Assembly (NCBI GenBank): GCA_051382295.1 | Contig: JBBCAW010000012.1 | Location: forward strand, 128,001-192,000 | DNA length: 64,000 bases | Direction: 5' to 3' | From: Bdellovibrionota bacterium FG-1 | Lineage (GTDB): Bacteria; Bdellovibrionota; UBA1018 | In this document: one piece after another, positions 1 through 64,000 of the stretch | Position numbering within the stretch: position 1 is the first letter of the stretch | Layout: each line of letters starts with the position of its first letter | Program-made: the position numbers and the translations under genes | The notes under the pieces: model-generated | Seen by the model: the letters and a program-made list of their open reading frames with translations, nothing else | Told to the model about the DNA's origin: nothing | Databases searched by the model: none

Positions 1-3000
1 GATCCCCGATCCGCTACTGCCCCAACATCGAAGGGATTGGTCGTCCAAGAGAGCGCAAGTGTTTTGGTCACCAACGACCACTTTGAGGGCATAGCGGTTG
101 CTGCCGAGATTGACAGGGGGTAAATCATTTCCCATTGGGCCTACTCCGTCGCCGCGGGTCATTGCATCTCCTAGGCCGAGCTGGCCAGCGGAATTTAAAC
201 CCCAGCATTTGATTGCTCCCTGTGGGGAGGATAGGGCGCAGGCAGAGGCGTTGCCCATGCTGATTTGGGTCACCGCAAAACTTGCTCCCAAATTAATTGC
301 ACTCAGACCCGTCATTGATCCATTCGTATTTCCTCGGCTGGTTGTGTCTCCTTGCCCGAGCTGGCCAGCCCCGTTCAAGCCCCAGCATTTGACGTATCCG
401 TTATCTAAAATGGCACAGGTACTTGAAGACCCCGCCGCGATGGCTACAGCGGTTCGGCCCGCACCCAGGTTGACAGATGGAATGGATTGGGTGTCGTAAG
501 GAGGCGTGGCAGTGTAGCCTCGTGAAGTGGTGTCATCGACGCCCAATTGGCCGTACAAGTTATCTCCCCAGCAACGGACTTGACCTGTTTGGGTGAGTGC
601 GCAGTTATGGTATCCACCGGAGGCGATATCGATCATGGTGAGTCCGGCATCGCCAAAGTCAACGGGGAGGACTGTTGACATAGAATTGACATCATTTCCT
701 TTGGAAAGAGTGTCGTTTTGCCCAAGTGCACCTGTCCCGTTGTATCCCCAGCATTTGACGGAATGGTTGTCCAAGAGTGTACAGGTATGGCGGTTTCCTG
801 CCGTGACTTTGAGAGCGGTTCGACCCGCGCCTAAGTCCACGACAGGTAGGATGTCACCCAGGGAGCCCGGTAGATCTCCAATTTTGGTGCCGTTTGAGAG
901 GTTCAGCCCAAGCTGGCCATCTGTGTTCCCTCCCCAGCATTTGACTTGGCTATTATCCAACAAGGCGCAGGTATGGTAATAGCCCAGTGCGACCTGGACG
1001 GCTCTTCGACCGCTGCCGAGTTGCACCGGAGGGAGGTTGTTGCCCATGGTGTTGATGCCGTTTCCACGCGAAACGTTATTTTCAAGTCCGAGTTGGCCAT
1101 CCCCGTTTTGGCCCCAACATTTAAGATCACCGCTCTCTAAAATTGCGCAGGCATGAGCCGAACCTATTTCTAGCTTCAGAACACGACGACCGCTGCCGAG
1201 TTGCACGGCAGGTAATGCATTTCCCATTTGGTTGCTAGTCCAACCGAGTTGTGAGGCGTGATTGAGGCCGAGCTGGCCATTACCATTAGAGCCCCAGCAT
1301 TTGATGTGGCTATCCATGAGAAGTGCGCATGTATGTTCAGTCCCAGTTGTAATCTGTTTGACGATCGCGTTGGTTCCTAGATTGACGGGGTAGAGTAGGT
1401 CTCCCATTTCATGCCCGGCAACGGCCTTGTCATCGCCGTGTGTATCCATTGTTTCGAGCCCTAGTTCTCCAGCGTTATTGTTTCCCCAGCATTTGATCAG
1501 TCCATTGTCCAGGTGCACACAAACATGCCAGTTTCCCATGGAGAGAGATGTTGCGATTCGTCCGCTTCCCAAGGAAACCGGAAGGAGTCCATCGCCCATG
1601 GTGGCTACGGTACTTCCACGATTATTCTTATCTCCTTGGCCGAGTTGCCCATAGTCATTATTGCCCCAACATTTGACAGTGCCATTATCCAATAGAGCGC
1701 AGGCACTGAAGAGGCCAGCGGCAATCGCTTTTGCTTTTTGTCCTGTTCCTAAATTAATAGGGATTAGATTTTGGAGGGTATGATCTGCCGCATTTGTATC
1801 GCCGCGACCGATGACATCTCCTTGGCCGAGTTGTCCATAGACATTGTTGCCCCAGCACTTGACCGATCCATCGTCTAAAAGTGCGCAACTAAAGTCTTGC
1901 CCCAACGCAAGGGAGGTTGCTGACCGTCCGGAACCCAAATAGACAAAGTCTAAAGCATCTCCCATTGTGTTTGGACTGGAACCAAAGGGATTAGTGGTGT
2001 CGTAACCGAGCTGGCCAGAGCCATTACCGCCCCAACATTTAACTCCGCGGTTGACCAAACCATCAGAGACAATGGCGCAGCTGTGAAAGGCTCCCGTTGC
2101 AACGGCAAAGGCAGTTGCTTGACTTCCAAGATTGATGTCGGGAGATTGAGCGGCGGAATTTCTTGCGGTGATGTCCTCATATCCGAGTTGCCCATAGCCA
2201 TTATTACCCCAACATCGAATTTTGCCGGACTCTAAAAGGACGCACATATGCTCATTTTTTACAGTGATGAATACGGGCAAACCACTTCCCGCAATGAGGG
2301 GAACCGCAGGAAGCTCATAGCCCATTTGTGAACCTGGACTAGGCGAGTCTCCACGGCTGTTATAATCGCCAATTCCCAGTTGTCCCGATAGGTTATTTCC
2401 CCAACATTTGAGAGCGCCGTTATTTAAAAGGGCGCAGGTTTGGTTACCCCCTGCGGCGATTTGTAACGGTTGAATGTCGAGGGTGCCTAGCCCTGAAAAA
2501 ACTTGAGAGGTGACTAGCGTGGCTCCTTGGGTGCTGTATTCGATTTGCAAAGTATCTACGATGGGCCCGTCTTTGGGCGGTTCAAAGGATACAAAAATGA
2601 TGCATGCATAGCCAGACTCAAGGGTTAATCCGATCCCGCAATTTCCCCCGTCTCCCGGAAATGAATGCCCCAGAAAATCGAGGGTGGGTTTCGATGCAAA
2701 ACCCGGAGCCGATGAAAGTATAAGCGGGCTATTGCTTTGGTTTTTCAGCATGAACGACCGACTCACGGGTGTACCGGCATATCGTGATCCAAAATCAGTT
2801 GAAAGCAAGCTGAGCGGTTCGATCATCAAAGCTTGTGGAATGGTGGGCGAGGGCAGGGGGCTTGGCGATGAATCCGGACCACCAATCAAAGGCCCTGTGA
2901 TCGTCGGGCCATCGTTATTGGTAGTGCTGGTCGTTGGCGAAAAATCTTCAACGCTCCAATCCATCTCCGCCTTAAAGCATCCCCCGAGTCCCAGAGGGAG

Positions 3001-3057
3001 CAGGAGTGCTACGCCAAACGCGCGGAGAGATTTTGGAAAAAGAAACGCAGACCGCAT
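1..3057 (-). CDS. RCC1-repeat (beta-propeller) lipoprotein, 3' end runs off the window
   Basis: Not in the ORF track because it is truncated. ATG at 3057 reads MRSAFLFPKSLRAFGVALLLPLGLGGC (lipobox). About 14 repeats of (H/Q)xCALLxxGxxKCWGxNxxGQLG spaced ~180-190 bp, in the same frame at the positions checked (1, 1111, 2398). Confidence 0.9.
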   Translation of the reverse strand, partial: MRSAFLFPKSLRAFGVALLLPLGLGGCFKAEMDWSVEDFSPTTSTTNNDGPTITGPLIGGPDSSPSPLPSPTIPQALMIEPLSLLSTDFGSRYAGTPVSRSFMLKNQSNSPLILSSAPGFASKPTLDFLGHSFPGDGGNCGIGLTLESGYACIIFVSFEPPKDGPIVDTLQIEYSTQGATLVTSQVFSGLGTLDIQPLQIAAGGNQTCALLNNGALKCWGNNLSGQLGIGDYNSRGDSPSPGSQMGYELPAVPLIAGSGLPVFITVKNEHMCVLLESGKIRCWGNNGYGQLGYEDITARNSAAQSPDINLGSQATAFAVATGAFHSCAIVSDGLVNRGVKCWGGNGSGQLGYDTTNPFGSSPNTMGDALDFVYLGSGRSATSLALGQDFSCALLDDGSVKCWGNNVYGQLGQGDVIGRGDTNAADHTLQNLIPINLGTGQKAKAIAAGLFSACALLDNGTVKCWGNNDYGQLGQGDKNNRGSTVATMGDGLLPVSLGSGRIATSLSMGNWHVCVHLDNGLIKCWGNNNAGELGLETMDTHGDDKAVAGHEMGDLLYPVNLGTNAIVKQITTGTEHTCALLMDSHIKCWGSNGNGQLGLNHASQLGWTSNQMGNALPAVQLGSGRRVLKLEIGSAHACAILESGDLKCWGQNGDGQLGLENNVSRGNGINTMGNNLPPVQLGSGRRAVQVALGYYHTCALLDNSQVKCWGGNTDGQLGLNLSNGTKIGDLPGSLGDILPVVDLGAGRTALKVTAGNRHTCTLLDNHSVKCWGYNGTGALGQNDTLSKGNDVNSMSTVLPVDFGDAGLTMIDIASGGYHNCALTQTGQVRCWGDNLYGQLGVDDTTSRGYTATPPYDTQSIPSVNLGAGRTAVAIAAGSSSTCAILDNGYVKCWGLNGAGQLGQGDTTSRGNTNGSMTGLSAINLGASFAVTQISMGNASACALSSPQGAIKCWGLNSAGQLGLGDAMTRGDGVGPMGNDLPPVNLGSNRYALKVVVGDQNTCALLDDQSLRCWGSSGSGI

Positions 3058-3412
3058 ACCCCTAGTTTAGCGTAAATACCTTAACTTGACTAATTTAATA
3101 TAATATATAAGTGACTGATATTGCATGATAATAATATAAATTGTTCACGGAGGTAAACATTCGGTCAACCCATTTTCGTAGGAACTCACCCCATCAAATA
3201 GACACTCTTTTCGGGTGCGAGCGGGATGCGAGCGAGTCAGAGAGGAACAACCACGAAGGGCGTTAAACTTCTCGAGCAAGAATTTATTCACCAAATATCT
3301 CTCTGATTTTGTCCTTGACGAAAATCCCACCCACTTGCCCAATGATGGGCTTTAAATGCTTTATGGGGCGATCTTTTTGGTGCTCAGTCGACCTCGCAAA
3401 AATGGCTCTAAA

Positions 3413-3427
3413 AAAACTCGTGTTACA
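3413..3427 (+). promoter_or_regulatory. Motif AAAACTCGTGTTACA just upstream of HNH gene 1, shared with the HNH gene 2 leader
   Basis: 13/15 identical to 19817-19831; both lie 9-12 nt before the ATG. Confidence 0.4.
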
Positions 3428-3439
3428 GACATCTCATCT

Positions 3440-4383
3440 ATGAGAAATCACCAAATCGTCTTAGCGGAGATCAAAAACGCAGTCGCGGAAGAACGGAAGT
3501 GTCAGCTCAAGGTGCTGCATCTGCTCCGCGAAGTGGAACGCGACGGACATTATCTGGAGATGGGCTACCCATCCTTATTCGAGTTTGCAACACAAGCCTT
3601 GGGATACTCTTCTGGTCCGCCCATCGCCGCATCCAGTCCATGCGGCTACTCAAAATTTTGCCAGAAATGGAGAGTAAGATCGAGGATGGCAGCCTCTCTC
3701 TTTGCGTTGCAGCCAAGACCCAGAGTTTTTTTCGTACCGAGGATCAGAAACGTAAAAGCGAGGGCGACGAAAAACTTGGCCTGCAAGCCAAACAAGAAAT
3801 CGCCCAGTCGATGCTCGGCACCTCGATGCGGGAGTGTGAAAAAAAGTTGACGAAGATTTCGCCTGAGTCTGCTCTTCCACCCGAGAAGACAAGGGAACTT
3901 TTACGGGGTAAGACCTTGATCCAGTTTTCCGCAGACGCAGAATTGATGGAAAAGATCGAGAAACTTAAAGGCTTGCTGGCTCATCAAAATCCCGATGGCA
4001 GTTACGAAGGGCTGTTTGAGATTCTAGCCGAGTTGGCCCTAAAAAAGATCGAGCCTAAGAAACCAAATCCAGAAACGTCTCCAAAAACGTCTAACGATGA
4101 CGCAAATAACCCCTCCGTTTCCACGTTGGAAACGCAGAGGTCCCGCACCATTCCGGCGGAGGTCAAAAGGCAGGTCTTTGCACGTGATGGTGGATGTTGC
4201 ACCTATCAAGATCAGAGCACAGGCAAGCGTTGTGGAAGTCGCTTTGCGATTGAGTATGACCATATCCATCCGTTCGCCTGGGGAGGGGAGACAATTGTAG
4301 AAAATTTGCACCTTCGGTGCAAACGCCATAACGCTTATACAGCGCAAAAGCAGGGACTGATTCGCGATTCAAAACCGCTTTGA
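3440..4383 (+). pseudogene. HNH endonuclease (long helical N-terminus plus C-terminal Zn-HNH), split by a 1-nt frameshift near 3616
   Basis: MRNHQIVLAEIKNAVAEERK...LGYSSG continues in another frame as SAHRRIQSMRLL...CTYQ...RCGSRFAIEYDHIHPFAWGGETIVENLHLRCKRHN. The joined sequence aligns with the intact paralog at 19841. Confidence 0.8.
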
Positions 4384-4574
4384 GTTCACTCCGTCTTTAA
4401 TCGTCACTTTACCTGGTGGCGCATGGTCTCCTACAAACCTGGGACAATATCGAATTTCTTATGAATGGGGTAAACCCAGACGCTTTTCGCCTCCGATGTC
4501 AAGTATCTGACAGCTCTCCAACGAGTTGCGTTTTATACTGCATAAAATGCTAACTCTGAGAGATAATTGAGATC

Positions 4575-5501
4575 ATGCAATTCAGGGGTGTGGTTTCAAC
4601 TTGGATCATCGCTCAGATGCTTTTTTGCACTTACCCTGCTTTTGCAAGCAAGCAAAAGACGAGCGTCAGACGAAAAGTATTTTTGGAGCAGACTTATGAT
4701 CAGCCGTTTTCCGGATTTTCGGCACTCTCCAAGTACCTCTATGGCGGCGACCCGTCTTTCGCAAAAATTTTAATAAACTCCAATCCCGAACTTTCCGCCC
4801 CGATCCCGGCAGACGTGACAATCCGGTACCCCGCGCCAGTTTATCGCGTCGAAACCGGTGACACTTTGGGCGAAATTTCGGCACTTTGGGTCGGTCCGGG
4901 GAGCCATAATTTCAACCGCTTGTGCAAGCTGAACCCCACCGTCTCCTTTGATCAAATCCGGGCGAAACAAACCCTCATCCTGCCGCGAATCCCTGACGCC
5001 CAGGAAAAGGAACGCCTTTTATCATTGTGGCTTGGGATAAATCGGAAAGAACCCGCGCCCACTTCGATCCAGAGGCCCCTCCCCAATAAACCAACCGAGG
5101 TCCCATCGACCAGAACTCCAATTACATCCCCCTTCCATCCCGGTGATTCTGCCGAACGTCTCGCCCTGGTCAAATGGTACCTGGAGCGACTCGAAAACAA
5201 GGAAAATCGTGATCGAACCAATCTGATGATCGCGGATTTAAGGGCCCACACCGACCCCAAGGACTGGGATGCCTGGTACACCATCGGCCAATATTTTTTC
5301 AAAATAGGTGAATTCACTGAAGCTCATCACGGATTTTCAAATGCCTTGAAATCTCCCGATGCGCCCATTCAAGTGGGCCTGCTCTACCTGCGCTCAGCCG
5401 CTCAGGCCAAGGTCGCGATTTCGGCCAAAGAAAAATCGTCCCTTTTTGAACGCTTTTCAGCTCTTGAACAACTCTTGAACGGCGAACAGGAGGGGCAATG
5501 A
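4575..5501 (+). CDS. Secreted LysM-domain protein with C-terminal TPR-like helices
   Basis: Signal peptide; YRVETGDTLGEIS...LNP...QTLILP (LysM); WDAWYTIGQYFFKIGEFTEAHHGFSNAL (TPR-like). Confidence 0.7.
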   Translation: MQFRGVVSTWIIAQMLFCTYPAFASKQKTSVRRKVFLEQTYDQPFSGFSALSKYLYGGDPSFAKILINSNPELSAPIPADVTIRYPAPVYRVETGDTLGEISALWVGPGSHNFNRLCKLNPTVSFDQIRAKQTLILPRIPDAQEKERLLSLWLGINRKEPAPTSIQRPLPNKPTEVPSTRTPITSPFHPGDSAERLALVKWYLERLENKENRDRTNLMIADLRAHTDPKDWDAWYTIGQYFFKIGEFTEAHHGFSNALKSPDAPIQVGLLYLRSAAQAKVAISAKEKSSLFERFSALEQLLNGEQEGQ

Positions 5502-6571
5502 TCGTCGCCTTCTGGCTTCTACTTGCGCTGCTCTGTTTTCCAATCCCAACGTGGGGAGCCGATCAAGTCTCTTCAGATGCCACCGCTGAACTGACCCGGG
5601 TTGAAATGGTCTCCCGAGGCAGCAAAGCCCCCTTCGTTCAATTAGTCCCACAAAATGTTCCGATTTTGCTCGAGAAAGCTCCCGAGGGCGGATGGCTGTT
5701 GTCCCTCCGCTTTCGTTCAGAATTGGGCGAACTCAATATTCTTTCAGGCCAACAAGTCAAATTTTTGAAACGTGGTGAAGTGACTCTGCCGGTACGGATT
5801 CAGACCGGGAGCAATAGCATCAAAATAACCGTTGTTCTGGCCACGGGGGCGACCGCCGACTATGAGGTCATTGCAGACGTGAAGTTGTTGACTCCCGAAC
5901 AAGGGGATCCTCGCGGGTTTTTTATCATCGCACCTCTGGTTTACCAACGGTCGATTTCTCGCCAAGGCAGCGCGATTACTGATCCGGGCACTGCGTCTGC
6001 AATGATGCCGGGACTTCGTGGGATTTTCAGACGGCGGCTTTTCAAGAACTTCACGGACCGCCTCCCCGCGAAGATCAAGATTTTTTTCGACGGCTCCGGC
6101 ACTCTCGGAAAAACGATGGGGGGAGACGAAGGTGCGCAGGGAATGCCCTTCTGGGGCGACGCTCGCATGACCTTCGAACTTTTTCAAGCAAGTGATCTCC
6201 GTATCGAACTCGGCACGGGATACAGTATTTTTGCACCGATGCTCACCACCTCCCGGCCCGGTGACATCGAGCAGTTTTCTGGCTTTGTGTTTTCCGCACG
6301 CCTCGGCTATCCCTTAACCAAAAAATTATTCGGACTCATGGGAGGCGCTATGACCTTTCCCTCGACGGCCAACTCGACCACCAGCGTTTTTGTTTCTCAG
6401 CCACTTGAACTTTTCGCTTCGCTTTCCACTCCCTGGGGAAGTAACTCCTTTATTGAACTTCGGCTGAAATATTATGCACTCTCCACGATGGGCACGATCT
6501 TCCAGTCGGGAAATCTGGAACGCAAGGAAAGTTACCTCGGGCCCGAATTGCTATGGGTCAACAAATTTTGA
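5498..6571 (+). CDS. Hypothetical secreted protein, probable C-terminal outer-membrane beta-barrel
   Basis: ATGA overlap with the upstream gene; signal peptide; alternating beta-strand pattern; C-terminal Phe (WVNKF). Confidence 0.6.
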   Translation: MIVAFWLLLALLCFPIPTWGADQVSSDATAELTRVEMVSRGSKAPFVQLVPQNVPILLEKAPEGGWLLSLRFRSELGELNILSGQQVKFLKRGEVTLPVRIQTGSNSIKITVVLATGATADYEVIADVKLLTPEQGDPRGFFIIAPLVYQRSISRQGSAITDPGTASAMMPGLRGIFRRRLFKNFTDRLPAKIKIFFDGSGTLGKTMGGDEGAQGMPFWGDARMTFELFQASDLRIELGTGYSIFAPMLTTSRPGDIEQFSGFVFSARLGYPLTKKLFGLMGGAMTFPSTANSTTSVFVSQPLELFASLSTPWGSNSFIELRLKYYALSTMGTIFQSGNLERKESYLGPELLWVNKF

Positions 6572-6587
6572 AATAACAAGAGGGTTC

Positions 6588-7367
6588 ATGCCCAGATTCG
6601 TCCTTCATTTTCGCCTCACTTTTGCATTACTTTGGCTGTCGCATCTTTCGGTGCAGACGCTGGCGTTTGCCTATAAAGGCTCGGACTATCTGATCCCCGC
6701 AGGAGCTGGTGTGAGTTCCCCTGCTTTGTCGAGTGGCGTTTTCGACAACCCGGCAGTGTTTTCTGAAAAAACCGATTTTCAGCTCAATGCTGGTTATTAT
6801 TCGAGCTCCCTGCAGTTTTTGAAATCGGGCGTGGCCGCGGGAATGCTGGCCTCTAGTTCAAAATTCGGATTTTCGGGCTCGGTGCTCTCCATTCCGTCTC
6901 TGGGTTCAAGCAGCACTTACTTTTTGCTCGGAAGCAGTTATGCGTTTAAAAACAGCTTTCACCTCGGCGTGGGAATGTTGTATTCGATGGAGACTGGTGC
7001 CGGAGTGAATTTGGGCCTGCTTTATTCTGTCAATAGTGCGACCGAATTTGGGTTTGTGGTCTACGGTTTGAAGGACCTGGGTGCGGGACTCACCTTTTAT
7101 CTCTCTCGGCGGGTCAGACTTGTTCTGGATTTTGGATTGGAATCCTTCTCCGTGATCGCCTATAAACCGGGCCTTCTGGTCACTGCCGGAATTCTTCAGC
7201 TCGGTTGTTCCGTGGGAGGCAGCGTGCAAAATGCCGCGACCAACACAGCATTCTCTCCGGGTCCGGCATATTCAATGGGTATTCTTTCAAGGAATGGTAG
7301 CAGTCTTACCTTTAGTTATAATCACCAGGGCGTGGTGATTCTCAATTCCGCAATTACGATAAAATAG
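6588..7367 (+). CDS. Hypothetical outer-membrane beta-barrel-like protein
   Basis: Signal peptide after MPRFV; DNPA motif near the N-terminus; Gly/aromatic-rich beta strands. Confidence 0.55.
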   Translation: MPRFVLHFRLTFALLWLSHLSVQTLAFAYKGSDYLIPAGAGVSSPALSSGVFDNPAVFSEKTDFQLNAGYYSSSLQFLKSGVAAGMLASSSKFGFSGSVLSIPSLGSSSTYFLLGSSYAFKNSFHLGVGMLYSMETGAGVNLGLLYSVNSATEFGFVVYGLKDLGAGLTFYLSRRVRLVLDFGLESFSVIAYKPGLLVTAGILQLGCSVGGSVQNAATNTAFSPGPAYSMGILSRNGSSLTFSYNHQGVVILNSAITIK

Positions 7368-7384
7368 GCACCCACTGTGTCATC

Positions 7385-7414
7385 CCAGACCCATTCTTAC
7401 CAGACCCATTCTTA
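7385..7414. repeat. Perfect 2 x 15-bp tandem direct repeat CCAGACCCATTCTTA
   Basis: Read directly in the intergenic region. Confidence 0.9.
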
Positions 7415-7451
7415 ACTTTGCCGTAACTCTACATATTCTTTGCTTAATTAA

Positions 7452-7484
7452 TTGACTTGAGAAGTCAACTCATCTTGCCGATAA
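7452..7484 (+). promoter_or_regulatory. Inverted repeat TTGACTT-GAG-AAGTCAA overlapping a putative sigma28 (FliA) promoter (-10 GCCGATAA at 7477-7484)
   Basis: Exact FliA -10 consensus 27 nt before the ATG of the giant gene; the -35 is only partial (TTGAG). Confidence 0.45.
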
Positions 7485-7510
7485 TTAAATATATAGGACG
7501 TATGTAAAGC

Positions 7511-10500
7511 ATGACTTTCACAAATGTGAAAACAGGATTGATGGCGATAAGCTACGGGCTCCTTTTGGGGCTTTCAGCAGGCTGTAATAAGGTAAACGAT
7601 GCGTTCACGCCACTCGCGGTGACAAGTAGTGGAGCGGGTGAGGAACCGACCGTCCTGGCACCTTCTGGGCTGGTTTGGACCGACAATAGTGGAACTTCTA
7701 TTGCTCTTTCATGGGCGGACAACGCCACCAATGGCGCCAACTACGAAGTGGAGAGTTGCATTGGCGCCGCTTGTACAGATTTCGCGCCGGTTCCTGGGTC
7801 TCCTTTCGGCGCTCACCTGACCAGTTACACTGCCGGGTCCCTCACTCCCAGCGCCACCTACCGCTTTCGCTTCCGGGCGTTGGCCGGCAAATCACCCAGC
7901 CCCTGGATTGAGTCCGGTGACACCATCGCCTTCGCGGGTTTGGCCTTGGCTGACCAGATTTCGTCCACCAGCGTACACCTGAGCTGGATCGCCGCCGCCG
8001 CCGCCGCAAATTACTTGATCTATGACGCCACGGGCGCCACTCCCGCGTTGCTCTCCACCGTGAACAGCGGAAGCAGTGCCGCGACGATTACGGGGCTGAC
8101 TCCATCGACGACCTATAAACTGAGAGTCAAGACCGTGGATGCAGCCGGAAATTTCGACCACAACTCCCACGACGTGGAAGTCACCACCCTGCCGAGTGTA
8201 CCCGCTGACCTTGGCGCACCATTGACACCCACTGTGCTTGCCGCCGGTACGATTACCACCACCTCGATCCCGATCACCTGGACGGACAACGCGACCAGCG
8301 AAACCTCTTATCAGATCCAACGCTGCTCCGGTACCGGCTGCTCTAATTTCGCGGATGTGACGGGTAATCCCTTTGCGATCAATCTCACTGCCTTTTCAGA
8401 AGGGGGCCTGACCCCGAACACAATCTATCGTTATCGAGTCCGAGCCACCAATGGTGCGGGTTCCAGTGCCTGGCTCACTTCGAGTGACTTGACGACGTTA
8501 CAAACCGCTCCCAATGCGCCGACTACGCTGGCCTGGACCGTAAATTCCGGGACTACCCTCGGTTTCAGTTGGACGGATAACGCTACCAACGAATCCTCTT
8601 ACGTCGTGGAAAGCTGCCAGACGGCGGGATGCGTGGACTTCACGCCCATCACCGGTTCACCGTTCGCGGCGAACACGACCTCGGCTACTCTTTCGGGGCT
8701 GACTGCTGCCACCTATTATCGAGTGCGAGTCTCCGCGAGTAATTCAGGGGGAAGTAGCAGCTCACTGATTAGCGGCAACCTCTTTACCTTCGCAGGGCTG
8801 AGTGCCGCAACGGCATCGGATGCCAACACGGTCCACCTGACCTGGAACAACGCCGGACTCGCCTCCTACTACACCCTCTACGATGTCACTTTGGGTACCC
8901 CGATCTTTGTGACGAGCATCGCAGGAGCGGCTTCGTCCTATGATGTGACAGGCCTCACTCCCTCGACCCACTATACCTATCGCCTGCGTGCTACGAACTC
9001 CAGTGCAGTCACTGAACTCAATGTCAACGATGTATCGGTCACCACACCCGCCCTTGCGGCTCCCGCGGCTCCGACGGCTCTCGTTGCTCTGGGTGGAACC
9101 CCCACCAGCTTGTCGATGAGTTGGACGGATAACGCCACCAACGAAACATCCTACGTGATTCAAAGCTGTACGGGCGCCGGATGTTCTAACTTCGCGGCGG
9201 TCACCAATTCGCCCTTTGCAGCGAATAAGACCTCCTACACCGCAAGCAGTCTGAGTGCGGGCACTACTTATAGTTTCAGAATTCGGGCCAGCAATTCGGC
9301 CGGCGACAGTAGCTGGCTGAGTGCAACGGATCTCGCGACCCCTTCTCCTGCGTCCGTGGGTTCAATCAGCAAAATAGATGGAGACACTCAGACCGATAAT
9401 CGCAGTAACACGCTGGCGACCGCGCTCAAAGTTCGGGTCCTCGACGCGCAGAGCGCGCCGGTGGTGGGAGCCTCGGTTGACTGGACCGTTCTTACCGGAG
9501 GTGGATCAGTAAGCGCTGCCACCAGCGTGAGCGACGGGACCGGCTACGCCACCATTAGCTTTACGCTTGGAACATTAGTCGGTGCTCAAAGCGTTAAGGC
9601 GGCCATAACGACAAACAACACTCTGAACGTCACCTTCACCGCCACTGCGACCAATCCTGCTGCCAGCTCAGTCATCTTGGTATCGGGTGATGCCCAAACT
9701 GCATACACGGGCCGGGACCTGGCACTGCCCCTTAAAGTTCGAGTGAGAGATTCACTTTCGCGCCCCATTGAAGGCCTGACTATCGACTGGACCAAGACCG
9801 GGACTGCCACTTTAGGCTCCGCAAGCAGCGTCACCGATTCTGCGGGCGAAGCCACCAGCACGGTCACGGTAGGTTCGAGTGCCTCCACCATTCAGGTCAC
9901 GGCAACTGTTGCGAGCAATACTGCACTGACGCAGGTTTTTAATTTCACTTCGACCGTTCCGACGGCTTCCACGATCGTGGCGACATCCGGAAATAGTCAG
10001 AGCGCGCCCGTCAGCTCGACGTTGGGCACGCCTTTTACGGTCACCGTTAAGGACGCCGGGGCCCTGGTCGTTGTGGGCGCCACCATCGATTGGAGTATCA
10101 CCGCTGGAGGGGGCTCGCTCAGCAGTGCTTCCGGTGCCACCAACAGTTCTGGGCAGGTTTCCACCACCTCGACACTTGGGGTCGCTGCCGGTACCCAAAC
10201 CGTGACGGCCACGGTCCATGGAACGGCGGTCACCGTCACGTTTACCACCACTGCCACTCCCATTCCCGGATCACTTGCAATCGTTCAGGGCAATTCGCAA
10301 ACTGGATACACTCAAACTGCATTGGCGACCGCGCTCTCCGTTCGAGTTTTGGACACCAATGGCCAAACTATTGCGGGCTCCACGATCAACTGGACAACGA
10401 CCGCGGGGAACGGGTCTCCTAGCGGTGCCACTTCTCTCACTGATGCTAATGGCTTGGCTTCAATGACCTGGACGCTTGGAAGCACGGTAGGAGCCGAAAC

Positions 10501-13500
10501 TCTCACCGCGACAATCAATGGCACAGCCATATCCCAAAACTTCACAGCCACTGCCGGCCTCCCACCGCTAGCCTCGATTGAAAAAATAGAGGGAGATAGC
10601 CAGACCGCCGTCAAGAGCACAGTGCTGCCGATCGCTTTGAAAGCGAGGGTCAAAGATACGAATTCGGTTATTCGCGCAGGTGTAACAGTCAATTGGACGG
10701 TCATTCAGGGAACCGCAACGGTGGGAGCCGCCACCAGTGTTACGGATTCGAATGGCGACGCCGTCATTACGGTCACACTGGGAAACGCCGGTGGAACAGT
10801 TTCCGTCAAAGCCGCGCTTGCTTCCGACGCCACGATTTCGACCGCTTTTTCAGAAACTGCGACCCTGCCTAGCACCAATGCGATCAATATTACCGCCGGC
10901 AATAACCAAACGGGCACCGTGGGCACGATCGCGAGCACCGCTTTGACCGTACAGGTCTTGGACGCAAGTGCCACTGGCATTCCTGGGCTTACGGTCAACT
11001 GGGCAGTCACGGCCGGGAGTCTTACGCTCACCTCGGCGAGTTCGACGACCAACGCCAGCGGAGTCGCGACCATGGCGGCAACTTTTGGCGGAACGGTATC
11101 AAACACGATCACCGTCACGGCAACCCCTTCGGGCTTCGGGTCATCGGCAAGCTTTTCGCTCTCGTCTACCGCTGGTGCACCCGCTTTGATTTCGGTTTAT
11201 TCGGGCAATAATCAGAGTGGCATCAGTGGTAGCGATCTCACGAATCCTTTGGTCGCGTTGGTCACAGACGCCTACGGAAATATGGTTTCCGGTGCGACCG
11301 TCAACTGGTTAGTCGTCACCGGTGCCGGCACTCTGGGCAGCGCCTCCTCGGTTTCAAATGGCTCGGGGCTGGCTTCTAACACCTGGAATCTTTCGGCGAC
11401 CGGCATTACTCAACATGTGACCGCGACCGAAGCTTCCAGCGGAGTTTCGACTTCCTTCTCTGCGGTGGCGAATGTCTGCACCGGAACCGGTCTGACCAAT
11501 GCCCCTTATGCGACCGGCTCGGGTACTGCCGCCAGTCCCTATTACATTTGCACCGCCACTCAGCTTTCAGCGCTCATGACCACCACGACTGCGGCTTCCT
11601 GGAGTGGGTATTATAAATTGGGCCAAGACGTCGATGCCACTGGCCTCACCCCGACCCCGATCGGCAGCGTCACCACCCCCTTCACCGGCACCTTTGACGG
11701 CAATAACTTCCAGATCACCCATCTGGCGGCCATGACGGGCAGTGCGGTCAATGTGGGGTTCTTTGGCTATATCAATTCAGCCACGATCAAAAATCTTTCG
11801 ATCACTTCGGCTGGGATCAGCGCCGGAAGTTATAACAACGTAGGAGGATTAGTCGGGTTTGCCAATAGCGGGACGATTTCGAATGTTACCGTGAACCTCA
11901 CGGGTAATATCACGGGCTCAAGTTATGTAGGTGGGCTTGTTGGCTCAACATACGCCAATACCGCCCCCTTGCTTGTCACCACGGCCCGAGTCCTCGGAGC
12001 GGTGACCATTACTGGGGTTGCCAATGTCGGTGGACTTTTTGGATATTTCAACAATGTCGCGTTGACCCAGGGACGCGCCGCACCTGCCGTGACGGGTACT
12101 CAGGCGACATCGACCTACGTCGGTGGAGCGATCGGTTATATGAATGGCGGAACCGTCGCGAAAAGTTACGCGACCGGAAATGTAACGGCGACCCAATACG
12201 CGGGCGGCTTTGTCGGTTACCAACAAACCGGGACCATCACCGATAGCTATGCTACTGGCAATCTCATCGGGACGACAGGATACCAGAAAATTGGGGGCTT
12301 TGCAGGATACCAAGGCGCAACCATGACGCGCGTCTATTCAAGAGGTATCGTCAACCCCACTACCACGAGCGATATTGGCGGCTTCATCGGTTACTCCCAA
12401 AGCCCGACTCTAGTGACTTTATCTCTTTGGGACACCACCACTTCCGGAAAAGGGACCAGCGGCACCAATGCCGTGGGCATGGGGCAAATCACCTCACTCA
12501 TGCAAAACCCTCTCACCTTCGCGGATTCTGAATGGGACTATACGGTTTGGGGACAATTGTCCTCTGACTGGCCGGCTCTCCGGTGGGACAATACGCTTCC
12601 AACGGTTTCAGTCCCTGCACTTTTCGCAAGTGGGTCTGGAACCGCCGCCGATCCGTACATAATCGCCAACACGACTCAATTCAGCAATATCCCCTTGGCT
12701 TTGGCGAGTTCTGTGGCAGCACGAGCCGCGACTTACAAGCTTTCGGACTCCTTGGCAGCTCCACTGGATTTTACCGGTATCGCTCTCGGCCGTATCGGAA
12801 GCGTCACCTTCCCCTTCACCGGGACTTTTGATGGCAGCTCTAAAACTTTGAGCAATATCACCCTGGTCGCCCGAAACAGCAATGCTGGCATCTTTGGATA
12901 CGTATCAGGGGCCACGATCAAGAACCTCACCGTGGACGTCACCTCCGTCACCTCGACCTACAGCACCAACAGCACGGCCATCAATACCGGAGGACTCATC
13001 GGCTCGGCCACCTCCTCCACCATCAGCAACATCACCGCCACCATCGGTACCGTGAACACCCCAAACACGGCCTCAACCAGTGGTCCCACTGGCGTGGGCG
13101 GCCTCATCGGCTTCGCGGCCAACAGCACCTTGACCAACCTCAATGTCACCCTCAGCGGCACCGTGCAAGGAACCTCTTATGTGGGCGGCATCGTCGGGGA
13201 TAACGGCAGCGCCACCGGCGGCGGCACCTACACCACTCTCAAACTCACCAAGAGCGGATCGGGGGCCATCAGTGGATATCAGTACGTCGGCGGACTCTTT
13301 GGTGGATTTGGCCATTCCTTCTCCTCGGCCTTCACCGTCACTCAATGCGCCAATGTCGGGGTCCCCGTCACCGGCACCTACACTAGCTATAGCTATAGCG
13401 GGGGCGTGGTCGGTTATATCTACTCTGCCCCCTCAGGGATGACCATGTCCCAATGCTACTCTACCGGCAATGTCACGGGCTCTATGTATACCGGCGGCTT

Positions 13501-16375
13501 TGTCGGACAAATCTATGCAACTGGCACTACTTCTATTACGGACTCCTATGCTACGGGCTCCGTCACCAGTACCGGTAACAACACGTCGGTCGGATGTTTT
13601 GCCGGTGAAACCGGTGCCGGAGCCACTCTCTCTCGCGTCTATGCTTCTAATAGCAGCTTCACGGACACCAATGCCGCCACCACCACCCTTGGAGGGGTTG
13701 TCGGTAATTACAACGGGGGCGCCACCACGATCGATTCTTTCTGGAATACCGGAGCCACCGCCAAAGTCGGCGCAGGCGGAATGGGGCATACGACCGCGGA
13801 GCTCCAGGACATCAGCACCTTCCTGCCTGCCGGCTGGGATTTTGCCTCGACCTGGGCCATGCCCAGCCCCAGTTCGGTCAACGGCGGCTTTCCGATTCTC
13901 AGATACGACGCCACTGTCCCTAGTATCACGCTGGCTTCCCTGCTGCCTCTGGGCTCCGGTACTTCAGGCGATCCTTATATTATCGGGGACGTCGCCACCT
14001 TCAAAAACATTGCCGTGGCCATGAGCCTATTTACGGCGCCGCGTGCCGCCTATTATAAACAGACTTCTAATCTGGACTTCACGAGCACGATTCCATCCGT
14101 CATCGGCACCAACAGTACCCCCTTCACCGGGACTTACGATGGTAATGGTTTCTCGATCTCCAATGTCACTTTGGTCGCAGTCGAAGCCAAAACCGGCCTC
14201 TTTGGCAATATCTCTGGCGCCACGATCAAGAACCTCACCTTGAACGTCACCTCCGTCACGACGATTTTTCCCAACGTTGGAGCGCTCGTTGGTTTCGCCA
14301 CCTCTTCGACCATCACCAATATCACCGCAAACATCACGGCAGTCACCTCGACCTACAGCACCACCAGCACGGCCATCAATACCGGAGGACTCATCGGCTC
14401 GGCCACCTCCTCCACCATCAGCAACATCACCGCCACCATCGGTACCGTGAACACCCCAAACACGGCCTCAACCAGTGGTCCCACTGGCGTGGGCGGCCTC
14501 ATCGGCTTCGCGGCCAACAGCACCTTGACCAACCTCAATGTCACCCTCAGCGGCACCGTGCAAGGAACCTCTTATGTGGGCGGCATCGTCGGGGATAACG
14601 GCAGCGCCACCGGCGGCGGCACCTACACCACTCTCAAACTCACCAAGAGCGGATCGGGGGCCATCAGTGGATATCAGTACGTCGGCGGACTCTTTGGTGG
14701 ATTTGGCCATTCCTTCTCCTCGGCCTTCACCGTCACTCAATGCGCCAATGTCGGGGTCCCCGTCACCGGCACCTACACTAGCTATAGCTATAGCGGGGGC
14801 GTGGTCGGTTATATCTACTCTGCCCCCTCAGGGATGACCATGTCCCAATGCTACTCTACCGGCAATGTCACGGGCTCTATGTATACCGGCGGCTTTGTCG
14901 GACAAATCTATGCAACTGGCACTACTTCTATTACGGACTCCTATGCTACGGGCTCCGTCACCAGTACCGGTAACAACACGTCGGTCGGATGTTTTGCCGG
15001 TGAAACCGGTGCCGGAGCCACTCTCTCTCGCGTCTATGCTTCTAATAGCAGCTTCACGGACACCAATGCCGCCACCACCACCCTTGGAGGGGTTGTCGGT
15101 AATTACAACGGGGGCGCCACCACGATCGATTCCTTCTGGAATACCGGAGCCACCGCCAAAGTCGGCGCAGGCGGAAACGGCGTGAGCACGGCCACGATGC
15201 AAAAGCAGTCTCACTGGGTCAATCACACTTTTGACTTTGCCAACACCTGGGTGATGAGCGGACTGCCCGTTCTCAAGTGGGATAGCGGGAGCCCCTCTGC
15301 CCCAACCCTCGCCTCGCTCTTTGGCGGCGGATCAGGAACCTCGGGCGATCCCTACCTGATCTCCACCGTCCAGCATCTAAAGAATTTGAGCGTGGCCATG
15401 TACTTGGGTTCAGCCGCGCAAAATGCCTCTTATTTATTACTCAATGACCTCGATGTCGCAGGCGACCACTATGTCATCGGCAACGCTGCTTATCCGTTCA
15501 AAGGGGATTTCAATGGAAATGGCAAAACCATCTCCAATGTCGCGGTCGCGGTCTTGATGGGAGACAATATTGGATTCTTTGGCTATGTCGACTCCGGCTC
15601 CACGACCAATACTCAGATTTACGACTTGAACATCACACTGGCCGCAGGAGGCATTTCGGCAGGAATCACCTCCACCTCTGCCTCCAATTACGTGGGCGGC
15701 CTGGTCGGACAGGTTCGCTCGACGGGCAGCACTCGAACCACCATTTCCAACTGCCAAGTCAGCACCAGCGCTGCGGGACCCGTTGCAGGATACTCCTCCG
15801 TCGGTGGGCTCGTCGGCTATCTTTACAACTACTCGACGGTTTATCACTCTTTTGCGGGAGTGGCGGTATCCGGAGTGGGAACGAGCAGCAATAGCTATGC
15901 CGGTGGGCTGGTCGGCATAAACGACACCTTCTCCACCATCAGCCAGAGCTACGCGAGCGGCAATGTATCCGGTCTTAACTTCGTCGGTGGACTCGTCGGC
16001 ACCAACCAGAACACGAGTCTGATCAACGACTCTTATGCCACGGGGACGGTAACAGGAACTGCCGCCGCCAATGCGGGGGGCTTTGCCGGCACCAATACGT
16101 CTAGTTCGACCATTATACGTTGTTATTCCAAGGGCTCCATTGGGACTGGAGGCGGACTGGTGGGCGCTAACAGTGGCACCGCAGTCAGCAACTCGTTCTG
16201 GGATATCACCACCTCTGGCAAGGGCAGCGACGGCGCCACGACCGGTAGCTCCGGGGGTACCGGGTACAACACCACGCACATGCAGACCACGACGACCTTT
16301 ACGGGAGCCGGCTGGAGCGCCCTGCCGATCTGGGTGTTCAGCGGGGGCAATAATGCTTATCCGACCCTATATTGA
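7511..16375 (+). CDS. Giant (2954 aa) surface lipoprotein/adhesin: FN3 repeats, 7 bacterial Ig-like repeats, 4 GLUG-type beta-helix modules
   Basis: Lipobox LSAGC; FN3 WxDNATNE...YRFRxRA; Ig-like G(D/N)xQ(T/S) x7; GSGTxx(D/S)PYxI x4 followed by many VGGLVG/GLUG motifs; very Thr/Ser/Gly-rich. Confidence 0.9.
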   Translation: MTFTNVKTGLMAISYGLLLGLSAGCNKVNDAFTPLAVTSSGAGEEPTVLAPSGLVWTDNSGTSIALSWADNATNGANYEVESCIGAACTDFAPVPGSPFGAHLTSYTAGSLTPSATYRFRFRALAGKSPSPWIESGDTIAFAGLALADQISSTSVHLSWIAAAAAANYLIYDATGATPALLSTVNSGSSAATITGLTPSTTYKLRVKTVDAAGNFDHNSHDVEVTTLPSVPADLGAPLTPTVLAAGTITTTSIPITWTDNATSETSYQIQRCSGTGCSNFADVTGNPFAINLTAFSEGGLTPNTIYRYRVRATNGAGSSAWLTSSDLTTLQTAPNAPTTLAWTVNSGTTLGFSWTDNATNESSYVVESCQTAGCVDFTPITGSPFAANTTSATLSGLTAATYYRVRVSASNSGGSSSSLISGNLFTFAGLSAATASDANTVHLTWNNAGLASYYTLYDVTLGTPIFVTSIAGAASSYDVTGLTPSTHYTYRLRATNSSAVTELNVNDVSVTTPALAAPAAPTALVALGGTPTSLSMSWTDNATNETSYVIQSCTGAGCSNFAAVTNSPFAANKTSYTASSLSAGTTYSFRIRASNSAGDSSWLSATDLATPSPASVGSISKIDGDTQTDNRSNTLATALKVRVLDAQSAPVVGASVDWTVLTGGGSVSAATSVSDGTGYATISFTLGTLVGAQSVKAAITTNNTLNVTFTATATNPAASSVILVSGDAQTAYTGRDLALPLKVRVRDSLSRPIEGLTIDWTKTGTATLGSASSVTDSAGEATSTVTVGSSASTIQVTATVASNTALTQVFNFTSTVPTASTIVATSGNSQSAPVSSTLGTPFTVTVKDAGALVVVGATIDWSITAGGGSLSSASGATNSSGQVSTTSTLGVAAGTQTVTATVHGTAVTVTFTTTATPIPGSLAIVQGNSQTGYTQTALATALSVRVLDTNGQTIAGSTINWTTTAGNGSPSGATSLTDANGLASMTWTLGSTVGAETLTATINGTAISQNFTATAGLPPLASIEKIEGDSQTAVKSTVLPIALKARVKDTNSVIRAGVTVNWTVIQGTATVGAATSVTDSNGDAVITVTLGNAGGTVSVKAALASDATISTAFSETATLPSTNAINITAGNNQTGTVGTIASTALTVQVLDASATGIPGLTVNWAVTAGSLTLTSASSTTNASGVATMAATFGGTVSNTITVTATPSGFGSSASFSLSSTAGAPALISVYSGNNQSGISGSDLTNPLVALVTDAYGNMVSGATVNWLVVTGAGTLGSASSVSNGSGLASNTWNLSATGITQHVTATEASSGVSTSFSAVANVCTGTGLTNAPYATGSGTAASPYYICTATQLSALMTTTTAASWSGYYKLGQDVDATGLTPTPIGSVTTPFTGTFDGNNFQITHLAAMTGSAVNVGFFGYINSATIKNLSITSAGISAGSYNNVGGLVGFANSGTISNVTVNLTGNITGSSYVGGLVGSTYANTAPLLVTTARVLGAVTITGVANVGGLFGYFNNVALTQGRAAPAVTGTQATSTYVGGAIGYMNGGTVAKSYATGNVTATQYAGGFVGYQQTGTITDSYATGNLIGTTGYQKIGGFAGYQGATMTRVYSRGIVNPTTTSDIGGFIGYSQSPTLVTLSLWDTTTSGKGTSGTNAVGMGQITSLMQNPLTFADSEWDYTVWGQLSSDWPALRWDNTLPTVSVPALFASGSGTAADPYIIANTTQFSNIPLALASSVAARAATYKLSDSLAAPLDFTGIALGRIGSVTFPFTGTFDGSSKTLSNITLVARNSNAGIFGYVSGATIKNLTVDVTSVTSTYSTNSTAINTGGLIGSATSSTISNITATIGTVNTPNTASTSGPTGVGGLIGFAANSTLTNLNVTLSGTVQGTSYVGGIVGDNGSATGGGTYTTLKLTKSGSGAISGYQYVGGLFGGFGHSFSSAFTVTQCANVGVPVTGTYTSYSYSGGVVGYIYSAPSGMTMSQCYSTGNVTGSMYTGGFVGQIYATGTTSITDSYATGSVTSTGNNTSVGCFAGETGAGATLSRVYASNSSFTDTNAATTTLGGVVGNYNGGATTIDSFWNTGATAKVGAGGMGHTTAELQDISTFLPAGWDFASTWAMPSPSSVNGGFPILRYDATVPSITLASLLPLGSGTSGDPYIIGDVATFKNIAVAMSLFTAPRAAYYKQTSNLDFTSTIPSVIGTNSTPFTGTYDGNGFSISNVTLVAVEAKTGLFGNISGATIKNLTLNVTSVTTIFPNVGALVGFATSSTITNITANITAVTSTYSTTSTAINTGGLIGSATSSTISNITATIGTVNTPNTASTSGPTGVGGLIGFAANSTLTNLNVTLSGTVQGTSYVGGIVGDNGSATGGGTYTTLKLTKSGSGAISGYQYVGGLFGGFGHSFSSAFTVTQCANVGVPVTGTYTSYSYSGGVVGYIYSAPSGMTMSQCYSTGNVTGSMYTGGFVGQIYATGTTSITDSYATGSVTSTGNNTSVGCFAGETGAGATLSRVYASNSSFTDTNAATTTLGGVVGNYNGGATTIDSFWNTGATAKVGAGGNGVSTATMQKQSHWVNHTFDFANTWVMSGLPVLKWDSGSPSAPTLASLFGGGSGTSGDPYLISTVQHLKNLSVAMYLGSAAQNASYLLLNDLDVAGDHYVIGNAAYPFKGDFNGNGKTISNVAVAVLMGDNIGFFGYVDSGSTTNTQIYDLNITLAAGGISAGITSTSASNYVGGLVGQVRSTGSTRTTISNCQVSTSAAGPVAGYSSVGGLVGYLYNYSTVYHSFAGVAVSGVGTSSNSYAGGLVGINDTFSTISQSYASGNVSGLNFVGGLVGTNQNTSLINDSYATGTVTGTAAANAGGFAGTNTSSSTIIRCYSKGSIGTGGGLVGANSGTAVSNSFWDITTSGKGSDGATTGSSGGTGYNTTHMQTTTTFTGAGWSALPIWVFSGGNNAYPTLY
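12947..13781 (+). repeat. Copy 1 of an 835-bp near-perfect intragenic duplication
   Basis: Matches 14342-15176 at an offset of 1395 bp; only 2 differences seen. Confidence 0.9.
14342..15176 (+). repeat. Copy 2 of the 835-bp intragenic duplication
   Basis: See copy 1; the shadow ORFs in the track are duplicated as well. Confidence 0.9.
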
Positions 16376-17546
16376 CTCATTCACCTCCTGGGTTTGTGGC
16401 CGGTTCCTAGGTCTCAGCGTCTTATTCATTCTGATAGTTGGCGCTCACTGGGCACTGCTCGCTCACCGCTTTAATATGCCTTTGGCGCAAAGCTACGGAG
16501 AATGGGTCTACGATCAGACTTCGCCCTTCTTGGGGCATCCACCCCTTTCCTGGATAAGATCTACCTTTCTCCCACTGCCTCCGCTGGCGGGAATCTCTGA
16601 ACAACAATTTCAAAATCTCCTGAACGCCCGCACCTCTCCACTGACCCTCCCCGATTCCTCCAGTCGCGGGGACCCACTCATGCCGCAGTTCGCGCTAGAA
16701 ATTCGGTACGCCGAAACCCGCCATCCCGAATTGCTGATTGCCGCGCCGTCGTCCATGACCCTGGATATGCAGGTTCGAATGGTCTCGGTTCCCCATTCAA
16801 TTACCGGCAAACCCTCCGATGAGCGCACGTTGCCCCTCGCGCTCAAGCAGGGCTACGCTCAGTTAAGAATTCCCGACGAAAAAACTATCGGAGAATACTG
16901 GCTTATCCTCACGGAAGCTCCCGTTCAAACGCGCCCCGAGGGACTTGCGCTGCTTCCCCATCTCAGGTCCATGCAGGTACCCAGCGCGTTGATTTCCGAT
17001 TTGCATGGCGAATCGCCAAAAAATAAGCTGATTTTTGCCAGAAAAACTTTTCTTTTCGGTGCGGATAGTGCGGAATTTCGCTCCCAACTGAAAGCCTACT
17101 CGCAAACCCTGGAGGGATCCCAGCAACAGTCCCATGCCTTCGCCCTGGAAAGTCTAAAAATCCTCGGAGAAGCACTCGCGGATCTCAGAAGTTTCGAAAA
17201 CTCTCTTTTCGACCCACTCAAAGCGGACCATCACCTCTCGACTACGGCCAAAGAAAAAGTCCCTGCCTATGTCAAACAACTTCTTGAGCACGTTGCACCT
17301 CTTGAATCACGTCTGACGCAATTAACTGCTCAAAATCCGTTTTTCCAGGACAAGGGCGTTCAACAGCTTTATTCAAGCGCCTTCTCGACCCTCCGTTACG
17401 CTGCTATGGAATTGAATCGGCTCTTGAAAGGACCCTACGACATCGATTCGGGAGAAATCGCACGTCAACGCCGCCTTTGCATCGAGGCCGAACTGGCACA
17501 AAACCGCCTGAGACTTAAGTTCCTTTACGTTTCAGCCAAGCCTTGA
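16353..17546 (+). CDS. Hypothetical membrane-anchored protein
   Basis: ATG at 16353 overlaps the end of the giant gene; N-terminal TM helix FLGLSVLFILIVGAHWALL; helical C-terminus. Confidence 0.6.
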   Translation: MLIRPYIDSFTSWVCGRFLGLSVLFILIVGAHWALLAHRFNMPLAQSYGEWVYDQTSPFLGHPPLSWIRSTFLPLPPLAGISEQQFQNLLNARTSPLTLPDSSSRGDPLMPQFALEIRYAETRHPELLIAAPSSMTLDMQVRMVSVPHSITGKPSDERTLPLALKQGYAQLRIPDEKTIGEYWLILTEAPVQTRPEGLALLPHLRSMQVPSALISDLHGESPKNKLIFARKTFLFGADSAEFRSQLKAYSQTLEGSQQQSHAFALESLKILGEALADLRSFENSLFDPLKADHHLSTTAKEKVPAYVKQLLEHVAPLESRLTQLTAQNPFFQDKGVQQLYSSAFSTLRYAAMELNRLLKGPYDIDSGEIARQRRLCIEAELAQNRLRLKFLYVSAKP

Positions 17547-18210
17547 ACTCAGCGTTTAAATCTTGAATTCCGCAAAGGGTGGGTAAATAAGATTCGAGCT
17601 TCTTTCCCACTGAAAGTTGCAAGAGATCCTGGGGCGGGCAATGAGTCGCTAGCATTTCCATGAGTGCTTGCGATGCTTGGTAGTGGTAGCGCGCGCCTCC
17701 CCGCGCCCCCTCAGTGCTGACTGGCCGGGCTTCCGCAAAAGGATGCGCCAAGCTGTAAACATCACGGGTGGGTTGTGAGGCCAGCCACGCGTAATCGACC
17801 TTGCCATGTTTGGAAAGGTAATTGGCCAAACCTTCCTCGAGCCACCGAGGGATCGCATTTTTGTATTTTTGTCGCAAAATCACATGAACGAGCTCATGGC
17901 CAAAGACGCTCTCAAAATTCGACTCCACCACCCGAGGCCCCAAGTGCACCGAGGTGTCGGTCCCCCGAGTGAAGGCGAGGACGGAGTCATCAAAACCGTG
18001 GAGTTTTCGAAACTCTTCCTGATTTTCATGGTACTGGACTTGGATTTTACGGATGTCCCATTCCAATTTGGCATCCATCGCGTCGACCACGCGTTGGGCA
18101 GTCGATGGTTTGAGCCACTTCGGGGCGTTGTCAAAGTGGGCTTCGTTGAGATCGAACGCGTGAGAGTGGCTACAAAACAGACAACCAAGGATAAAAAGTA
18201 AGAAGTTCAT
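17515..18210 (-). CDS. Secreted zincin-like metallopeptidase (MA clan-like)
   Basis: Signal peptide; HELVH followed by PRWLEEGLANY. Confidence 0.75.
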   Translation of the reverse strand: MNFLLFILGCLFCSHSHAFDLNEAHFDNAPKWLKPSTAQRVVDAMDAKLEWDIRKIQVQYHENQEEFRKLHGFDDSVLAFTRGTDTSVHLGPRVVESNFESVFGHELVHVILRQKYKNAIPRWLEEGLANYLSKHGKVDYAWLASQPTRDVYSLAHPFAEARPVSTEGARGGARYHYQASQALMEMLATHCPPQDLLQLSVGKKLESYLPTLCGIQDLNAEFKAWLKRKGT

Positions 18211-19298
18211 TTCCCAAATTTTTCGTAATTTTGCACAAGAGTGTCAAGGCGTTGAATGACCGCCTCGACTGTTTTGTCCAAAGAGGCGGTGAGCGCAAAG
18301 CCGGCCGCAAAATCGTGGCCCCCGCCTCCGAGTTCCATAGCCACTCGATTAATGACCACTTTTCCCTTGGATTTAATCGAAACTCGGACTTGCATGTCAT
18401 CTTCTTCGCGAAAAAAACACACCACCTCAGCGTCCTTGAGTAAGAGCAGGAGATTCAAAAAAGACTGGGTGTCATCGGCGGAGGCGCTATGCTTTTTTCG
18501 AAGTTCGAGGGGCATCTCCAGCCAGGCGATTTTGCCACCACCGGGAGTCACCTTGACGTTTTGAAGCATGTTTCCGAGAAGCTGAAGATGGGAGAGTTCC
18601 TTGGACGAGTAGATGGCTTGATAGACCTCTTCAGGGTTAACGCCATGCTCGATCATCTCAGCCGCGATTAAATGAGCTTTGGGCGTTGTTCGCGCATACC
18701 TAAAGCTGTTGGTATCGGTCATGACTGAGACGTACAAGCCGAGCGCTACGTCCTTGTTCATTTTGGTCAGTTTGAGTTCTGCAAAAAGACGATGCAGGAG
18801 CTCACCAATGCTGCTGGATTCGGTGTCCGAGACGACGGTCGCGTGAGGGGGGTAGGTAATGGTGTCTTGGCCGGAAATATTGGGGTGGTGGTCTAAAAAG
18901 ACGATCTTCTTTGCGCGTAAAGAAAGCTCGCCCCAAAGTTTTCCGAGTCTGCGAGGGTCATTGGTATCGACGATGATCCAAAGATCACAAGTATCCCAAA
19001 GTTCCACCTCGCCCGGTCCGAGGAGGATGGTTTGCTTCGGATCTAAGAAACGATATCGCTTTGGGAGCAAGTCGGGGTTGTAGACTCGGCATGCTTTGCG
19101 TGCGCGTTTCATGTAATGAACAAGCGCCGCCTCCGCGCCGAGCCCATCGCCATCGGGAAGCGCATGCGTCGAAATTAACACACGCTTGGCCTGTTCCAGG
19201 TTCTTTTTAAAATCTTGAAAATTCGTATTTTTCGAGAGTTCGTCTTCTTTGTTTTTCGTGCTCAAGCTCGACACCATCCGTTCCGAAGAATCCTTCAT
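18207..19298 (-). CDS. nrnA: DHH/DHHA1 phosphoesterase (NrnA-like oligoribonuclease/PAP phosphatase)
   Basis: HALPDGDGLG, VDT, LDHH, DTNSF and GGGGHDFAAG motifs; start codon uncertain (19298 or 19277). Confidence 0.85.
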   Translation of the reverse strand: MKDSSERMVSSLSTKNKEDELSKNTNFQDFKKNLEQAKRVLISTHALPDGDGLGAEAALVHYMKRARKACRVYNPDLLPKRYRFLDPKQTILLGPGEVELWDTCDLWIIVDTNDPRRLGKLWGELSLRAKKIVFLDHHPNISGQDTITYPPHATVVSDTESSSIGELLHRLFAELKLTKMNKDVALGLYVSVMTDTNSFRYARTTPKAHLIAAEMIEHGVNPEEVYQAIYSSKELSHLQLLGNMLQNVKVTPGGGKIAWLEMPLELRKKHSASADDTQSFLNLLLLLKDAEVVCFFREEDDMQVRVSIKSKGKVVINRVAMELGGGGHDFAAGFALTASLDKTVEAVIQRLDTLVQNYEKFGK

Positions 19299-19626
19299 GA
19301 GAACTGATTTGGATCCGCTCTATGTCATCTTCGAACAACATCTTTATAACTTCCAGGAATCAGATGCGGATCGAAGAACCTTTATAGGTAATATTATTAA
19401 CGATTATCTCACTTATTTGCGCAAAATGAACATCGCGATTCCGAAATCTTTAGAATCCTCGATCGTTGAAGAATTGGCGGGCCAAGTAAACTCGATGCTC
19501 GTTAAAAAGATCTATGGATGTCTGAGTATTGACGATTACCGCAAGGGGGCGCCCGCCCCCGTCAAAAAGAAGGCGCGCTCGAGGTATACGAGGTTGGCTA
19601 AGACTAAGGCGCGTAAAGTGAGTTAG
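19297..19626 (+). CDS. Hypothetical protein
   Basis: MRTDLDPLYVIFEQHL...; protein-like composition with a basic C-terminus. Confidence 0.65.
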   Translation: MRTDLDPLYVIFEQHLYNFQESDADRRTFIGNIINDYLTYLRKMNIAIPKSLESSIVEELAGQVNSMLVKKIYGCLSIDDYRKGAPAPVKKKARSRYTRLAKTKARKVS

Positions 19627-19816
19627 TTGTTTTTGGTTTCCCTGAATTTCTATTTGACATGATTTTTGCCGCTAAATTTTGAGCGGGGTGTCGGTGACTT
19701 TTAAAACCCCATAAAACGGCCGTAAATCGGCCAAAAACAGGAAAAGCTATCTCATTTTCAAATAAAACCCTCCCTGGGTGGCGCAAATCGATCCTTGCGA
19801 CAAAATTAGGCCCCCT

Positions 19817-19831
19817 AAAACCCGTGATACA
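19817..19831 (+). promoter_or_regulatory. Motif AAAACCCGTGATACA upstream of HNH gene 2
   Basis: 13/15 identical to 3413-3427. Confidence 0.4.
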
Positions 19832-19840
19832 CGGAGTTTT

Positions 19841-20869
19841 ATGAAGAATCTTAATTCCGATCTCAAAAACATTTCCGCTAATGAACTCCTGAGTCGCACC
19901 AAAAATCTCGTAGCAGAAGAACGTCGGCTCACGGTTTTACTCATTTCGCACCTCGAAGAAATCCAGACGCGCAGACTTTATGCCGCGCAAGGCTTTAGCT
20001 CGATGTGGGAATTCTGCACTCGGTTTTTGGGCTTAAGCGAAGGAGCCGCGCAACGCCGACTTGCGGCGATGAGACTCGCGCACGACGCGCCGGAGGCGAA
20101 GGCTGCGCTCGAATCAGGGGCGCTTTCGCTCAGTAATGCGGCAAAAATCCATTCGTTTCGGCAAAATCAGAAAAAACAGGGTAAAAGCCCCATGCCGGCG
20201 CGGGAGCTCATCGAGCAAGTTGAATCCATGTCTCAGCGAGAGTGCGAGGCCAAACTTCATGAAATTGCGCCCGACGCCTTGCCGTTCGAACGCGAGCGGA
20301 TTGTTTCGGCTCAGAAAGACCATGAACTCAAAATCGTCATCTCAGACGAAGTTTATCAGAATCTGCAGCTCATCAAGGGACTCCTCGCGCACGCCAAACC
20401 CAATGCAACCCTGGGGGAATTACTTGAATACCTGGTGAACGAAACTCTGCCGCGCCTTGAAAAAAAGAAGGGTATGGTGACCATGCAACCCGAGGCGCAA
20501 ACCACCGCCGCAGCGATAGTGCCGACCCCCGCTGCGCCAGCGAAAGCGCTTCCGGCAGGAAAACGGGTTTATTTGCCGATCAAGCTTCGGCGTGAAGTTT
20601 TTTCGCGTGCGCAAGGACAGTGTGAATATATCTATCAAGGTCGCCGGTGCACCTCTCGGTTTGCACTTGAACTCGACCATCGAACCCCTATTGCTCTTGG
20701 TGGAACCAATGATCGAGATAACCTCAGGGCTCTCTGCAAATGCCATAACCTGCAGCAAGCGCAGGAAAAATTGGGGGAATTGTGTAGCCCGGTCAAGGGT
20801 TTGAGTATCGATACCGATGGAAAATTTTCTATTTCCGCCCCGAGTTCACCGATGAGCTTGCGCCTTTGA
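19841..20869 (+). CDS. HNH endonuclease, intact paralog of 3440-4383
   Basis: RBS GGAG; LVAEERR...GFSSMWEFC...LGLSEGAAQRRL; C-terminal CEY...RCTSRFALELDHRTPIALGGTNDRDNLRALCKCHN. Confidence 0.9.
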   Translation: MKNLNSDLKNISANELLSRTKNLVAEERRLTVLLISHLEEIQTRRLYAAQGFSSMWEFCTRFLGLSEGAAQRRLAAMRLAHDAPEAKAALESGALSLSNAAKIHSFRQNQKKQGKSPMPARELIEQVESMSQRECEAKLHEIAPDALPFERERIVSAQKDHELKIVISDEVYQNLQLIKGLLAHAKPNATLGELLEYLVNETLPRLEKKKGMVTMQPEAQTTAAAIVPTPAAPAKALPAGKRVYLPIKLRREVFSRAQGQCEYIYQGRRCTSRFALELDHRTPIALGGTNDRDNLRALCKCHNLQQAQEKLGELCSPVKGLSIDTDGKFSISAPSSPMSLRL

Positions 20870-20882
20870 CCCTCGCGCGAAA

Positions 20883-20896
20883 GGCCGACCCCGACC
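20883..20896 (+). repeat. 3' fragment (GGCCGACCCCGACC) of the dispersed structured element
   Basis: 14/14 match to the 3' end of the element core at 22145-22158. Confidence 0.6.
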
Positions 20897-21066
20897 TGTG
20901 TTACTGAAGGCTTCTATTGTTTTAAGAAAGGTGTGGATTTTAGTTGGGGCTGATATGTGATTGTTAATATATGAAAAATAAAACAAATAAAGACAGTAAA
21001 TTCACTCACTAGTAATGGAGTGTTTGTTTTAATAAACATAAATGATACCATAACGGAAGAGGTTTT

Positions 21067-21372
21067 ATGAACTACGACAATGATTTGGTTGAGGTAAATT
21101 TTACGTTGAATGGCAGAACCATTAGTTATGTCATTTTGCCTGAGCGGGAGATTTTAAAAACACCATTCAGACGGGAACCTGTTGCGATAGCGATTAAGAA
21201 TGCCCTCGATGATAGTTTCATTGAACCAAAAGATTCTGCCAAAGAAGAAGGGGATATCGACGTTTATGGGGTGATTATAGGAGTAAACGGACAAAAAATT
21301 GACATTACATTTACGTTACATTTCGATCTAGTTCATGGGGTTTTCAACGTGAAAGAAATTAGGATGGTGTGA
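21067..21372 (+). CDS. Small hypothetical protein, putative type II toxin (RelE-like size and position)
   Basis: RBS GAGG; AT-rich; 101 aa; stop overlaps the downstream HTH gene. Confidence 0.55.
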   Translation: MNYDNDLVEVNFTLNGRTISYVILPEREILKTPFRREPVAIAIKNALDDSFIEPKDSAKEEGDIDVYGVIIGVNGQKIDITFTLHFDLVHGVFNVKEIRMV

Positions 21373-21374
21373 TC

Positions 21375-21743
21375 ATGACAAAGCGATCTAAGGAGCTCCT
21401 GGCAAGCCTAGAGAAGACAGAAACCCCTGGGTTTAAGAAGAGACTTCAAAAAATGAATGAAAATGGCGCAGAATCGGTCAATATGGTTAAATCGGACGAC
21501 ACCGTAGGGCGTATTAAATTTTATATTTGCGGTGCGCTGACAAAGATAAAAGTTGAAGCTAAGCTTTCTAATGAACAATTTTCGTCTTGTCTTGGCATTA
21601 CTCCGGCGCAGGGATCTCTCATCACGCACAGAAAAATTGAAAAGATGTCCTTGGATTTTCTTGTCGAAGTAGCGGCGAGGTCTGGCGCACAACATCCATC
21701 AATCCGCTTCGCGGTCGAAAGACTGAGTCTTTCTTTTGCCTAG
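21375..21743 (+). CDS. XRE-family helix-turn-helix protein, putative antitoxin
   Basis: LSNEQFSSCLGITPAQGSLITHRKIEKMSLDFLVE resembles a HigA-type XRE HTH; alternative GTG start at 21369. Confidence 0.65.
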   Translation: MTKRSKELLASLEKTETPGFKKRLQKMNENGAESVNMVKSDDTVGRIKFYICGALTKIKVEAKLSNEQFSSCLGITPAQGSLITHRKIEKMSLDFLVEVAARSGAQHPSIRFAVERLSLSFA

Positions 21744-21910
21744 GTGTTGCCTACGCCTAAGAGCCTATCTCCGGTGGCCTGCCTAAAAGCCCCTGGTAAG
21801 CATCAGGTTTCCAGACGTTTTTAGACACGTCGTCGGGGACCAGCAATGTTCGGATAGGAATCAGTCCCACGGTCCTGGTTGTTCCACCCCCCCGGACATT
21901 CTGTCTGCTT

Positions 21911-22045
21911 CGGTGCAATGTGCCTCGGTGCAGTGTGCCTCGGTGCAGTGTGCCTTGGTGCAGTGTGCCTCGGTGCAGTGTGCCTTGGTGCAGTGTGCCT
22001 TGGTGCAGTGTGCCTTGGTGCAGTGTGCCTTGGTGCAGTGTGCCG
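21911..22045. repeat. Minisatellite, 9 x 15 bp (YGGTGCAGTGTGCCT)
   Basis: Counted directly; no spacers; followed by a short inverted partial unit (GAGGCAC). Confidence 0.95.
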
Positions 22046-22057
22046 AGGCACCGTGTC

Positions 22058-22177
22058 CCCGGTTCCCACATGAAGAAATCTCCGCTGAAGGGGGAGGGGA
22101 TCCGCGCGCGCAGGATGCGCGTTTTTAGCGCGGAGGCCTAGGATGGCCGACCCCGACCCCCTTTAGCGAGATTTCTT
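22058..22177 (+). mobile_element. Dispersed ~120-bp structured element, copy A (overlaps the last codons of rimK)
   Basis: CCCGGnnCCCACAT, then arm 22073-22094, core AGGGGATCCGCGCGCGCAGGATGCGCGTTTTTAGCGCGGAGGCCTAGGATGGCCGACCCCGA, and anti-arm 22157-22177. Mobility is inferred from the dispersed copies. Confidence 0.7.
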
Positions 22178-23038
22178 GCGCATATGGCGAATCATCATCG
22201 CCGCGATATTCAGCCCCGTGGCTTTTTCGATTCCCTCAAACCCGGGCGAACTGTTCACTTCCAAAATGAGTGGTCCCTCGTGACTTTCCATGAGGTCGAC
22301 CCCGGCGATTTCTAATCCTAAAATTTTTGCGGCACGTATAGCGGCTTTTTCGTATTCTTTATTGAGTCGCACTAAACTGCCTTCGCCGCCCCGGTGAATG
22401 TTAGATCTGAACTCGCCTTCAGGTGCCGTGCGCATCATCGCGGCGACCACCTTGTCGCCAATCACGAAAGCGCGGTAATCACGGCCAGCGGCTTCGGAGA
22501 TAAATCGTTGAATCATCACTTCCTGCTCAAGCCCGTGGAGCGTATCGAGCACCGAGCCGAGCGATACCGGGGTATGCACGAGCATCACCCCCACGCCTTG
22601 GGTGCCTTCGAGAACTTTTAACACGACAGGCATTCCGTTGACCGCTTCGACCGCAGCTCTCAGTCCTCGTGCGCTGCGACTGAGGACCGTGGCGGGAACC
22701 AAAAGTCGCGCACGAGTCAGGATCTGAAGGCAGGTCATCTTATCGCGCGAATTTCCGATGGCTTCACAGCTATTGACCGTGTACATGCCCAGGACTTCGA
22801 ATTGCTTGACCACCGCCAACCCGTAGGTCGTGATGGAAGCCCCGATTCTGGGTAAAACCGCATCGAAATGCGGAATGGCCCTGCCATTGACCATGATTCG
22901 AGTGCGCTTGCCATCCACCACCACTTGGCATTCCAAAGGGTTGATGATATCGCACCGGACGCGAGCCTTTCGGGCCTCCCGTAGAAGGCGACGAATACTA
23001 TGGAGGTTTTTATTGCGCGAAAGGATCGCGATGCGCAT
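22163..23038 (-). CDS. rimK: RimK-family ATP-grasp ligase
   Basis: MRIAILSRN...SIRRL, FDAVLPRIGAS, GTQGVGV, EFRSNIHRGG, EVNSSPGFEGIE. Confidence 0.92.
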   Translation of the reverse strand: MRIAILSRNKNLHSIRRLLREARKARVRCDIINPLECQVVVDGKRTRIMVNGRAIPHFDAVLPRIGASITTYGLAVVKQFEVLGMYTVNSCEAIGNSRDKMTCLQILTRARLLVPATVLSRSARGLRAAVEAVNGMPVVLKVLEGTQGVGVMLVHTPVSLGSVLDTLHGLEQEVMIQRFISEAAGRDYRAFVIGDKVVAAMMRTAPEGEFRSNIHRGGEGSLVRLNKEYEKAAIRAAKILGLEIAGVDLMESHEGPLILEVNSSPGFEGIEKATGLNIAAMMIRHMRKKSR

Positions 23039-23046
23039 CACTCAGC

Positions 23047-23367
23047 TTACTCAGTTTGGCTGGGTTCGCGAACCTTTTGCTTGTGATCGACGACGATTTC
23101 CTTGTGTTTTCGAATCTGTTTTTCAATCTTGTCGATCGCAAGATCAATCGCTTCGTGGAAATCTTCTGAACTCGTCTCGCCGAAATAATCCATTTGATTG
23201 CCGAGCAGATGGCAATGAACGATTCGGTTGTGCTTTTCTTGGCCAAGACTCCATGTGACGTGGATCTTTCCGTTAAAAAATTTTTTCAATCGTTCGGACT
23301 TGGTCGTGCAGTACTCGCGTAGTGAATCGCTCGCGTCTATATGCTTGAAGTTAAAGTTTAGGTTCAT
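23047..23367 (-). CDS. hpf: Ribosome hibernation promoting factor (HPF/RaiA)
   Basis: Downstream of rpoN; HIDASDSLREY...AIDLAIDKIEKQIRKHKE. Confidence 0.9.
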   Translation of the reverse strand: MNLNFNFKHIDASDSLREYCTTKSERLKKFFNGKIHVTWSLGQEKHNRIVHCHLLGNQMDYFGETSSEDFHEAIDLAIDKIEKQIRKHKEIVVDHKQKVREPSQTE

Positions 23368-23397
23368 GCGAAGCCCCTCTCTCTCTTTCTGTTGAAT

Positions 23398-24897
23398 TTA
23401 GATGATTTTTTTGCGTTTTCCTGAAGATAGAATTCCGAGCATGTCCCGATATTTAGCCACCGTACGGCGGGCGATATCGATATTATCCGTTTTTAGAAGT
23501 TCGACTATTTTTTGGTCTGAAAGCGGATTTTTCTGATCCTCTTTGGAGATCATCTGGCGAATCTTCTCTTTGACCGCCTCGCTGGCGAGCGAATCTCCAC
23601 CATCAGCAGCGTTGATACTGGAATTGAAAAAATATTTGAGCTCAAAGATCCCTACCGGTGTGTGAACGAACTTATTGGTCGTAACACGTGAAATCGTCGA
23701 TTCGTGCATGCCGATATCGTTGGCGACGTCTTTGAGAATCATCGGCTTGAGCTGTTGGACGCCTTTTTCGAAAAAATCTCGCTGCCGCTTCACAATCGCG
23801 TCAGTCACTTTGTAGATTGTTTTCTGTCGATTATGGATCGACCGAATCAGCCAGACAGCCGAGCGGAGCTTGTCTTGAACATATTCTTTGGTGACTTTGT
23901 TTTTTTCTTTATCAGCGCCGCCTTGTGCTGCTGCTAGGATGTTTTTGTAATAGGGCGAAATGCGTAATTTTGGCATCCCATCTTCGTTGAGCACAATGAC
24001 AAACTCGTCCGCCACTTTGTACACGTAAATATCCGGGCTAATGTACTGCGTATCGCTTGAGTGAAAAGAGCGTCCTGGCTTGGGCTCAAACTCTAAAATG
24101 AGTCGCGTAGCGTCGATGATTTTATCCAGGGGCTGGTTCAGAGCCTTGGCGATGACCTGATAATTTTTGCGCTCTAGGTCAGGCAAGTGGTGGGCAATCA
24201 TCTGCTCAACCAGCGGTTGCCGAGGCATCATAAAACGAGCTTGAATCGCTAGGCATTCCTGCAAATTGCGCGAGGCGACTCCCAGGGGATCGAAATTTTG
24301 CACGATCTTCAGGACTTCTTCGGCATCCTCGAGTTCCATCCCCACTTCTTTGGAGATCTCAGCAAGATCTGCGTTAAAGTACCCATCGTCTGATAAGTTA
24401 CCAATAATGAGCTCCCCGAGTTTTCTTTCTTGGTCGGTGAGCTGGCCCATCGATAATTGCCAGGCGAGGTGGTCTTCAAGTGAGGTCGTTTTGGTGAGGA
24501 TGTTTTCAAAGGTCGGAAGTTCTTCGTTGATCTCCCTCATGGAGGGCGCAGAGCTTGAGGATGAATTAAAATCCTCAACATAGGATTCCCAATTAAAATC
24601 ATCCTTGCCTGCAACGATCTGCTCTTCTTGGGGCTGAGGCTTTTCAAAGGACTGTTCATCTCGAATTTGGGCGGCTTCGGGGTCGACATCGGGACTATCT
24701 TCGCCGGGTGCAGCTGTGAGTTCGCCTTCAGGAGTGTCCGCAATCTCTTCCAGAATGGGATTCTCCATCATTTCTTGGGTAACGACTTCTTGGAGCTCCA
24801 TGCGATTGAGCTGGAGAAGCTTAATTGCCTGTTGGAGCTGGGGGGTCATCACCAGCTGCTGACTTAGTCTTAAACTCTGTTTGATTTCCAATGCCAT
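23398..24897 (-). CDS. rpoN: RNA polymerase sigma-54 factor
   Basis: MTPQLQQAIKLLQL; HESTISRVT; RpoN box ARRTVAKYR. Confidence 0.98.
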   Translation of the reverse strand: MALEIKQSLRLSQQLVMTPQLQQAIKLLQLNRMELQEVVTQEMMENPILEEIADTPEGELTAAPGEDSPDVDPEAAQIRDEQSFEKPQPQEEQIVAGKDDFNWESYVEDFNSSSSSAPSMREINEELPTFENILTKTTSLEDHLAWQLSMGQLTDQERKLGELIIGNLSDDGYFNADLAEISKEVGMELEDAEEVLKIVQNFDPLGVASRNLQECLAIQARFMMPRQPLVEQMIAHHLPDLERKNYQVIAKALNQPLDKIIDATRLILEFEPKPGRSFHSSDTQYISPDIYVYKVADEFVIVLNEDGMPKLRISPYYKNILAAAQGGADKEKNKVTKEYVQDKLRSAVWLIRSIHNRQKTIYKVTDAIVKRQRDFFEKGVQQLKPMILKDVANDIGMHESTISRVTTNKFVHTPVGIFELKYFFNSSINAADGGDSLASEAVKEKIRQMISKEDQKNPLSDQKIVELLKTDNIDIARRTVAKYRDMLGILSSGKRKKII

Positions 24898-24925
24898 GAT
24901 GGAGTTGATGTACTTTCTGCTGTAA

Positions 24926-25660
24926 CTAGAATTGAAAATTCTCTCCTAGGTACTGCTCTCGCGCTGTCTTGCTGTTGGCAATCTCGTGCGGGGTCCCCTT
25001 TTCTAAAATTTTACCACCACTTAATAAATAACCCAAATCACAAATTTCCAATGTTTCCCGAACGTTATGGTCTGTAATTAAAACACCGATCTGTCGTTTC
25101 TTCAATACTTGGATCATTCTTTGAATGTCCCCCACTGCTATCGGATCAATGCCGGCAAAGGGTTCATCTAGCAAAAGAAATACCGGATTCAGGGCTAAAG
25201 CTCTAGCGACTTCCACTCGTCTCCGTTCGCCTCCTGATAAAGTATAAGCTTGTTGCTTCGCAATAGGTTGAATATTGAACTCCAGCAATAAATTCTGAAG
25301 TCGCTCGTGACGCTCTGTGTCTGTTAGGGGGAGTGTTTCGAGAACCGCTAAAATATTTTCTTCAGCTGTCATGCGTCGAAAAACCGAAGCTTCTTGGGGC
25401 AGATAGGCAATCCCATTGAGTGCTCGTTTGTGCATGGGCCACGAAGTCACATTCTGACCGTCGATCGTGACTGAACCGCCGTCTGCCTGAACTAATCCGA
25501 CGACCATGTAAAATGATGTCGTTTTTCCCGCGCCATTGGGTCCAAGCAAGCCTACCACCTGGCCTGACTCAACCTCGAAGCTGACCCCTTTGACTACCGT
25601 TCGCCCCTTATAGGATTTCTTGAGGTCTTTCGCGACGAGGTGGTGAATTTGGGTGCTCAT
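24926..25660 (-). CDS. lptB: LPS export ABC transporter ATPase
   Basis: GPNGAGKTT, YLPQEASVFR, LSGGERRRVE, LLDEPFAGIDP, ITDHNVRETL. Confidence 0.97.
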   Translation of the reverse strand: MSTQIHHLVAKDLKKSYKGRTVVKGVSFEVESGQVVGLLGPNGAGKTTSFYMVVGLVQADGGSVTIDGQNVTSWPMHKRALNGIAYLPQEASVFRRMTAEENILAVLETLPLTDTERHERLQNLLLEFNIQPIAKQQAYTLSGGERRRVEVARALALNPVFLLLDEPFAGIDPIAVGDIQRMIQVLKKRQIGVLITDHNVRETLEICDLGYLLSGGKILEKGTPHEIANSKTAREQYLGENFQF

Positions 25661-25662
25661 AG

Positions 25663-26916
25663 TCAGTTATTTCCTTCGCTAAACGAATTGCTGTGCTCGA
25701 CTTCGATTAAATCAGAATGCCGATGCATCAAGATAATGTCACCTGTCACTGTATCGTTATCTTGATAGGCCTGCGGAAATTCAGTCAAACGAATGACATC
25801 GCTTTGAGTGTCAAACTCCGCTTTTCCTCCTGTCGCATAACGAAGAGAAGGGGGGGCGTCTTTGGGGTTGACCGGGGGATTGACTGGGGTTTTTCCTGGC
25901 GGCGTGTCTTTTCCTTTCGTCTTATTTGGAGTTTCTTTAATAAAAACGTCTTCATAGGCAATCATATATTCAAGGAGCTGTGAATAGTCCCCGTAATGCA
26001 TCACGGCACGTCTCCCTCGGGTAAAGAGGGTGGGCTGGGTAATGCGGACAAAACGGCTTTCTAGCGGTCGATTGGGGTGCATCGTAAAAAAGGCCAGATG
26101 TTTGTCGCGGTGAATAATTGCATGATCCGAGTCAATGATTGTCGGACTATCGTCCGAAGCCTCCTCAGGCGTTGGGCTAGGCAGGGGTATTTTACTGGGC
26201 CCTGGGTTGGGGCTAGCGCTAGCGCTCACTTCAGGGGCATCCGGTAGCTTTTCGAAAATCATATGGACGGCTTCAGGCAAAATAATCTGGGATTTGGCCA
26301 TCGCAAAGTCGAGACCATGGCTGTCGAAGGTGATGTTTTGTCCTTCTTTTTCATGGCCGTCGCCGTGAACTGCGTATTGAATGGGGATTTCGACCTTTCG
26401 ATCATTGGGCTTATATCGAAGGTATTCACTTTTGAGCTCAAAACCGTCCGGAAATACCGTATGGACCTCGCCAAAGATCTCCAGGTCACGTTGATTCATA
26501 AAATACTTGGATTCTCTGCCTCGGACGACGGTTATTTTCCCATCAGGATCATAGAGATAGGCCAGGATCTGCCGTGAATGGACGATTTTTTCTTTATTAT
26601 AGAGGAAGGCTTTTTCAGCCACCAGCTTCCATTGCTTCACCCCGCTTTGGGTCGAAACGTATTGGAACTGATCAATGCTGTATTCTGGGATTTTATTTTT
26701 AGGGATTCCTGACGCCAAGGTGGCCTGCTGGTCGTCCTCGAGGAGGGTTTCGGGATCAACAGCCGTGTTTTTTTCGCCCGTCTCCTCAAGCGAAGTCGGC
26801 GAAAGAACAACGATTTTAGTGATTACCAGACCAGCAACGATCCACAAAAATAGGGGGCGCAGATGCCGTCGCGATGGCGGCTTGATCAGCTTTCCAAAAA
26901 TTTTCAGAGGAGGCAT
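25663..26916 (-). CDS. lptC: LPS export periplasmic protein, LptC N-domain fused to an LptA/OstA-like C-domain
   Basis: N-terminal TM; KQWKLVAEKA (LptC-like); Pro-rich linker; C-terminal GKAEFD...IRLTEFPQAYQDNDTVTGDII (LptA-like); directly upstream of lptB. Confidence 0.75.
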   Translation of the reverse strand: MPPLKIFGKLIKPPSRRHLRPLFLWIVAGLVITKIVVLSPTSLEETGEKNTAVDPETLLEDDQQATLASGIPKNKIPEYSIDQFQYVSTQSGVKQWKLVAEKAFLYNKEKIVHSRQILAYLYDPDGKITVVRGRESKYFMNQRDLEIFGEVHTVFPDGFELKSEYLRYKPNDRKVEIPIQYAVHGDGHEKEGQNITFDSHGLDFAMAKSQIILPEAVHMIFEKLPDAPEVSASASPNPGPSKIPLPSPTPEEASDDSPTIIDSDHAIIHRDKHLAFFTMHPNRPLESRFVRITQPTLFTRGRRAVMHYGDYSQLLEYMIAYEDVFIKETPNKTKGKDTPPGKTPVNPPVNPKDAPPSLRYATGGKAEFDTQSDVIRLTEFPQAYQDNDTVTGDIILMHRHSDLIEVEHSNSFSEGNN

Positions 26917-27029
26917 TCCTTTCTACAGTACCTCTTCTGAAGAACAGGTAACAGAAGGAAAATCGTCTAGAATTCAGACACTAGACGTTATAAGGTGCCC
27001 CAAAACAAGAGACGGGGAGATAGGGATTC

Positions 27030-28076
27030 ATGACGATCGAATTCGAAGGGCGAAAAAAAGAGCACATTCAGCTCGCCCTCAATCCTGCTCACCAAGCAGT
27101 TGGTTTGGGTGGGTTGGACCGAATTCATCTGGTTCACGAAGCTTTGCCCGAGTTCAATTTCGATGAAATCAGCTTAGAATCTCTTTGTTTGGGCGGAAAA
27201 TCGCGCACTCCTTATTATGTCGCTGCGATGACTGCTGGGCATGAAGGTGCTTCTCGCATCAATCAGGTATTAGCCGAAGTGTGTCAAAATGCAGGTTGGA
27301 TGTTGGGGGTTGGCTCCCAGCGGCGTGAGTTCGAGGAACAGGCCGAATCTTTGGTTGATCACTGGAAGCCACTTCGTGCAGCAGTGCCAAGCCTGACTCT
27401 TTTGGCCAATATTGGGATGGCTCAGGTGATTCAAGGCACCCCTGAAAGACTGAGGCGTTTGGTGGATGCTATTCAGGCTAATGCTTTGGTTGTTCATGCT
27501 AACGCGCTGCAAGAGGCACTTCAGCCCGAGGGAACGCCCCATTTCAAGGGCGCCTTTTCAGCACTTGAGCAGGTTTGCGCCAAAATCGGGGTTCCAGTCG
27601 TACTGAAAGAAACCGGCTGCGGCTTTTCAGCAAAAACGTTGCGGCGTTTCCGATCGATTGGGCTGGCTGCCGTTGATGTCAGCGGCCTGGGTGGAACCCA
27701 TTGGGGGCGGATCGAGGGGGCTCGAGCACCCGAGGGAAGTTCCCGGGCGGTTGCTGCTCAAACTTTTGCGGAGTGGGGAGAACCCACGGTTGATTCGGTG
27801 ATGGCTGCTCGAAGTGCGCTACCCGAGTCAGTCGAAATTTGGGCCTCGGGAGGCGTGCGTACTGGGCTGGACGCAGCAAAGCTGCTTGCCTTAGGGGCTC
27901 ATCAAGTGGGATTTGCAAAACCGGCTTTAGAGGCTGCTTTAGACAGTGATTTTAAATTACGGCAGTGGATGGAAGCTCGAGAATTTGAGCTTCGTGTGGC
28001 TTTGTGGTGTACCGGCTGCGTCAGTCCGATTCAACTCAGGAAAAAAGAGGAAGTATGGAAAGTAAACGCCATTTGA
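27030..28076 (+). CDS. fni: Type 2 isopentenyl-diphosphate isomerase
   Basis: RKKEHI, MTAG, GVGSQR, QEALQPEG, KETGCG, GLGGTHW, ASGGVRTGLD. Confidence 0.95.
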   Translation: MTIEFEGRKKEHIQLALNPAHQAVGLGGLDRIHLVHEALPEFNFDEISLESLCLGGKSRTPYYVAAMTAGHEGASRINQVLAEVCQNAGWMLGVGSQRREFEEQAESLVDHWKPLRAAVPSLTLLANIGMAQVIQGTPERLRRLVDAIQANALVVHANALQEALQPEGTPHFKGAFSALEQVCAKIGVPVVLKETGCGFSAKTLRRFRSIGLAAVDVSGLGGTHWGRIEGARAPEGSSRAVAAQTFAEWGEPTVDSVMAARSALPESVEIWASGGVRTGLDAAKLLALGAHQVGFAKPALEAALDSDFKLRQWMEAREFELRVALWCTGCVSPIQLRKKEEVWKVNAI

Positions 28077-29353
28077 CCGAGAGATTTCATCGACTGTCTC
28101 GAGGCCAGCGGCTCGAGCGGGTGCAGGAGCTTTGTAGTTTAACAGACGAGGATATTTCTGTTCTGTCCGGCGAGCGAACTCTGCCGCCCGAGATTGCGGA
28201 ACATTTGATCGAAAATGTGGTGGGATATTTTCCAATTCCTTTAGGGGTAGCAACTAATTTTACTATTGACGGTCGAGATGTGCTGATCCCGATGGCGGTT
28301 GAGGAAACTTCGATTATTGCCGCAGCGAGCGCGACTGCTAAGTGGATCCGTCGCGAAGGCAGCATTCGGACTTATTCAAAGGGCAATCTGATTATTGGGC
28401 AGGTTCAACTGCCCAGCGTCCGAAACGTCGAGCAAGCTCGGCGTATTTTGCACGAAAAACGCGAGCTTTTGATGGGGCTGGCTAATGCCTGTGTGCCAGG
28501 ATTGGTAGCTCGTGGAGGTGGCGTTCGCGATCTCGCGGTTCGTGAGGTCGCTCGACCCGATGGATCTGGCATGATGTTGGTGGTTCATATTCTCTGCGAT
28601 CCCTGTGAAGCGATGGGTGCTAATCTCATTAACCAGGTTTGTGAAGCTCTTAAGCCTCGGATTGAAGAATTGACTCATGAGAGGGTGGGGCTTTGTATTC
28701 TTTCTAATTTAGTGGATGGAAAATTGGCCTGCGCCGAAGTGGTGATTCGCAATGTGGATCCGGCCGTGGCCAAGGGCATTGAAGAAGCCACACTTTTTGC
28801 TAAAGCCGATCCCTATCGCGCGGCGACTCACAATAAAGGTGTTTTGAATGGAATTGATCCGATCCTGATTGCCACTGGCAATGACTGGCGCGCGGTCGAA
28901 GCGGGGGTGCATTCGTATGCGACTCGCTCAGGGCGATACCAACCCGTGACCGACTGGAAGCTGGAGGGCAACGACCTGGTGGGCCGGATTGAGATTCCAC
29001 TGGCGGTCGGTACTGTGGGTGGAGTCACGCGGTTGCATCCTACGGCCCGGGTAGCTTTAAAAATGTTGGGCGTTAATAAAGCCGAAGAACTCGCCCGCAT
29101 TTGCGCGGCGGTGGGCTTGGTTCAAAATTTGGGCGCGCTCAAGGCGCTTGCGACCGTGGGAATTGTTAAAGGTCATATGCAGCTCCATGCGGCTAATTTG
29201 GCGATCGCCGCTGGCGCGGATCTTCATGAGGTTGCGGTGGTGCGTGAGCGTCTGGCCGAGGTTTTGCGGGTTGAAAAACACATCAATCTTTCGCACGCCA
29301 AGCAGATTTTAGAGGCTTTGCGTGTCTCCGAACGCAGTGCCGTTAGTTACTGA
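28055..29353 (+). CDS. mvaA: Class II HMG-CoA reductase
   Basis: IENVVG, PMAVEETS, EAMGAN, RAATHNKG, GNDWRAVEAG, GHMQLH. Confidence 0.95.
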   Translation: MESKRHLTERFHRLSRGQRLERVQELCSLTDEDISVLSGERTLPPEIAEHLIENVVGYFPIPLGVATNFTIDGRDVLIPMAVEETSIIAAASATAKWIRREGSIRTYSKGNLIIGQVQLPSVRNVEQARRILHEKRELLMGLANACVPGLVARGGGVRDLAVREVARPDGSGMMLVVHILCDPCEAMGANLINQVCEALKPRIEELTHERVGLCILSNLVDGKLACAEVVIRNVDPAVAKGIEEATLFAKADPYRAATHNKGVLNGIDPILIATGNDWRAVEAGVHSYATRSGRYQPVTDWKLEGNDLVGRIEIPLAVGTVGGVTRLHPTARVALKMLGVNKAEELARICAAVGLVQNLGALKALATVGIVKGHMQLHAANLAIAAGADLHEVAVVRERLAEVLRVEKHINLSHAKQILEALRVSERSAVSY

Positions 29354-30242
29354 AAATTTTTCGGTACTCTCTGTACCTGGAAAAGTTTTTTTACTCGGGG
29401 AGTATGCCGTGCTTTCCGGACATCCTGGTCTGGTTGCGGCCGTGGGGCCTCGGTTTGAGTTGCGCTTGAGCTCAGGCTCAGTGAATGTTCATCCGCAAAG
29501 TCCGGCAGGGCGTCTCCTGCAGTGGGCAAAAGGTCAGGAGCCAGGGAGCGCGGCGGATTTTGGGTTTGAATTTGTTGATCCTTTGCGGGGTACGGGGGGG
29601 TTTGGGGCTTCGACTGCGCAATTTGCTTTGCTCTATCGCGCGATCGCTTCTCGTTTTGGTTTGGAGTTATCCGCCGTGAGCGCTCGTCAGTTTTACCGTG
29701 ATTTGATGTCAGATGAACCATTACCGCCGAGCGGAGTAGATCTGATGGCTCAATGGAACGGCGGGGTTACCTTTTTTGATCCGGCTTGCAATGAAGTGCG
29801 GCAATGTTTTTCGCAATGGGACTGGCGGAACCTCCTTGTTTTTTCTGCGGTGGGTTTGCCCGGACGAAAGGTAACAACCCATGAGCATTTGGGGCGAGTC
29901 GCAAAAAATGGTCTCGCGCGATCTTGGACGGATCGTTTGGCCAAAGTTTTACAAAAAGCGATGAGTGTTGAAGGAGATTTGAAGGTATTGGGAGCGGCGC
30001 TAACGGAGTATGCCGACGTTCTTTGTGAACTGGGTTTGGAAGCCGACGAAGCGTATGATGATCGGCAGGTTTTGGCTGGGCTTTCCGGCGTACTGGGTGT
30101 TAAGGGAGCCGGTGCGATGCTTTCAGATGCGGTGATTGTGCTTATGGAAAATGGGTCGCGGGATCAAGTGATCGACGTGGCCCAAGGGCGAGGCCTGCGG
30201 TTGGTCGCAAACGGACTCCCGTTTGAGAAAGGTATTTTGTGA
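29322..30242 (+). CDS. GHMP kinase, probable phosphomevalonate kinase
   Basis: PGKVFLLGEYAVL, GFGASTA, SGVD, KGAGA; operon context. Confidence 0.75.
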   Translation: MSPNAVPLVTENFSVLSVPGKVFLLGEYAVLSGHPGLVAAVGPRFELRLSSGSVNVHPQSPAGRLLQWAKGQEPGSAADFGFEFVDPLRGTGGFGASTAQFALLYRAIASRFGLELSAVSARQFYRDLMSDEPLPPSGVDLMAQWNGGVTFFDPACNEVRQCFSQWDWRNLLVFSAVGLPGRKVTTHEHLGRVAKNGLARSWTDRLAKVLQKAMSVEGDLKVLGAALTEYADVLCELGLEADEAYDDRQVLAGLSGVLGVKGAGAMLSDAVIVLMENGSRDQVIDVAQGRGLRLVANGLPFEKGIL

Positions 30243-31312
30243 GTAGCGCCACTTTTCTTGCAAGGGCGCCTTCCAATATCGCGCTGATTAAATATATGGG
30301 TAAAAAGGATGCGACGGCCAATTTGCCGGAAAACCCGAGTCTTTCTGTGACACTCAACGGGCTTTGTTCTTGGGTTGAGATTCAACGAAGCGCCTCTGAA
30401 CCTGGTCGTGTTCGTTGGATTGCAGAGCTGCCGCACGCTGCTCAGGGTGAGCTTCTCGTGCCTTCGTTGAGTTCGGAGGGGCAGCAAAAAGTCATTGCCC
30501 ATGTCGAGCGGTGTATTTCCTTAGCCCCTGAAGTTTTTGCTCAGCACGGCCTCTCCAGTTTGCCGGATGCTCGTTCCCGCTTTTGCTACAATGTGAGAAG
30601 CGCAAATACTTTTCCCTCCGCTTCGGGGATCGCCTCAAGTGCTTCGAGCTTTGCCGCTTTCACTTTGGCAAGCTTTGCGGCTTGCTCGAAAGATCGGGAT
30701 GCCTTCGCGCGAGCGTTTAAAACCGACTTGGCTTTCCGACGTCATTTAGCGCGAGTTTCGCGGGTGGGCTCGGGAAGTTCCTGCCGGTCGTTTGAGGGGC
30801 CGTTTGTTTTTTGGGAAGAAGAACATGCTTTCGCGATTTCGACCCGGATGCCCGAGTTAAGGCATTTTGTTATCTTGGTGAGTTCAGAGCCGAAAGCAGT
30901 GTCATCATCTCAGGCTCATTTGCAGGTCAAGACCTCGCCTCTTTGGCAGGGTCGGCCCGAGCGTGTTCAAAAAAGAACCGATCACATGAAGCAGGCCTTG
31001 GAAGTGGGCGATCTTTTCTCTGTCGCTCGTTTGGCGTGGAGTGAGTTTTGGGAAATGCATAGTTTATTTCATACGGCTGCAGAGCCGTTTTCTTATTGGC
31101 AGGCAGGTTCCATAGAAGCGCTCCATTGGCTCTCTCCTTTTGTCGTGCCGAAATCTTCCTCGGCGATCGTGACCATGGATGCGGGCCCCAATATTCATGT
31201 TTTGGTGGCGGCCGAGCAGGCAGAAGCATGGAGGCAAAGGCTTCACGATCGGTTTGGGGTCAAGGCAATTCTCGAGGATCGGCCTGGGTCAGGGGCTGTT
31301 CTTTATGAGTGA
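30239..31312 (+). CDS. mvaD: Diphosphomevalonate decarboxylase
   Basis: PSNIALIKYMGK, FPSASGIASSAS, GSGSSCRS, TMDAGPN. Confidence 0.93.
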   Translation: MSSATFLARAPSNIALIKYMGKKDATANLPENPSLSVTLNGLCSWVEIQRSASEPGRVRWIAELPHAAQGELLVPSLSSEGQQKVIAHVERCISLAPEVFAQHGLSSLPDARSRFCYNVRSANTFPSASGIASSASSFAAFTLASFAACSKDRDAFARAFKTDLAFRRHLARVSRVGSGSSCRSFEGPFVFWEEEHAFAISTRMPELRHFVILVSSEPKAVSSSQAHLQVKTSPLWQGRPERVQKRTDHMKQALEVGDLFSVARLAWSEFWEMHSLFHTAAEPFSYWQAGSIEALHWLSPFVVPKSSSAIVTMDAGPNIHVLVAAEQAEAWRQRLHDRFGVKAILEDRPGSGAVLYE

Positions 31313-32141
31313 GTGGCGCTCTTTCGAAACTCGGGTTTGCGCAAAATGGGTGCTCGCGGGCGAGCATTCAGTTTTGCGCGGAATTCCCGCCGTAACCCTG
31401 CCTCATCCTGAATTTGCACTTCGCCTTGTTTATGATGCGGGCGAGCGGGATTTGTTTTCCATTCAACCCACGAGTGCGCAGACGATCATAACGGATTTGC
31501 TGAGCCAAGTCGGCGTATCTCCAGATTCGGGTCGCTTGATTCTGGAAAGTTCGATTCCGATGGGGGCTGGGTTGGGTTCGTCGGCCGCACTTTGCGTGGC
31601 TTTAGCACGTTGGCTGGAGACGCCGCTTCAGCTTCCTCCGGAAATGATTGCTGATTTTGCGACACGGCTGGAAAATCGTTTTCACGGTCAGAGCAGTGGT
31701 ATGGATATCGCCGCGATTTTGGCGGAAACCCCCGCAGTTTTTGTGCGGGGTGAAGGCGCTCTCTCTTTGGGAGTCACTCGTATCCCCCGGTTTACCTTTC
31801 ATGATACGGGATTACGCGCCCGGACCAGTCAATGCATTGAGAAGGTTCGTCTTTTTCGAGAGCAAAACCCACAAAAAGGCAATGAAACCGATTTTGAGAT
31901 GAAACAGGCCTCAGGGGAGGCTATCGAAGGACTGAAGGCCTACCAACAGACTCTTACTTCGGGAGAGGGTTTGAAGATTTTGACACGGGCAATGGATCGC
32001 GCTCATGCTTGCTTTGAGGTTTGGGGGTTGGTTCCTCCGGAGGTGAATACGATTCGTGAACAGCTTGCCGGGCAAGGGGCCTTGGCCTCGAAACTGACCG
32101 GCGCAGGGTGTGGGGGCATGGTGGTTGCGCTTTGGGAATGA
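31305..32141 (+). CDS. mvk: Mevalonate kinase
   Basis: KWVLAGEHSV, IPMGAGLGSSAA, FHGQSSGMD, KLTGAGCGG. Confidence 0.9.
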   Translation: MSEWRSFETRVCAKWVLAGEHSVLRGIPAVTLPHPEFALRLVYDAGERDLFSIQPTSAQTIITDLLSQVGVSPDSGRLILESSIPMGAGLGSSAALCVALARWLETPLQLPPEMIADFATRLENRFHGQSSGMDIAAILAETPAVFVRGEGALSLGVTRIPRFTFHDTGLRARTSQCIEKVRLFREQNPQKGNETDFEMKQASGEAIEGLKAYQQTLTSGEGLKILTRAMDRAHACFEVWGLVPPEVNTIREQLAGQGALASKLTGAGCGGMVVALWE

Positions 32142-32236
32142 GCAGGTGTCTAACTCTTAAACAGGGTGCAAAAGGCACCTCTTCGGATCTTTAGAACAAT
32201 TTTTTGGCCCAAGCTTTGCTCTTTGGCGCCTTTGTT

Positions 32237-33694
32237 ATGAAGGAATTTTCTTATCTTAAAGTGAGTGCGGCGATTGCGTTGGTGGTCTGGAGTAGTGTGA
32301 CCTTTTCAATGATGTCCGCCTGTGGGCACAAAGGGGCTGATTCGCCCGCTCCCAGTCAAAATACGGCGGCAGCCCCTGCGGCCCCTTCTGGCGCAGCTCC
32401 CACTTCGCAAGCTCCGACCATTAGCACTCCTGGAATCGTTCAAGCCACGCGGGTGGCCCGTGAAGCGCAGGTTTCCTGTGCGGAGGGGCAAATCTGCCCT
32501 CCCGGGGTCGGAATGGTGGTGTCCACGAGTGATGGTGGCGTGAATCAATGCACGGGTTTTTTGGTTGCTTCTGATTGGGTGATGACTGCAAGTGTTTGTG
32601 TTTCCGAGGCGGTTCGCGAAGGTAAAGAAAGCTGCATGAATCGGGTTCGAGTTCACTTTCCTGAAAATTCAACCGCTCGGTTGGACGCGCAAGATGTCGA
32701 TTGTTCTTCCATTTCTTTTATCCCAGCGCAAAAAAAAGGCGATGGCGATAAAGCCAGTTTTGTCTTTATCCATCTCGCATCGAGCGTGGATCGAGATGTC
32801 CTGAAAGTGAGCGCTGAAGGGCTGAAAGAAGGCATGAAAGTTTCGGTACCGGTGGTGGATCCCTCGTCAGTAACTCGGCCGATAGCAGACATTCGGGTAA
32901 ATCATTGCCGGGTGGTTCAACGAGCGGTAGTCCTTCCAGACTTTAAAACCGATTTAAATCTGATCGGGGCATTGGGTGAGTGCCGTGTGGAGTCAGGCGC
33001 TTTTGGCGCCCCTGTCTTGGATTCGGACGGGCAAGTTCATGCGATGGTTCACGGTGGGACTCACAACATTGAGCTGGTTCAATTGGCCTACCATCAGTTG
33101 CTGGGCAATAATCAAATTGTTGATTTTGCTTTTGTTACAAATTTAGCCTGTGTTTTATTTCCCTATGATCACGAAAAAAAGGCATTGTCCTCGGATTGCG
33201 CTCCTTCTTCGGGGCTAGAGTTGACGGGTTTAAAACGGGTGATCACGCCCGATTTGATCAAGGCGGCATTGAAAGAGGTTGATGGGCGTATCACTCCTTG
33301 GAAAAAATGGGTGGGGCACACTTTGCGATGGGAGCTTCCGACTTCCCTTCCTCTGACGGTTTCCTCGGTGGTGTCCCCCTTTCCCACTTGTATTGCGAAT
33401 GCCGACCGTTGGTTGAGCAAGTACAAGCATTGGTATTATTTCGGTGGCTACGATTCGAAGGCCCAGGTTGAGGTGCCGATTCTTCCATTTCAGGTGGATT
33501 ATTGGCTTAATTCTTATGCGCAGACTGATTTTAGGGTCACAAACTTGCCTTCGCAACCTGCCTTGATTAGTTTCAATCCCCAACAGATTGCCAAAGAAGG
33601 AAAAAGCTTCGTGACCATTCGGGCAAAAGGGCAGAAAGGTCAGCCTGGCGCACTGCTTTATCCTTCAATGTTGCTCAAAAAGTGCGGAAACTGA
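32237..33694 (+). CDS. Lipoprotein with a trypsin-like fold, catalytic residues apparently lost
   Basis: Lipobox MSAC; CTGFLVASDWVMTASVC (cf. TAAHC); SGAFGAP (cf. GDSGGP). Confidence 0.7.
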   Translation: MKEFSYLKVSAAIALVVWSSVTFSMMSACGHKGADSPAPSQNTAAAPAAPSGAAPTSQAPTISTPGIVQATRVAREAQVSCAEGQICPPGVGMVVSTSDGGVNQCTGFLVASDWVMTASVCVSEAVREGKESCMNRVRVHFPENSTARLDAQDVDCSSISFIPAQKKGDGDKASFVFIHLASSVDRDVLKVSAEGLKEGMKVSVPVVDPSSVTRPIADIRVNHCRVVQRAVVLPDFKTDLNLIGALGECRVESGAFGAPVLDSDGQVHAMVHGGTHNIELVQLAYHQLLGNNQIVDFAFVTNLACVLFPYDHEKKALSSDCAPSSGLELTGLKRVITPDLIKAALKEVDGRITPWKKWVGHTLRWELPTSLPLTVSSVVSPFPTCIANADRWLSKYKHWYYFGGYDSKAQVEVPILPFQVDYWLNSYAQTDFRVTNLPSQPALISFNPQQIAKEGKSFVTIRAKGQKGQPGALLYPSMLLKKCGN

Positions 33695-33744
33695 GGATGG
33701 CTTTTATTGAACGAATGGATTAAGAGTTTCGTTGAGGATCCCGT

Positions 33745-34194
33745 ATGGCCACAATCAAAGAACGTCTTTCTGAGCTCATGAAAACTACGCTGAAATCCGG
33801 CGACAAGGAGACTCTTTCCTTTGTTCGCAATCTTCACGCACAAATTCGAAAAAAAGAAATCGACGATCAAATTAGCTTGGATGATGTGGGGGTTCAGAAA
33901 ATTATCGGTTCATCGATGAAGCAACGTCAGGATTCTATTGATCAATTCAAGCAAGGTGGACGAGAAGATTTGGTGGCTAAAGAAACCTCCGAATTCAAGT
34001 TTCTCAAAAGCTTTATGCCCGAGCAGATGGGTGAGGCTGAGGTCCGCCAGCTGGTCGATTGGGCCGTTACCGAATCCAAAGCTTCTTCGGCCAAAGAGAT
34101 GGGCAATGTCATGAAGCTGTTGATGCCCAAAGTTCAGGGTAAGGCTGACGGCAAGCTCGTCAATCAGTTAGTCAAGGAGCGACTTGGCGGCTGA
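33745..34194 (+). CDS. GatB/YqeY domain protein
   Basis: KQRQDSIDQFKQGGREDL...KEMGNVMK...GKADGKLVNQLVK. Confidence 0.93.
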   Translation: MATIKERLSELMKTTLKSGDKETLSFVRNLHAQIRKKEIDDQISLDDVGVQKIIGSSMKQRQDSIDQFKQGGREDLVAKETSEFKFLKSFMPEQMGEAEVRQLVDWAVTESKASSAKEMGNVMKLLMPKVQGKADGKLVNQLVKERLGG

Positions 34195-34206
34195 GGCGGA
34201 GAAATT

Positions 34207-36129
34207 TTGAAAATCAGTCCAGAACTTTGTCAGAAGATCAAAGATGCCGTTAATATCTTAGAAGTGGTCGGAGAGCATGTTGTTTTGCGTAAAACCGGCG
34301 CTAACAACGTAGGACTTTGCCCCTTTCATTCAGAACGAAGTCCCTCTTTTAGCGTGCACGAGGTAAAAGGCCTCTATCATTGCTACGGCTGTAAAAAGAG
34401 CGGCGATCTGATTACGTTCGTCATGGAGATCCATGGAATCAATTTCCGAGAGGCGATTGAAGAGTTGGCGGAGCGTGCTCGGATTGCGCTTCCCCTTGAT
34501 TGGTTTGGGAAAAACTCTTCGGATGATCCTGAAACTCAGCGTCGCCAAAAGGAGTATCGAGAAAAGCAGCACGTCCTTTTCAAATTGAATCTCTTTGCCA
34601 TGGCATTTTTCAGGCATCAGTTGCTCCAACTTCCAGGGGTCGAGCAGTATTTTCAGTCTCGAGGCGTGCCTCCGCAGGGGGATTTGGCCAAAAACTTTCG
34701 AGTGGGGGCGGCCGTTGCTGCGTGGGATGCCTTGGCTCGGCATATGGCTGAAAAAAAAGCTCCCCTGGCGCCTGCTGTTGAGCTGGGCTTGATTCGCCCT
34801 TCCACCAAACAAACTCCGGGGTCGAGCGGGTATTTTGATTTATTTCGGAACCGGGCGATGTTTCCGATTATGGATATGCGAGGGCGGGTGGCGGGTTTTG
34901 GGGGGCGTGCTTTGCCTTCGGATTCTCCAGACGAAGGCCCTAAGTATATGAATTCGCCGGAGTCTCCCGTTTTTCAGAAGGGTAAGCTCGCCTTTGGTCT
35001 CTTTCAGGCACAAAAGCATATTCGGGAACAAAATGAGTTGATTCTGGTTGAGGGGTATTTTGATGTGTTGGGTCTTCATGCAGCGGGTTTTCAAAATGTG
35101 GTTGCCACTTGCGGGACCTCTCTAACCCCCGATCATCTCCAGATTTTTAGACGTTTTGCCAAAAAAATCACCATTCTCTTTGATGGGGATAAGGCAGGCG
35201 TGTCGGCTACCGCGAGAGCTATGGAGATCGGTCTCGATCACGGAATCATCTTACACGGTGCATGCCTGCCCGAGGAAATGGATCCTGACGAGGTTTTGTT
35301 TGATCAAAATACGGGTCAGGCATTGCCTCAGGGGCGGGAGCAGATGCTGGATATTTTAGGAAAATCCCAGCCGCTTTTGGCTACACGGTTGGCTCAAGAG
35401 GTTCTGGTCTCGGCGCAGGGCCCTGAGGCCAAAACCCGAGCGCTCAAAAATGTAGCTGGGTGGTTAGCTCGATACACTGACCCGGTTGGTCGAGAAATTT
35501 GGCTTCAGGAGGCGATGCGAGGGTTGGGAGTGAGTCATGCTTTACTGTCTCAGGCGATGGGCAAACCGGGGGGGGCAAATCCAAGTCCCGTGGCTGTGTC
35601 TCGGCCGGCTCCCCTGAGTAAACCTAAGGCGACCCCAGTTTCCAAGCGGGTAGGATCTTTGCAGCCTAGCGAAAAAACTTTGCTTCACGCCATGGCTTTA
35701 GGCGGGGTGTTTGCAGAGGCCTATGGTTTAGCCAGGGGCAAATTGCCACCGGAGTCAACCCTTGCTGATCTTTTTGATTATCCGCCGGCCCATGATTTTG
35801 TGGTGCGGCTATTGACAGAGCCCGGTGCATTGGAGCGGTTTCGAGTGGCCCCAGAGATTTTTTTAGATTCTGACCTTGAGGTTCAAATCCGCTCTACTCT
35901 TACGGAAGCATTGGTTTCTAAAGAGCCCCTTTTTGAAAAAGAAGACTTCCGAGTTGCCCTAGATCGGGCAATAGGTCGGCTGTGGGCACGTTTTTCGCAT
36001 CGAATCAAGGCAGCTTTGGCCCAAGCAGAAGCTAAGCAGGACGCAGGGTTACATGCAGAACTGATGAAGGAATACCTTGACGTTCAGCGCAAAATAAAGG
36101 AGTTTATCAGCTTCTATGACGAAGCCTAA
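34207..36129 (+). CDS. dnaG: DNA primase
   Basis: [11 protein letters not shown]...HCYGC zinc finger; [34 protein letters not shown]. Confidence 0.97.
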
Positions 36130-37999
36130 AGATACCCATCAGCCCTCGCAGGTAGCCTCTCCTCATGGCCTTCATGGCATCCCTCAGGGGAAGGCCCCGG
36201 AGGGCGGTTCATCGCTTCTCAAAAATAAAGAGATAAAAAAACTCATCGATATGGGTGTCCAGCGTGGATACCTCACTTTTGTCGAAGTGAATGAGCTTTT
36301 ACCTCCTGAGGTCATCACGCCTGATGCAATTGATGAGGTGATGAGTCTTCTCGGTGAAAACGAGATTGAGGTCATTGATACTACTAAACGCCCTAAAAGT
36401 GATGAAGAGTCGGAAGAAGAAGGCGAAGAGGCACCTCTGGGAATGGGAGCCGCCGGCCCTGAAGGGGGCGAAGCTGCGGAAACTCCTGCTGTTGCCGAAT
36501 ATGCGCGTGGTGCCGATCCTGTTAAACTTTATTTAAAGAAAATGGGCAGCGTATCTTTGCTCACTCGTGAAGGCGAAGTGGAAATCGCTAAACGAATCGA
36601 AGAGGGCGAAGTTGAGATTTTGCGCGCGCTTTTAGCCTCCAAACTGGGGACGCTGGCGATTGTCGATTTGGGTGAGCGGCTCGAAACCGCCCGGACCAAA
36701 GTGAAAGACGTCATTCGCGGTGTGGATGAAGAAGTTTCAATTGATGACGAGAAAAAGTATTTAGATAAGGTTTTGAACGCGATTTCCAAGGTTAAATCGC
36801 TTATGGCGGTTCAGGAAAAGGCCGACGAAAAGACGGACGGGCCAGACGGAAAAAAACCCGCAGCCAAGAAAAAAGAAGAGATCGAAAAAGAATTCAAAAA
36901 GCGCGAAAAGCAAGTTGAAGCGGCCTTTCAGGATATTGCGTTTAACCGCAAGACGATCAATTTACTTTCGGCCAAGATCAAAGACTACTGGAAGCGTGGC
37001 AAAGATTTATTAGATGACCGCAAAAAAGTATACGACTTTTTGATCATCAAAGATGCCAAGCAGATGAAGCACATCATGGAAGTCTATCGGAAGGGATCCG
37101 ACACTCATCCGGCTCTTTGTCGCGAGTACGATGTCACTGAGCATAAGTTAGCTAGCCTGATTTCGCAGGAAGATGAGATTGAAAAGAAAGTGTCCCGTCT
37201 TGAAGAAGAGGCGGGCATTGAGATCCTCGAACTCCGTCGTATTCATGACACCTTGACCATCGGTGAGCGTAAAGCTGACCAAGCGAAGAGCGAGTTGGTA
37301 GAGGCTAATCTTCGGCTGGTTGTTTCGATTGCAAAAAAATATACCAACCGTGGTCTTCAGTTTCTGGATTTAATTCAGGAAGGCAATATCGGTTTGATGA
37401 AGGCGGTCGATAAGTTCGAATACCGCCGCGGTTATAAGTTTTCGACTTATGCGACTTGGTGGATTCGGCAGGCGATTACTCGTGCCATTGCTGACCAGGC
37501 ACGCACGATTCGAATTCCGGTTCATATGATTGAGACGATCAATAAGTTGATCCGCACTTCTCGGTTGCTGGTACAACAACTGGGCCGTGAACCGACTCCC
37601 GAGGAAGTGGCCGTCAAGATGGAGCTTCCGGTCGATAAGGTTCGTAAGGTTCTCAAAATCGCTAAAGAGCCGATCTCCCTTGAAACTCCAATCGGTGAAG
37701 AAGAAGATTCGTATCTGGGTGATTTTATTGAGGACAAAAAAATCATTAATCCGGCCGAAGCCGTGATGAATATTAATCTTTCTGAGCAAACTCGTAAGGT
37801 ATTGGCTACTCTCACTCCTCGCGAAGAGAAGGTCCTGCGGATGCGGTTTGGTATCGGTGAAAAATCGGATCATACCCTTGAAGAAGTCGGACAGGACTTT
37901 TTTGTTACCCGCGAGCGTATTCGCCAGATTGAGGCCAAGGCGCTTCGTAAGCTACGACATCCATCGCGGGCTAAGTTGCTAAAAGCATTCGTAGATTAG
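36116..37999 (+). CDS. rpoD: Primary sigma factor sigma-70
   Basis: [55 protein letters not shown]. Confidence 0.98.
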
Positions 38000-38070
38000 T
38001 CTTCGGCGGATACCTGAGGCTGGGGATTGCTATTCTACCAAAAAGCTAGATAATGATATGAGGCGATGGA

Positions 38071-38730
38071 GTGCCTTATATGCTCAAACTATCTTTTCGT
38101 GTGTTGCGTCGTTGGCTTTTTTTTGGGAGTGCCGTCGCGCTGATTTGGAGTGCGGACTCGTCTGCAGGAATGAGGACGTCCCTCCTGGGTGTCTTCGATT
38201 ATTCGCTACCCACTGGCATAATGGCTGGAAGCCCCATTACAGGCTCTGTGGGTGGTTCGGCTTTTGGTGGAGGGTTGACCTTCGAATTGAACTTATTTCG
38301 TAGGTTGAGTTTTGAGGTGGGTGCTCTTTATTATGAACAGCGTTTTAAGGATACCTCTGGAACTTTGGTTTCTTATGCGGTGCTGGATGTTCCGGTGAAC
38401 TTTAGGTTTTGGTTGAGTCGTCTTTTGTTCGTGTCACTCGGGGGCTACGCCTCATTTGGTATCGATGGGGTGACTGAAACCTCGTCAGCCGGAGTGGTTG
38501 CTACCGGGGTTCTTGCGGATGCGGCGTTGAATAATAGCATTTATGGCGTTTTCGCTGGAATGGGATTCAACTTTCCAATTGCCCGTAGTGTGGCCTTTCG
38601 TCTTGAAGGACGTTATCGATACGCCTTATCAAATTTCTTTTCGACCGGCACGGTTGCCAGCGATTCGACGGCCTTTCTTAGAATTTCAGATGCGCAGATC
38701 CTCGCAGGCCTGACTATTGGTGGTTATTAA
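38071..38730 (+). CDS. Outer-membrane beta-barrel (8-stranded porin/OmpA-like) protein
   Basis: Signal peptide; LSFEVGALY, LDVPVNFRF, FRLEGRYRY strands. Confidence 0.75.
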   Translation: MPYMLKLSFRVLRRWLFFGSAVALIWSADSSAGMRTSLLGVFDYSLPTGIMAGSPITGSVGGSAFGGGLTFELNLFRRLSFEVGALYYEQRFKDTSGTLVSYAVLDVPVNFRFWLSRLLFVSLGGYASFGIDGVTETSSAGVVATGVLADAALNNSIYGVFAGMGFNFPIARSVAFRLEGRYRYALSNFFSTGTVASDSTAFLRISDAQILAGLTIGGY

Positions 38731-38790
38731 GACGAACCTTGAATTTTGTTTCAGGCTGAAATACGGTCACTCCCAGAAGATGTGGTAAGT

Positions 38791-38867
38791 GGACCCTTAG
38801 CTCAGCTGGTTAGAGCTTCCCGCTCATAACGGGGTGGTCCCCGGTTCAAGTCCGGGAGGGTCCACCA
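38791..38867 (+). tRNA. tRNA with CAT anticodon, most likely tRNA-Ile2 (lysidine)
   Basis: Cloverleaf: GGACCCT/AGGGTCC acceptor stem, TAGCTCAG D-arm, CTCATAA loop, GGTTCAAGTCC T-arm, encoded CCA. Paired G1-C72 (not an initiator); C4-G69/C5-G68 as in Ile2 tRNAs; located after rpoD. Confidence 0.92.
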
Positions 38868-38911
38868 CTAAAAGGTATCAAGGTACTTTTTGATGCTAGG
38901 TGCGGCATTTC

Positions 38912-39453
38912 TTAGTGCTGAGGCAAAGCTGGAGCTTTCTGCGGCGCCAGTTTGCCGTTGAGACTATTTAGAAAGGCGACAATGTCTTTCACTTCCTGCT
39001 CTACCAAGTGGTGGTCGGGCATTCCCATTTCAACAGGGTTGACTATCGGGCCTTTGGCTTGCTCTTCGAGGCTCGGTGCGCGTCCGTCCCAAAATTGCAC
39101 AGACCGAAACGCGGCATTGAGAACCGTTGGCGAATTGCGACCGCCCAGCTTTCCTTCGTGCCCGGTGGAGAGGGGTTTTCCATCTGTTCCCCCCGTGGAT
39201 GAAGTCACATCATGACAATAATTACATGAAAGCGATTGATTAACAGAAAGACGCTTCTCAAAAAAAGTTTGTGTCCGAGTGCCACTTTTTCAGGCGTCAA
39301 AGGATTATCCGCCGGACTGGGCACCTGCGTCGGAAACAGAACGCGAATACCTTGCATCTCGGTTTGGGCGGGAGCCGTCAGCGCATTGAGCAATCCAGTG
39401 ACGACTACAAAAGCAAGGCAATACGGCCGATAGCAAGTGTTCGTGAAGGTCAT
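38912..39453 (-). pseudogene. Di-heme cytochrome c peroxidase (CcpA/MauG family) relic: frameshift plus large internal deletion
   Basis: DNPLTPEKVALGHKLF, a frameshift in an A7 run (39260-39266), then EKRLS...SCNYCH...RNSPTVLNA...QFWDGRAPSLEEQAKGPIVNPVEMG, jumping directly to the C-terminal DIVAFLNSL. The second heme domain is absent. Confidence 0.85.
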
Positions 39454-39505
39454 GTCGCGCTTAAAATCTGAAGATGCAAATGAAAAGCGAGACTGACGTC
39501 CGTAG

Positions 39506-40429
39506 TTATTCTTGCGCGATGTTTCTCGCCTCAGTTGGACGAATTTGATCGGCCAGACTAAGGATTGTTGAGACGTAGGCTTCGCTATGATTGTATTCTT
39601 TCAGTGCTTGTCTTTGAAGGGGGGCTTCCTTTCCCCAACCATGAGAACTTAAAAAATTTCCTACGCTCCGAATTGCATCACGCGTGTTGAAGAGATTGAT
39701 TGGATTATTTGGGGTTCGGCCTTTGGCCCATTTGAGGTAACTGCTCGGAATAAATTGCGGTATTCCGAACGCGCCGGCGTATGATCCTTTGGTGTGAAAG
39801 AGATTGGTCAGGTGCCTGGCCTGAATCTCTTCGATAGCCATGAGTTCGTTGGTGGCCCACTCCGCTTTTTTTGCCGAAACAGTCTTCACTTTTTCAACGA
39901 GTTGGGGGTATTGAGGATCCGTTGCCGGAATTTCCTCACGCAAGACTTCTAATGTTTTTTCGATCATGGCGGGTTGGTCAGCCATGGCAAGATTAAGGAA
40001 AACACTGGGTAAATGGTATTTTCCAGTCATTTTTCCGTGTCTGGTTTCAACCCAAAGTAGGGCTGCAATCACCTCGGGGCGAACGCCATTTTCTTTTTCA
40101 ATTTGGACTAGAAGTCTATTGTTGATGTGTAAAAAAATTTTGCATTTATGGATGGCGGTATCGTCGATATGGCCGGAGTAATCGGGCTTGAGGCGAAAAC
40201 CGAAAACATTACCCAGGACTACGCGTTCTTGGATTCGTGAGTCGACGCGGGCTTTCAGTTGGCGAATGAATTTTGGCTTTGCACCTTTGGCCTCAAGTTT
40301 TTGAAGGGCATAGCTGTAGTCGAGTTTAACGATTGGGGCCGGAGTATTTTTGGATTTGGCCCAAAGGTTGGTCCCATCTAATGAAAGCAAAATGGAAATC
40401 AGAAAGAGAGAAAACTTTTTCTTTACCAC
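39506..40429 (-). CDS. Lytic murein transglycosylase B-like (SLT_2 family)
   Basis: IAALLWVETRHG; GSYAGAFGIPQFIPSSY; DAIRSVGNFL; YNHSEAYV. Confidence 0.88.
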   Translation of the reverse strand: MVKKKFSLFLISILLSLDGTNLWAKSKNTPAPIVKLDYSYALQKLEAKGAKPKFIRQLKARVDSRIQERVVLGNVFGFRLKPDYSGHIDDTAIHKCKIFLHINNRLLVQIEKENGVRPEVIAALLWVETRHGKMTGKYHLPSVFLNLAMADQPAMIEKTLEVLREEIPATDPQYPQLVEKVKTVSAKKAEWATNELMAIEEIQARHLTNLFHTKGSYAGAFGIPQFIPSSYLKWAKGRTPNNPINLFNTRDAIRSVGNFLSSHGWGKEAPLQRQALKEYNHSEAYVSTILSLADQIRPTEARNIAQE

Positions 40430-40471
40430 TTTATCAGTCTATCGGAATGAACCTCTTGGTCAATCCTTGTT

Positions 40472-42028
40472 CTACCAATTGCCCAATTCGGTGGGTGACG
40501 GCGTGACCCAAAGAGCGGATCCTGAACTGGATTTTCGAAATTCAATCCAGGGTGATTGAATACCTTCAGTCTGCGATCGAGGAATTGCCGCCCATTTTTC
40601 GGCTTCGGGATTTAAAAGGAGAATGTCGTCAGGGTTTTGACGAAAAGCGTGGCCTGCTTGAAATGCAGGAAGGGTGAGAGGGTCCATTGGACAAAGCACC
40701 ACAAAGTGTCCGTTGGGGTGAATCATCAGACGGCCTCTGTCGGGGACAAGGTCAGTCACCCACTCAGGCAGGGGGGGCCAAGCTTTTGGACCGGCCGGAG
40801 TGAGGCCATCTGTGTTGTCCGTCGGAATCTGCAAACTGCGCGAATACCGCAAAAGCACGGCGCTATTGAGCGAAGGCTTTTGAGCCTTCATCAGCGCGAG
40901 GGTTCCGGCGAGCAAAGCGCTAGCCGTGGATGAACCTCTGACCGTGGTACCATTCGAAAACGAAACCACTGAAGCATCGATGACGACATCGGGTTTGATT
41001 CGACCGTCTGCAGTCATTCCACGAGAGGAGATAGTAAAATCCTCCCCCACAGTTAATACGTTTGGATTATCCGCTGGGGCAAAGATTTCGGCTGAGGACG
41101 TGGGATTCGTTAGCGTCGCAGAACCCGGTTGGCGGGGTTCAAGAAGAACTCGAAATCGGTCGTTTGCTTCAAAGTTGCCTGACTTATCCTGAACAGAAAT
41201 GCGGTAGGTGCCTCGTTCCAAGCTTTGTAACGTGAGCGACTCGCGGGCGTAGCTCGATAACGACGAAGTACCGGAAGCGGGGGGAGCTTCGCCTCTTTGA
41301 ATGAGCTCTGATTTTGCTACAACTTTATTTTGGCTATCGTAGACATACAGGTCGAGGTCTTTATTGGTGCTGTAATTTTCGGAGGCGCGAAAATCGGTCC
41401 AGCTGAGGGTAATAGTGATTTCGTTTTCATCTAGAGTGTTTTTGAATTCAATGTCAGTGTTTGGAGCGATCTTTGCCTCGTGGACCATCTCGCCAAAATT
41501 ACCTGCGGCATTAATCCAGACGACGCCCGCTTGAGTCGCTTTGTTGACCGCTTCGTTGATAAAACCCGTGCCATCAAAATTACTTCCGAAAGGCCAAACT
41601 TGGGCATAGAGGACGATATCGATGTGTTCTTGGAGAACAAAATCGACTGCAGCCTTAAAGTTGGTAAATCCATTGGTGTTGACGAGGTAAAAGTGTGGGC
41701 CTTCGGGGTGCTTGCCCGTCATTGCCCAAACGATTTCGGCCATTCCAAGTCCGTGATTGCTGGGCGCCTGAGCGTTTCCTGGGCCAGCGACAAAAATCGC
41801 CGACTCTGGAAGTTGTCCTTTTCCAGAGTCAAAACCAGAAAAGCCATTATCTAATATCGCAATCTTCAGGGCTGAGAGCGAAGAGGGTGGGGGTGTGTAG
41901 AGCTGCAGCCCTAACTGTTCCCTTAAATGGGCGATGTTGGTGATTTCAGTTGCACCATGAGCATCGGGCAGTCCCACACACGACAAGACCCCAAAAACGA
42001 AAGAAAGAATCGGATAGCGAAACATCAT
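40472..42028 (-). CDS. Secreted S8 (subtilisin-like) serine peptidase with an inserted beta-sandwich
   Basis: Signal peptide; triad motifs AILDNGF, NHGLGMA, GSSTASA; oxyanion NAAGN; RIKPDV. Confidence 0.85.
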   Translation of the reverse strand: MMFRYPILSFVFGVLSCVGLPDAHGATEITNIAHLREQLGLQLYTPPPSSLSALKIAILDNGFSGFDSGKGQLPESAIFVAGPGNAQAPSNHGLGMAEIVWAMTGKHPEGPHFYLVNTNGFTNFKAAVDFVLQEHIDIVLYAQVWPFGSNFDGTGFINEAVNKATQAGVVWINAAGNFGEMVHEAKIAPNTDIEFKNTLDENEITITLSWTDFRASENYSTNKDLDLYVYDSQNKVVAKSELIQRGEAPPASGTSSLSSYARESLTLQSLERGTYRISVQDKSGNFEANDRFRVLLEPRQPGSATLTNPTSSAEIFAPADNPNVLTVGEDFTISSRGMTADGRIKPDVVIDASVVSFSNGTTVRGSSTASALLAGTLALMKAQKPSLNSAVLLRYSRSLQIPTDNTDGLTPAGPKAWPPLPEWVTDLVPDRGRLMIHPNGHFVVLCPMDPLTLPAFQAGHAFRQNPDDILLLNPEAEKWAAIPRSQTEGIQSPWIEFRKSSSGSALWVTPSPTELGNW

Positions 42029-42084
42029 TGAGCACCCCAGATGGGGAGTAGATAGCTCTAATGACTTGTTGCGTCAAGACAAAA

Positions 42085-42513
42085 TCAATACCAGTAATAG
42101 TAGTAGTAGCTATAGCCTCGGGAGTACCAGCTGTAAGAGGGGTAGTAATTCCAAGTGTAGCCGGCTCTCCAGTAACTGTAATAATAGCTGCCGATGTAGG
42201 ATGGAGCGTACCAATAGTACCAAGCTTCGCTCGACGAGCTGCGATCAAGTTCGCTGGAAGGTGCGACTTTTGCGATCCGGTTCTCATCTTTGGCAAATTG
42301 GGTTGCCGCTTCGGAGGCCTGGGCGTCACTGTTCACTTTTGCCGATACATCAGCTTTAAAAAACTCGACCGTGCCGCTGGCGTCTTTGCGAACCACTAGC
42401 CCATGAGGGGCTGCGGCACTGGTGCGATCCAATTCACTACTGGCAAATACTGATGCAGCTCCCAAGGTTGAGAGGATGAACATCGTCAAAGTTCCAATTT
42501 TAGTCAGGCTCAT
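42085..42513 (-). CDS. Secreted 142-aa precursor-like protein with a Tyr/Trp-rich C-terminal 45-mer
   Basis: RBS GAAGGAG; signal peptide ending SVFA; SSELDR(T/S)S twice; C-terminus WYYWYAPSYIGSYYYSYWRAGYTWNYYPSYSWYSRGYSYYYYYWY. Confidence 0.85.
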   Translation of the reverse strand: MSLTKIGTLTMFILSTLGAASVFASSELDRTSAAAPHGLVVRKDASGTVEFFKADVSAKVNSDAQASEAATQFAKDENRIAKVAPSSELDRSSSSEAWYYWYAPSYIGSYYYSYWRAGYTWNYYPSYSWYSRGYSYYYYYWY

Positions 42514-42674
42514 GGTAACAACTCCTTCAAAATAGGCACCCAAAAGTGTCTAGAAATATTCAATGAGCACTCGATAATATGTTTGGCAGCATTTGGCAAG
42601 TAAAACGAAATAGCGCAACGCGTCAATTTAAGGAAAGTTGCTTTTGTACGGCGATTGAGTCATCTTCACTGACG

Positions 42675-43748
42675 ATGCCGAATCAGCCGAAAATCAAACT
42701 GTTTCGTCAGGACGGGTGCCTGTCCTATTTTATTTTTGATCCGGGCTCGCGAGAGCTGATGGTGATCGATGCGCGCGCCGATTTGATGGAATCCTATCGG
42801 ACCGTGATTGCTGAAGACCGTCTTAAGCCCGTGTACTTTGTAGACACAAGACTTCACTCTCATCACCTTTCGGGAACCCATCTTTTGGCCGCTGAATTTG
42901 GCGCGCCCATTGCCATGGGGGCGAAAACGAAGTCGGCTCGGCCGACCAGGTTATGGGTCGATCGCGAGAAGATTCGCTTGGGCGAATATGAATTGGAAGT
43001 CATCGAGTTGCCGGGCATTTCTGCTGACGCCATTGGGTTGTTTTTGAATTCGCAGATTCTTTTTTGTGGAGACGCAGTCCATCTTGGGGCGTCTGCCCGG
43101 CTGGACTTGTCCGGGACGGATCCTGCTGCGTTTTGGCATACTTTGAAAAAGGGAGTCGGCTCACTTCCCGAAGAGACCCTTTTGATGCCCGCGCATGAGG
43201 CGGATGGCCGGATATTTTCCACGATAAAAATGGAGAAAGAAAAAAATCCAGACTGGAAGATGGCTGATTTGGAAGCCTTTTTACGATTTAAGGCCGAGGA
43301 GCGTGGCAGGTTGGATGGCGCAATTCAGAATCGCATCGATTACAATTTGCAAAAAATGCCCCTAGAAACCCAAGAAAGCCATTTTGGCGGAGTGGCCAAT
43401 CATGTGGGGAATGGGGAAAATGGAAATCGGGTCGCCACGATCAGCGTGGATAAATTAGCGCAAAAGCTGAAGAAACAATCTTCTGGGGTTTGTTATTTGG
43501 ATGTTCGCGAACCGAGCGAATATGCGGAGGGGCATATTGAAGGGACTCTTCATATTCCGCTTGCGGAGGTGGCCCTTCATCTTGAGGAGCTTCGGTCTTT
43601 GTGTCGCATTTATGTGATCTGTCGAAGTGGTCGACGAAGCGAGGCCATTGCGAAAACCCTGGATTATCTTGGATTTCCAGATGTGGTGAATGTCACGGGC
43701 GGAATTCAGGCCTGGGAAAACGCCGGGTATCAGCTTAAGACAAAGTAG
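42675..43748 (+). CDS. MBL-fold (persulfide dioxygenase-like) plus rhodanese fusion
   Basis: GCLSY, DTRLHSHHLSG, FCGD, LPEETLLMPAH; rhodanese LDVREPSEYAEGHIEG...CRSGRRS...GGIQAW. Confidence 0.85.
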   Translation: MPNQPKIKLFRQDGCLSYFIFDPGSRELMVIDARADLMESYRTVIAEDRLKPVYFVDTRLHSHHLSGTHLLAAEFGAPIAMGAKTKSARPTRLWVDREKIRLGEYELEVIELPGISADAIGLFLNSQILFCGDAVHLGASARLDLSGTDPAAFWHTLKKGVGSLPEETLLMPAHEADGRIFSTIKMEKEKNPDWKMADLEAFLRFKAEERGRLDGAIQNRIDYNLQKMPLETQESHFGGVANHVGNGENGNRVATISVDKLAQKLKKQSSGVCYLDVREPSEYAEGHIEGTLHIPLAEVALHLEELRSLCRIYVICRSGRRSEAIAKTLDYLGFPDVVNVTGGIQAWENAGYQLKTK

Positions 43749-43978
43749 CTTTGATTTTACAAATCACAGCGATGAATGCCATCAACTGCCGCACCTAGGC
43801 AGCAAATGCCACTTGCTCAAAGAATGAGCTCACAGCGATGTGGGTATTCACTCCTTAGATAGGGTTGCTTGGTTAGTTTATACTGTAAAAATATATACTT
43901 ACGCATTAACTTGACATAAATGGTCCAGTAATGTAACTTGCCTCAGCTTTAGAGATTCTTAAGCCATTGAGGTGAGAT

Positions 43979-45985
43979 GTGTTGAATTCAAAAGGGCCGC
44001 GGATTTTCGGAGAATTGCTCGGTACGGTCTTAAAAACAATTTTTGGCGTGTTGGCCGCCTTATTAACCTCGGTCATTATCCAGGAAATTTTTATTTACCC
44101 GGCTTTTTCCGCGGGCGAAAGTCATTGTACTTCGTTGGGCTCGCCCGGCCCAAAAAAGTTATCCTTTTGCGTGGATGAGGAAGAGCAGACCGCGATCGAA
44201 AAAGAGATCGCCGATTGCGGCGGTGATGTTCATCGATTTGTCGCGCAGATGGAGATTCACGCTAAGGCCGCAAAATTGGCTTATTCGGACGCGCTCAAAA
44301 ATATGGATCCGACCGTGCGCGCGGCCGTGGCCTTTGCTTGTCGGGGGTTTGAGCATAAAGACTTGATGCTTCGGACTTCATGTTATCGAGATGCGCTCGA
44401 CGCGATGGAAGAAGATGCGGAGAAAGTGCAGCAGATGTACTTTTCGTCCGATCCTTCTGATGCGGTTGCGGCAGAGAATCTTTTGAATGAACTTCGGACG
44501 CCGGATGTGTTGGGAAATAGTCATTTTATGGGAACGATCATCGCTGAGCAGTGTGGGATCACCCATCCTGAAAATGATTGCTTCGATTATAACGTCAGTG
44601 CGCTTTATCACCAATTGATCGATGCCTATAATCAGATGTCCGCATCGGCTGATTCGATGGCCCAGTGGAGTGTCTTGAGCGCCAGATGTGGCGAAAAATT
44701 GGGCACAGAAGTTTGTAACTCGACTCGTCCTTTTGGAGTCGGTGATTTTGTTCCGGCCAATGCGGATGAAATTAGATATGCCCCTCGTTATGCTCTGCCG
44801 GGGCTTCATGGGGTTTTTAATTCACCTGTTCGTGTGCAAAAGAAAGAGCCGCGAGTTTATGGAACCGAAGAAAAAACTCGGACAAAATCTAAGAAAACAA
44901 AAAAAGCTAAAAACTTATCGAAGAAACAAGAGGAGATGAACGCCGGTAATTCGGGTACTCCAGGCAAAAAAGCCCCCCCCAAAAAGAAGACCAAAGCGAA
45001 AGTTGTGGCACCCAAAGTTACGTCGCCTAAAGCCACCACGCCTAAAAAACCGGCCAATGGAGTCAAGGGAACTCCGACTGTCAAACCGACCGCAGCGCCC
45101 ATAGCACCGACCGCAGCGCCCATAGCACCGACCGCAGCGCCCATAGCACCGACCGCAGCGCCCATAGCACCGACCGCAGCGCCCATAGCACCGACCGCAG
45201 CGCCCATAGCACCGACCGCAGCGCCCATAGCACCGACCGCAGCGCCCATAGCACCGACCGCAGCGCCCATAGCACCGACCGCAGCGCCCATAGCACCGAC
45301 CGCAGCGCCCGTAGCACCGACTGCGGCGCCCATAGCACCGACTGCGGCGCCCATAGCACCAACTGCGGCACCCGTAGCACCAACACCCAATGTAGGTGGC
45401 ACGGCCCTGGGGACAGAACCCGGTAAACAGGGGATAGGCTTGGGGATGGGGGATATGGCGAACGAGCCGAAACTGGATTGTTCGGAGTCTGGAATTGAAA
45501 AATATCGCGACGAGACACGACTTGACCCACGAATGGGCATTGTTTTTCAGGCAAGAATATTGGCCGCGCAAGAAAAACTCTATGCTTGCGATGTGCGCAC
45601 TCTTTATTCAGATGTTCCTCAGGCCGTGTTTTTGGCGCGTCAAGGTATGCGCCTGGTCAGGATCGCTGAAAGTCTCACCAAATTTACTACTCTGTGTGGT
45701 GTGGTTAGTCAGGAATTGACTGGCATGGCTTCGGATTTAGAGAAATTGCAAAGCGTGGCGCCTTCGACTGAATTAACTGCCTTTGCTCAAGATCTCTTGG
45801 ATATCAAGAGTAAGGGCTGTGACGGGGTGAATGTCTTGATTGATGACAACAACCCAGAAGGTCTAGCGCTGCAACGTAAGTATCAGCGGGATTTTTGTGC
45901 CTTCAAGAGATCGATTGAACAGACTAAGCCTGGGGCGACGAGTGGAATCTCGGGCTATTTATTGCCGAGAGGTGGCTGTCGGTAG
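43979..45985 (+). CDS. Hypothetical secreted protein: two Cys-rich domains joined by a Lys-rich and PTAAPIA-repeat linker
   Basis: 668-aa ORF with an N-terminal hydrophobic segment and a 14 x 7-aa repeat. Confidence 0.8.
   Translation: MLNSKGPRIFGELLGTVLKTIFGVLAALLTSVIIQEIFIYPAFSAGESHCTSLGSPGPKKLSFCVDEEEQTAIEKEIADCGGDVHRFVAQMEIHAKAAKLAYSDALKNMDPTVRAAVAFACRGFEHKDLMLRTSCYRDALDAMEEDAEKVQQMYFSSDPSDAVAAENLLNELRTPDVLGNSHFMGTIIAEQCGITHPENDCFDYNVSALYHQLIDAYNQMSASADSMAQWSVLSARCGEKLGTEVCNSTRPFGVGDFVPANADEIRYAPRYALPGLHGVFNSPVRVQKKEPRVYGTEEKTRTKSKKTKKAKNLSKKQEEMNAGNSGTPGKKAPPKKKTKAKVVAPKVTSPKATTPKKPANGVKGTPTVKPTAAPIAPTAAPIAPTAAPIAPTAAPIAPTAAPIAPTAAPIAPTAAPIAPTAAPIAPTAAPIAPTAAPIAPTAAPVAPTAAPIAPTAAPIAPTAAPVAPTPNVGGTALGTEPGKQGIGLGMGDMANEPKLDCSESGIEKYRDETRLDPRMGIVFQARILAAQEKLYACDVRTLYSDVPQAVFLARQGMRLVRIAESLTKFTTLCGVVSQELTGMASDLEKLQSVAPSTELTAFAQDLLDIKSKGCDGVNVLIDDNNPEGLALQRKYQRDFCAFKRSIEQTKPGATSGISGYLLPRGGCR
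45086..45379 (+). repeat. Coding VNTR, 14 x 21 bp (PTAAP[I/V]A)
   Basis: First 10 units are identical CCGACCGCAGCGCCCATAGCA; the last 4 have diverged. Confidence 0.95.
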
Positions 45986-46034
45986 AAGGTGTTTGCCAAG
46001 TGGATCTTTTTTTGATTAGAAAAAGACCACGCAT

Positions 46035-47180
46035 ATGGCAAAGGCCTCATTAGAAATTTCGCGGGTTGTTGAGGAGTTGGAGAGGCTTGCTCCTTCCGGG
46101 ACCTCTGAAAAATGGGATAACACAGGGCTGCTGGTGGGTGATCCGTGTTGGCGTACCGCCGGCGCAGTGATTTCCGTAGATCTAACTGCCAAAGCCATCG
46201 AGACCGCGGTGAAGCGCGGTTATCGACTGATTGTGACTCATCACCCCTGCATTTTTCCGAAAAGTCGAGGCCTCCAGCGGTTGGTTCCTGGGCCAAGATC
46301 GGGGATTTCTTCGTTGGTCTTTGAAGCTATTCGTCAGGGAATCGCCGTGGCCTGCTATCACACTAACTTTGATCAATGTGCTCTTGAGGTCGTGAATACC
46401 GTTTCAGAGGGCTTGGGAGTGGTGCCTCGGGGGCGTTTTTTGGATTCTTTTGATGCTGTGTTGATTAAGATGGTGGTTTTTGTTCCAGAGTCTCATGCTG
46501 AAAAGGTTCGAGACGCGTTGATTCAGGCAGGGGCTGGGCATATTGGTCATTATGATTCTTGTACGTTTGGGACTTGGGGTGAGGGAACTTTTCGCGGAAG
46601 AGAGGGAACCCATCCCTTTCTTGGAAAACCCGGCCAGCTTGAAAAGGTAAGAGAATTAAGGCTGGAGACGGTTTTCCCTAAGGGCCTGAAGAAATCCATC
46701 TTGAGTGCTCTGCGATCAGCCCATCCTTATGAGGAAATCGCCTACGATCTTTATCTTTTAGACCAGGTGCCGTCTGGTTTAGGGGTTGTTCGAGGACTGG
46801 GTTATGGTTTTTGGGGTGATTTTATATCTGAGAAGTCCTTTTCAGAAGTGGCTAGGTGTGTTAAAAGGTTTCTTAATGTGAATGGGTTCTGGCTAACTGA
46901 CCCCACTCCAAAACGTGTCAAACGTCTCGCTTTTGTAGCTGGCAAGGGGGCTTCTTTTGTTGAAGCAGCAGCTTTGGCTGGTTGTGATTTAATGATCACG
47001 GGCGAGGTCGGTTATCACTCGGCATTGGATGGCGCCCGAAAAGGGATGGCCATTTTGGAATTGGGCCATCGCGAGAGCGAGATCTTTTTCATTCAAACGA
47101 TGAAAGATTGGTTGTCTCGGATGGGACTTCGGGTAGTTGGCTTGAACTTGCGCACGCAAACCATTGTTACGGGGAGGTAA
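46035..47180 (+). CDS. Nif3-like dinuclear metal-centre protein (YbgI/YqfO type with PII-like insert)
   Basis: WDNTGLLVG, THHP, HTNFD, GAGHIGHYDSC, HPYEE, ITGE, GHRESE. Confidence 0.92.
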   Translation: MAKASLEISRVVEELERLAPSGTSEKWDNTGLLVGDPCWRTAGAVISVDLTAKAIETAVKRGYRLIVTHHPCIFPKSRGLQRLVPGPRSGISSLVFEAIRQGIAVACYHTNFDQCALEVVNTVSEGLGVVPRGRFLDSFDAVLIKMVVFVPESHAEKVRDALIQAGAGHIGHYDSCTFGTWGEGTFRGREGTHPFLGKPGQLEKVRELRLETVFPKGLKKSILSALRSAHPYEEIAYDLYLLDQVPSGLGVVRGLGYGFWGDFISEKSFSEVARCVKRFLNVNGFWLTDPTPKRVKRLAFVAGKGASFVEAAALAGCDLMITGEVGYHSALDGARKGMAILELGHRESEIFFIQTMKDWLSRMGLRVVGLNLRTQTIVTGR

Positions 47181-47185
47181 TTGGA

Positions 47186-47932
47186 GTGAGTCATACGTTG
47201 CCATTGAAGGACCAGCTCAAGGCCTTGGAGCACGTTCAGGAGATCGATCTTCAGATTGATCAATTGAAGAAAAATAAGGGGACTCTTCCTGCTAGTTTGA
47301 AGGCCCTGGATGATCAGCTCGGTAAGCTGAATGCAACTGTCACCTTAAAGAAGGTAGCAATCGGCGAAATTGAAAAAACTCAGCGTCAGACTGCAGCGGC
47401 GTTGGAGTTAACGCGTGATCGTTTGAGTCGTTCCACGACGCGGTTGGAAAGCGTTCAAAATTCGCAAGAATATCAGGCCGCCAATAAAGAAATCGATCAG
47501 CTTCGTAAGCAACAGGAATCGCTAGACGAGCAGTCTAAAAAATCGTTAAAGGATATGGAAACGATTCATAAAGACCTGGCTGACATCGAAGTGAATATGG
47601 GAAAGGTCCAGGCGGAAAGGGATGCCCAGGCTTCCGTGTTAACGGGGCAAACCGGAAAAATGGAAAGTGAAATTCAAGGGCTTCTCCAAGACCGGGCTAA
47701 ATTTCAGCCCAAAATTGACCCTCGGACTCTCTCTCAATATGATCGGGTTCGAGTAGCTCGTAATGGTATAGGTATTGTTCCAGCAATTGCCGGTCGCTGT
47801 AAGGGCTGCAATATGATGGTGCCGGCTCAGCAATTTAATGAAATCCAGAGGGGGAACGCGCTTCATAGCTGTCCAAGTTGTCATCGGTTGCTTTTTGCGC
47901 CGACGGCTGGAGAGCCAGTTCAATTATCGTAA
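47186..47932 (+). CDS. Coiled-coil protein with a C4-type zinc ribbon (DUF164-like)
   Basis: RBS GGGAGG; long coiled coil; CKGCNM...CPSCHRLL. Confidence 0.9.
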   Translation: MSHTLPLKDQLKALEHVQEIDLQIDQLKKNKGTLPASLKALDDQLGKLNATVTLKKVAIGEIEKTQRQTAAALELTRDRLSRSTTRLESVQNSQEYQAANKEIDQLRKQQESLDEQSKKSLKDMETIHKDLADIEVNMGKVQAERDAQASVLTGQTGKMESEIQGLLQDRAKFQPKIDPRTLSQYDRVRVARNGIGIVPAIAGRCKGCNMMVPAQQFNEIQRGNALHSCPSCHRLLFAPTAGEPVQLS

Positions 47933-47934
47933 AG

Positions 47935-48411
47935 TTCTGCGCAGGACGGGCGATCGCTGGCGCCGCGCCTTTACGGGCTGCAGTGCGGGAGGAAAGTCCG
48001 GGCTCCATTAAGCAAGGTACTGGCTAACGGCCAGGCAGGGGATTCGCGAGGATCTCTGGACGGAAAGTGCAACAGAAAACAAACCGCCCAGATTATTGGA
48101 GTTTACTTCGATGAACTGGGTAAGGGCGAAACGGTGGGGTAAGAGCCCACCGCACCTTTGGTGACAAAGGTGGCACGGCAAACCCTACCTGGAGCAAGGT
48201 CAAATAGGGGGGCGTTTCCCTCTCGCTGCGACGGTGAGCATAGCTCGCTGGCGCGGCAAAAAGAGGGGACAAGGTCGGCTCGACCGATGCCTCCGGGTAA
48301 GACCGCTTGAACGCCGCAGTAATGCGGAGTCTAGAGGAATGGTCGCCTCCAACCGAGGAGCGAAAGTTTTTCGGTTGAAGACAGAACCCGGCTTACAGTC
48401 CTGTGCAGGAA
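47935..48411 (+). ncRNA. rnpB: RNase P RNA (bacterial type A)
   Basis: GAGGAAAGTCCGGGCTCCA, GGAAAGTGCAACAGAAAAC, GGGTAAGAGCCCACC, GGCAAACCC, ACAGAACCCGGCTTA; P1 CTGCGCAGGAC pairs with GTCCTGTGCAG. Confidence 0.96.
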
Positions 48412-48524
48412 TTCTAAAAAAAGAGGGTCGGGGTCGTCCATCCTAGGACTCCGCGCAAAAACGCGCATCCTGCGCGCGCGGATCCCCTCTCTCTTTTTTT
48501 AGAATTCCTTATGTGGGACCCGGG
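48407..48524 (-). mobile_element. Dispersed structured element, copy B (abuts the rnpB 3' end)
   Basis: Reverse complement of the copy A core; flanked by a perfect 19-bp inverted repeat (48407-48425 / 48491-48509); CCCGGgtCCCACAT motif at 48511-48524 on the minus strand. Confidence 0.7.
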
Positions 48525-48614
48525 AGGCGGGCTTAGAGTACGGGCGTTTGTCATGTGGCCACTCGAAATGATCGCCATTTGCGAATGGTATTTTCTGCGG
48601 TACATCTTGATTGA

Positions 48615-48764
48615 ATGAAAAGTATTGTAGCTTTGGCATTTATTGGAAGTCTCTGGTGTAGTCTTGGTAATGCAGCAAGCAGCACCTCACTGAGCACGAC
48701 CGAAAGCATCGTATGGCGGCATTCCCAGAATCGACTTTTCCTTGATTCTGAAACACTCACATAA
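48615..48764 (+). pseudogene. 49-aa ORF with a signal peptide, probably a truncated secreted protein
   Basis: MKSIVALAFIGSLWCSLGNAASSTS...; below the ORF-track cutoff. Confidence 0.35.
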
Positions 48765-48782
48765 AGCACGGGTGGTATAAAG

Positions 48783-49220
48783 ATGGCAAGATCAGTGGCA
48801 TTGCTGGTGGTACTTTCGTACTTGTGCGCGCCATACTTCGCGCATGCGACCTCAAGCAAGTTTCATTATGAGCCGGAGAAAGTCACCCTGACAGGAACGA
48901 TTGAGAAACAAACCTTCCCTGGTCGTCCGGGATACGAAAGTATCAAAAATGGCGATGAAATCGAGCGGGGATGGTATTTGCGTCTAGCAGACCCAATTGA
49001 CGTTGAAGAAACCAAAAATGACACTGATCCAAATTCATCCACGGAACGAAATGTGCGCATTCTGCAACTGACATGGGAGTCCGGACGGGTCGAGGACCTG
49101 ATTCGCCCTGCCACCGGAAAAAGCGTCAAGCTTTTCGGACATCTGTTTCACGCGTTAAGCGGACATCATCACGCAAGGGTCTTGTTCTGGGTGGATTCCT
49201 GTGAGGTAATAAATAGATGA
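48783..49220 (+). CDS. Secreted DUF4431-like protein
   Basis: Signal peptide; VTLTGTIEKQTFPGRPGYESIKNGDE...GHLFHALSGHHHARVL. Confidence 0.7.
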   Translation: MARSVALLVVLSYLCAPYFAHATSSKFHYEPEKVTLTGTIEKQTFPGRPGYESIKNGDEIERGWYLRLADPIDVEETKNDTDPNSSTERNVRILQLTWESGRVEDLIRPATGKSVKLFGHLFHALSGHHHARVLFWVDSCEVINR

Positions 49221-49567
49221 GATTTATTTCGGCACACAAACAGGGACATTCCGTCATCTATATTGCGGACGATGGATCGGTAGTCAAGTATTTTGGGGGC
49301 GATCCCGCTTGGCGCACCAACAATCCAGGCAACCTCCACGCAGGAAAAATCAGCAATCGAAACAATCAGATCGGGAAATTCGGAAACTTCGCCATTTTTC
49401 CCGATTATGAAACAGGTCATGCAGCACTTCTTGATTCGCTTCACACGACTTTTTGGCAGAAAACCCTCGACGAAATGATTCTTGGATATGCGCCAAAACA
49501 TGAAAACAACACTTCACGTTATCTCAAGTTTTTGAAAGGACAAGACCGGCGTAAAAGGCGGGCGTAA
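49217..49567 (+). pseudogene. Lysozyme-like/phage-type NNPGN-motif protein, C-terminally frameshifted or truncated
   Basis: ATGA overlap; AWRTNNPGNL...FAIFPDYETG...YAPKHENNTSRY; both reading frames end within ~15 codons after YLKFLK. Confidence 0.55.
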
Positions 49568-49781
49568 AAAATAAGAAGGGCGTCATTATTTCTTATAACG
49601 TTGATGGTTTGGGCTGGGTTTCCTGTGTCTGGGGCCATCCTTTCAGATCACATTAAGAGCCTTGACTGGAAAACAAGAAAAGCCGAGTTTAAGGGGCGTG
49701 TCCCCAAAACTGTTCTTGCGGCAGTCCTCGAACGAGTAGCGGCTCTCCTGACCTGATTTTTAGGCATTTCAAATGCTCGCT

Positions 49782-49866
49782 AAACCAAACCAAACCAAAC
49801 CAAACCAAACCAAACCAAACCAAACCAAACCAAACCAAACCAAACCAAACCAAACCAAACCAAACC
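49782..49866. repeat. Perfect microsatellite (AAACC)17
   Basis: 85 bp counted directly; intergenic. Confidence 0.95.
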
Positions 49867-50026
49867 CGCGAGACCCAGGAATTCCGAAGTCTTTGATCAG
49901 CCCTTTGACATCAAAACGAAGTACTGCCAAAGAACGTCCGGGACTTCCCAGATCGTTTCCAGCGGCTTGGGCTTACGACTAGTCGCTCGCTAGGACTTCA
50001 TCGAAAGTTCGCTCTGGCTCGTTGAT

Positions 50027-50143
50027 CCCGGACCCCACGTAAGGGGCTTCCCAGTAAAAATGAGGGGATCCGCGCGCGCAGGAGGCGCTTTTTGCGCGGA
50101 GGCCAGGGATGGCCGACCCCGACACTTTTTACTGGGGGCCCCT
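50027..50143 (+). mobile_element. Dispersed structured element, copy C
   Basis: CCCGGacCCCACGT, then arm 50042-50062, core 50063-50122 and anti-arm 50123-50143. Confidence 0.7.
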
Positions 50144-50201
50144 GTTCCTAGTTGAATATTCCCGGCTTTTCGTAGACTGTGAGTCTGTTATTAAAACAGA
50201 A

Positions 50202-51674
50202 ATGAAGGTTGTCGTGGGCCACTCCAGTTGTTGTACAGCTAATCGGTATATTGCATCCACAATTCGCCTGTTGCGTCAAAATGCCGGTCTTTCCCAAGAA
50301 AAGTTGAGTGAGTTAGCCGGCCTGGATCGCACTTACGTTTCTTATATTGAGACCAATCGTCGAAATGTGACCACGGCGACGTTGGAGAAGGTGATTCCCC
50401 ATATTTCTTCGAGTTCCTTTGAATTTTATCGAGAGATGCTTCAAGAGGCTTCAAGTGTTTGCCGGGAGCAGATTGCTTCGGGGCGGTGTACTCGTCTAAA
50501 AGACTCAGCATCTGCATGCTTTATGAGCCCAAGCGGTGTTTCGGTTGAAAAAATCAGTGAACAATTAGCGTCTTCATCGAATTATTTTGTTTCTGACTAT
50601 TTGCAGGCTGTGGATCATTCATTGATTGTGGGGATTACTGACTCAGCCGGGCGTATCGTGCATGCGAATGACGAATTTTGCCGGGTTTTTAAGTATTCGC
50701 GGGAAGAAATGATTGGTCGGGACAATCGAATTCTGAATTCGGGTTATCACCCAAAGGAATTTTTTAGGGAGCTGTGGGCTACCGTTCGATCAGGGCGGGT
50801 TTGGCGCGGCGAGGTTCGTGACAAGGCGAAGGATGGCGGCGTCCTTTGGTTGGATACCATGATTATTCCTGTCACGCAGGGGGCCGGTAAACCGATGCGG
50901 TTCATGGTGATTCGCAAAGATATGACCGACCGTAAACTTCAGGATCAGCTCTCTTTTGTCAAAAAAAATGACGAGCTTCAGCGTGGGGCATTTGATGTGG
51001 TTTCCGATTTTTCGCGCGGAATTGTTCGAGAACTGAGTCATCCGCTGGGGCTCATTCTGGATTCGATCCAGAAGACCCGCACCGAGGTACAAGCTCATTC
51101 GGTCATGGGCGAGATTGAAAAACAGGCGCAACGGATTGGGGATGTGGTTCGAAGTCTTCAGTCTTTTACTCCAGATTCTCCGTCAGCGTCTTTTGAAAAA
51201 ACGGCCGCCTCCGATTTGCTGGCGCGCACACTCAGTCTGAGTCTTCAGAGTATGACTCAAAATGGAGTGAAATTTAAATTTCCCGAGGTTCCCCCGGCTG
51301 ATTTGGCGATCGAGTGTCGTCCTGCTCAGATGATTCAGGTTTTTCGCACATTTTTGTTGCGCGCTCATGAGAGCGCCTCTCTTGCGCCTGAAGGAAGCCG
51401 ATGGATTGGATTGCGAGTTTTTGATCGAGCGGATGATGTTGAGTTTTCATTGTCGGACAGCGGCCCTAAGCTGACGCAAGAAGAAGTGGGTCACCTTTTT
51501 CAGCCCTTTCAGGACGTGACTTCGGGGGCCACTCTTTCCGGGGGGCTGGCTTTTTGCGTGGCAATGGGTGTTGTCTTGGAACACCGTGGAAATATTTCAG
51601 TAGATCCCCGTGACGCAAATACTCATTTTGTGATTAGAATTCCCAAGGCTCAAAAGACTCAAGGCGTTTCATAG
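50202..51674 (+). CDS. XRE-HTH / PAS / degenerate histidine-kinase fusion
   Basis: LRQNAGLSQEKLSELAGLDRTYVSYIETNRRNVT; PAS ITDSAGRIVHANDEFC...GRVWRGEV; kinase boxes degenerate (VRELSHPL, LLRAHES, DSGPKL). Confidence 0.85.
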   Translation: MKVVVGHSSCCTANRYIASTIRLLRQNAGLSQEKLSELAGLDRTYVSYIETNRRNVTTATLEKVIPHISSSSFEFYREMLQEASSVCREQIASGRCTRLKDSASACFMSPSGVSVEKISEQLASSSNYFVSDYLQAVDHSLIVGITDSAGRIVHANDEFCRVFKYSREEMIGRDNRILNSGYHPKEFFRELWATVRSGRVWRGEVRDKAKDGGVLWLDTMIIPVTQGAGKPMRFMVIRKDMTDRKLQDQLSFVKKNDELQRGAFDVVSDFSRGIVRELSHPLGLILDSIQKTRTEVQAHSVMGEIEKQAQRIGDVVRSLQSFTPDSPSASFEKTAASDLLARTLSLSLQSMTQNGVKFKFPEVPPADLAIECRPAQMIQVFRTFLLRAHESASLAPEGSRWIGLRVFDRADDVEFSLSDSGPKLTQEEVGHLFQPFQDVTSGATLSGGLAFCVAMGVVLEHRGNISVDPRDANTHFVIRIPKAQKTQGVS

Positions 51675-51751
51675 AGTTTCTTGGAATTTCTGGGAAAAAC
51701 CTTTGGATCTCGTACTTTCCCCGTTTACAATGAGGCACGGGGGTATCTTGA

Positions 51752-52678
51752 ATGAGTCGATACATGGGATTGCTGACACTATGCGTTTTGGGTCTTTTGA
51801 TGATGGGTTCAGGTGCGCAGGCCGCGCCGGATCTGGGGATTTCGAAGGATCCCGCACACGCTAAGTATGGCGATGTTCAATCGTTTATGAAGACGCTGGT
51901 GGCCAAGTATCCTCAAAATGTTAAATCCATTTTCGTGGGTGCCTCGGATAGTGGTCTGCCTATCGAAGGTCTTGCGATTGGGAACGGTCCGGTGAAAAAC
52001 CTCGTGGTAGCCTCGCATCACGGCAATGAATATGGTTCGGTAGAGGTCGCGCGAGGGGTAGCGGCATCCTTGGCTGAAAGCCCAATCCAAGGTCAGACTG
52101 TTTATGTGGTTCCGGTGCTGAATATCGGAGGCTATAATGCCAAGGATCGTCGCGAGACGGCTGGTCATCAATCCTTTGATCCAAATCGTAATTATCCAGG
52201 ACCTTGTGGGACGGAGGGTCCTTTTACGCTGAAATCGATTCAGTCCCTGGCAAGTTTTGTCGATCACGAGGGCATTGTTTCGTCAGCGACTCTTCATACG
52301 TTTTTTCCAGCGGTCGTTTATCCGTGGGGGATTTCGAGTCATGATCTTTCGACTCCTTATGATGATCTTTTTAAAGGCCTAGTGGAGTCGGCTACCGTAG
52401 AAAGCCACTACCAGACCGGTAATTCGACCGAAGTGATCTATTCAGCCGACGGAACCTACGAAGACTATGCTTTTTGGAAGCACGGTATTTGGTCATTGCT
52501 CTTTGAACTAGGAAATTCACATTCACCCTCTTTGGCCGACGTGAACGAAATGGTGAAGGTCAATGTTCCTGGAATTCGGCGGATGTTGGAGCAGGCACCA
52601 CGAGTGAGGGCTGAAAAGCATGCTTTTACTGGGCGTTGTGACCGTTTGATGTCTTTGATGGATCGGCATGATGAATAG
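51752..52678 (+). CDS. Secreted M14 zinc carboxypeptidase
   Basis: HGNE, VPVLN, DPNRNY, LHTF, FELG. Confidence 0.88.
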   Translation: MSRYMGLLTLCVLGLLMMGSGAQAAPDLGISKDPAHAKYGDVQSFMKTLVAKYPQNVKSIFVGASDSGLPIEGLAIGNGPVKNLVVASHHGNEYGSVEVARGVAASLAESPIQGQTVYVVPVLNIGGYNAKDRRETAGHQSFDPNRNYPGPCGTEGPFTLKSIQSLASFVDHEGIVSSATLHTFFPAVVYPWGISSHDLSTPYDDLFKGLVESATVESHYQTGNSTEVIYSADGTYEDYAFWKHGIWSLLFELGNSHSPSLADVNEMVKVNVPGIRRMLEQAPRVRAEKHAFTGRCDRLMSLMDRHDE

Positions 52679-53870
52679 GCGTCCCCGGCACTAGCGCAAA
52701 CAATAAGCTAATCGACATGAGCGCTATCGTGCTAGCTGCATAAAAAGGGACCTCGCTCCCAAAGCGGTCCCAAGCCCAGCCAAACGCTGTACTTGCAGGT
52801 AAAGCTGCTAGGCCTACGACCAGTCCAAAGGCGCCGTAGGCTCGGCCTCGGGTGGGGGCCGTCGAGAGATCTGCGACCCAGGCGCGCTCGACGCTTTCGG
52901 TGAAGCCAAAAAACAGCCCATAAACCGCAATCATCAGGGCCAATAACCAGGGCATTTTTTGAACCCAGGGGGAGCCGATAATCGCATATGACAGGGCATA
53001 AATTGACCAACCCATGGCGATGAGGGTTCGACGGCCCATGCGGTCTGAAAGCGCGGCAGCAGGGATGGCCGTTAGGGCTGAAACGAGATTGAAGAGGCCA
53101 ATCATCCCCAGAATAGCAGGGAGACCGTAACCCAGTTCCCTGGCACGGAGTAGAATGAAGGCATCACTCGAGTTTGCTAAGCCAAATAGACCCACCACCA
53201 GGAGATATCGGCGAAAGGTGCCGCTGAGCCGAGCTGGGGAGGAATGAGTCTTGTCGGAGGGCGTTTTTAAAACTTCGCGGACTCCAAATATTGAAAGTAA
53301 AACCGCGAGTAGGCCGGGAATGGCAAAAAGAATACAGAGCCAAATCCATGTTTTTTGCGTGAGCGCCACCTCTCCATGGCTTTGTGTCCAAACGCCAAAG
53401 GCAGTCACCCCGAGGAGAGCGCCCAGTGTGTCTAGGGCGCGATTGAGGCCAAAATTTCTACCGTGGCGGGAGGGCGATCCCGTGTTGGCAATGAGCGCAT
53501 CCCGGGGGGCTGTTCGAACGCCTTTGCCCAAACGATCGCAAAAGCGCAAAAATGCCACCTCTGGCCAGCTTCCAGTGAGAGCAAGCAGCGGTCTTGCCAA
53601 CGCAGAGAGGGCGTAGCCGAGGGTGATAAAGCCCTTTCGCTTTCCTAGACGATCTGAAAGCGCGCCAAAAACAGGTTTGAGCAAAGTTGCAGTCGAATCA
53701 GCAATTCCCTCGATCGCTCCGACCGCACTCATTGGGGCACCTAGAATTCCGGTCACGTAGAGTGGAACCAAACGGGCTAATACTTCGCTCGCCAAATCGT
53801 TGCAGAGGCTGACTAGGCCTAGGTTGAGGACATTTCGTTCAGGAGGGTGAGAGGGCGAATATTTGGGCAT
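52626..53870 (-). CDS. MFS transporter
   Basis: About 12 hydrophobic segments; GALSDRLGKRK; DRLGKGVRTAPRDAL; LSDRMGRR. Confidence 0.92.
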   Translation of the reverse strand: MPKYSPSHPPERNVLNLGLVSLCNDLASEVLARLVPLYVTGILGAPMSAVGAIEGIADSTATLLKPVFGALSDRLGKRKGFITLGYALSALARPLLALTGSWPEVAFLRFCDRLGKGVRTAPRDALIANTGSPSRHGRNFGLNRALDTLGALLGVTAFGVWTQSHGEVALTQKTWIWLCILFAIPGLLAVLLSIFGVREVLKTPSDKTHSSPARLSGTFRRYLLVVGLFGLANSSDAFILLRARELGYGLPAILGMIGLFNLVSALTAIPAAALSDRMGRRTLIAMGWSIYALSYAIIGSPWVQKMPWLLALMIAVYGLFFGFTESVERAWVADLSTAPTRGRAYGAFGLVVGLAALPASTAFGWAWDRFGSEVPFYAASTIALMSISLLFALVPGTPIHHADPSKTSNGHNAQ

Positions 53871-53905
53871 GATTTGGCCTTTTCGTAGACATACTAAGGT
53901 GGTAC

Positions 53906-55951
53906 ATGGCACCCCGGGAGACTTACATAGATATGAGAACTTGGGGCGTTTCGGATTCTCTGAAGTTATACAACATTGAAAACTGGGGTGACCAGTACTT
54001 CAGTATTAATCCTTCCGGAAATATGACAGTTCATCCGAAACGCGGTGAGGGACCCGGCATTGATATGATGACCGTGGTCGAGGATATTCGTTCTCATAAT
54101 TTGGGCATGCCGATTGTCATTCGTTTTCAAGATATTATTCGGCATCGCGTGGTGGGGATCAATGAAGCATTCAGGAAGTCGATCGCCGAATTTGGTTATA
54201 AGGGGCGTTACCAAGGCGTCTATCCGATTAAAGTTAACCAAATACGCGAAGTGGTTGAGGAAATTATTGACGCTGGGCGTCAGTATGACTTTGGTTTGGA
54301 AGCTGGCTCGAAGGCCGAGCTTGCCGCTGTTATTTCACAGCCGCTTTCTCCCCGTTCTTTGATTCTTTGTAATGGGTATAAGGATTACGCTTTTATTAAG
54401 ACGGCAATGATGGGCGTTAAAATGGGCAAGCGCGTGATTGTGGTCATTGAGAAGCTTTCAGAGCTTTATCAAGTGATCGCAGTGGCGCGCGAATTGGGCG
54501 TGACTCCGGAGGTGGGTTTTCGTTGTAAGCTTTACACAAAGGGAAGCGGCAAATGGGAGTCCAGTGGGGGTGAGTTTGCCAAGTTTGGCCTGACGACTCC
54601 TGAAATTCTCCATGGCGTTAATGTGCTTCGTCGGGAAGGTTTGGAAGACAGCCTAAAATTACTCCATTTTCATATTGGATCCCAGATTACCAACATCAAG
54701 ACGGTCAAAGATGCGGTCAAAGAAGGAACCCGTATTTACGCTAAACTCCGAAAAATGGGACTCAATTTGGAGTTTTTGGATTGTGGCGGCGGTCTCGGGG
54801 TGGATTACGATGGCTCTCGTACCAGTTTTGAGAGTTCCATCAACTACTCACTTCAAGAGTATGTCAGCGACGTCGTCTATTCGATCAAAGAGGTTTGTGA
54901 GGCCGAAGAAGTTCCGGAACCGAATATTGTTACCGAAAGTGGCCGTGCGCTGGTGGCGCATCATTCAGTTCTCGTCGTTAATGTTTTCGGCAGTATTGAA
55001 GTCGGTGCGACCCCGATTAGCTTAGAAGAAACCTCGGACGAAGATGATGTCGTCAAGGAAATGCGTTACCTTTCGCAGCATTTGACTTCAAAAAATATTC
55101 TTGAGCATTATCATGATGCGGTTCAACGCAAAGAAGAAGCGCTCAGCATGTTCAAGTTGGGCTTTTTGTCGCTTGAGGACAAAGCCAAGGTCGAGCACAT
55201 TTTTTGGCAGATTTGTAAGGTAATCCATAAAAATTCCGCTGGCCTCAAGTACGTGCCCGACGAAGTTGAAGCGCTCAAAAGGCATCTGGCCGACCAGTAC
55301 CTTTGTAATTTTTCAATCTTTCAGTCGATGCCCGATCACTGGGCGATACAACATCTTTTTCCGATCGTGCCACTTCATCGACACGACGAAGAGCCAGGGC
55401 GTGAAGCGACCTTGGTTGACATCACTTGCGATTCAGATGGAAAGGTCAGTAAATTTATTGATCTTCGTGACATCAAAGATACTCTCTCCCTGCATCAGCT
55501 CAAACAGGGAGAGGCTTATTATCTGGGATTCTTTTTAATGGGTGCCTATCAAGACATTATGGGAGATTTGCACAATCTTTTCGGGCGCGTGAACGAAGTT
55601 CATGTCTTTTTAGATGAGACCGAGCCTGGCGGCTATTATGTCGAAGAAGTGATCAAGGGAAATGATATTGCCGGGGTGCTTTCTTGGATTCAATATAGCG
55701 CCACCGATTTAGCCAAGCGGGTGAAAGAACAAATTGAAGTTCGCGTTCGTGAAGGTTTTATTAAGCCGCGTGAAGGTGTTGATTTGCAGAACTTCTTTGA
55801 AGGCGTACTTCATGGATATACTTACGTGGACTATGAAAAGCAGTCCCAATTTTTAGAAGCTGCCGAAAGCGCGAGTCGTATTGCGGCGACGCCAGGAGAC
55901 AGTGGTTCGGCGTTGCCCCCTCCATCGGACGGGTCAACGCTTCTCAGTTAA
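53906..55951 (+). CDS. speA: Biosynthetic arginine decarboxylase
   Basis: VYPIKVNQ, GLEAGSKAEL, KFGL, LHFHIGSQI, GGGLGVDYDG, DITCDSDG, GAYQDIMGDLHNLFG. Confidence 0.97.
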   Translation: MAPRETYIDMRTWGVSDSLKLYNIENWGDQYFSINPSGNMTVHPKRGEGPGIDMMTVVEDIRSHNLGMPIVIRFQDIIRHRVVGINEAFRKSIAEFGYKGRYQGVYPIKVNQIREVVEEIIDAGRQYDFGLEAGSKAELAAVISQPLSPRSLILCNGYKDYAFIKTAMMGVKMGKRVIVVIEKLSELYQVIAVARELGVTPEVGFRCKLYTKGSGKWESSGGEFAKFGLTTPEILHGVNVLRREGLEDSLKLLHFHIGSQITNIKTVKDAVKEGTRIYAKLRKMGLNLEFLDCGGGLGVDYDGSRTSFESSINYSLQEYVSDVVYSIKEVCEAEEVPEPNIVTESGRALVAHHSVLVVNVFGSIEVGATPISLEETSDEDDVVKEMRYLSQHLTSKNILEHYHDAVQRKEEALSMFKLGFLSLEDKAKVEHIFWQICKVIHKNSAGLKYVPDEVEALKRHLADQYLCNFSIFQSMPDHWAIQHLFPIVPLHRHDEEPGREATLVDITCDSDGKVSKFIDLRDIKDTLSLHQLKQGEAYYLGFFLMGAYQDIMGDLHNLFGRVNEVHVFLDETEPGGYYVEEVIKGNDIAGVLSWIQYSATDLAKRVKEQIEVRVREGFIKPREGVDLQNFFEGVLHGYTYVDYEKQSQFLEAAESASRIAATPGDSGSALPPPSDGSTLLS

Positions 55952-56593
55952 TAAGCTTTTGCAGATTTTCGAAATTTCGATAGGGTGGTGTGCCCAATGG
56001 TTAGGAGCATGAGCGAGTAAGTCCTCGCGCTTTACGCTTGGATCCCAAAAGGCCGCCACGCTTCCAGATCCTGCTGCCCGAGCGGCTTGGATATCGACGG
56101 CCATATCTCCCACATAAAGAATTTCTGCGGGGTTGAGTCCCATTCGTTTACAGGCGAGCTGGATTCCCTCTGGATCAGGCTTGGGCATTGAGACATGGTC
56201 GTTTGCCACGACCGTGACAAAGGACTGGAGCAGTCCATGGTGTCCCAAAATCACCTCCGTCGTGTTCCAGCTGCGGCCTGTGACTACTGAAATGGCTATT
56301 CCAGCTTCGGAGAGTGACTGCAATAGATCGCTGATCCCTGCGTGTAGGGGGACACGGTGGAGGTTCTGATCCAAGTAATTGCGGCAAGCAAGATAGGCTG
56401 CATCAGCCCGACTGTCGCCCAAGATTGCGGCGAAGATCTGCCTCTCGCCTGGGCCAAAATAGCTCATGATTTCAGACGGAGTGCGTCTAGTCCCCCCTTG
56501 GTTGATAAACCCATGATTAAACGCGTCAAAGGTGACGGCGAGGGAGTCAACGAGTGTACCATCTAAGTCAAAAACGATGCCTTTGAGTTTCAT
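55934..56593 (-). CDS. HAD-family hydrolase (phosphoglycolate phosphatase-like)
   Basis: FDLDGTLVDS, KPDPEG, YVGD. Confidence 0.9.
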   Translation of the reverse strand: MKLKGIVFDLDGTLVDSLAVTFDAFNHGFINQGGTRRTPSEIMSYFGPGERQIFAAILGDSRADAAYLACRNYLDQNLHRVPLHAGISDLLQSLSEAGIAISVVTGRSWNTTEVILGHHGLLQSFVTVVANDHVSMPKPDPEGIQLACKRMGLNPAEILYVGDMAVDIQAARAAGSGSVAAFWDPSVKREDLLAHAPNHWAHHPIEISKICKSLLTEKR

Positions 56594-56642
56594 CAAGTCT
56601 TCCTGTAATGTGACGCCCACCGGCCCAGCCGAAGAGGTGTTT

Positions 56643-57965
56643 ATGCTTTTGAAGCAAATTCCGTCTTTTTTCAAGTCCCGTCGCGAAGCATTGATGAAGG
56701 CCCATCCTGGCGCGGTTTTTATTTTTCCTTCTTGCGACGAAATTTTACGCAATCCAGACGTTTCCTTTCCTTTCCGGCAAGAGAGTAATTTTTTCTATCT
56801 TTCCGGTTTTGAAGAGCCCGAATCTTTTTTTATTCTGGCTCCGGCAAAGTCGTCGTCCGGTGCGTCCCGCATGATTCTATTTGTTCGTCATCGCGATTTA
56901 GATAAGGAAATGTGGGAAGGCGAACGCTACGGAGTTGAGGGTGCGCTTCAAGTTTTTGGTGCTGATGAAGCCTATACGATTGACCAGTTGGGTAGCAAGC
57001 TCCCAGAACTCATTCAAGGGGCCGATAAAGTTTATTATCGCCTGGGAGTTCATGAAACCCGGGATCGGCAAGTATTCGCGGCTCTCGAAACGGCTCGACG
57101 AAGCCAGGGGCGAAGCGGAAAGTCGCTGGCTCCCTTGCATGATCCCAATGAACTCATCGGTGAAATGCGGCTTTATAAGTCTCCGGAGGAAATGCAGATT
57201 ATTCGTAAAGCCTGTCAAATTACGGCGCTGGCGCATAAAACTGCGATGAAAGAAGTTCGCCCAGGCATGAAGGAATATGAAGTCGAAGCGTTAATTGATT
57301 ATGTTTTTCGAAAAAATGGGTGCCAGCGTGTCGGTTATGGCAGTATCGTTGCGGGCGGCGTAAATGCGGCTTGTCTGCATTACCGAGCCAATAACGATAC
57401 GCTTCGTGACAATGAGCTGCTTCTCATTGATGCCGGTGGCGAATTTGATTATTACACTTCAGATATTACTCGAACCTTTCCCGTTGGACGGTCGTTTACT
57501 CCCGGCCAAGGTCGTCTTTACGACCTGGTTCTGAAAGCACAAAAAGAATGTATCGCTTTGGCTAAGCCGGGCGTTCGCCTGACGGATATTCATCAAAGAG
57601 CCGTCGAGGTCTTGACTCATGGGATGCTCTCATTGGGGCTTCTGAAGGGAAAGGCCGAAGAATTGATCAAAAGTGGTGGTTATAAGCGTTTTTACCCACA
57701 CAACACGGGTCATTGGCTAGGTGTGGATGTGCATGATGTTGGTCTTTATTCGCAAAACAGCGAGCCACGTAAACTTGAGCCTGGAATGGTCTTTACCATT
57801 GAACCCGGCTTTTATGTGCAACCCAACGACGCGCAGGTTCCGGCTGAGTATCACAATATCGGGATTCGGATCGAAGACGATATCTTGATTACCGCGACGG
57901 GATGTGAAGTATTGACTGGCCAGGTTCCCAAGGATCGCGCCGAAATTGAGGCTCTTAAAATCTGA
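56643..57965 (+). CDS. pepP: Xaa-Pro aminopeptidase
   Basis: FRQESNFFYLSGF, LIDAG, SDITRT, HNTGHWLGVDVHD, TIEPG, GIRIEDD. Confidence 0.95.
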   Translation: MLLKQIPSFFKSRREALMKAHPGAVFIFPSCDEILRNPDVSFPFRQESNFFYLSGFEEPESFFILAPAKSSSGASRMILFVRHRDLDKEMWEGERYGVEGALQVFGADEAYTIDQLGSKLPELIQGADKVYYRLGVHETRDRQVFAALETARRSQGRSGKSLAPLHDPNELIGEMRLYKSPEEMQIIRKACQITALAHKTAMKEVRPGMKEYEVEALIDYVFRKNGCQRVGYGSIVAGGVNAACLHYRANNDTLRDNELLLIDAGGEFDYYTSDITRTFPVGRSFTPGQGRLYDLVLKAQKECIALAKPGVRLTDIHQRAVEVLTHGMLSLGLLKGKAEELIKSGGYKRFYPHNTGHWLGVDVHDVGLYSQNSEPRKLEPGMVFTIEPGFYVQPNDAQVPAEYHNIGIRIEDDILITATGCEVLTGQVPKDRAEIEALKI

Positions 57966-58981
57966 TGCGGCTTGGCCCATTTGAGATCGACCATCCGTTT
58001 ATTTTAGCACCCATGGCTGGAATCACTCATTCTCCTTTTCGACGACTGATGCGTCGGCGGGAAAGTGCTCTTGTTGTTTCAGAATTGGTTTCCGCAACTG
58101 GCCTTGAATATTCGAGCAAAAAGACTTTTGATCTTCTCAAGTTTGATGAGGAAGAGCGAGTCGTGGGGCTTCAGATTTTTGGCGAAGACATCGGGCACTT
58201 GGTGAGGGCATGCCAGGCCGTCGAGAAATTGGGTGCGGATTTTATTGACTTCAACCTGGGCTGTCCTGTGCCAAAAGTTGTTAAAAGGGGCGCAGGATCA
58301 GCTATGTGCCGCGATCCGATTGCCCTGGGTAAAACACTGGAAGCTATGGTTAAGAGTTGCAAGCTTCCTGTGACGATCAAGATTCGTTCGGGCTGGGACG
58401 CTGAAAGTCGTAATGCGTTGGACGTCGTCAAGGCGGCGACTGCCGCAGGCATCGCCTGGGTGGCGATTCATGGCCGAACCCGAGCGCAGGGGTACAGTGG
58501 TGAGGCCGATTGGGAGTTTATTGGCGATATTAAGGCTAAAAGCTCAATTCCCATTATTGGAAACGGAGATGCTTCCACTCCTGAGGTTGCTGTTCGTCGA
58601 GCTCGGGATTATGGAGTGGATGCGGTCATGATTGGCAGGGGAGCGCTTCGAAATCCGTTCATTTTTGCACAAGCATCCGCCCTCTGGCGGGGCGAGAGTT
58701 ATCTCCCTCCGGGCGCGGATGATTATGTCAGGGTCGTCGATGAACTCAGGGCGCTTCTGAGCGAGGTTTATTCTCCTCATGGCGCGATGATTCAAGCCCG
58801 TAAATTTCTGGCCTGGTATTCGGCTGGCTTTACGGGCTGTCATGAATTTAGAAGCAGAGTTTTTGCGACGCCCGAGCCCGAAGTCCTTTGGAGTGAGGCA
58901 CGGAAATTTTTTGAAAATGGCGCTCGGCAACGTGATCAACTGTATTTACAGCAGCCCTTTTTGATGGGGGGGCATGGATAA
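57965..58981 (+). CDS. dusB: tRNA-dihydrouridine synthase B
   Basis: LAPMAGIT, NLGCPVPKV, KIRSGW, HGRTR, GNGD, MIGRG. Confidence 0.92.
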   Translation: MRLGPFEIDHPFILAPMAGITHSPFRRLMRRRESALVVSELVSATGLEYSSKKTFDLLKFDEEERVVGLQIFGEDIGHLVRACQAVEKLGADFIDFNLGCPVPKVVKRGAGSAMCRDPIALGKTLEAMVKSCKLPVTIKIRSGWDAESRNALDVVKAATAAGIAWVAIHGRTRAQGYSGEADWEFIGDIKAKSSIPIIGNGDASTPEVAVRRARDYGVDAVMIGRGALRNPFIFAQASALWRGESYLPPGADDYVRVVDELRALLSEVYSPHGAMIQARKFLAWYSAGFTGCHEFRSRVFATPEPEVLWSEARKFFENGARQRDQLYLQQPFLMGGHG

Positions 58982-59030
58982 TTTTGCAATTGCTTCCCTC
59001 ATGCTTCGCGCGCTAAGTTGACAGGTATCT

Positions 59031-59924
59031 ATGAAAAGCGCACTTCAAAAAAAATTCCATGAAACCTGCGTCGAAATTATTCGCAAAACTTCGACGGAAC
59101 TTCCCAATGATATCATTGAAGCCCTTGAGAAAGGGCGAGCACATGAGGCTAGAGAGTCCCGCGCTGATTATGCTCTTGGCATCATCGAAAAAAACATTGG
59201 CTTAGCTAAGGTGAAAAGTCAGCCCCTATGCCAGGATACGGGAACGATTTTATTTTTTGTTCATTATCCGCAAAAAATGGATTTCGAAATCATCGCAAAA
59301 ACCATTCGAAAGGCCGTGATAACGGCAACGAAAAAGGGGTATTTGCGGCAAAACAGTGTGGATAGCTTAACCGGTAAAAATAGTGGTACCAATGTCGGAC
59401 CGGGGGCGCCTACGCTTCATATGGAACCGTGGAAGAAAGATTATTTTGATATTCGGCTTATGCTGAAGGGCGGAGGATGTGAAAACGTGGGGGCGCAGTA
59501 TAGCCTACCGGATACTCGTCTAGGCGCAGGACGCGATCTCGCTGGAGTAAAGAAGTGCATTTTGGATGCGGTTCAACAAGCGCAGGGAAAAGGGTGCGGA
59601 CCTGGTATTCTGGGCGTGACCATTGGCGGTGACCGAGGGGCAGGTTACGTATCGTCTAAAGAGCAATTTTTACGCAAGCTCGGTGATAAAAACCCCATGC
59701 CGATCCTGGCGCAGCTTGAGCAAGAATGCACCGACGGTGCTAATCAGCTCGGTATTGGCCCCATGGGTTTTGGTGGTAAGACGACATTGCTGGGGGTCAA
59801 GGTGAATGCCTTGAATCGGTTGCCGGCTTCGTTTTTCGTGAGTGTGTCTTATATGTGCTGGGCGTTCAGGCGCCAGGGCGCGATGGTCACCTCGAAATGT
59901 GAAATCAAAAAGTGGTTCTATTGA
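59031..59924 (+). CDS. Fe-S hydro-lyase (fumarate/tartrate) alpha subunit
   Basis: PLCQDTG, LRQNSVD, KGGGCEN, GCGPG, LGIGPMGFGG, CWAFRR. Confidence 0.9.
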   Translation: MKSALQKKFHETCVEIIRKTSTELPNDIIEALEKGRAHEARESRADYALGIIEKNIGLAKVKSQPLCQDTGTILFFVHYPQKMDFEIIAKTIRKAVITATKKGYLRQNSVDSLTGKNSGTNVGPGAPTLHMEPWKKDYFDIRLMLKGGGCENVGAQYSLPDTRLGAGRDLAGVKKCILDAVQQAQGKGCGPGILGVTIGGDRGAGYVSSKEQFLRKLGDKNPMPILAQLEQECTDGANQLGIGPMGFGGKTTLLGVKVNALNRLPASFFVSVSYMCWAFRRQGAMVTSKCEIKKWFY

Positions 59925-59936
59925 AGGCAAAATAAC

Positions 59937-60521
59937 ATGATTAAACTTGAAGCACCGTTTACTGAAGAAAAGGTCCGCAATCTCAAGGTCGGCGATATGA
60001 TCGAGATTTCAGGCGTTATTTTTACGGGTCGAGACGCCGTTCATAAATGGCTTCACGATGGAAATGAACCTCCCGTGAGTTTCAAAGATGCGATCATCTA
60101 CCATTGTGGGCCAGTGGTTTTGAAGAAGGGTAAAAAGTGGGTTGTGACTGCGGCGGGGCCGACAACTTCCATTCGAGAAGAACCCTACCAGGCAGGGATT
60201 ATCGAGAAATTCGGTCTTCGTGCGGTGATTGGAAAAGGCGGAATGGGCGAAAAAACTCGTCAAGCCTGCCAAAAGTTCGGTTGTGTTTATCTTCATGCCA
60301 TTGGTGGGGCGGCTCAGGTCCTCGCAGAAGCGATCAAAGAGGTCGAGAACGTTTACGGTTTTGAGCAATTCGGGAGTCCGGAGGCTATTTGGCAGCTTCG
60401 GGTTGAAAATTTCCCGGTTGTTGTGACGATCGATGCTCATGGACAATCGCTCCATCGTGATATTGAAGCGGAGAGTGCAAAGAATTTAGCGGGCCTTTTG
60501 GCACCCAAGGCTTCGGCCTAA
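59937..60521 (+). CDS. Fe-S hydro-lyase (fumarate/tartrate) beta subunit
   Basis: GRDAVH, YHCGP, GPTTSIR, IGKGG, PEAIW, IDAHG. Confidence 0.9.
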   Translation: MIKLEAPFTEEKVRNLKVGDMIEISGVIFTGRDAVHKWLHDGNEPPVSFKDAIIYHCGPVVLKKGKKWVVTAAGPTTSIREEPYQAGIIEKFGLRAVIGKGGMGEKTRQACQKFGCVYLHAIGGAAQVLAEAIKEVENVYGFEQFGSPEAIWQLRVENFPVVVTIDAHGQSLHRDIEAESAKNLAGLLAPKASA

Positions 60522-60536
60522 TGAGACCATGAGATC

Positions 60537-61349
60537 ATGAAGATTGGTGTCTTTGACTCGGGTGTGGGTGGGTTAACGGTACTTTCAGAGCTATGTCGAC
60601 GTTTTCCCGATGCTGAGTACGTTTATTTGGGTGACACCGCGAATGTACCTTACGGAACCAAAAGTACTGCGCAGGTTGAGCGACTTTCTCGAGAGGGAGC
60701 CCGGAATCTCCGCGAACGTGGAGTCCAAGCGCTTGTGGTTGCCTGCAATACGGCATCGAGTCTTGCGCTTCCGGCTATTGTTGAGGAAATGGCAGGGATC
60801 CCTGTTTTTGGAGTCGTTCGGCCTGGGGCTGAGGCCCTACTCAACGCTTTGGCGTCTCAAGGTGCGGAAACGTCCGTTTTAATTCTAGCGACCAGTGGGA
60901 CAGTCAGGAGTCATGCCTACAGCCATATTCTGCGGGAACTTTTGTCGTCCAGGGCTCCTAAAAAAATACTTTTGCCGATCATCGAGCAGGCTTGTCCTCT
61001 TTTGGTTCCGATGATCGAAGAGGGTTGGCTTGATCATCCGGTGCTTCATCAAACCATTCGCGAATATGTTGGTCTTCACCGAGCAGGTCATTCAGAAGGG
61101 ATTGCATTGCTCGGCTGCACTCATTATCCGTGGATTCAGCCAGCCATTGAAAGGGCTCTTCCGGGTTGGAAGGTGATTAACTCAGCCAGTGCCGTAGCGG
61201 ATGCTCTTGAACGTGCAAACATAGTCGATTCGTCAGAGTCCCTCATCCCAGGAGCACAGGGGCGGGCCAGGGTGGAATGCTTATTTACTGATCCACAAGC
61301 GGTGCCCAGTTTTGCGCGGGGTTGGATTGAGGCCTTGGTGGGGGCTTGA
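60537..61349 (+). CDS. murI: Glutamate racemase
   Basis: FDSGVGGLTV, PYG, ACNTAS, LGCTHYP. Confidence 0.96.
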   Translation: MKIGVFDSGVGGLTVLSELCRRFPDAEYVYLGDTANVPYGTKSTAQVERLSREGARNLRERGVQALVVACNTASSLALPAIVEEMAGIPVFGVVRPGAEALLNALASQGAETSVLILATSGTVRSHAYSHILRELLSSRAPKKILLPIIEQACPLLVPMIEEGWLDHPVLHQTIREYVGLHRAGHSEGIALLGCTHYPWIQPAIERALPGWKVINSASAVADALERANIVDSSESLIPGAQGRARVECLFTDPQAVPSFARGWIEALVGA

Positions 61350-61350
61350 G

Positions 61351-61830
61351 CTAAGATTGGATGCGGTTTTCACGGCGTTTCTTGGCTTCATCAAAGCGTT
61401 GCTTCTCGTCTGGCGAGTCCAGTTTAAGGGGTGGGATAGGGGTTGGATGCCCGTCTTCGTCGAGAGCGACAAACGTGGTGTAGGCAGTGGCGGCGTGAAC
61501 GAGCTCGCCCGTGAGTGGGTTTTCAGCATCGACGCGTACGCCTATTTCCATTGAGGTGCGGCCAGCGTAGTTGACCATGGCTTTGATGTGCACATAATGC
61601 CCGAGTTTTACGGGCGCAATAAAATGAAGCGCATCAATTGAAACAGTGACGACGACTCGTCGGGCATGTCTTCCTGCAGTCATGGCCGCCGCAATATCAA
61701 TCCAGCTCATGATCTTTCCGCCAAAAATTGTTCCAATCGCGTTGGTATCAGGCGGAAGTACGATTTCTGTCATAGTGATGGCCGAATCGCGCGGGGATTT
61801 TTTGGGCAGGGGGGGGGAGGTTTGTGACAT
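61351..61830 (-). CDS. Hotdog-fold acyl-CoA thioesterase
   Basis: VLPPDTNAIGTIFGGKIMSWID, GRTSMEIGV, TFVALD. Confidence 0.92.
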   Translation of the reverse strand: MSQTSPPLPKKSPRDSAITMTEIVLPPDTNAIGTIFGGKIMSWIDIAAAMTAGRHARRVVVTVSIDALHFIAPVKLGHYVHIKAMVNYAGRTSMEIGVRVDAENPLTGELVHAATAYTTFVALDEDGHPTPIPPLKLDSPDEKQRFDEAKKRRENRIQS

Positions 61831-62131
61831 ACTTGAGTGTCTCCTGTGTTGATATACCATGGTAAAATCCTTTTGTGTCCTTTATGGGCTGCGCTTTTTT
61901 CGAGCGGCGGCCTAACCGTTTGAAATGAGGAAGATAAGTTCTGCTTCCCTGGGGTGACCATGAAGATAACGCCATGCATCTATATAAGAAAAGCTAAGAA
62001 TTTGATGTTTCTTAGTAAAATGAACTTGCCGTTCAGAAAACGACCTTTCTATACTTGAGCCGGAGGCGATGAAGTTTTGTGTGCTTTAAAACTTCAAAGG
62101 TCCTGCCAGTCGTTCAAATTATGGAGGGGAT

Positions 62132-62395
62132 ATGGAAGTCCTCAATGGTGAAAGTTTAATTCAACAAGTCGTTTCATTAACCGAGTTGCCCGAGATGATG
62201 GTTCATCAAGAGGTCACTGAGTTGCTTCAGTTTTCTGGGCATTCTCCAGAAACCCTTACGTTAGAGCAGCTTAGGGTTGCTATGGTCGCCTACCTCGAGT
62301 CGATTCAGGCGAGTTTTGAGGCAGAGCAAGCGTCAAAAAATCAAGACTGTTTATTTGACGCTTCTGGGATTAAGACGTCGCATTTTGCAAAATAA
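62132..62395 (+). CDS. Small hypothetical protein
   Basis: RBS GGAGG; helical 87-aa ORF ([14 protein letters not shown]). Confidence 0.65.
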
Positions 62396-62483
62396 TCCTA
62401 CATGGCCCAGAGCAACAAAGGCAGGGGCCATGTATACTCATCGAAACCGCGACGCTTATCGCACCCAACCAGGAGGATTTCCG

Positions 62484-63182
62484 ATGTTGATCAGGTCTTC
62501 ATCTTTGCATGTTCCAGCGGATCTTGTTCGTCCTGATTTAGTGGGTTTTTCGGGTATGTTCGAAGCGCAGGGGCAATCGCCCCAAGCGAACTATATCCCT
62601 AACCCCATTGTCGTTGAACAAACGGCGCGCGGTGAACGTCAATACGATATCTATTCACGGTTATTGTTAGATCGTATCGTTTTTCTTGGGACTGAGGTCA
62701 ATGATACGGTTGCAAATCTACTGGTGGCGCAGATGTTCTTTTTGGAGTCATCCGATCCCGACAAAGATATCCATATGTATATTAACTCTCCAGGGGGCTC
62801 TGTTTACGCCGGCCTGGGAATTTACGATGTGATGCAATTTATTAAGTGTGATGTCAGTACTTATTGCATCGGAATGGCGGCTAGTATGGGGGCATTGCTC
62901 TTGACTGCAGGAGCTCATGGCAAGCGTTTCAGCATGCCACATTCCCGAATCATGATTCACCAACCTTTGGGTGGCGCAAAAGGGCAGGCCTCCGATATTG
63001 AAATTCAAGCCAGAGAGATTCTTTACTTGAAGGAACGTTTGAATGCGATCTTGTCGCATCACACGGGTAAAACCATGGATCAGGTTCGAAAGGATACGGA
63101 CCGGGATAATTACCTTTCTGGTAAAGAAGCGGTTGAATATGGCTTGATTGATAAAGTGGTCGAGAAGCGCGTATCGGCTTGA
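62484..63182 (+). CDS. clpP: ATP-dependent Clp protease proteolytic subunit (with N-terminal extension)
   Basis: RBS AGGAGG; DIYSRLL, YINSPGG, AASMG, MIHQP, DTDRD. Confidence 0.97.
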
Positions 63183-63217
63183 GCAGGTAAGCATTAGGAC
63201 CAAGAGAAGGGAAAACT

Positions 63218-64000
63218 ATGGACGGAAGAAAATACGGCGACGGATTTGGTAATCTCTGCTGTTCGTTTTGTGGAAAAAATCAGCGGGAAGTCAAAAAACT
63301 TATTGCCGGTCCCACAGTCTATATTTGTGATGAATGCATCGAGCTTTGTAATGACATTATCGCAGAAGAGGGTCAAAAAGAATCCCCTGCTCGGGCCGGG
63401 CAAAGTATACCTAAGCCGGCAGAAATAAAGGGAATTTTGGACCAATATGTGATTGGCCAAGAACGTGCCAAACGGGTCCTTTCCGTGGCTGTTTATAATC
63501 ATTACAAACGGGTGCAGCACCAAGGCGAGAAGAAGGGAACAGGCAAGGAAAAGGATGCAATCGAGCTTCAAAAAAGCAATATCATGCTGATTGGTCCGAC
63601 GGGATCCGGCAAAACGCTTCTTGCTCAAACCTTGGCTAAACTTTTGAATGTGCCCTTTGCAATGGCGGACGCGACGACTCTGACCGAAGCGGGTTATGTG
63701 GGCGAAGACGTTGAGAACATCATTTTGAACTTGCTGCAGGCCTGCGATAACAACGTCGAGCGTGCTCAAAAAGGGATTGTCTATATCGACGAAGTTGATA
63801 AAATTTCGAGGAAAAGTGAAAATCCATCGATCACCCGTGATGTCAGTGGCGAAGGCGTTCAACAGGCTCTTCTTAAGATTATTGAAGGCACGATAGCGAA
63901 TGTTCCTCCTAAGGGGGGGCGTAAGCATCCTCAGCAAGAGTTTGTGCAGGTGGATACCTCAAATATCTTGTTTATTTGCGGCGGTGCCTTTGTGGGCCTC
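63218..64000 (+). CDS. clpX: ATP-dependent Clp protease ATPase, 3'-truncated by the window
   Basis: Not in the ORF track. MDGRKYG...CSFCGK...[49 protein letters not shown]. Confidence 0.97.

Follow-up and report, generated by a model that had tools for sequence, protein, structure and literature searches.

The sponge RNAs of Csr/Rsm systems (CsrB/C, RsmX/Y/Z) expose GGA motifs in hairpin loops of 5-6 nt. The closest described structure to the repeat presented here is the TwoAYGGAY motif (RF01731), known from Weinberg et al. 2010 (PMC2864571) and from Gardner and Eldai (PMC4333381), the latter source proposing it as a binder of CsrA. A preprint describes an extension of the motif in Pseudomonadota by three more hairpins and a 3' pseudoknot, and in its available text the spread of TwoAYGGAY and the link between mobility and Csr/Rsm are left open (Li et al., bioRxiv 10.64898/2026.09.22.753630). 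Comparable at the DNA level are the REP/REPIN sequences, defined as palindromes of 20-50 nt with a GTAG-type tetranucleotide on their 5' side (PMC3116915, PMC8266576), and the YPAL/RU-2 repeats of Yersinia (PMC2229807). Finally, inverted repeats and RNA stems can be perfected by template switching (PMC5941160, PMC8794818).

The window, i.e. the whole stretch of DNA that was analysed, comprises 64,000 nucleotides from Bdellovibrionota bacterium FG-1 (G000; in what follows G numbers denote genomes, C numbers contigs and L numbers loci). It contains three copies of one repeat, all with the same layout: copy A at 22058-22177 (+), copy B at 48407-48524 (-) and copy C at 50027-50143 (+). The features of these regions are as follows.

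21912..22044, + strand: tandem array of 8.9 units of 15 nt, immediately 5' of copy A (TRF)
22051..22071, + strand: C-rich 5' leader of copy A, ending in CCCACRT (22065-22071)
22072..22093, + strand: 5' arm of the closing stem of copy A, a variant of arm type II
22094..22156, + strand: conserved core of copy A with GA/GA internal loop, GGGG/CCCC helix and three-way junction; two hairpins, loops AGGAT and TAGGAT
22157..22177, + strand: 3' arm of copy A; on the opposite strand rimK ends here, its last codons lying in the arm and its stop at 22163-22165
22163..23041, - strand: rimK-family ATP-grasp gene (Pfam), convergent with copy A
47938..48411, + strand: RNase P RNA, class A (Rfam), convergent with copy B; overlap of 4-5 nt between its P1 end and the end of the stem
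48407..48427, - strand: 3' arm of copy B
48428..48489, - strand: conserved core of copy B, two GGA loops
48490..48510, - strand: 5' arm of copy B, outer part of type II, inner part A-rich
48511..48524, - strand: C-rich 5' leader of copy B, CCCACRT at 48511-48517
48525..50026, no strand: spacer of the divergent pair B-C, about 1.5 kb
48783-49220: DUF4431 gene, between B and C
49217-49567: open reading frame of 116 aa without Pfam match, between B and C
49782-49866: 5-nt repeat, 17 units, between B and C, 5' of C (TRF)
50027..50040, + strand: C-rich 5' leader of copy C, CCCACRT at 50034-50040
50041..50061, + strand: 5' arm of copy C, type I, common to many unrelated loci
50062..50122, + strand: conserved core of copy C, loops AGGAG and AGGGAT
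50123..50143, + strand: 3' arm of copy C; the leader of a co-directional HTH/PAS/HATPase gene comes next

Another part of the window (7511-16375) is taken up by an open reading frame of 2954 aa.

The arrangement of leader, arm, core and anti-arm with paired arms had been proposed in the initial annotation from the letters alone, and it was borne out for all three copies. The stem of A has 22 paired columns including one G-U, with one bulge; that of B starts with a single mismatch next to the core and continues with 18 uninterrupted pairs; that of C has 11 pairs and, past a bulge and a G-U, another 6. Folding z-scores of the three copies ranged from -3.0 to -6.4 as RNA and from -5.2 to -8.8 as DNA, and in none of the 12 folds (RNA and DNA) did any of 200 shuffles equal the native fold. 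The same annotation had correctly located the end of rimK with its minus-strand stop codon in the anti-arm of A (Pfam RimK) and the 3' end of RNase P RNA in that of B, where the overlap amounts to its final 4-5 nt. Nor was it mistaken in seeing no conservation past the anti-arm: the comparison of 42 downstream flanks revealed no common sequence 3' of the stem, only a single 17-nt match.

The window copies are members of a family of non-coding repeats of ~120 nt. An HMM of the core gave 38 nhmmer matches in this genome, two of which are probably one locus split across contig ends, and a covariance model gave 44. The predicted fold, on the strand that reads GGA, starts from a closing stem of 15-27 bp. 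A GA/GA internal loop and a GGGG/CCCC helix follow and lead to a three-way junction, which bears two hairpins with loops of the form AGGAN or ANGGAN. Two-sided changes were present at 20 of 35 pairs in a sequence-only alignment of 31 copies. The arms diverge faster than the core (mean identity 0.53 versus 0.87 in 33 copies), and 640 of 678 aligned stem pairs in 39 copies are Watson-Crick. Among the mismatches of these stems G-U exceeds A-C (18 versus 1; 11 versus 1 when distinct positions are counted, P=0.006), which distinguishes the GGA strand as the marked strand.

Three long variants carry, in place of the second loop, a module of ~75 nt with two further AGGA hairpins, and this module is also present in a sister subfamily. 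There are at least three sister subfamilies of the same plan, two of them with true ATGGAT loops. A subfamily with ATGGAT and AGGAA loops has stems of 20-27 bp and is the source of the weak RF01731 matches given below; it was seen at C38:58944-59023, C85:10941, C5:96002, C5:6115, C39:27333, C41:1341, C23:69963-70114, C8:33120 and C89:9-114, and some of its copies bear the extra-loop module of the window family. Another long-stem repeat family (C137:28552, C8:13278, C56:9638, C22:10835, C53:71739) ends 3-8 nt from convergent stop codons and forms divergent pairs with the window family, and a further one was observed at C41:28402, C141:26715, C52:42898, C112:12236 and C5:45252. The 5' side of the copies often shows short repeats or small cargo. 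Arrays with units of 9, 14 and 16 nt precede other copies, several 5' leaders are runs of G on the opposite strand, and degenerate G(N)YCC repeats lie in register 5' of the leader at 2.4 per 47 nt against 0.4, an enrichment that is partly circular because the pattern was derived from the same copies. Remnants truncated at the 5' end outnumber those truncated at the 3' end, about 8 to 2 in a count by eye. Readings of the 5' leader as sigma-32-like and of the 5' arrays as G-quadruplexes were weighed by eye and not adopted.

No described family had initially been recognised for this layout, the GGA loops having been overlooked; the layout is that of TwoAYGGAY. In both, two successive hairpins with GGA loops rise from one elongated basal stem, GA pairs occur in tandem and a genome holds tens of copies. 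Shared as well are divergent doublets, which here make up six of the seven neighbour pairs within 2 kb (B-C included) in a set of 60 copies from the family and its sisters; degenerate short repeats on the 5' side (here a motif taken from the same copies); and variants in which further GGA hairpins replace the 3' hairpin. The differences concern the loops, which are mostly AGGAN/ANGGAN, as in the window subfamily, and sometimes ACGAN instead of AYGGAY, the lineage, and the score, which lies under the Rfam cut-off. ATGGAT loops do occur in the sister subfamilies and in many relatives, and the RF01731 seed itself includes variants of the AGGAN/ANGGAN type. With RF01731 (gathering cut-off 43 bits) there was no match at the window copies or at 20 copies of the genome, 24-27 bits, 26.7 at best, at four sister-subfamily copies and 28.5-31 bits at three copies among 40 loci of relatives. 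A further difference is that the locking to gene ends and the host-mirrored arms described below are not reported in the available text of the TwoAYGGAY literature. The repeat is thus TwoAYGGAY-like and not a formal member. At the gathering and E-value level Rfam held no family for it, and weak matches to EFASI, rsmX and miRNA models, all under their cut-offs, were rejected. A description of the family was not found in a mostly open-access literature, taken without the supplements of the TwoAYGGAY papers, which may list Bdellovibrionota.

The arms had been described as different in each copy and matched to their own locus. For A and B this holds: with its own anti-arm the arm of A reaches 13, with those of 38 other copies no more than 8.5, and the arm of B scores 18 against a best of 6 among 38. 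The arm of C, in contrast, pairs better with the anti-arm of another copy (14.5) than with its own (12). Copy by copy throughout the genome complementarity is high, as the stem pairs counted above show, but the own anti-arm is the strictly best partner for only 18 of 39 arms. Fifteen of 39 copies, at unrelated loci, share an arm of type I with at most 2 mismatches, and this type is also found in another genus; a second arm type (at most 3 mismatches) is present in five copies. The stems of the window copies are mainly borne by the element itself, and since this is so, the earlier alternative of a fast-evolving closing stem under pairing constraint fits them; it does not fit the relatives, whose arms mirror host DNA. 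The anti-arm of A is a variant of type II that supplies the final codons of rimK, and because RimK tails are basic and variable in 28 of 29 relatives read, they cannot decide its origin. At one copy of this genome, on C78, the arm was probably copied from the flank: it has a unique stem extension of 10 bp that ends at a stop codon. Three 17-mers resembling the type-I anti-arm stand alone at gene edges. We read them as remnants; counter to this, they could be empty targets.

Such lone sites, few as they are, and the preference of the A and B arms for their own flank would be expected if the arm were a guide that recognises a pre-existing complementary target, in the manner of group II intron EBS/IBS pairing or IS110 bridge RNA, as the initial annotation had suggested. 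However, identical arms and anti-arms occur at the 15 unrelated loci, and in five copies of one relative (G047) conserved motifs flank the variable stem on both sides. The anti-arm is also missing at one orthologous element-free site, though the history of that site is uncertain. No IS110 gene was matched in this 98%-complete genome, and neither of two reverse transcriptase matches lies beside a copy. Guide-like targeting is therefore unsupported, given the missing IS110 gene and the arm shared by unrelated loci, and we consider it extremely improbable.

What the copies do share is their position. The neighbour is a convergent gene for 18 of the 39, a co-directional gene for 20 and a contig end for one. 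In 17 of the 18 convergent cases the stop codon is inside the element or no more than 5 nt from the end of the stem, and the remaining copy faces rnpB; random intergenic points come within 10 nt in 6-15%. Thirteen of the 20 co-directional copies are located 30-80 nt ahead of the start, and a sigma70-like box with a score of at least 12 begins within 15 nt in 12 of 20 (16.5% in the null). The genes used for these counts were called with a simple hexamer caller of our own. The 5' side is less locked to gene boundaries than the 3' side. No tRNA neighbours were found in this genome (20 loci; 43 copies). Here the contact of the 3' ends with gene boundaries involves no mirrored sequence, and overwriting of the arm does not explain it.

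A BLAST search with copy C gave no match in 40 relatives, so that a covariance model was needed. The first model matched 15 of 140 relatives. A broadened model (E<=1e-4) matched at least 44 of 140, at least 29 of the 74 genomes of the host family and none of nine in the other many-genome family of the same class, counts that are lower bounds because 25 candidates were scored per genome. With a loose pattern 12 of 88 loci in genome contigs were real, and as all of these records belong to Oligoflexia or Bacteriovoracaceae the host range is, to judge from them, likely to be Bdellovibrionota. An exact 22-nt core pattern found no locus in metagenome and viral contigs, and the one locus that the loose pattern found in viral contigs had no stem and was rejected. 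In 67 copies two-sided changes affect 31 of 33 pairs, in an alignment that is fitted to the model and leans to structure.

We examined 123 distinct copies from relatives. Their positions are not conserved between genera, and their stems reach 40-170 bp. At 66 of the 123 the nearest downstream neighbour is a convergent protein gene with a homologue in FG-1; 34 of these 66 stop codons are in the stem or at most 10 nt from its end, 10 of them with an overlap of at least 8 nt. The corresponding figures for the upstream side are 15 of 44 close or inside and 8 of 44 overlapping (P=0.08 for the difference). In 12 copies of G047 the first stem segment measures 41-63 bp, independent of the distance to the gene. 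Nested stems extend to about 170 bp, with internal loops between the segments. Six G047 loci (L105, L106, L107, L114, L227 and L342) are nearly perfect palindromes with arms of 145-170 nt, and the palindromes occupy the entire space between two convergent genes.

Comparison with adjoining genes and element-free orthologues shows that the arm in relatives is a mirror copy of host DNA, and this in both directions. The final 23 nt of a gene recur in the 5' arm of L341, altered at two positions, each of them synonymous; arm and gene alike encode HKVFHG-stop, and the element-free orthologue in FG-1 terminates at the equivalent codon and with the same motif, in the form HRVFRG-stop. The arm of L109 mirrors the tail of DnaB, whose PDRGD is conserved in the orthologue, and the arms of L113 and L105 mirror other protein tails with some drift. 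In the opposite sense, the 3' arm of L342 is a perfect 40-nt mirror of the end of the upstream gene, partly conserved in the orthologue, and the mirror ends 1 nt ahead of the downstream stop. Genes for tRNA lie head-on at 12 of 40 relative loci scanned (40 of 60 fetched). The stem enters the tRNA by 3-33 nt at 10 of these 12, and six of the 12 arms hold an exact copy of 14-25 nt across the tRNA end, the best other locus giving at most 13. At L327 and L353 direct repeats of the tRNA 3' end, 21-22 nt long, separate tandem copies of the element, and the tRNA ends are present both as direct and as inverted copies. In three tRNA trailers (L327:860-1520, L353:930-1560, L325:840-1600) fragments of the tRNA 3' end, some direct and some inverted, alternate with GC-rich hairpin modules and with copies of the element in tandem. 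Isolated mismatches in relatives (29 G-U, 22 A-C, P=0.40) show no strand bias, as expected from copying at the DNA level followed by decay; the G-U excess of the FG-1 stems is absent there. The suggestion that the arm is copied from its flank is thus upheld for coding and tRNA ends in relatives and probably for the C78 copy, and is mostly not borne out for the stems of FG-1.

These mirrors recall the correction of quasi-palindromes by template switching, which likewise yields multi-base compensatory changes, perfect stems and outward growth by flank-to-flank copying. That, though, is a general mutation process, whereas here we see a dispersed conserved core, a spacer of 60-100 nt and arms up to about 170 bp. 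The main rival to later template switching would place the copying at insertion: synthesis across the element, primed by a nick at the end of a gene and followed by a fold-back copy of the target, would make a locus-matched arm and leave an inverted target duplication (at tRNAs also a direct one), and later hops would carry old arms inward. The sharp 3' end and variable 5' end, the in-register G(N)YCC repeats, the surplus of 5'-truncated remnants, the distance-independent first segment in G047, the nested stems and the two-fold tRNA-end copies at L327 and L353 all suit such a process. It accounts less well for mirrors of both the downstream (10 of 66) and the upstream gene (8 of 44), for the 15 of 39 copies here that lack a locus-specific arm and for the lack of a linked enzyme. 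We think it rather unlikely.

Unoccupied sites could in principle separate the two, but no clean empty site was found, and copying at insertion is therefore indistinguishable from copying afterwards. The 29 rimK loci and 24 rnpB loci of relatives carry no element, which we take as one sign of mobility. In the sole orthologous pair a near-identical contig, assigned to another bin, has a copy; at the corresponding place FG-1 retains the 5' leader, from which 9 nt lead up to the shared stop codon, and lacks arm, core and anti-arm. This leader-only site is ambiguous between a deletion remnant and an empty site. The L072 contig (G064:C126) is 94-97% identical to FG-1, the rest of its bin about 70%, and it was probably mis-binned from a close relative. 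Relatives beyond this pair are too distant to show target sequence at empty sites, and for G047 no second species of the genus was available for comparison. The 5' leader was considered as a pre-existing target and rejected, since its one intergenic solo match is itself a truncated copy. No target duplication was seen in this genome (37-39 copies; for 37 copies the longest direct repeat within 3 kb is 11 nt), and direct repeats of the 3' flank of 21-42 nt accompany 5 of 115 copies in relatives, a further sign of mobility. In this respect the element resembles YPAL/RU-2, a rod-like intergenic repeat without terminal TA that adjoins gene ends and has target duplications of variable length (PMC2229807), which here are confined to some relatives. 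It differs in having no duplication in FG-1, and host-mirrored arms are not mentioned in the available text of that review; the likeness is one of description, not of sequence comparison.

A co-occurring enzyme, which had been envisaged, was not encountered: no Y1/RAYT, IS110 or reverse transcriptase gene adjoins a copy, and no mobilising enzyme was found among these three classes. The two reverse transcriptase genes (L069, C141:167-847; L070, C122:41-364) lie at contig ends and score below all NCBIfam cut-offs. Conserved terminal inverted repeats matching an IS are absent; the termini are the least conserved part of the element. There are nine Y1_Tnp matches, seven of them in a multi-copy RAYT-like family, and it might be thought that the repeat is a REP/REPIN-type DNA hairpin moved by such a Y1 (HUH) transposase, with no role as RNA. 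Like REP/REPIN it is an extragenic hairpin repeat without target duplication here, in a genome with Y1 transposases; its fold is strand-specific and is predicted for DNA as well, and GTGG/GTAG is found at the foot of the hairpin on the opposite strand. This tetranucleotide is, however, 3' of the hairpin and not 5', the fold is branched, about 105 nt long and has a variable stem, and none of the nine Y1 loci is flanked by the element, the nearest (1.5 kb) being an IS200 with hairpins of its own. Moreover, 81 of 141 genomes contain the RAYT-like family, and no member was found in G005 and G042, which bear the element. We regard this explanation as very unlikely. The RAYT-like proteins measure ~200 aa and gave 10 matches here; in the copies L023-L029 (C33, C1, C41, C61, C98, C130) similarity extends no further than the stop codon, and a flanking REP was not seen.

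The GGA loops make CsrA a plausible candidate ligand of the core, although not a universal one. In FG-1 csrA adjoins fliW, and it is present in four of five relatives tested. GGA is found in both loops of 81 of the 123 relative copies, in one loop of 33 and in neither of 9. In G018 five of eight copies have no GGA loop, yet a near-identical csrA is present; G090 has GGA loops but no csrA match (84% complete). As GGA loops and csrA do not always coincide, the link is a weak one, and CsrA is a candidate and not a conclusion. The G018 copies L306, L339, L354-L358 and L379 are those in which ACGAT or ACGAA loops replace GGA.

One could therefore regard the copies as fixed paralogous sponge RNAs of the Csr/Rsm type, the stems of which change solely by compensatory substitution under selection. 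As in those sponges there are at least two GGA sites in hairpin loops and the host encodes CsrA, with the G018 exceptions; the long variants add two more AGGA loops, and one long variant matches the rsmX model weakly (19.2 bits versus 56). The proposal of TwoAYGGAY as a CsrA binder (PMC4333381), the activity of Bdellovibrio CsrA on a GGA target (PMC13443453), the csrA-fliW linkage and the G-U excess in FG-1 also favour this reading. Selection alone, though, is unable to put 23-40 nt of coding or tRNA sequence from the host in an arm. Positions differ between genera, 40-70 copies are present per genome and most G018 copies lack GGA. In contrast to the known sponges this is a dispersed multi-copy repeat with two to four loops and no evident promoter or terminator of its own (none was consistent at B and C), in a host with a FliW-linked type of CsrA. 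We judge a fixed sponge family to be quite unlikely.

The model that we favour, and hold to be probable as a whole, is that of a mobile hairpin with GGA loops at gene ends whose arms are re-copied by template switching. The element would be mobile but non-autonomous and would insert directly at gene ends. The complementarity of its arms would be kept by fold-back copying of one arm from the other, a template switch that may act in both directions, with selection stopping the copying at the first essential base; in relatives this process would have carried host gene and tRNA ends into the arm. A protein would bind the conserved core in its single GGA strand, as RNA or as single-stranded DNA, and CsrA is the best named candidate for the ligand. 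If CsrA does bind, small decoys with two CsrA sites would arise from read-through or processed transcripts. A bolder reading starts from copying at insertion: a protein-less element would home on gene boundaries (stop codons, tRNA and RNase P 3' ends and -35 boxes), write a locus-matched arm by target-primed synthesis and fold-back copying with an enzyme of the host or one supplied in trans, and leave inverted target duplications and 5' arrays. This would also be the mechanism by which CsrA-site modules of the TwoAYGGAY type spread, but we put it forward only tentatively and do not expect it to hold.

For repeats of the TwoAYGGAY type these observations add, in another lineage, a precise placement against gene boundaries, long stems rewritten from adjoining host DNA, which thus preserve gene and tRNA ends as mirror copies that can be dated, and the exchange of the same extra-loop module between subfamilies. 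They also carry a warning, namely that perfect covariation in long stems can reflect a copying process and not RNA function. If CsrA binding holds, the copies would qualify as candidate RNA antagonists, in a host whose CsrA is FliW-linked.
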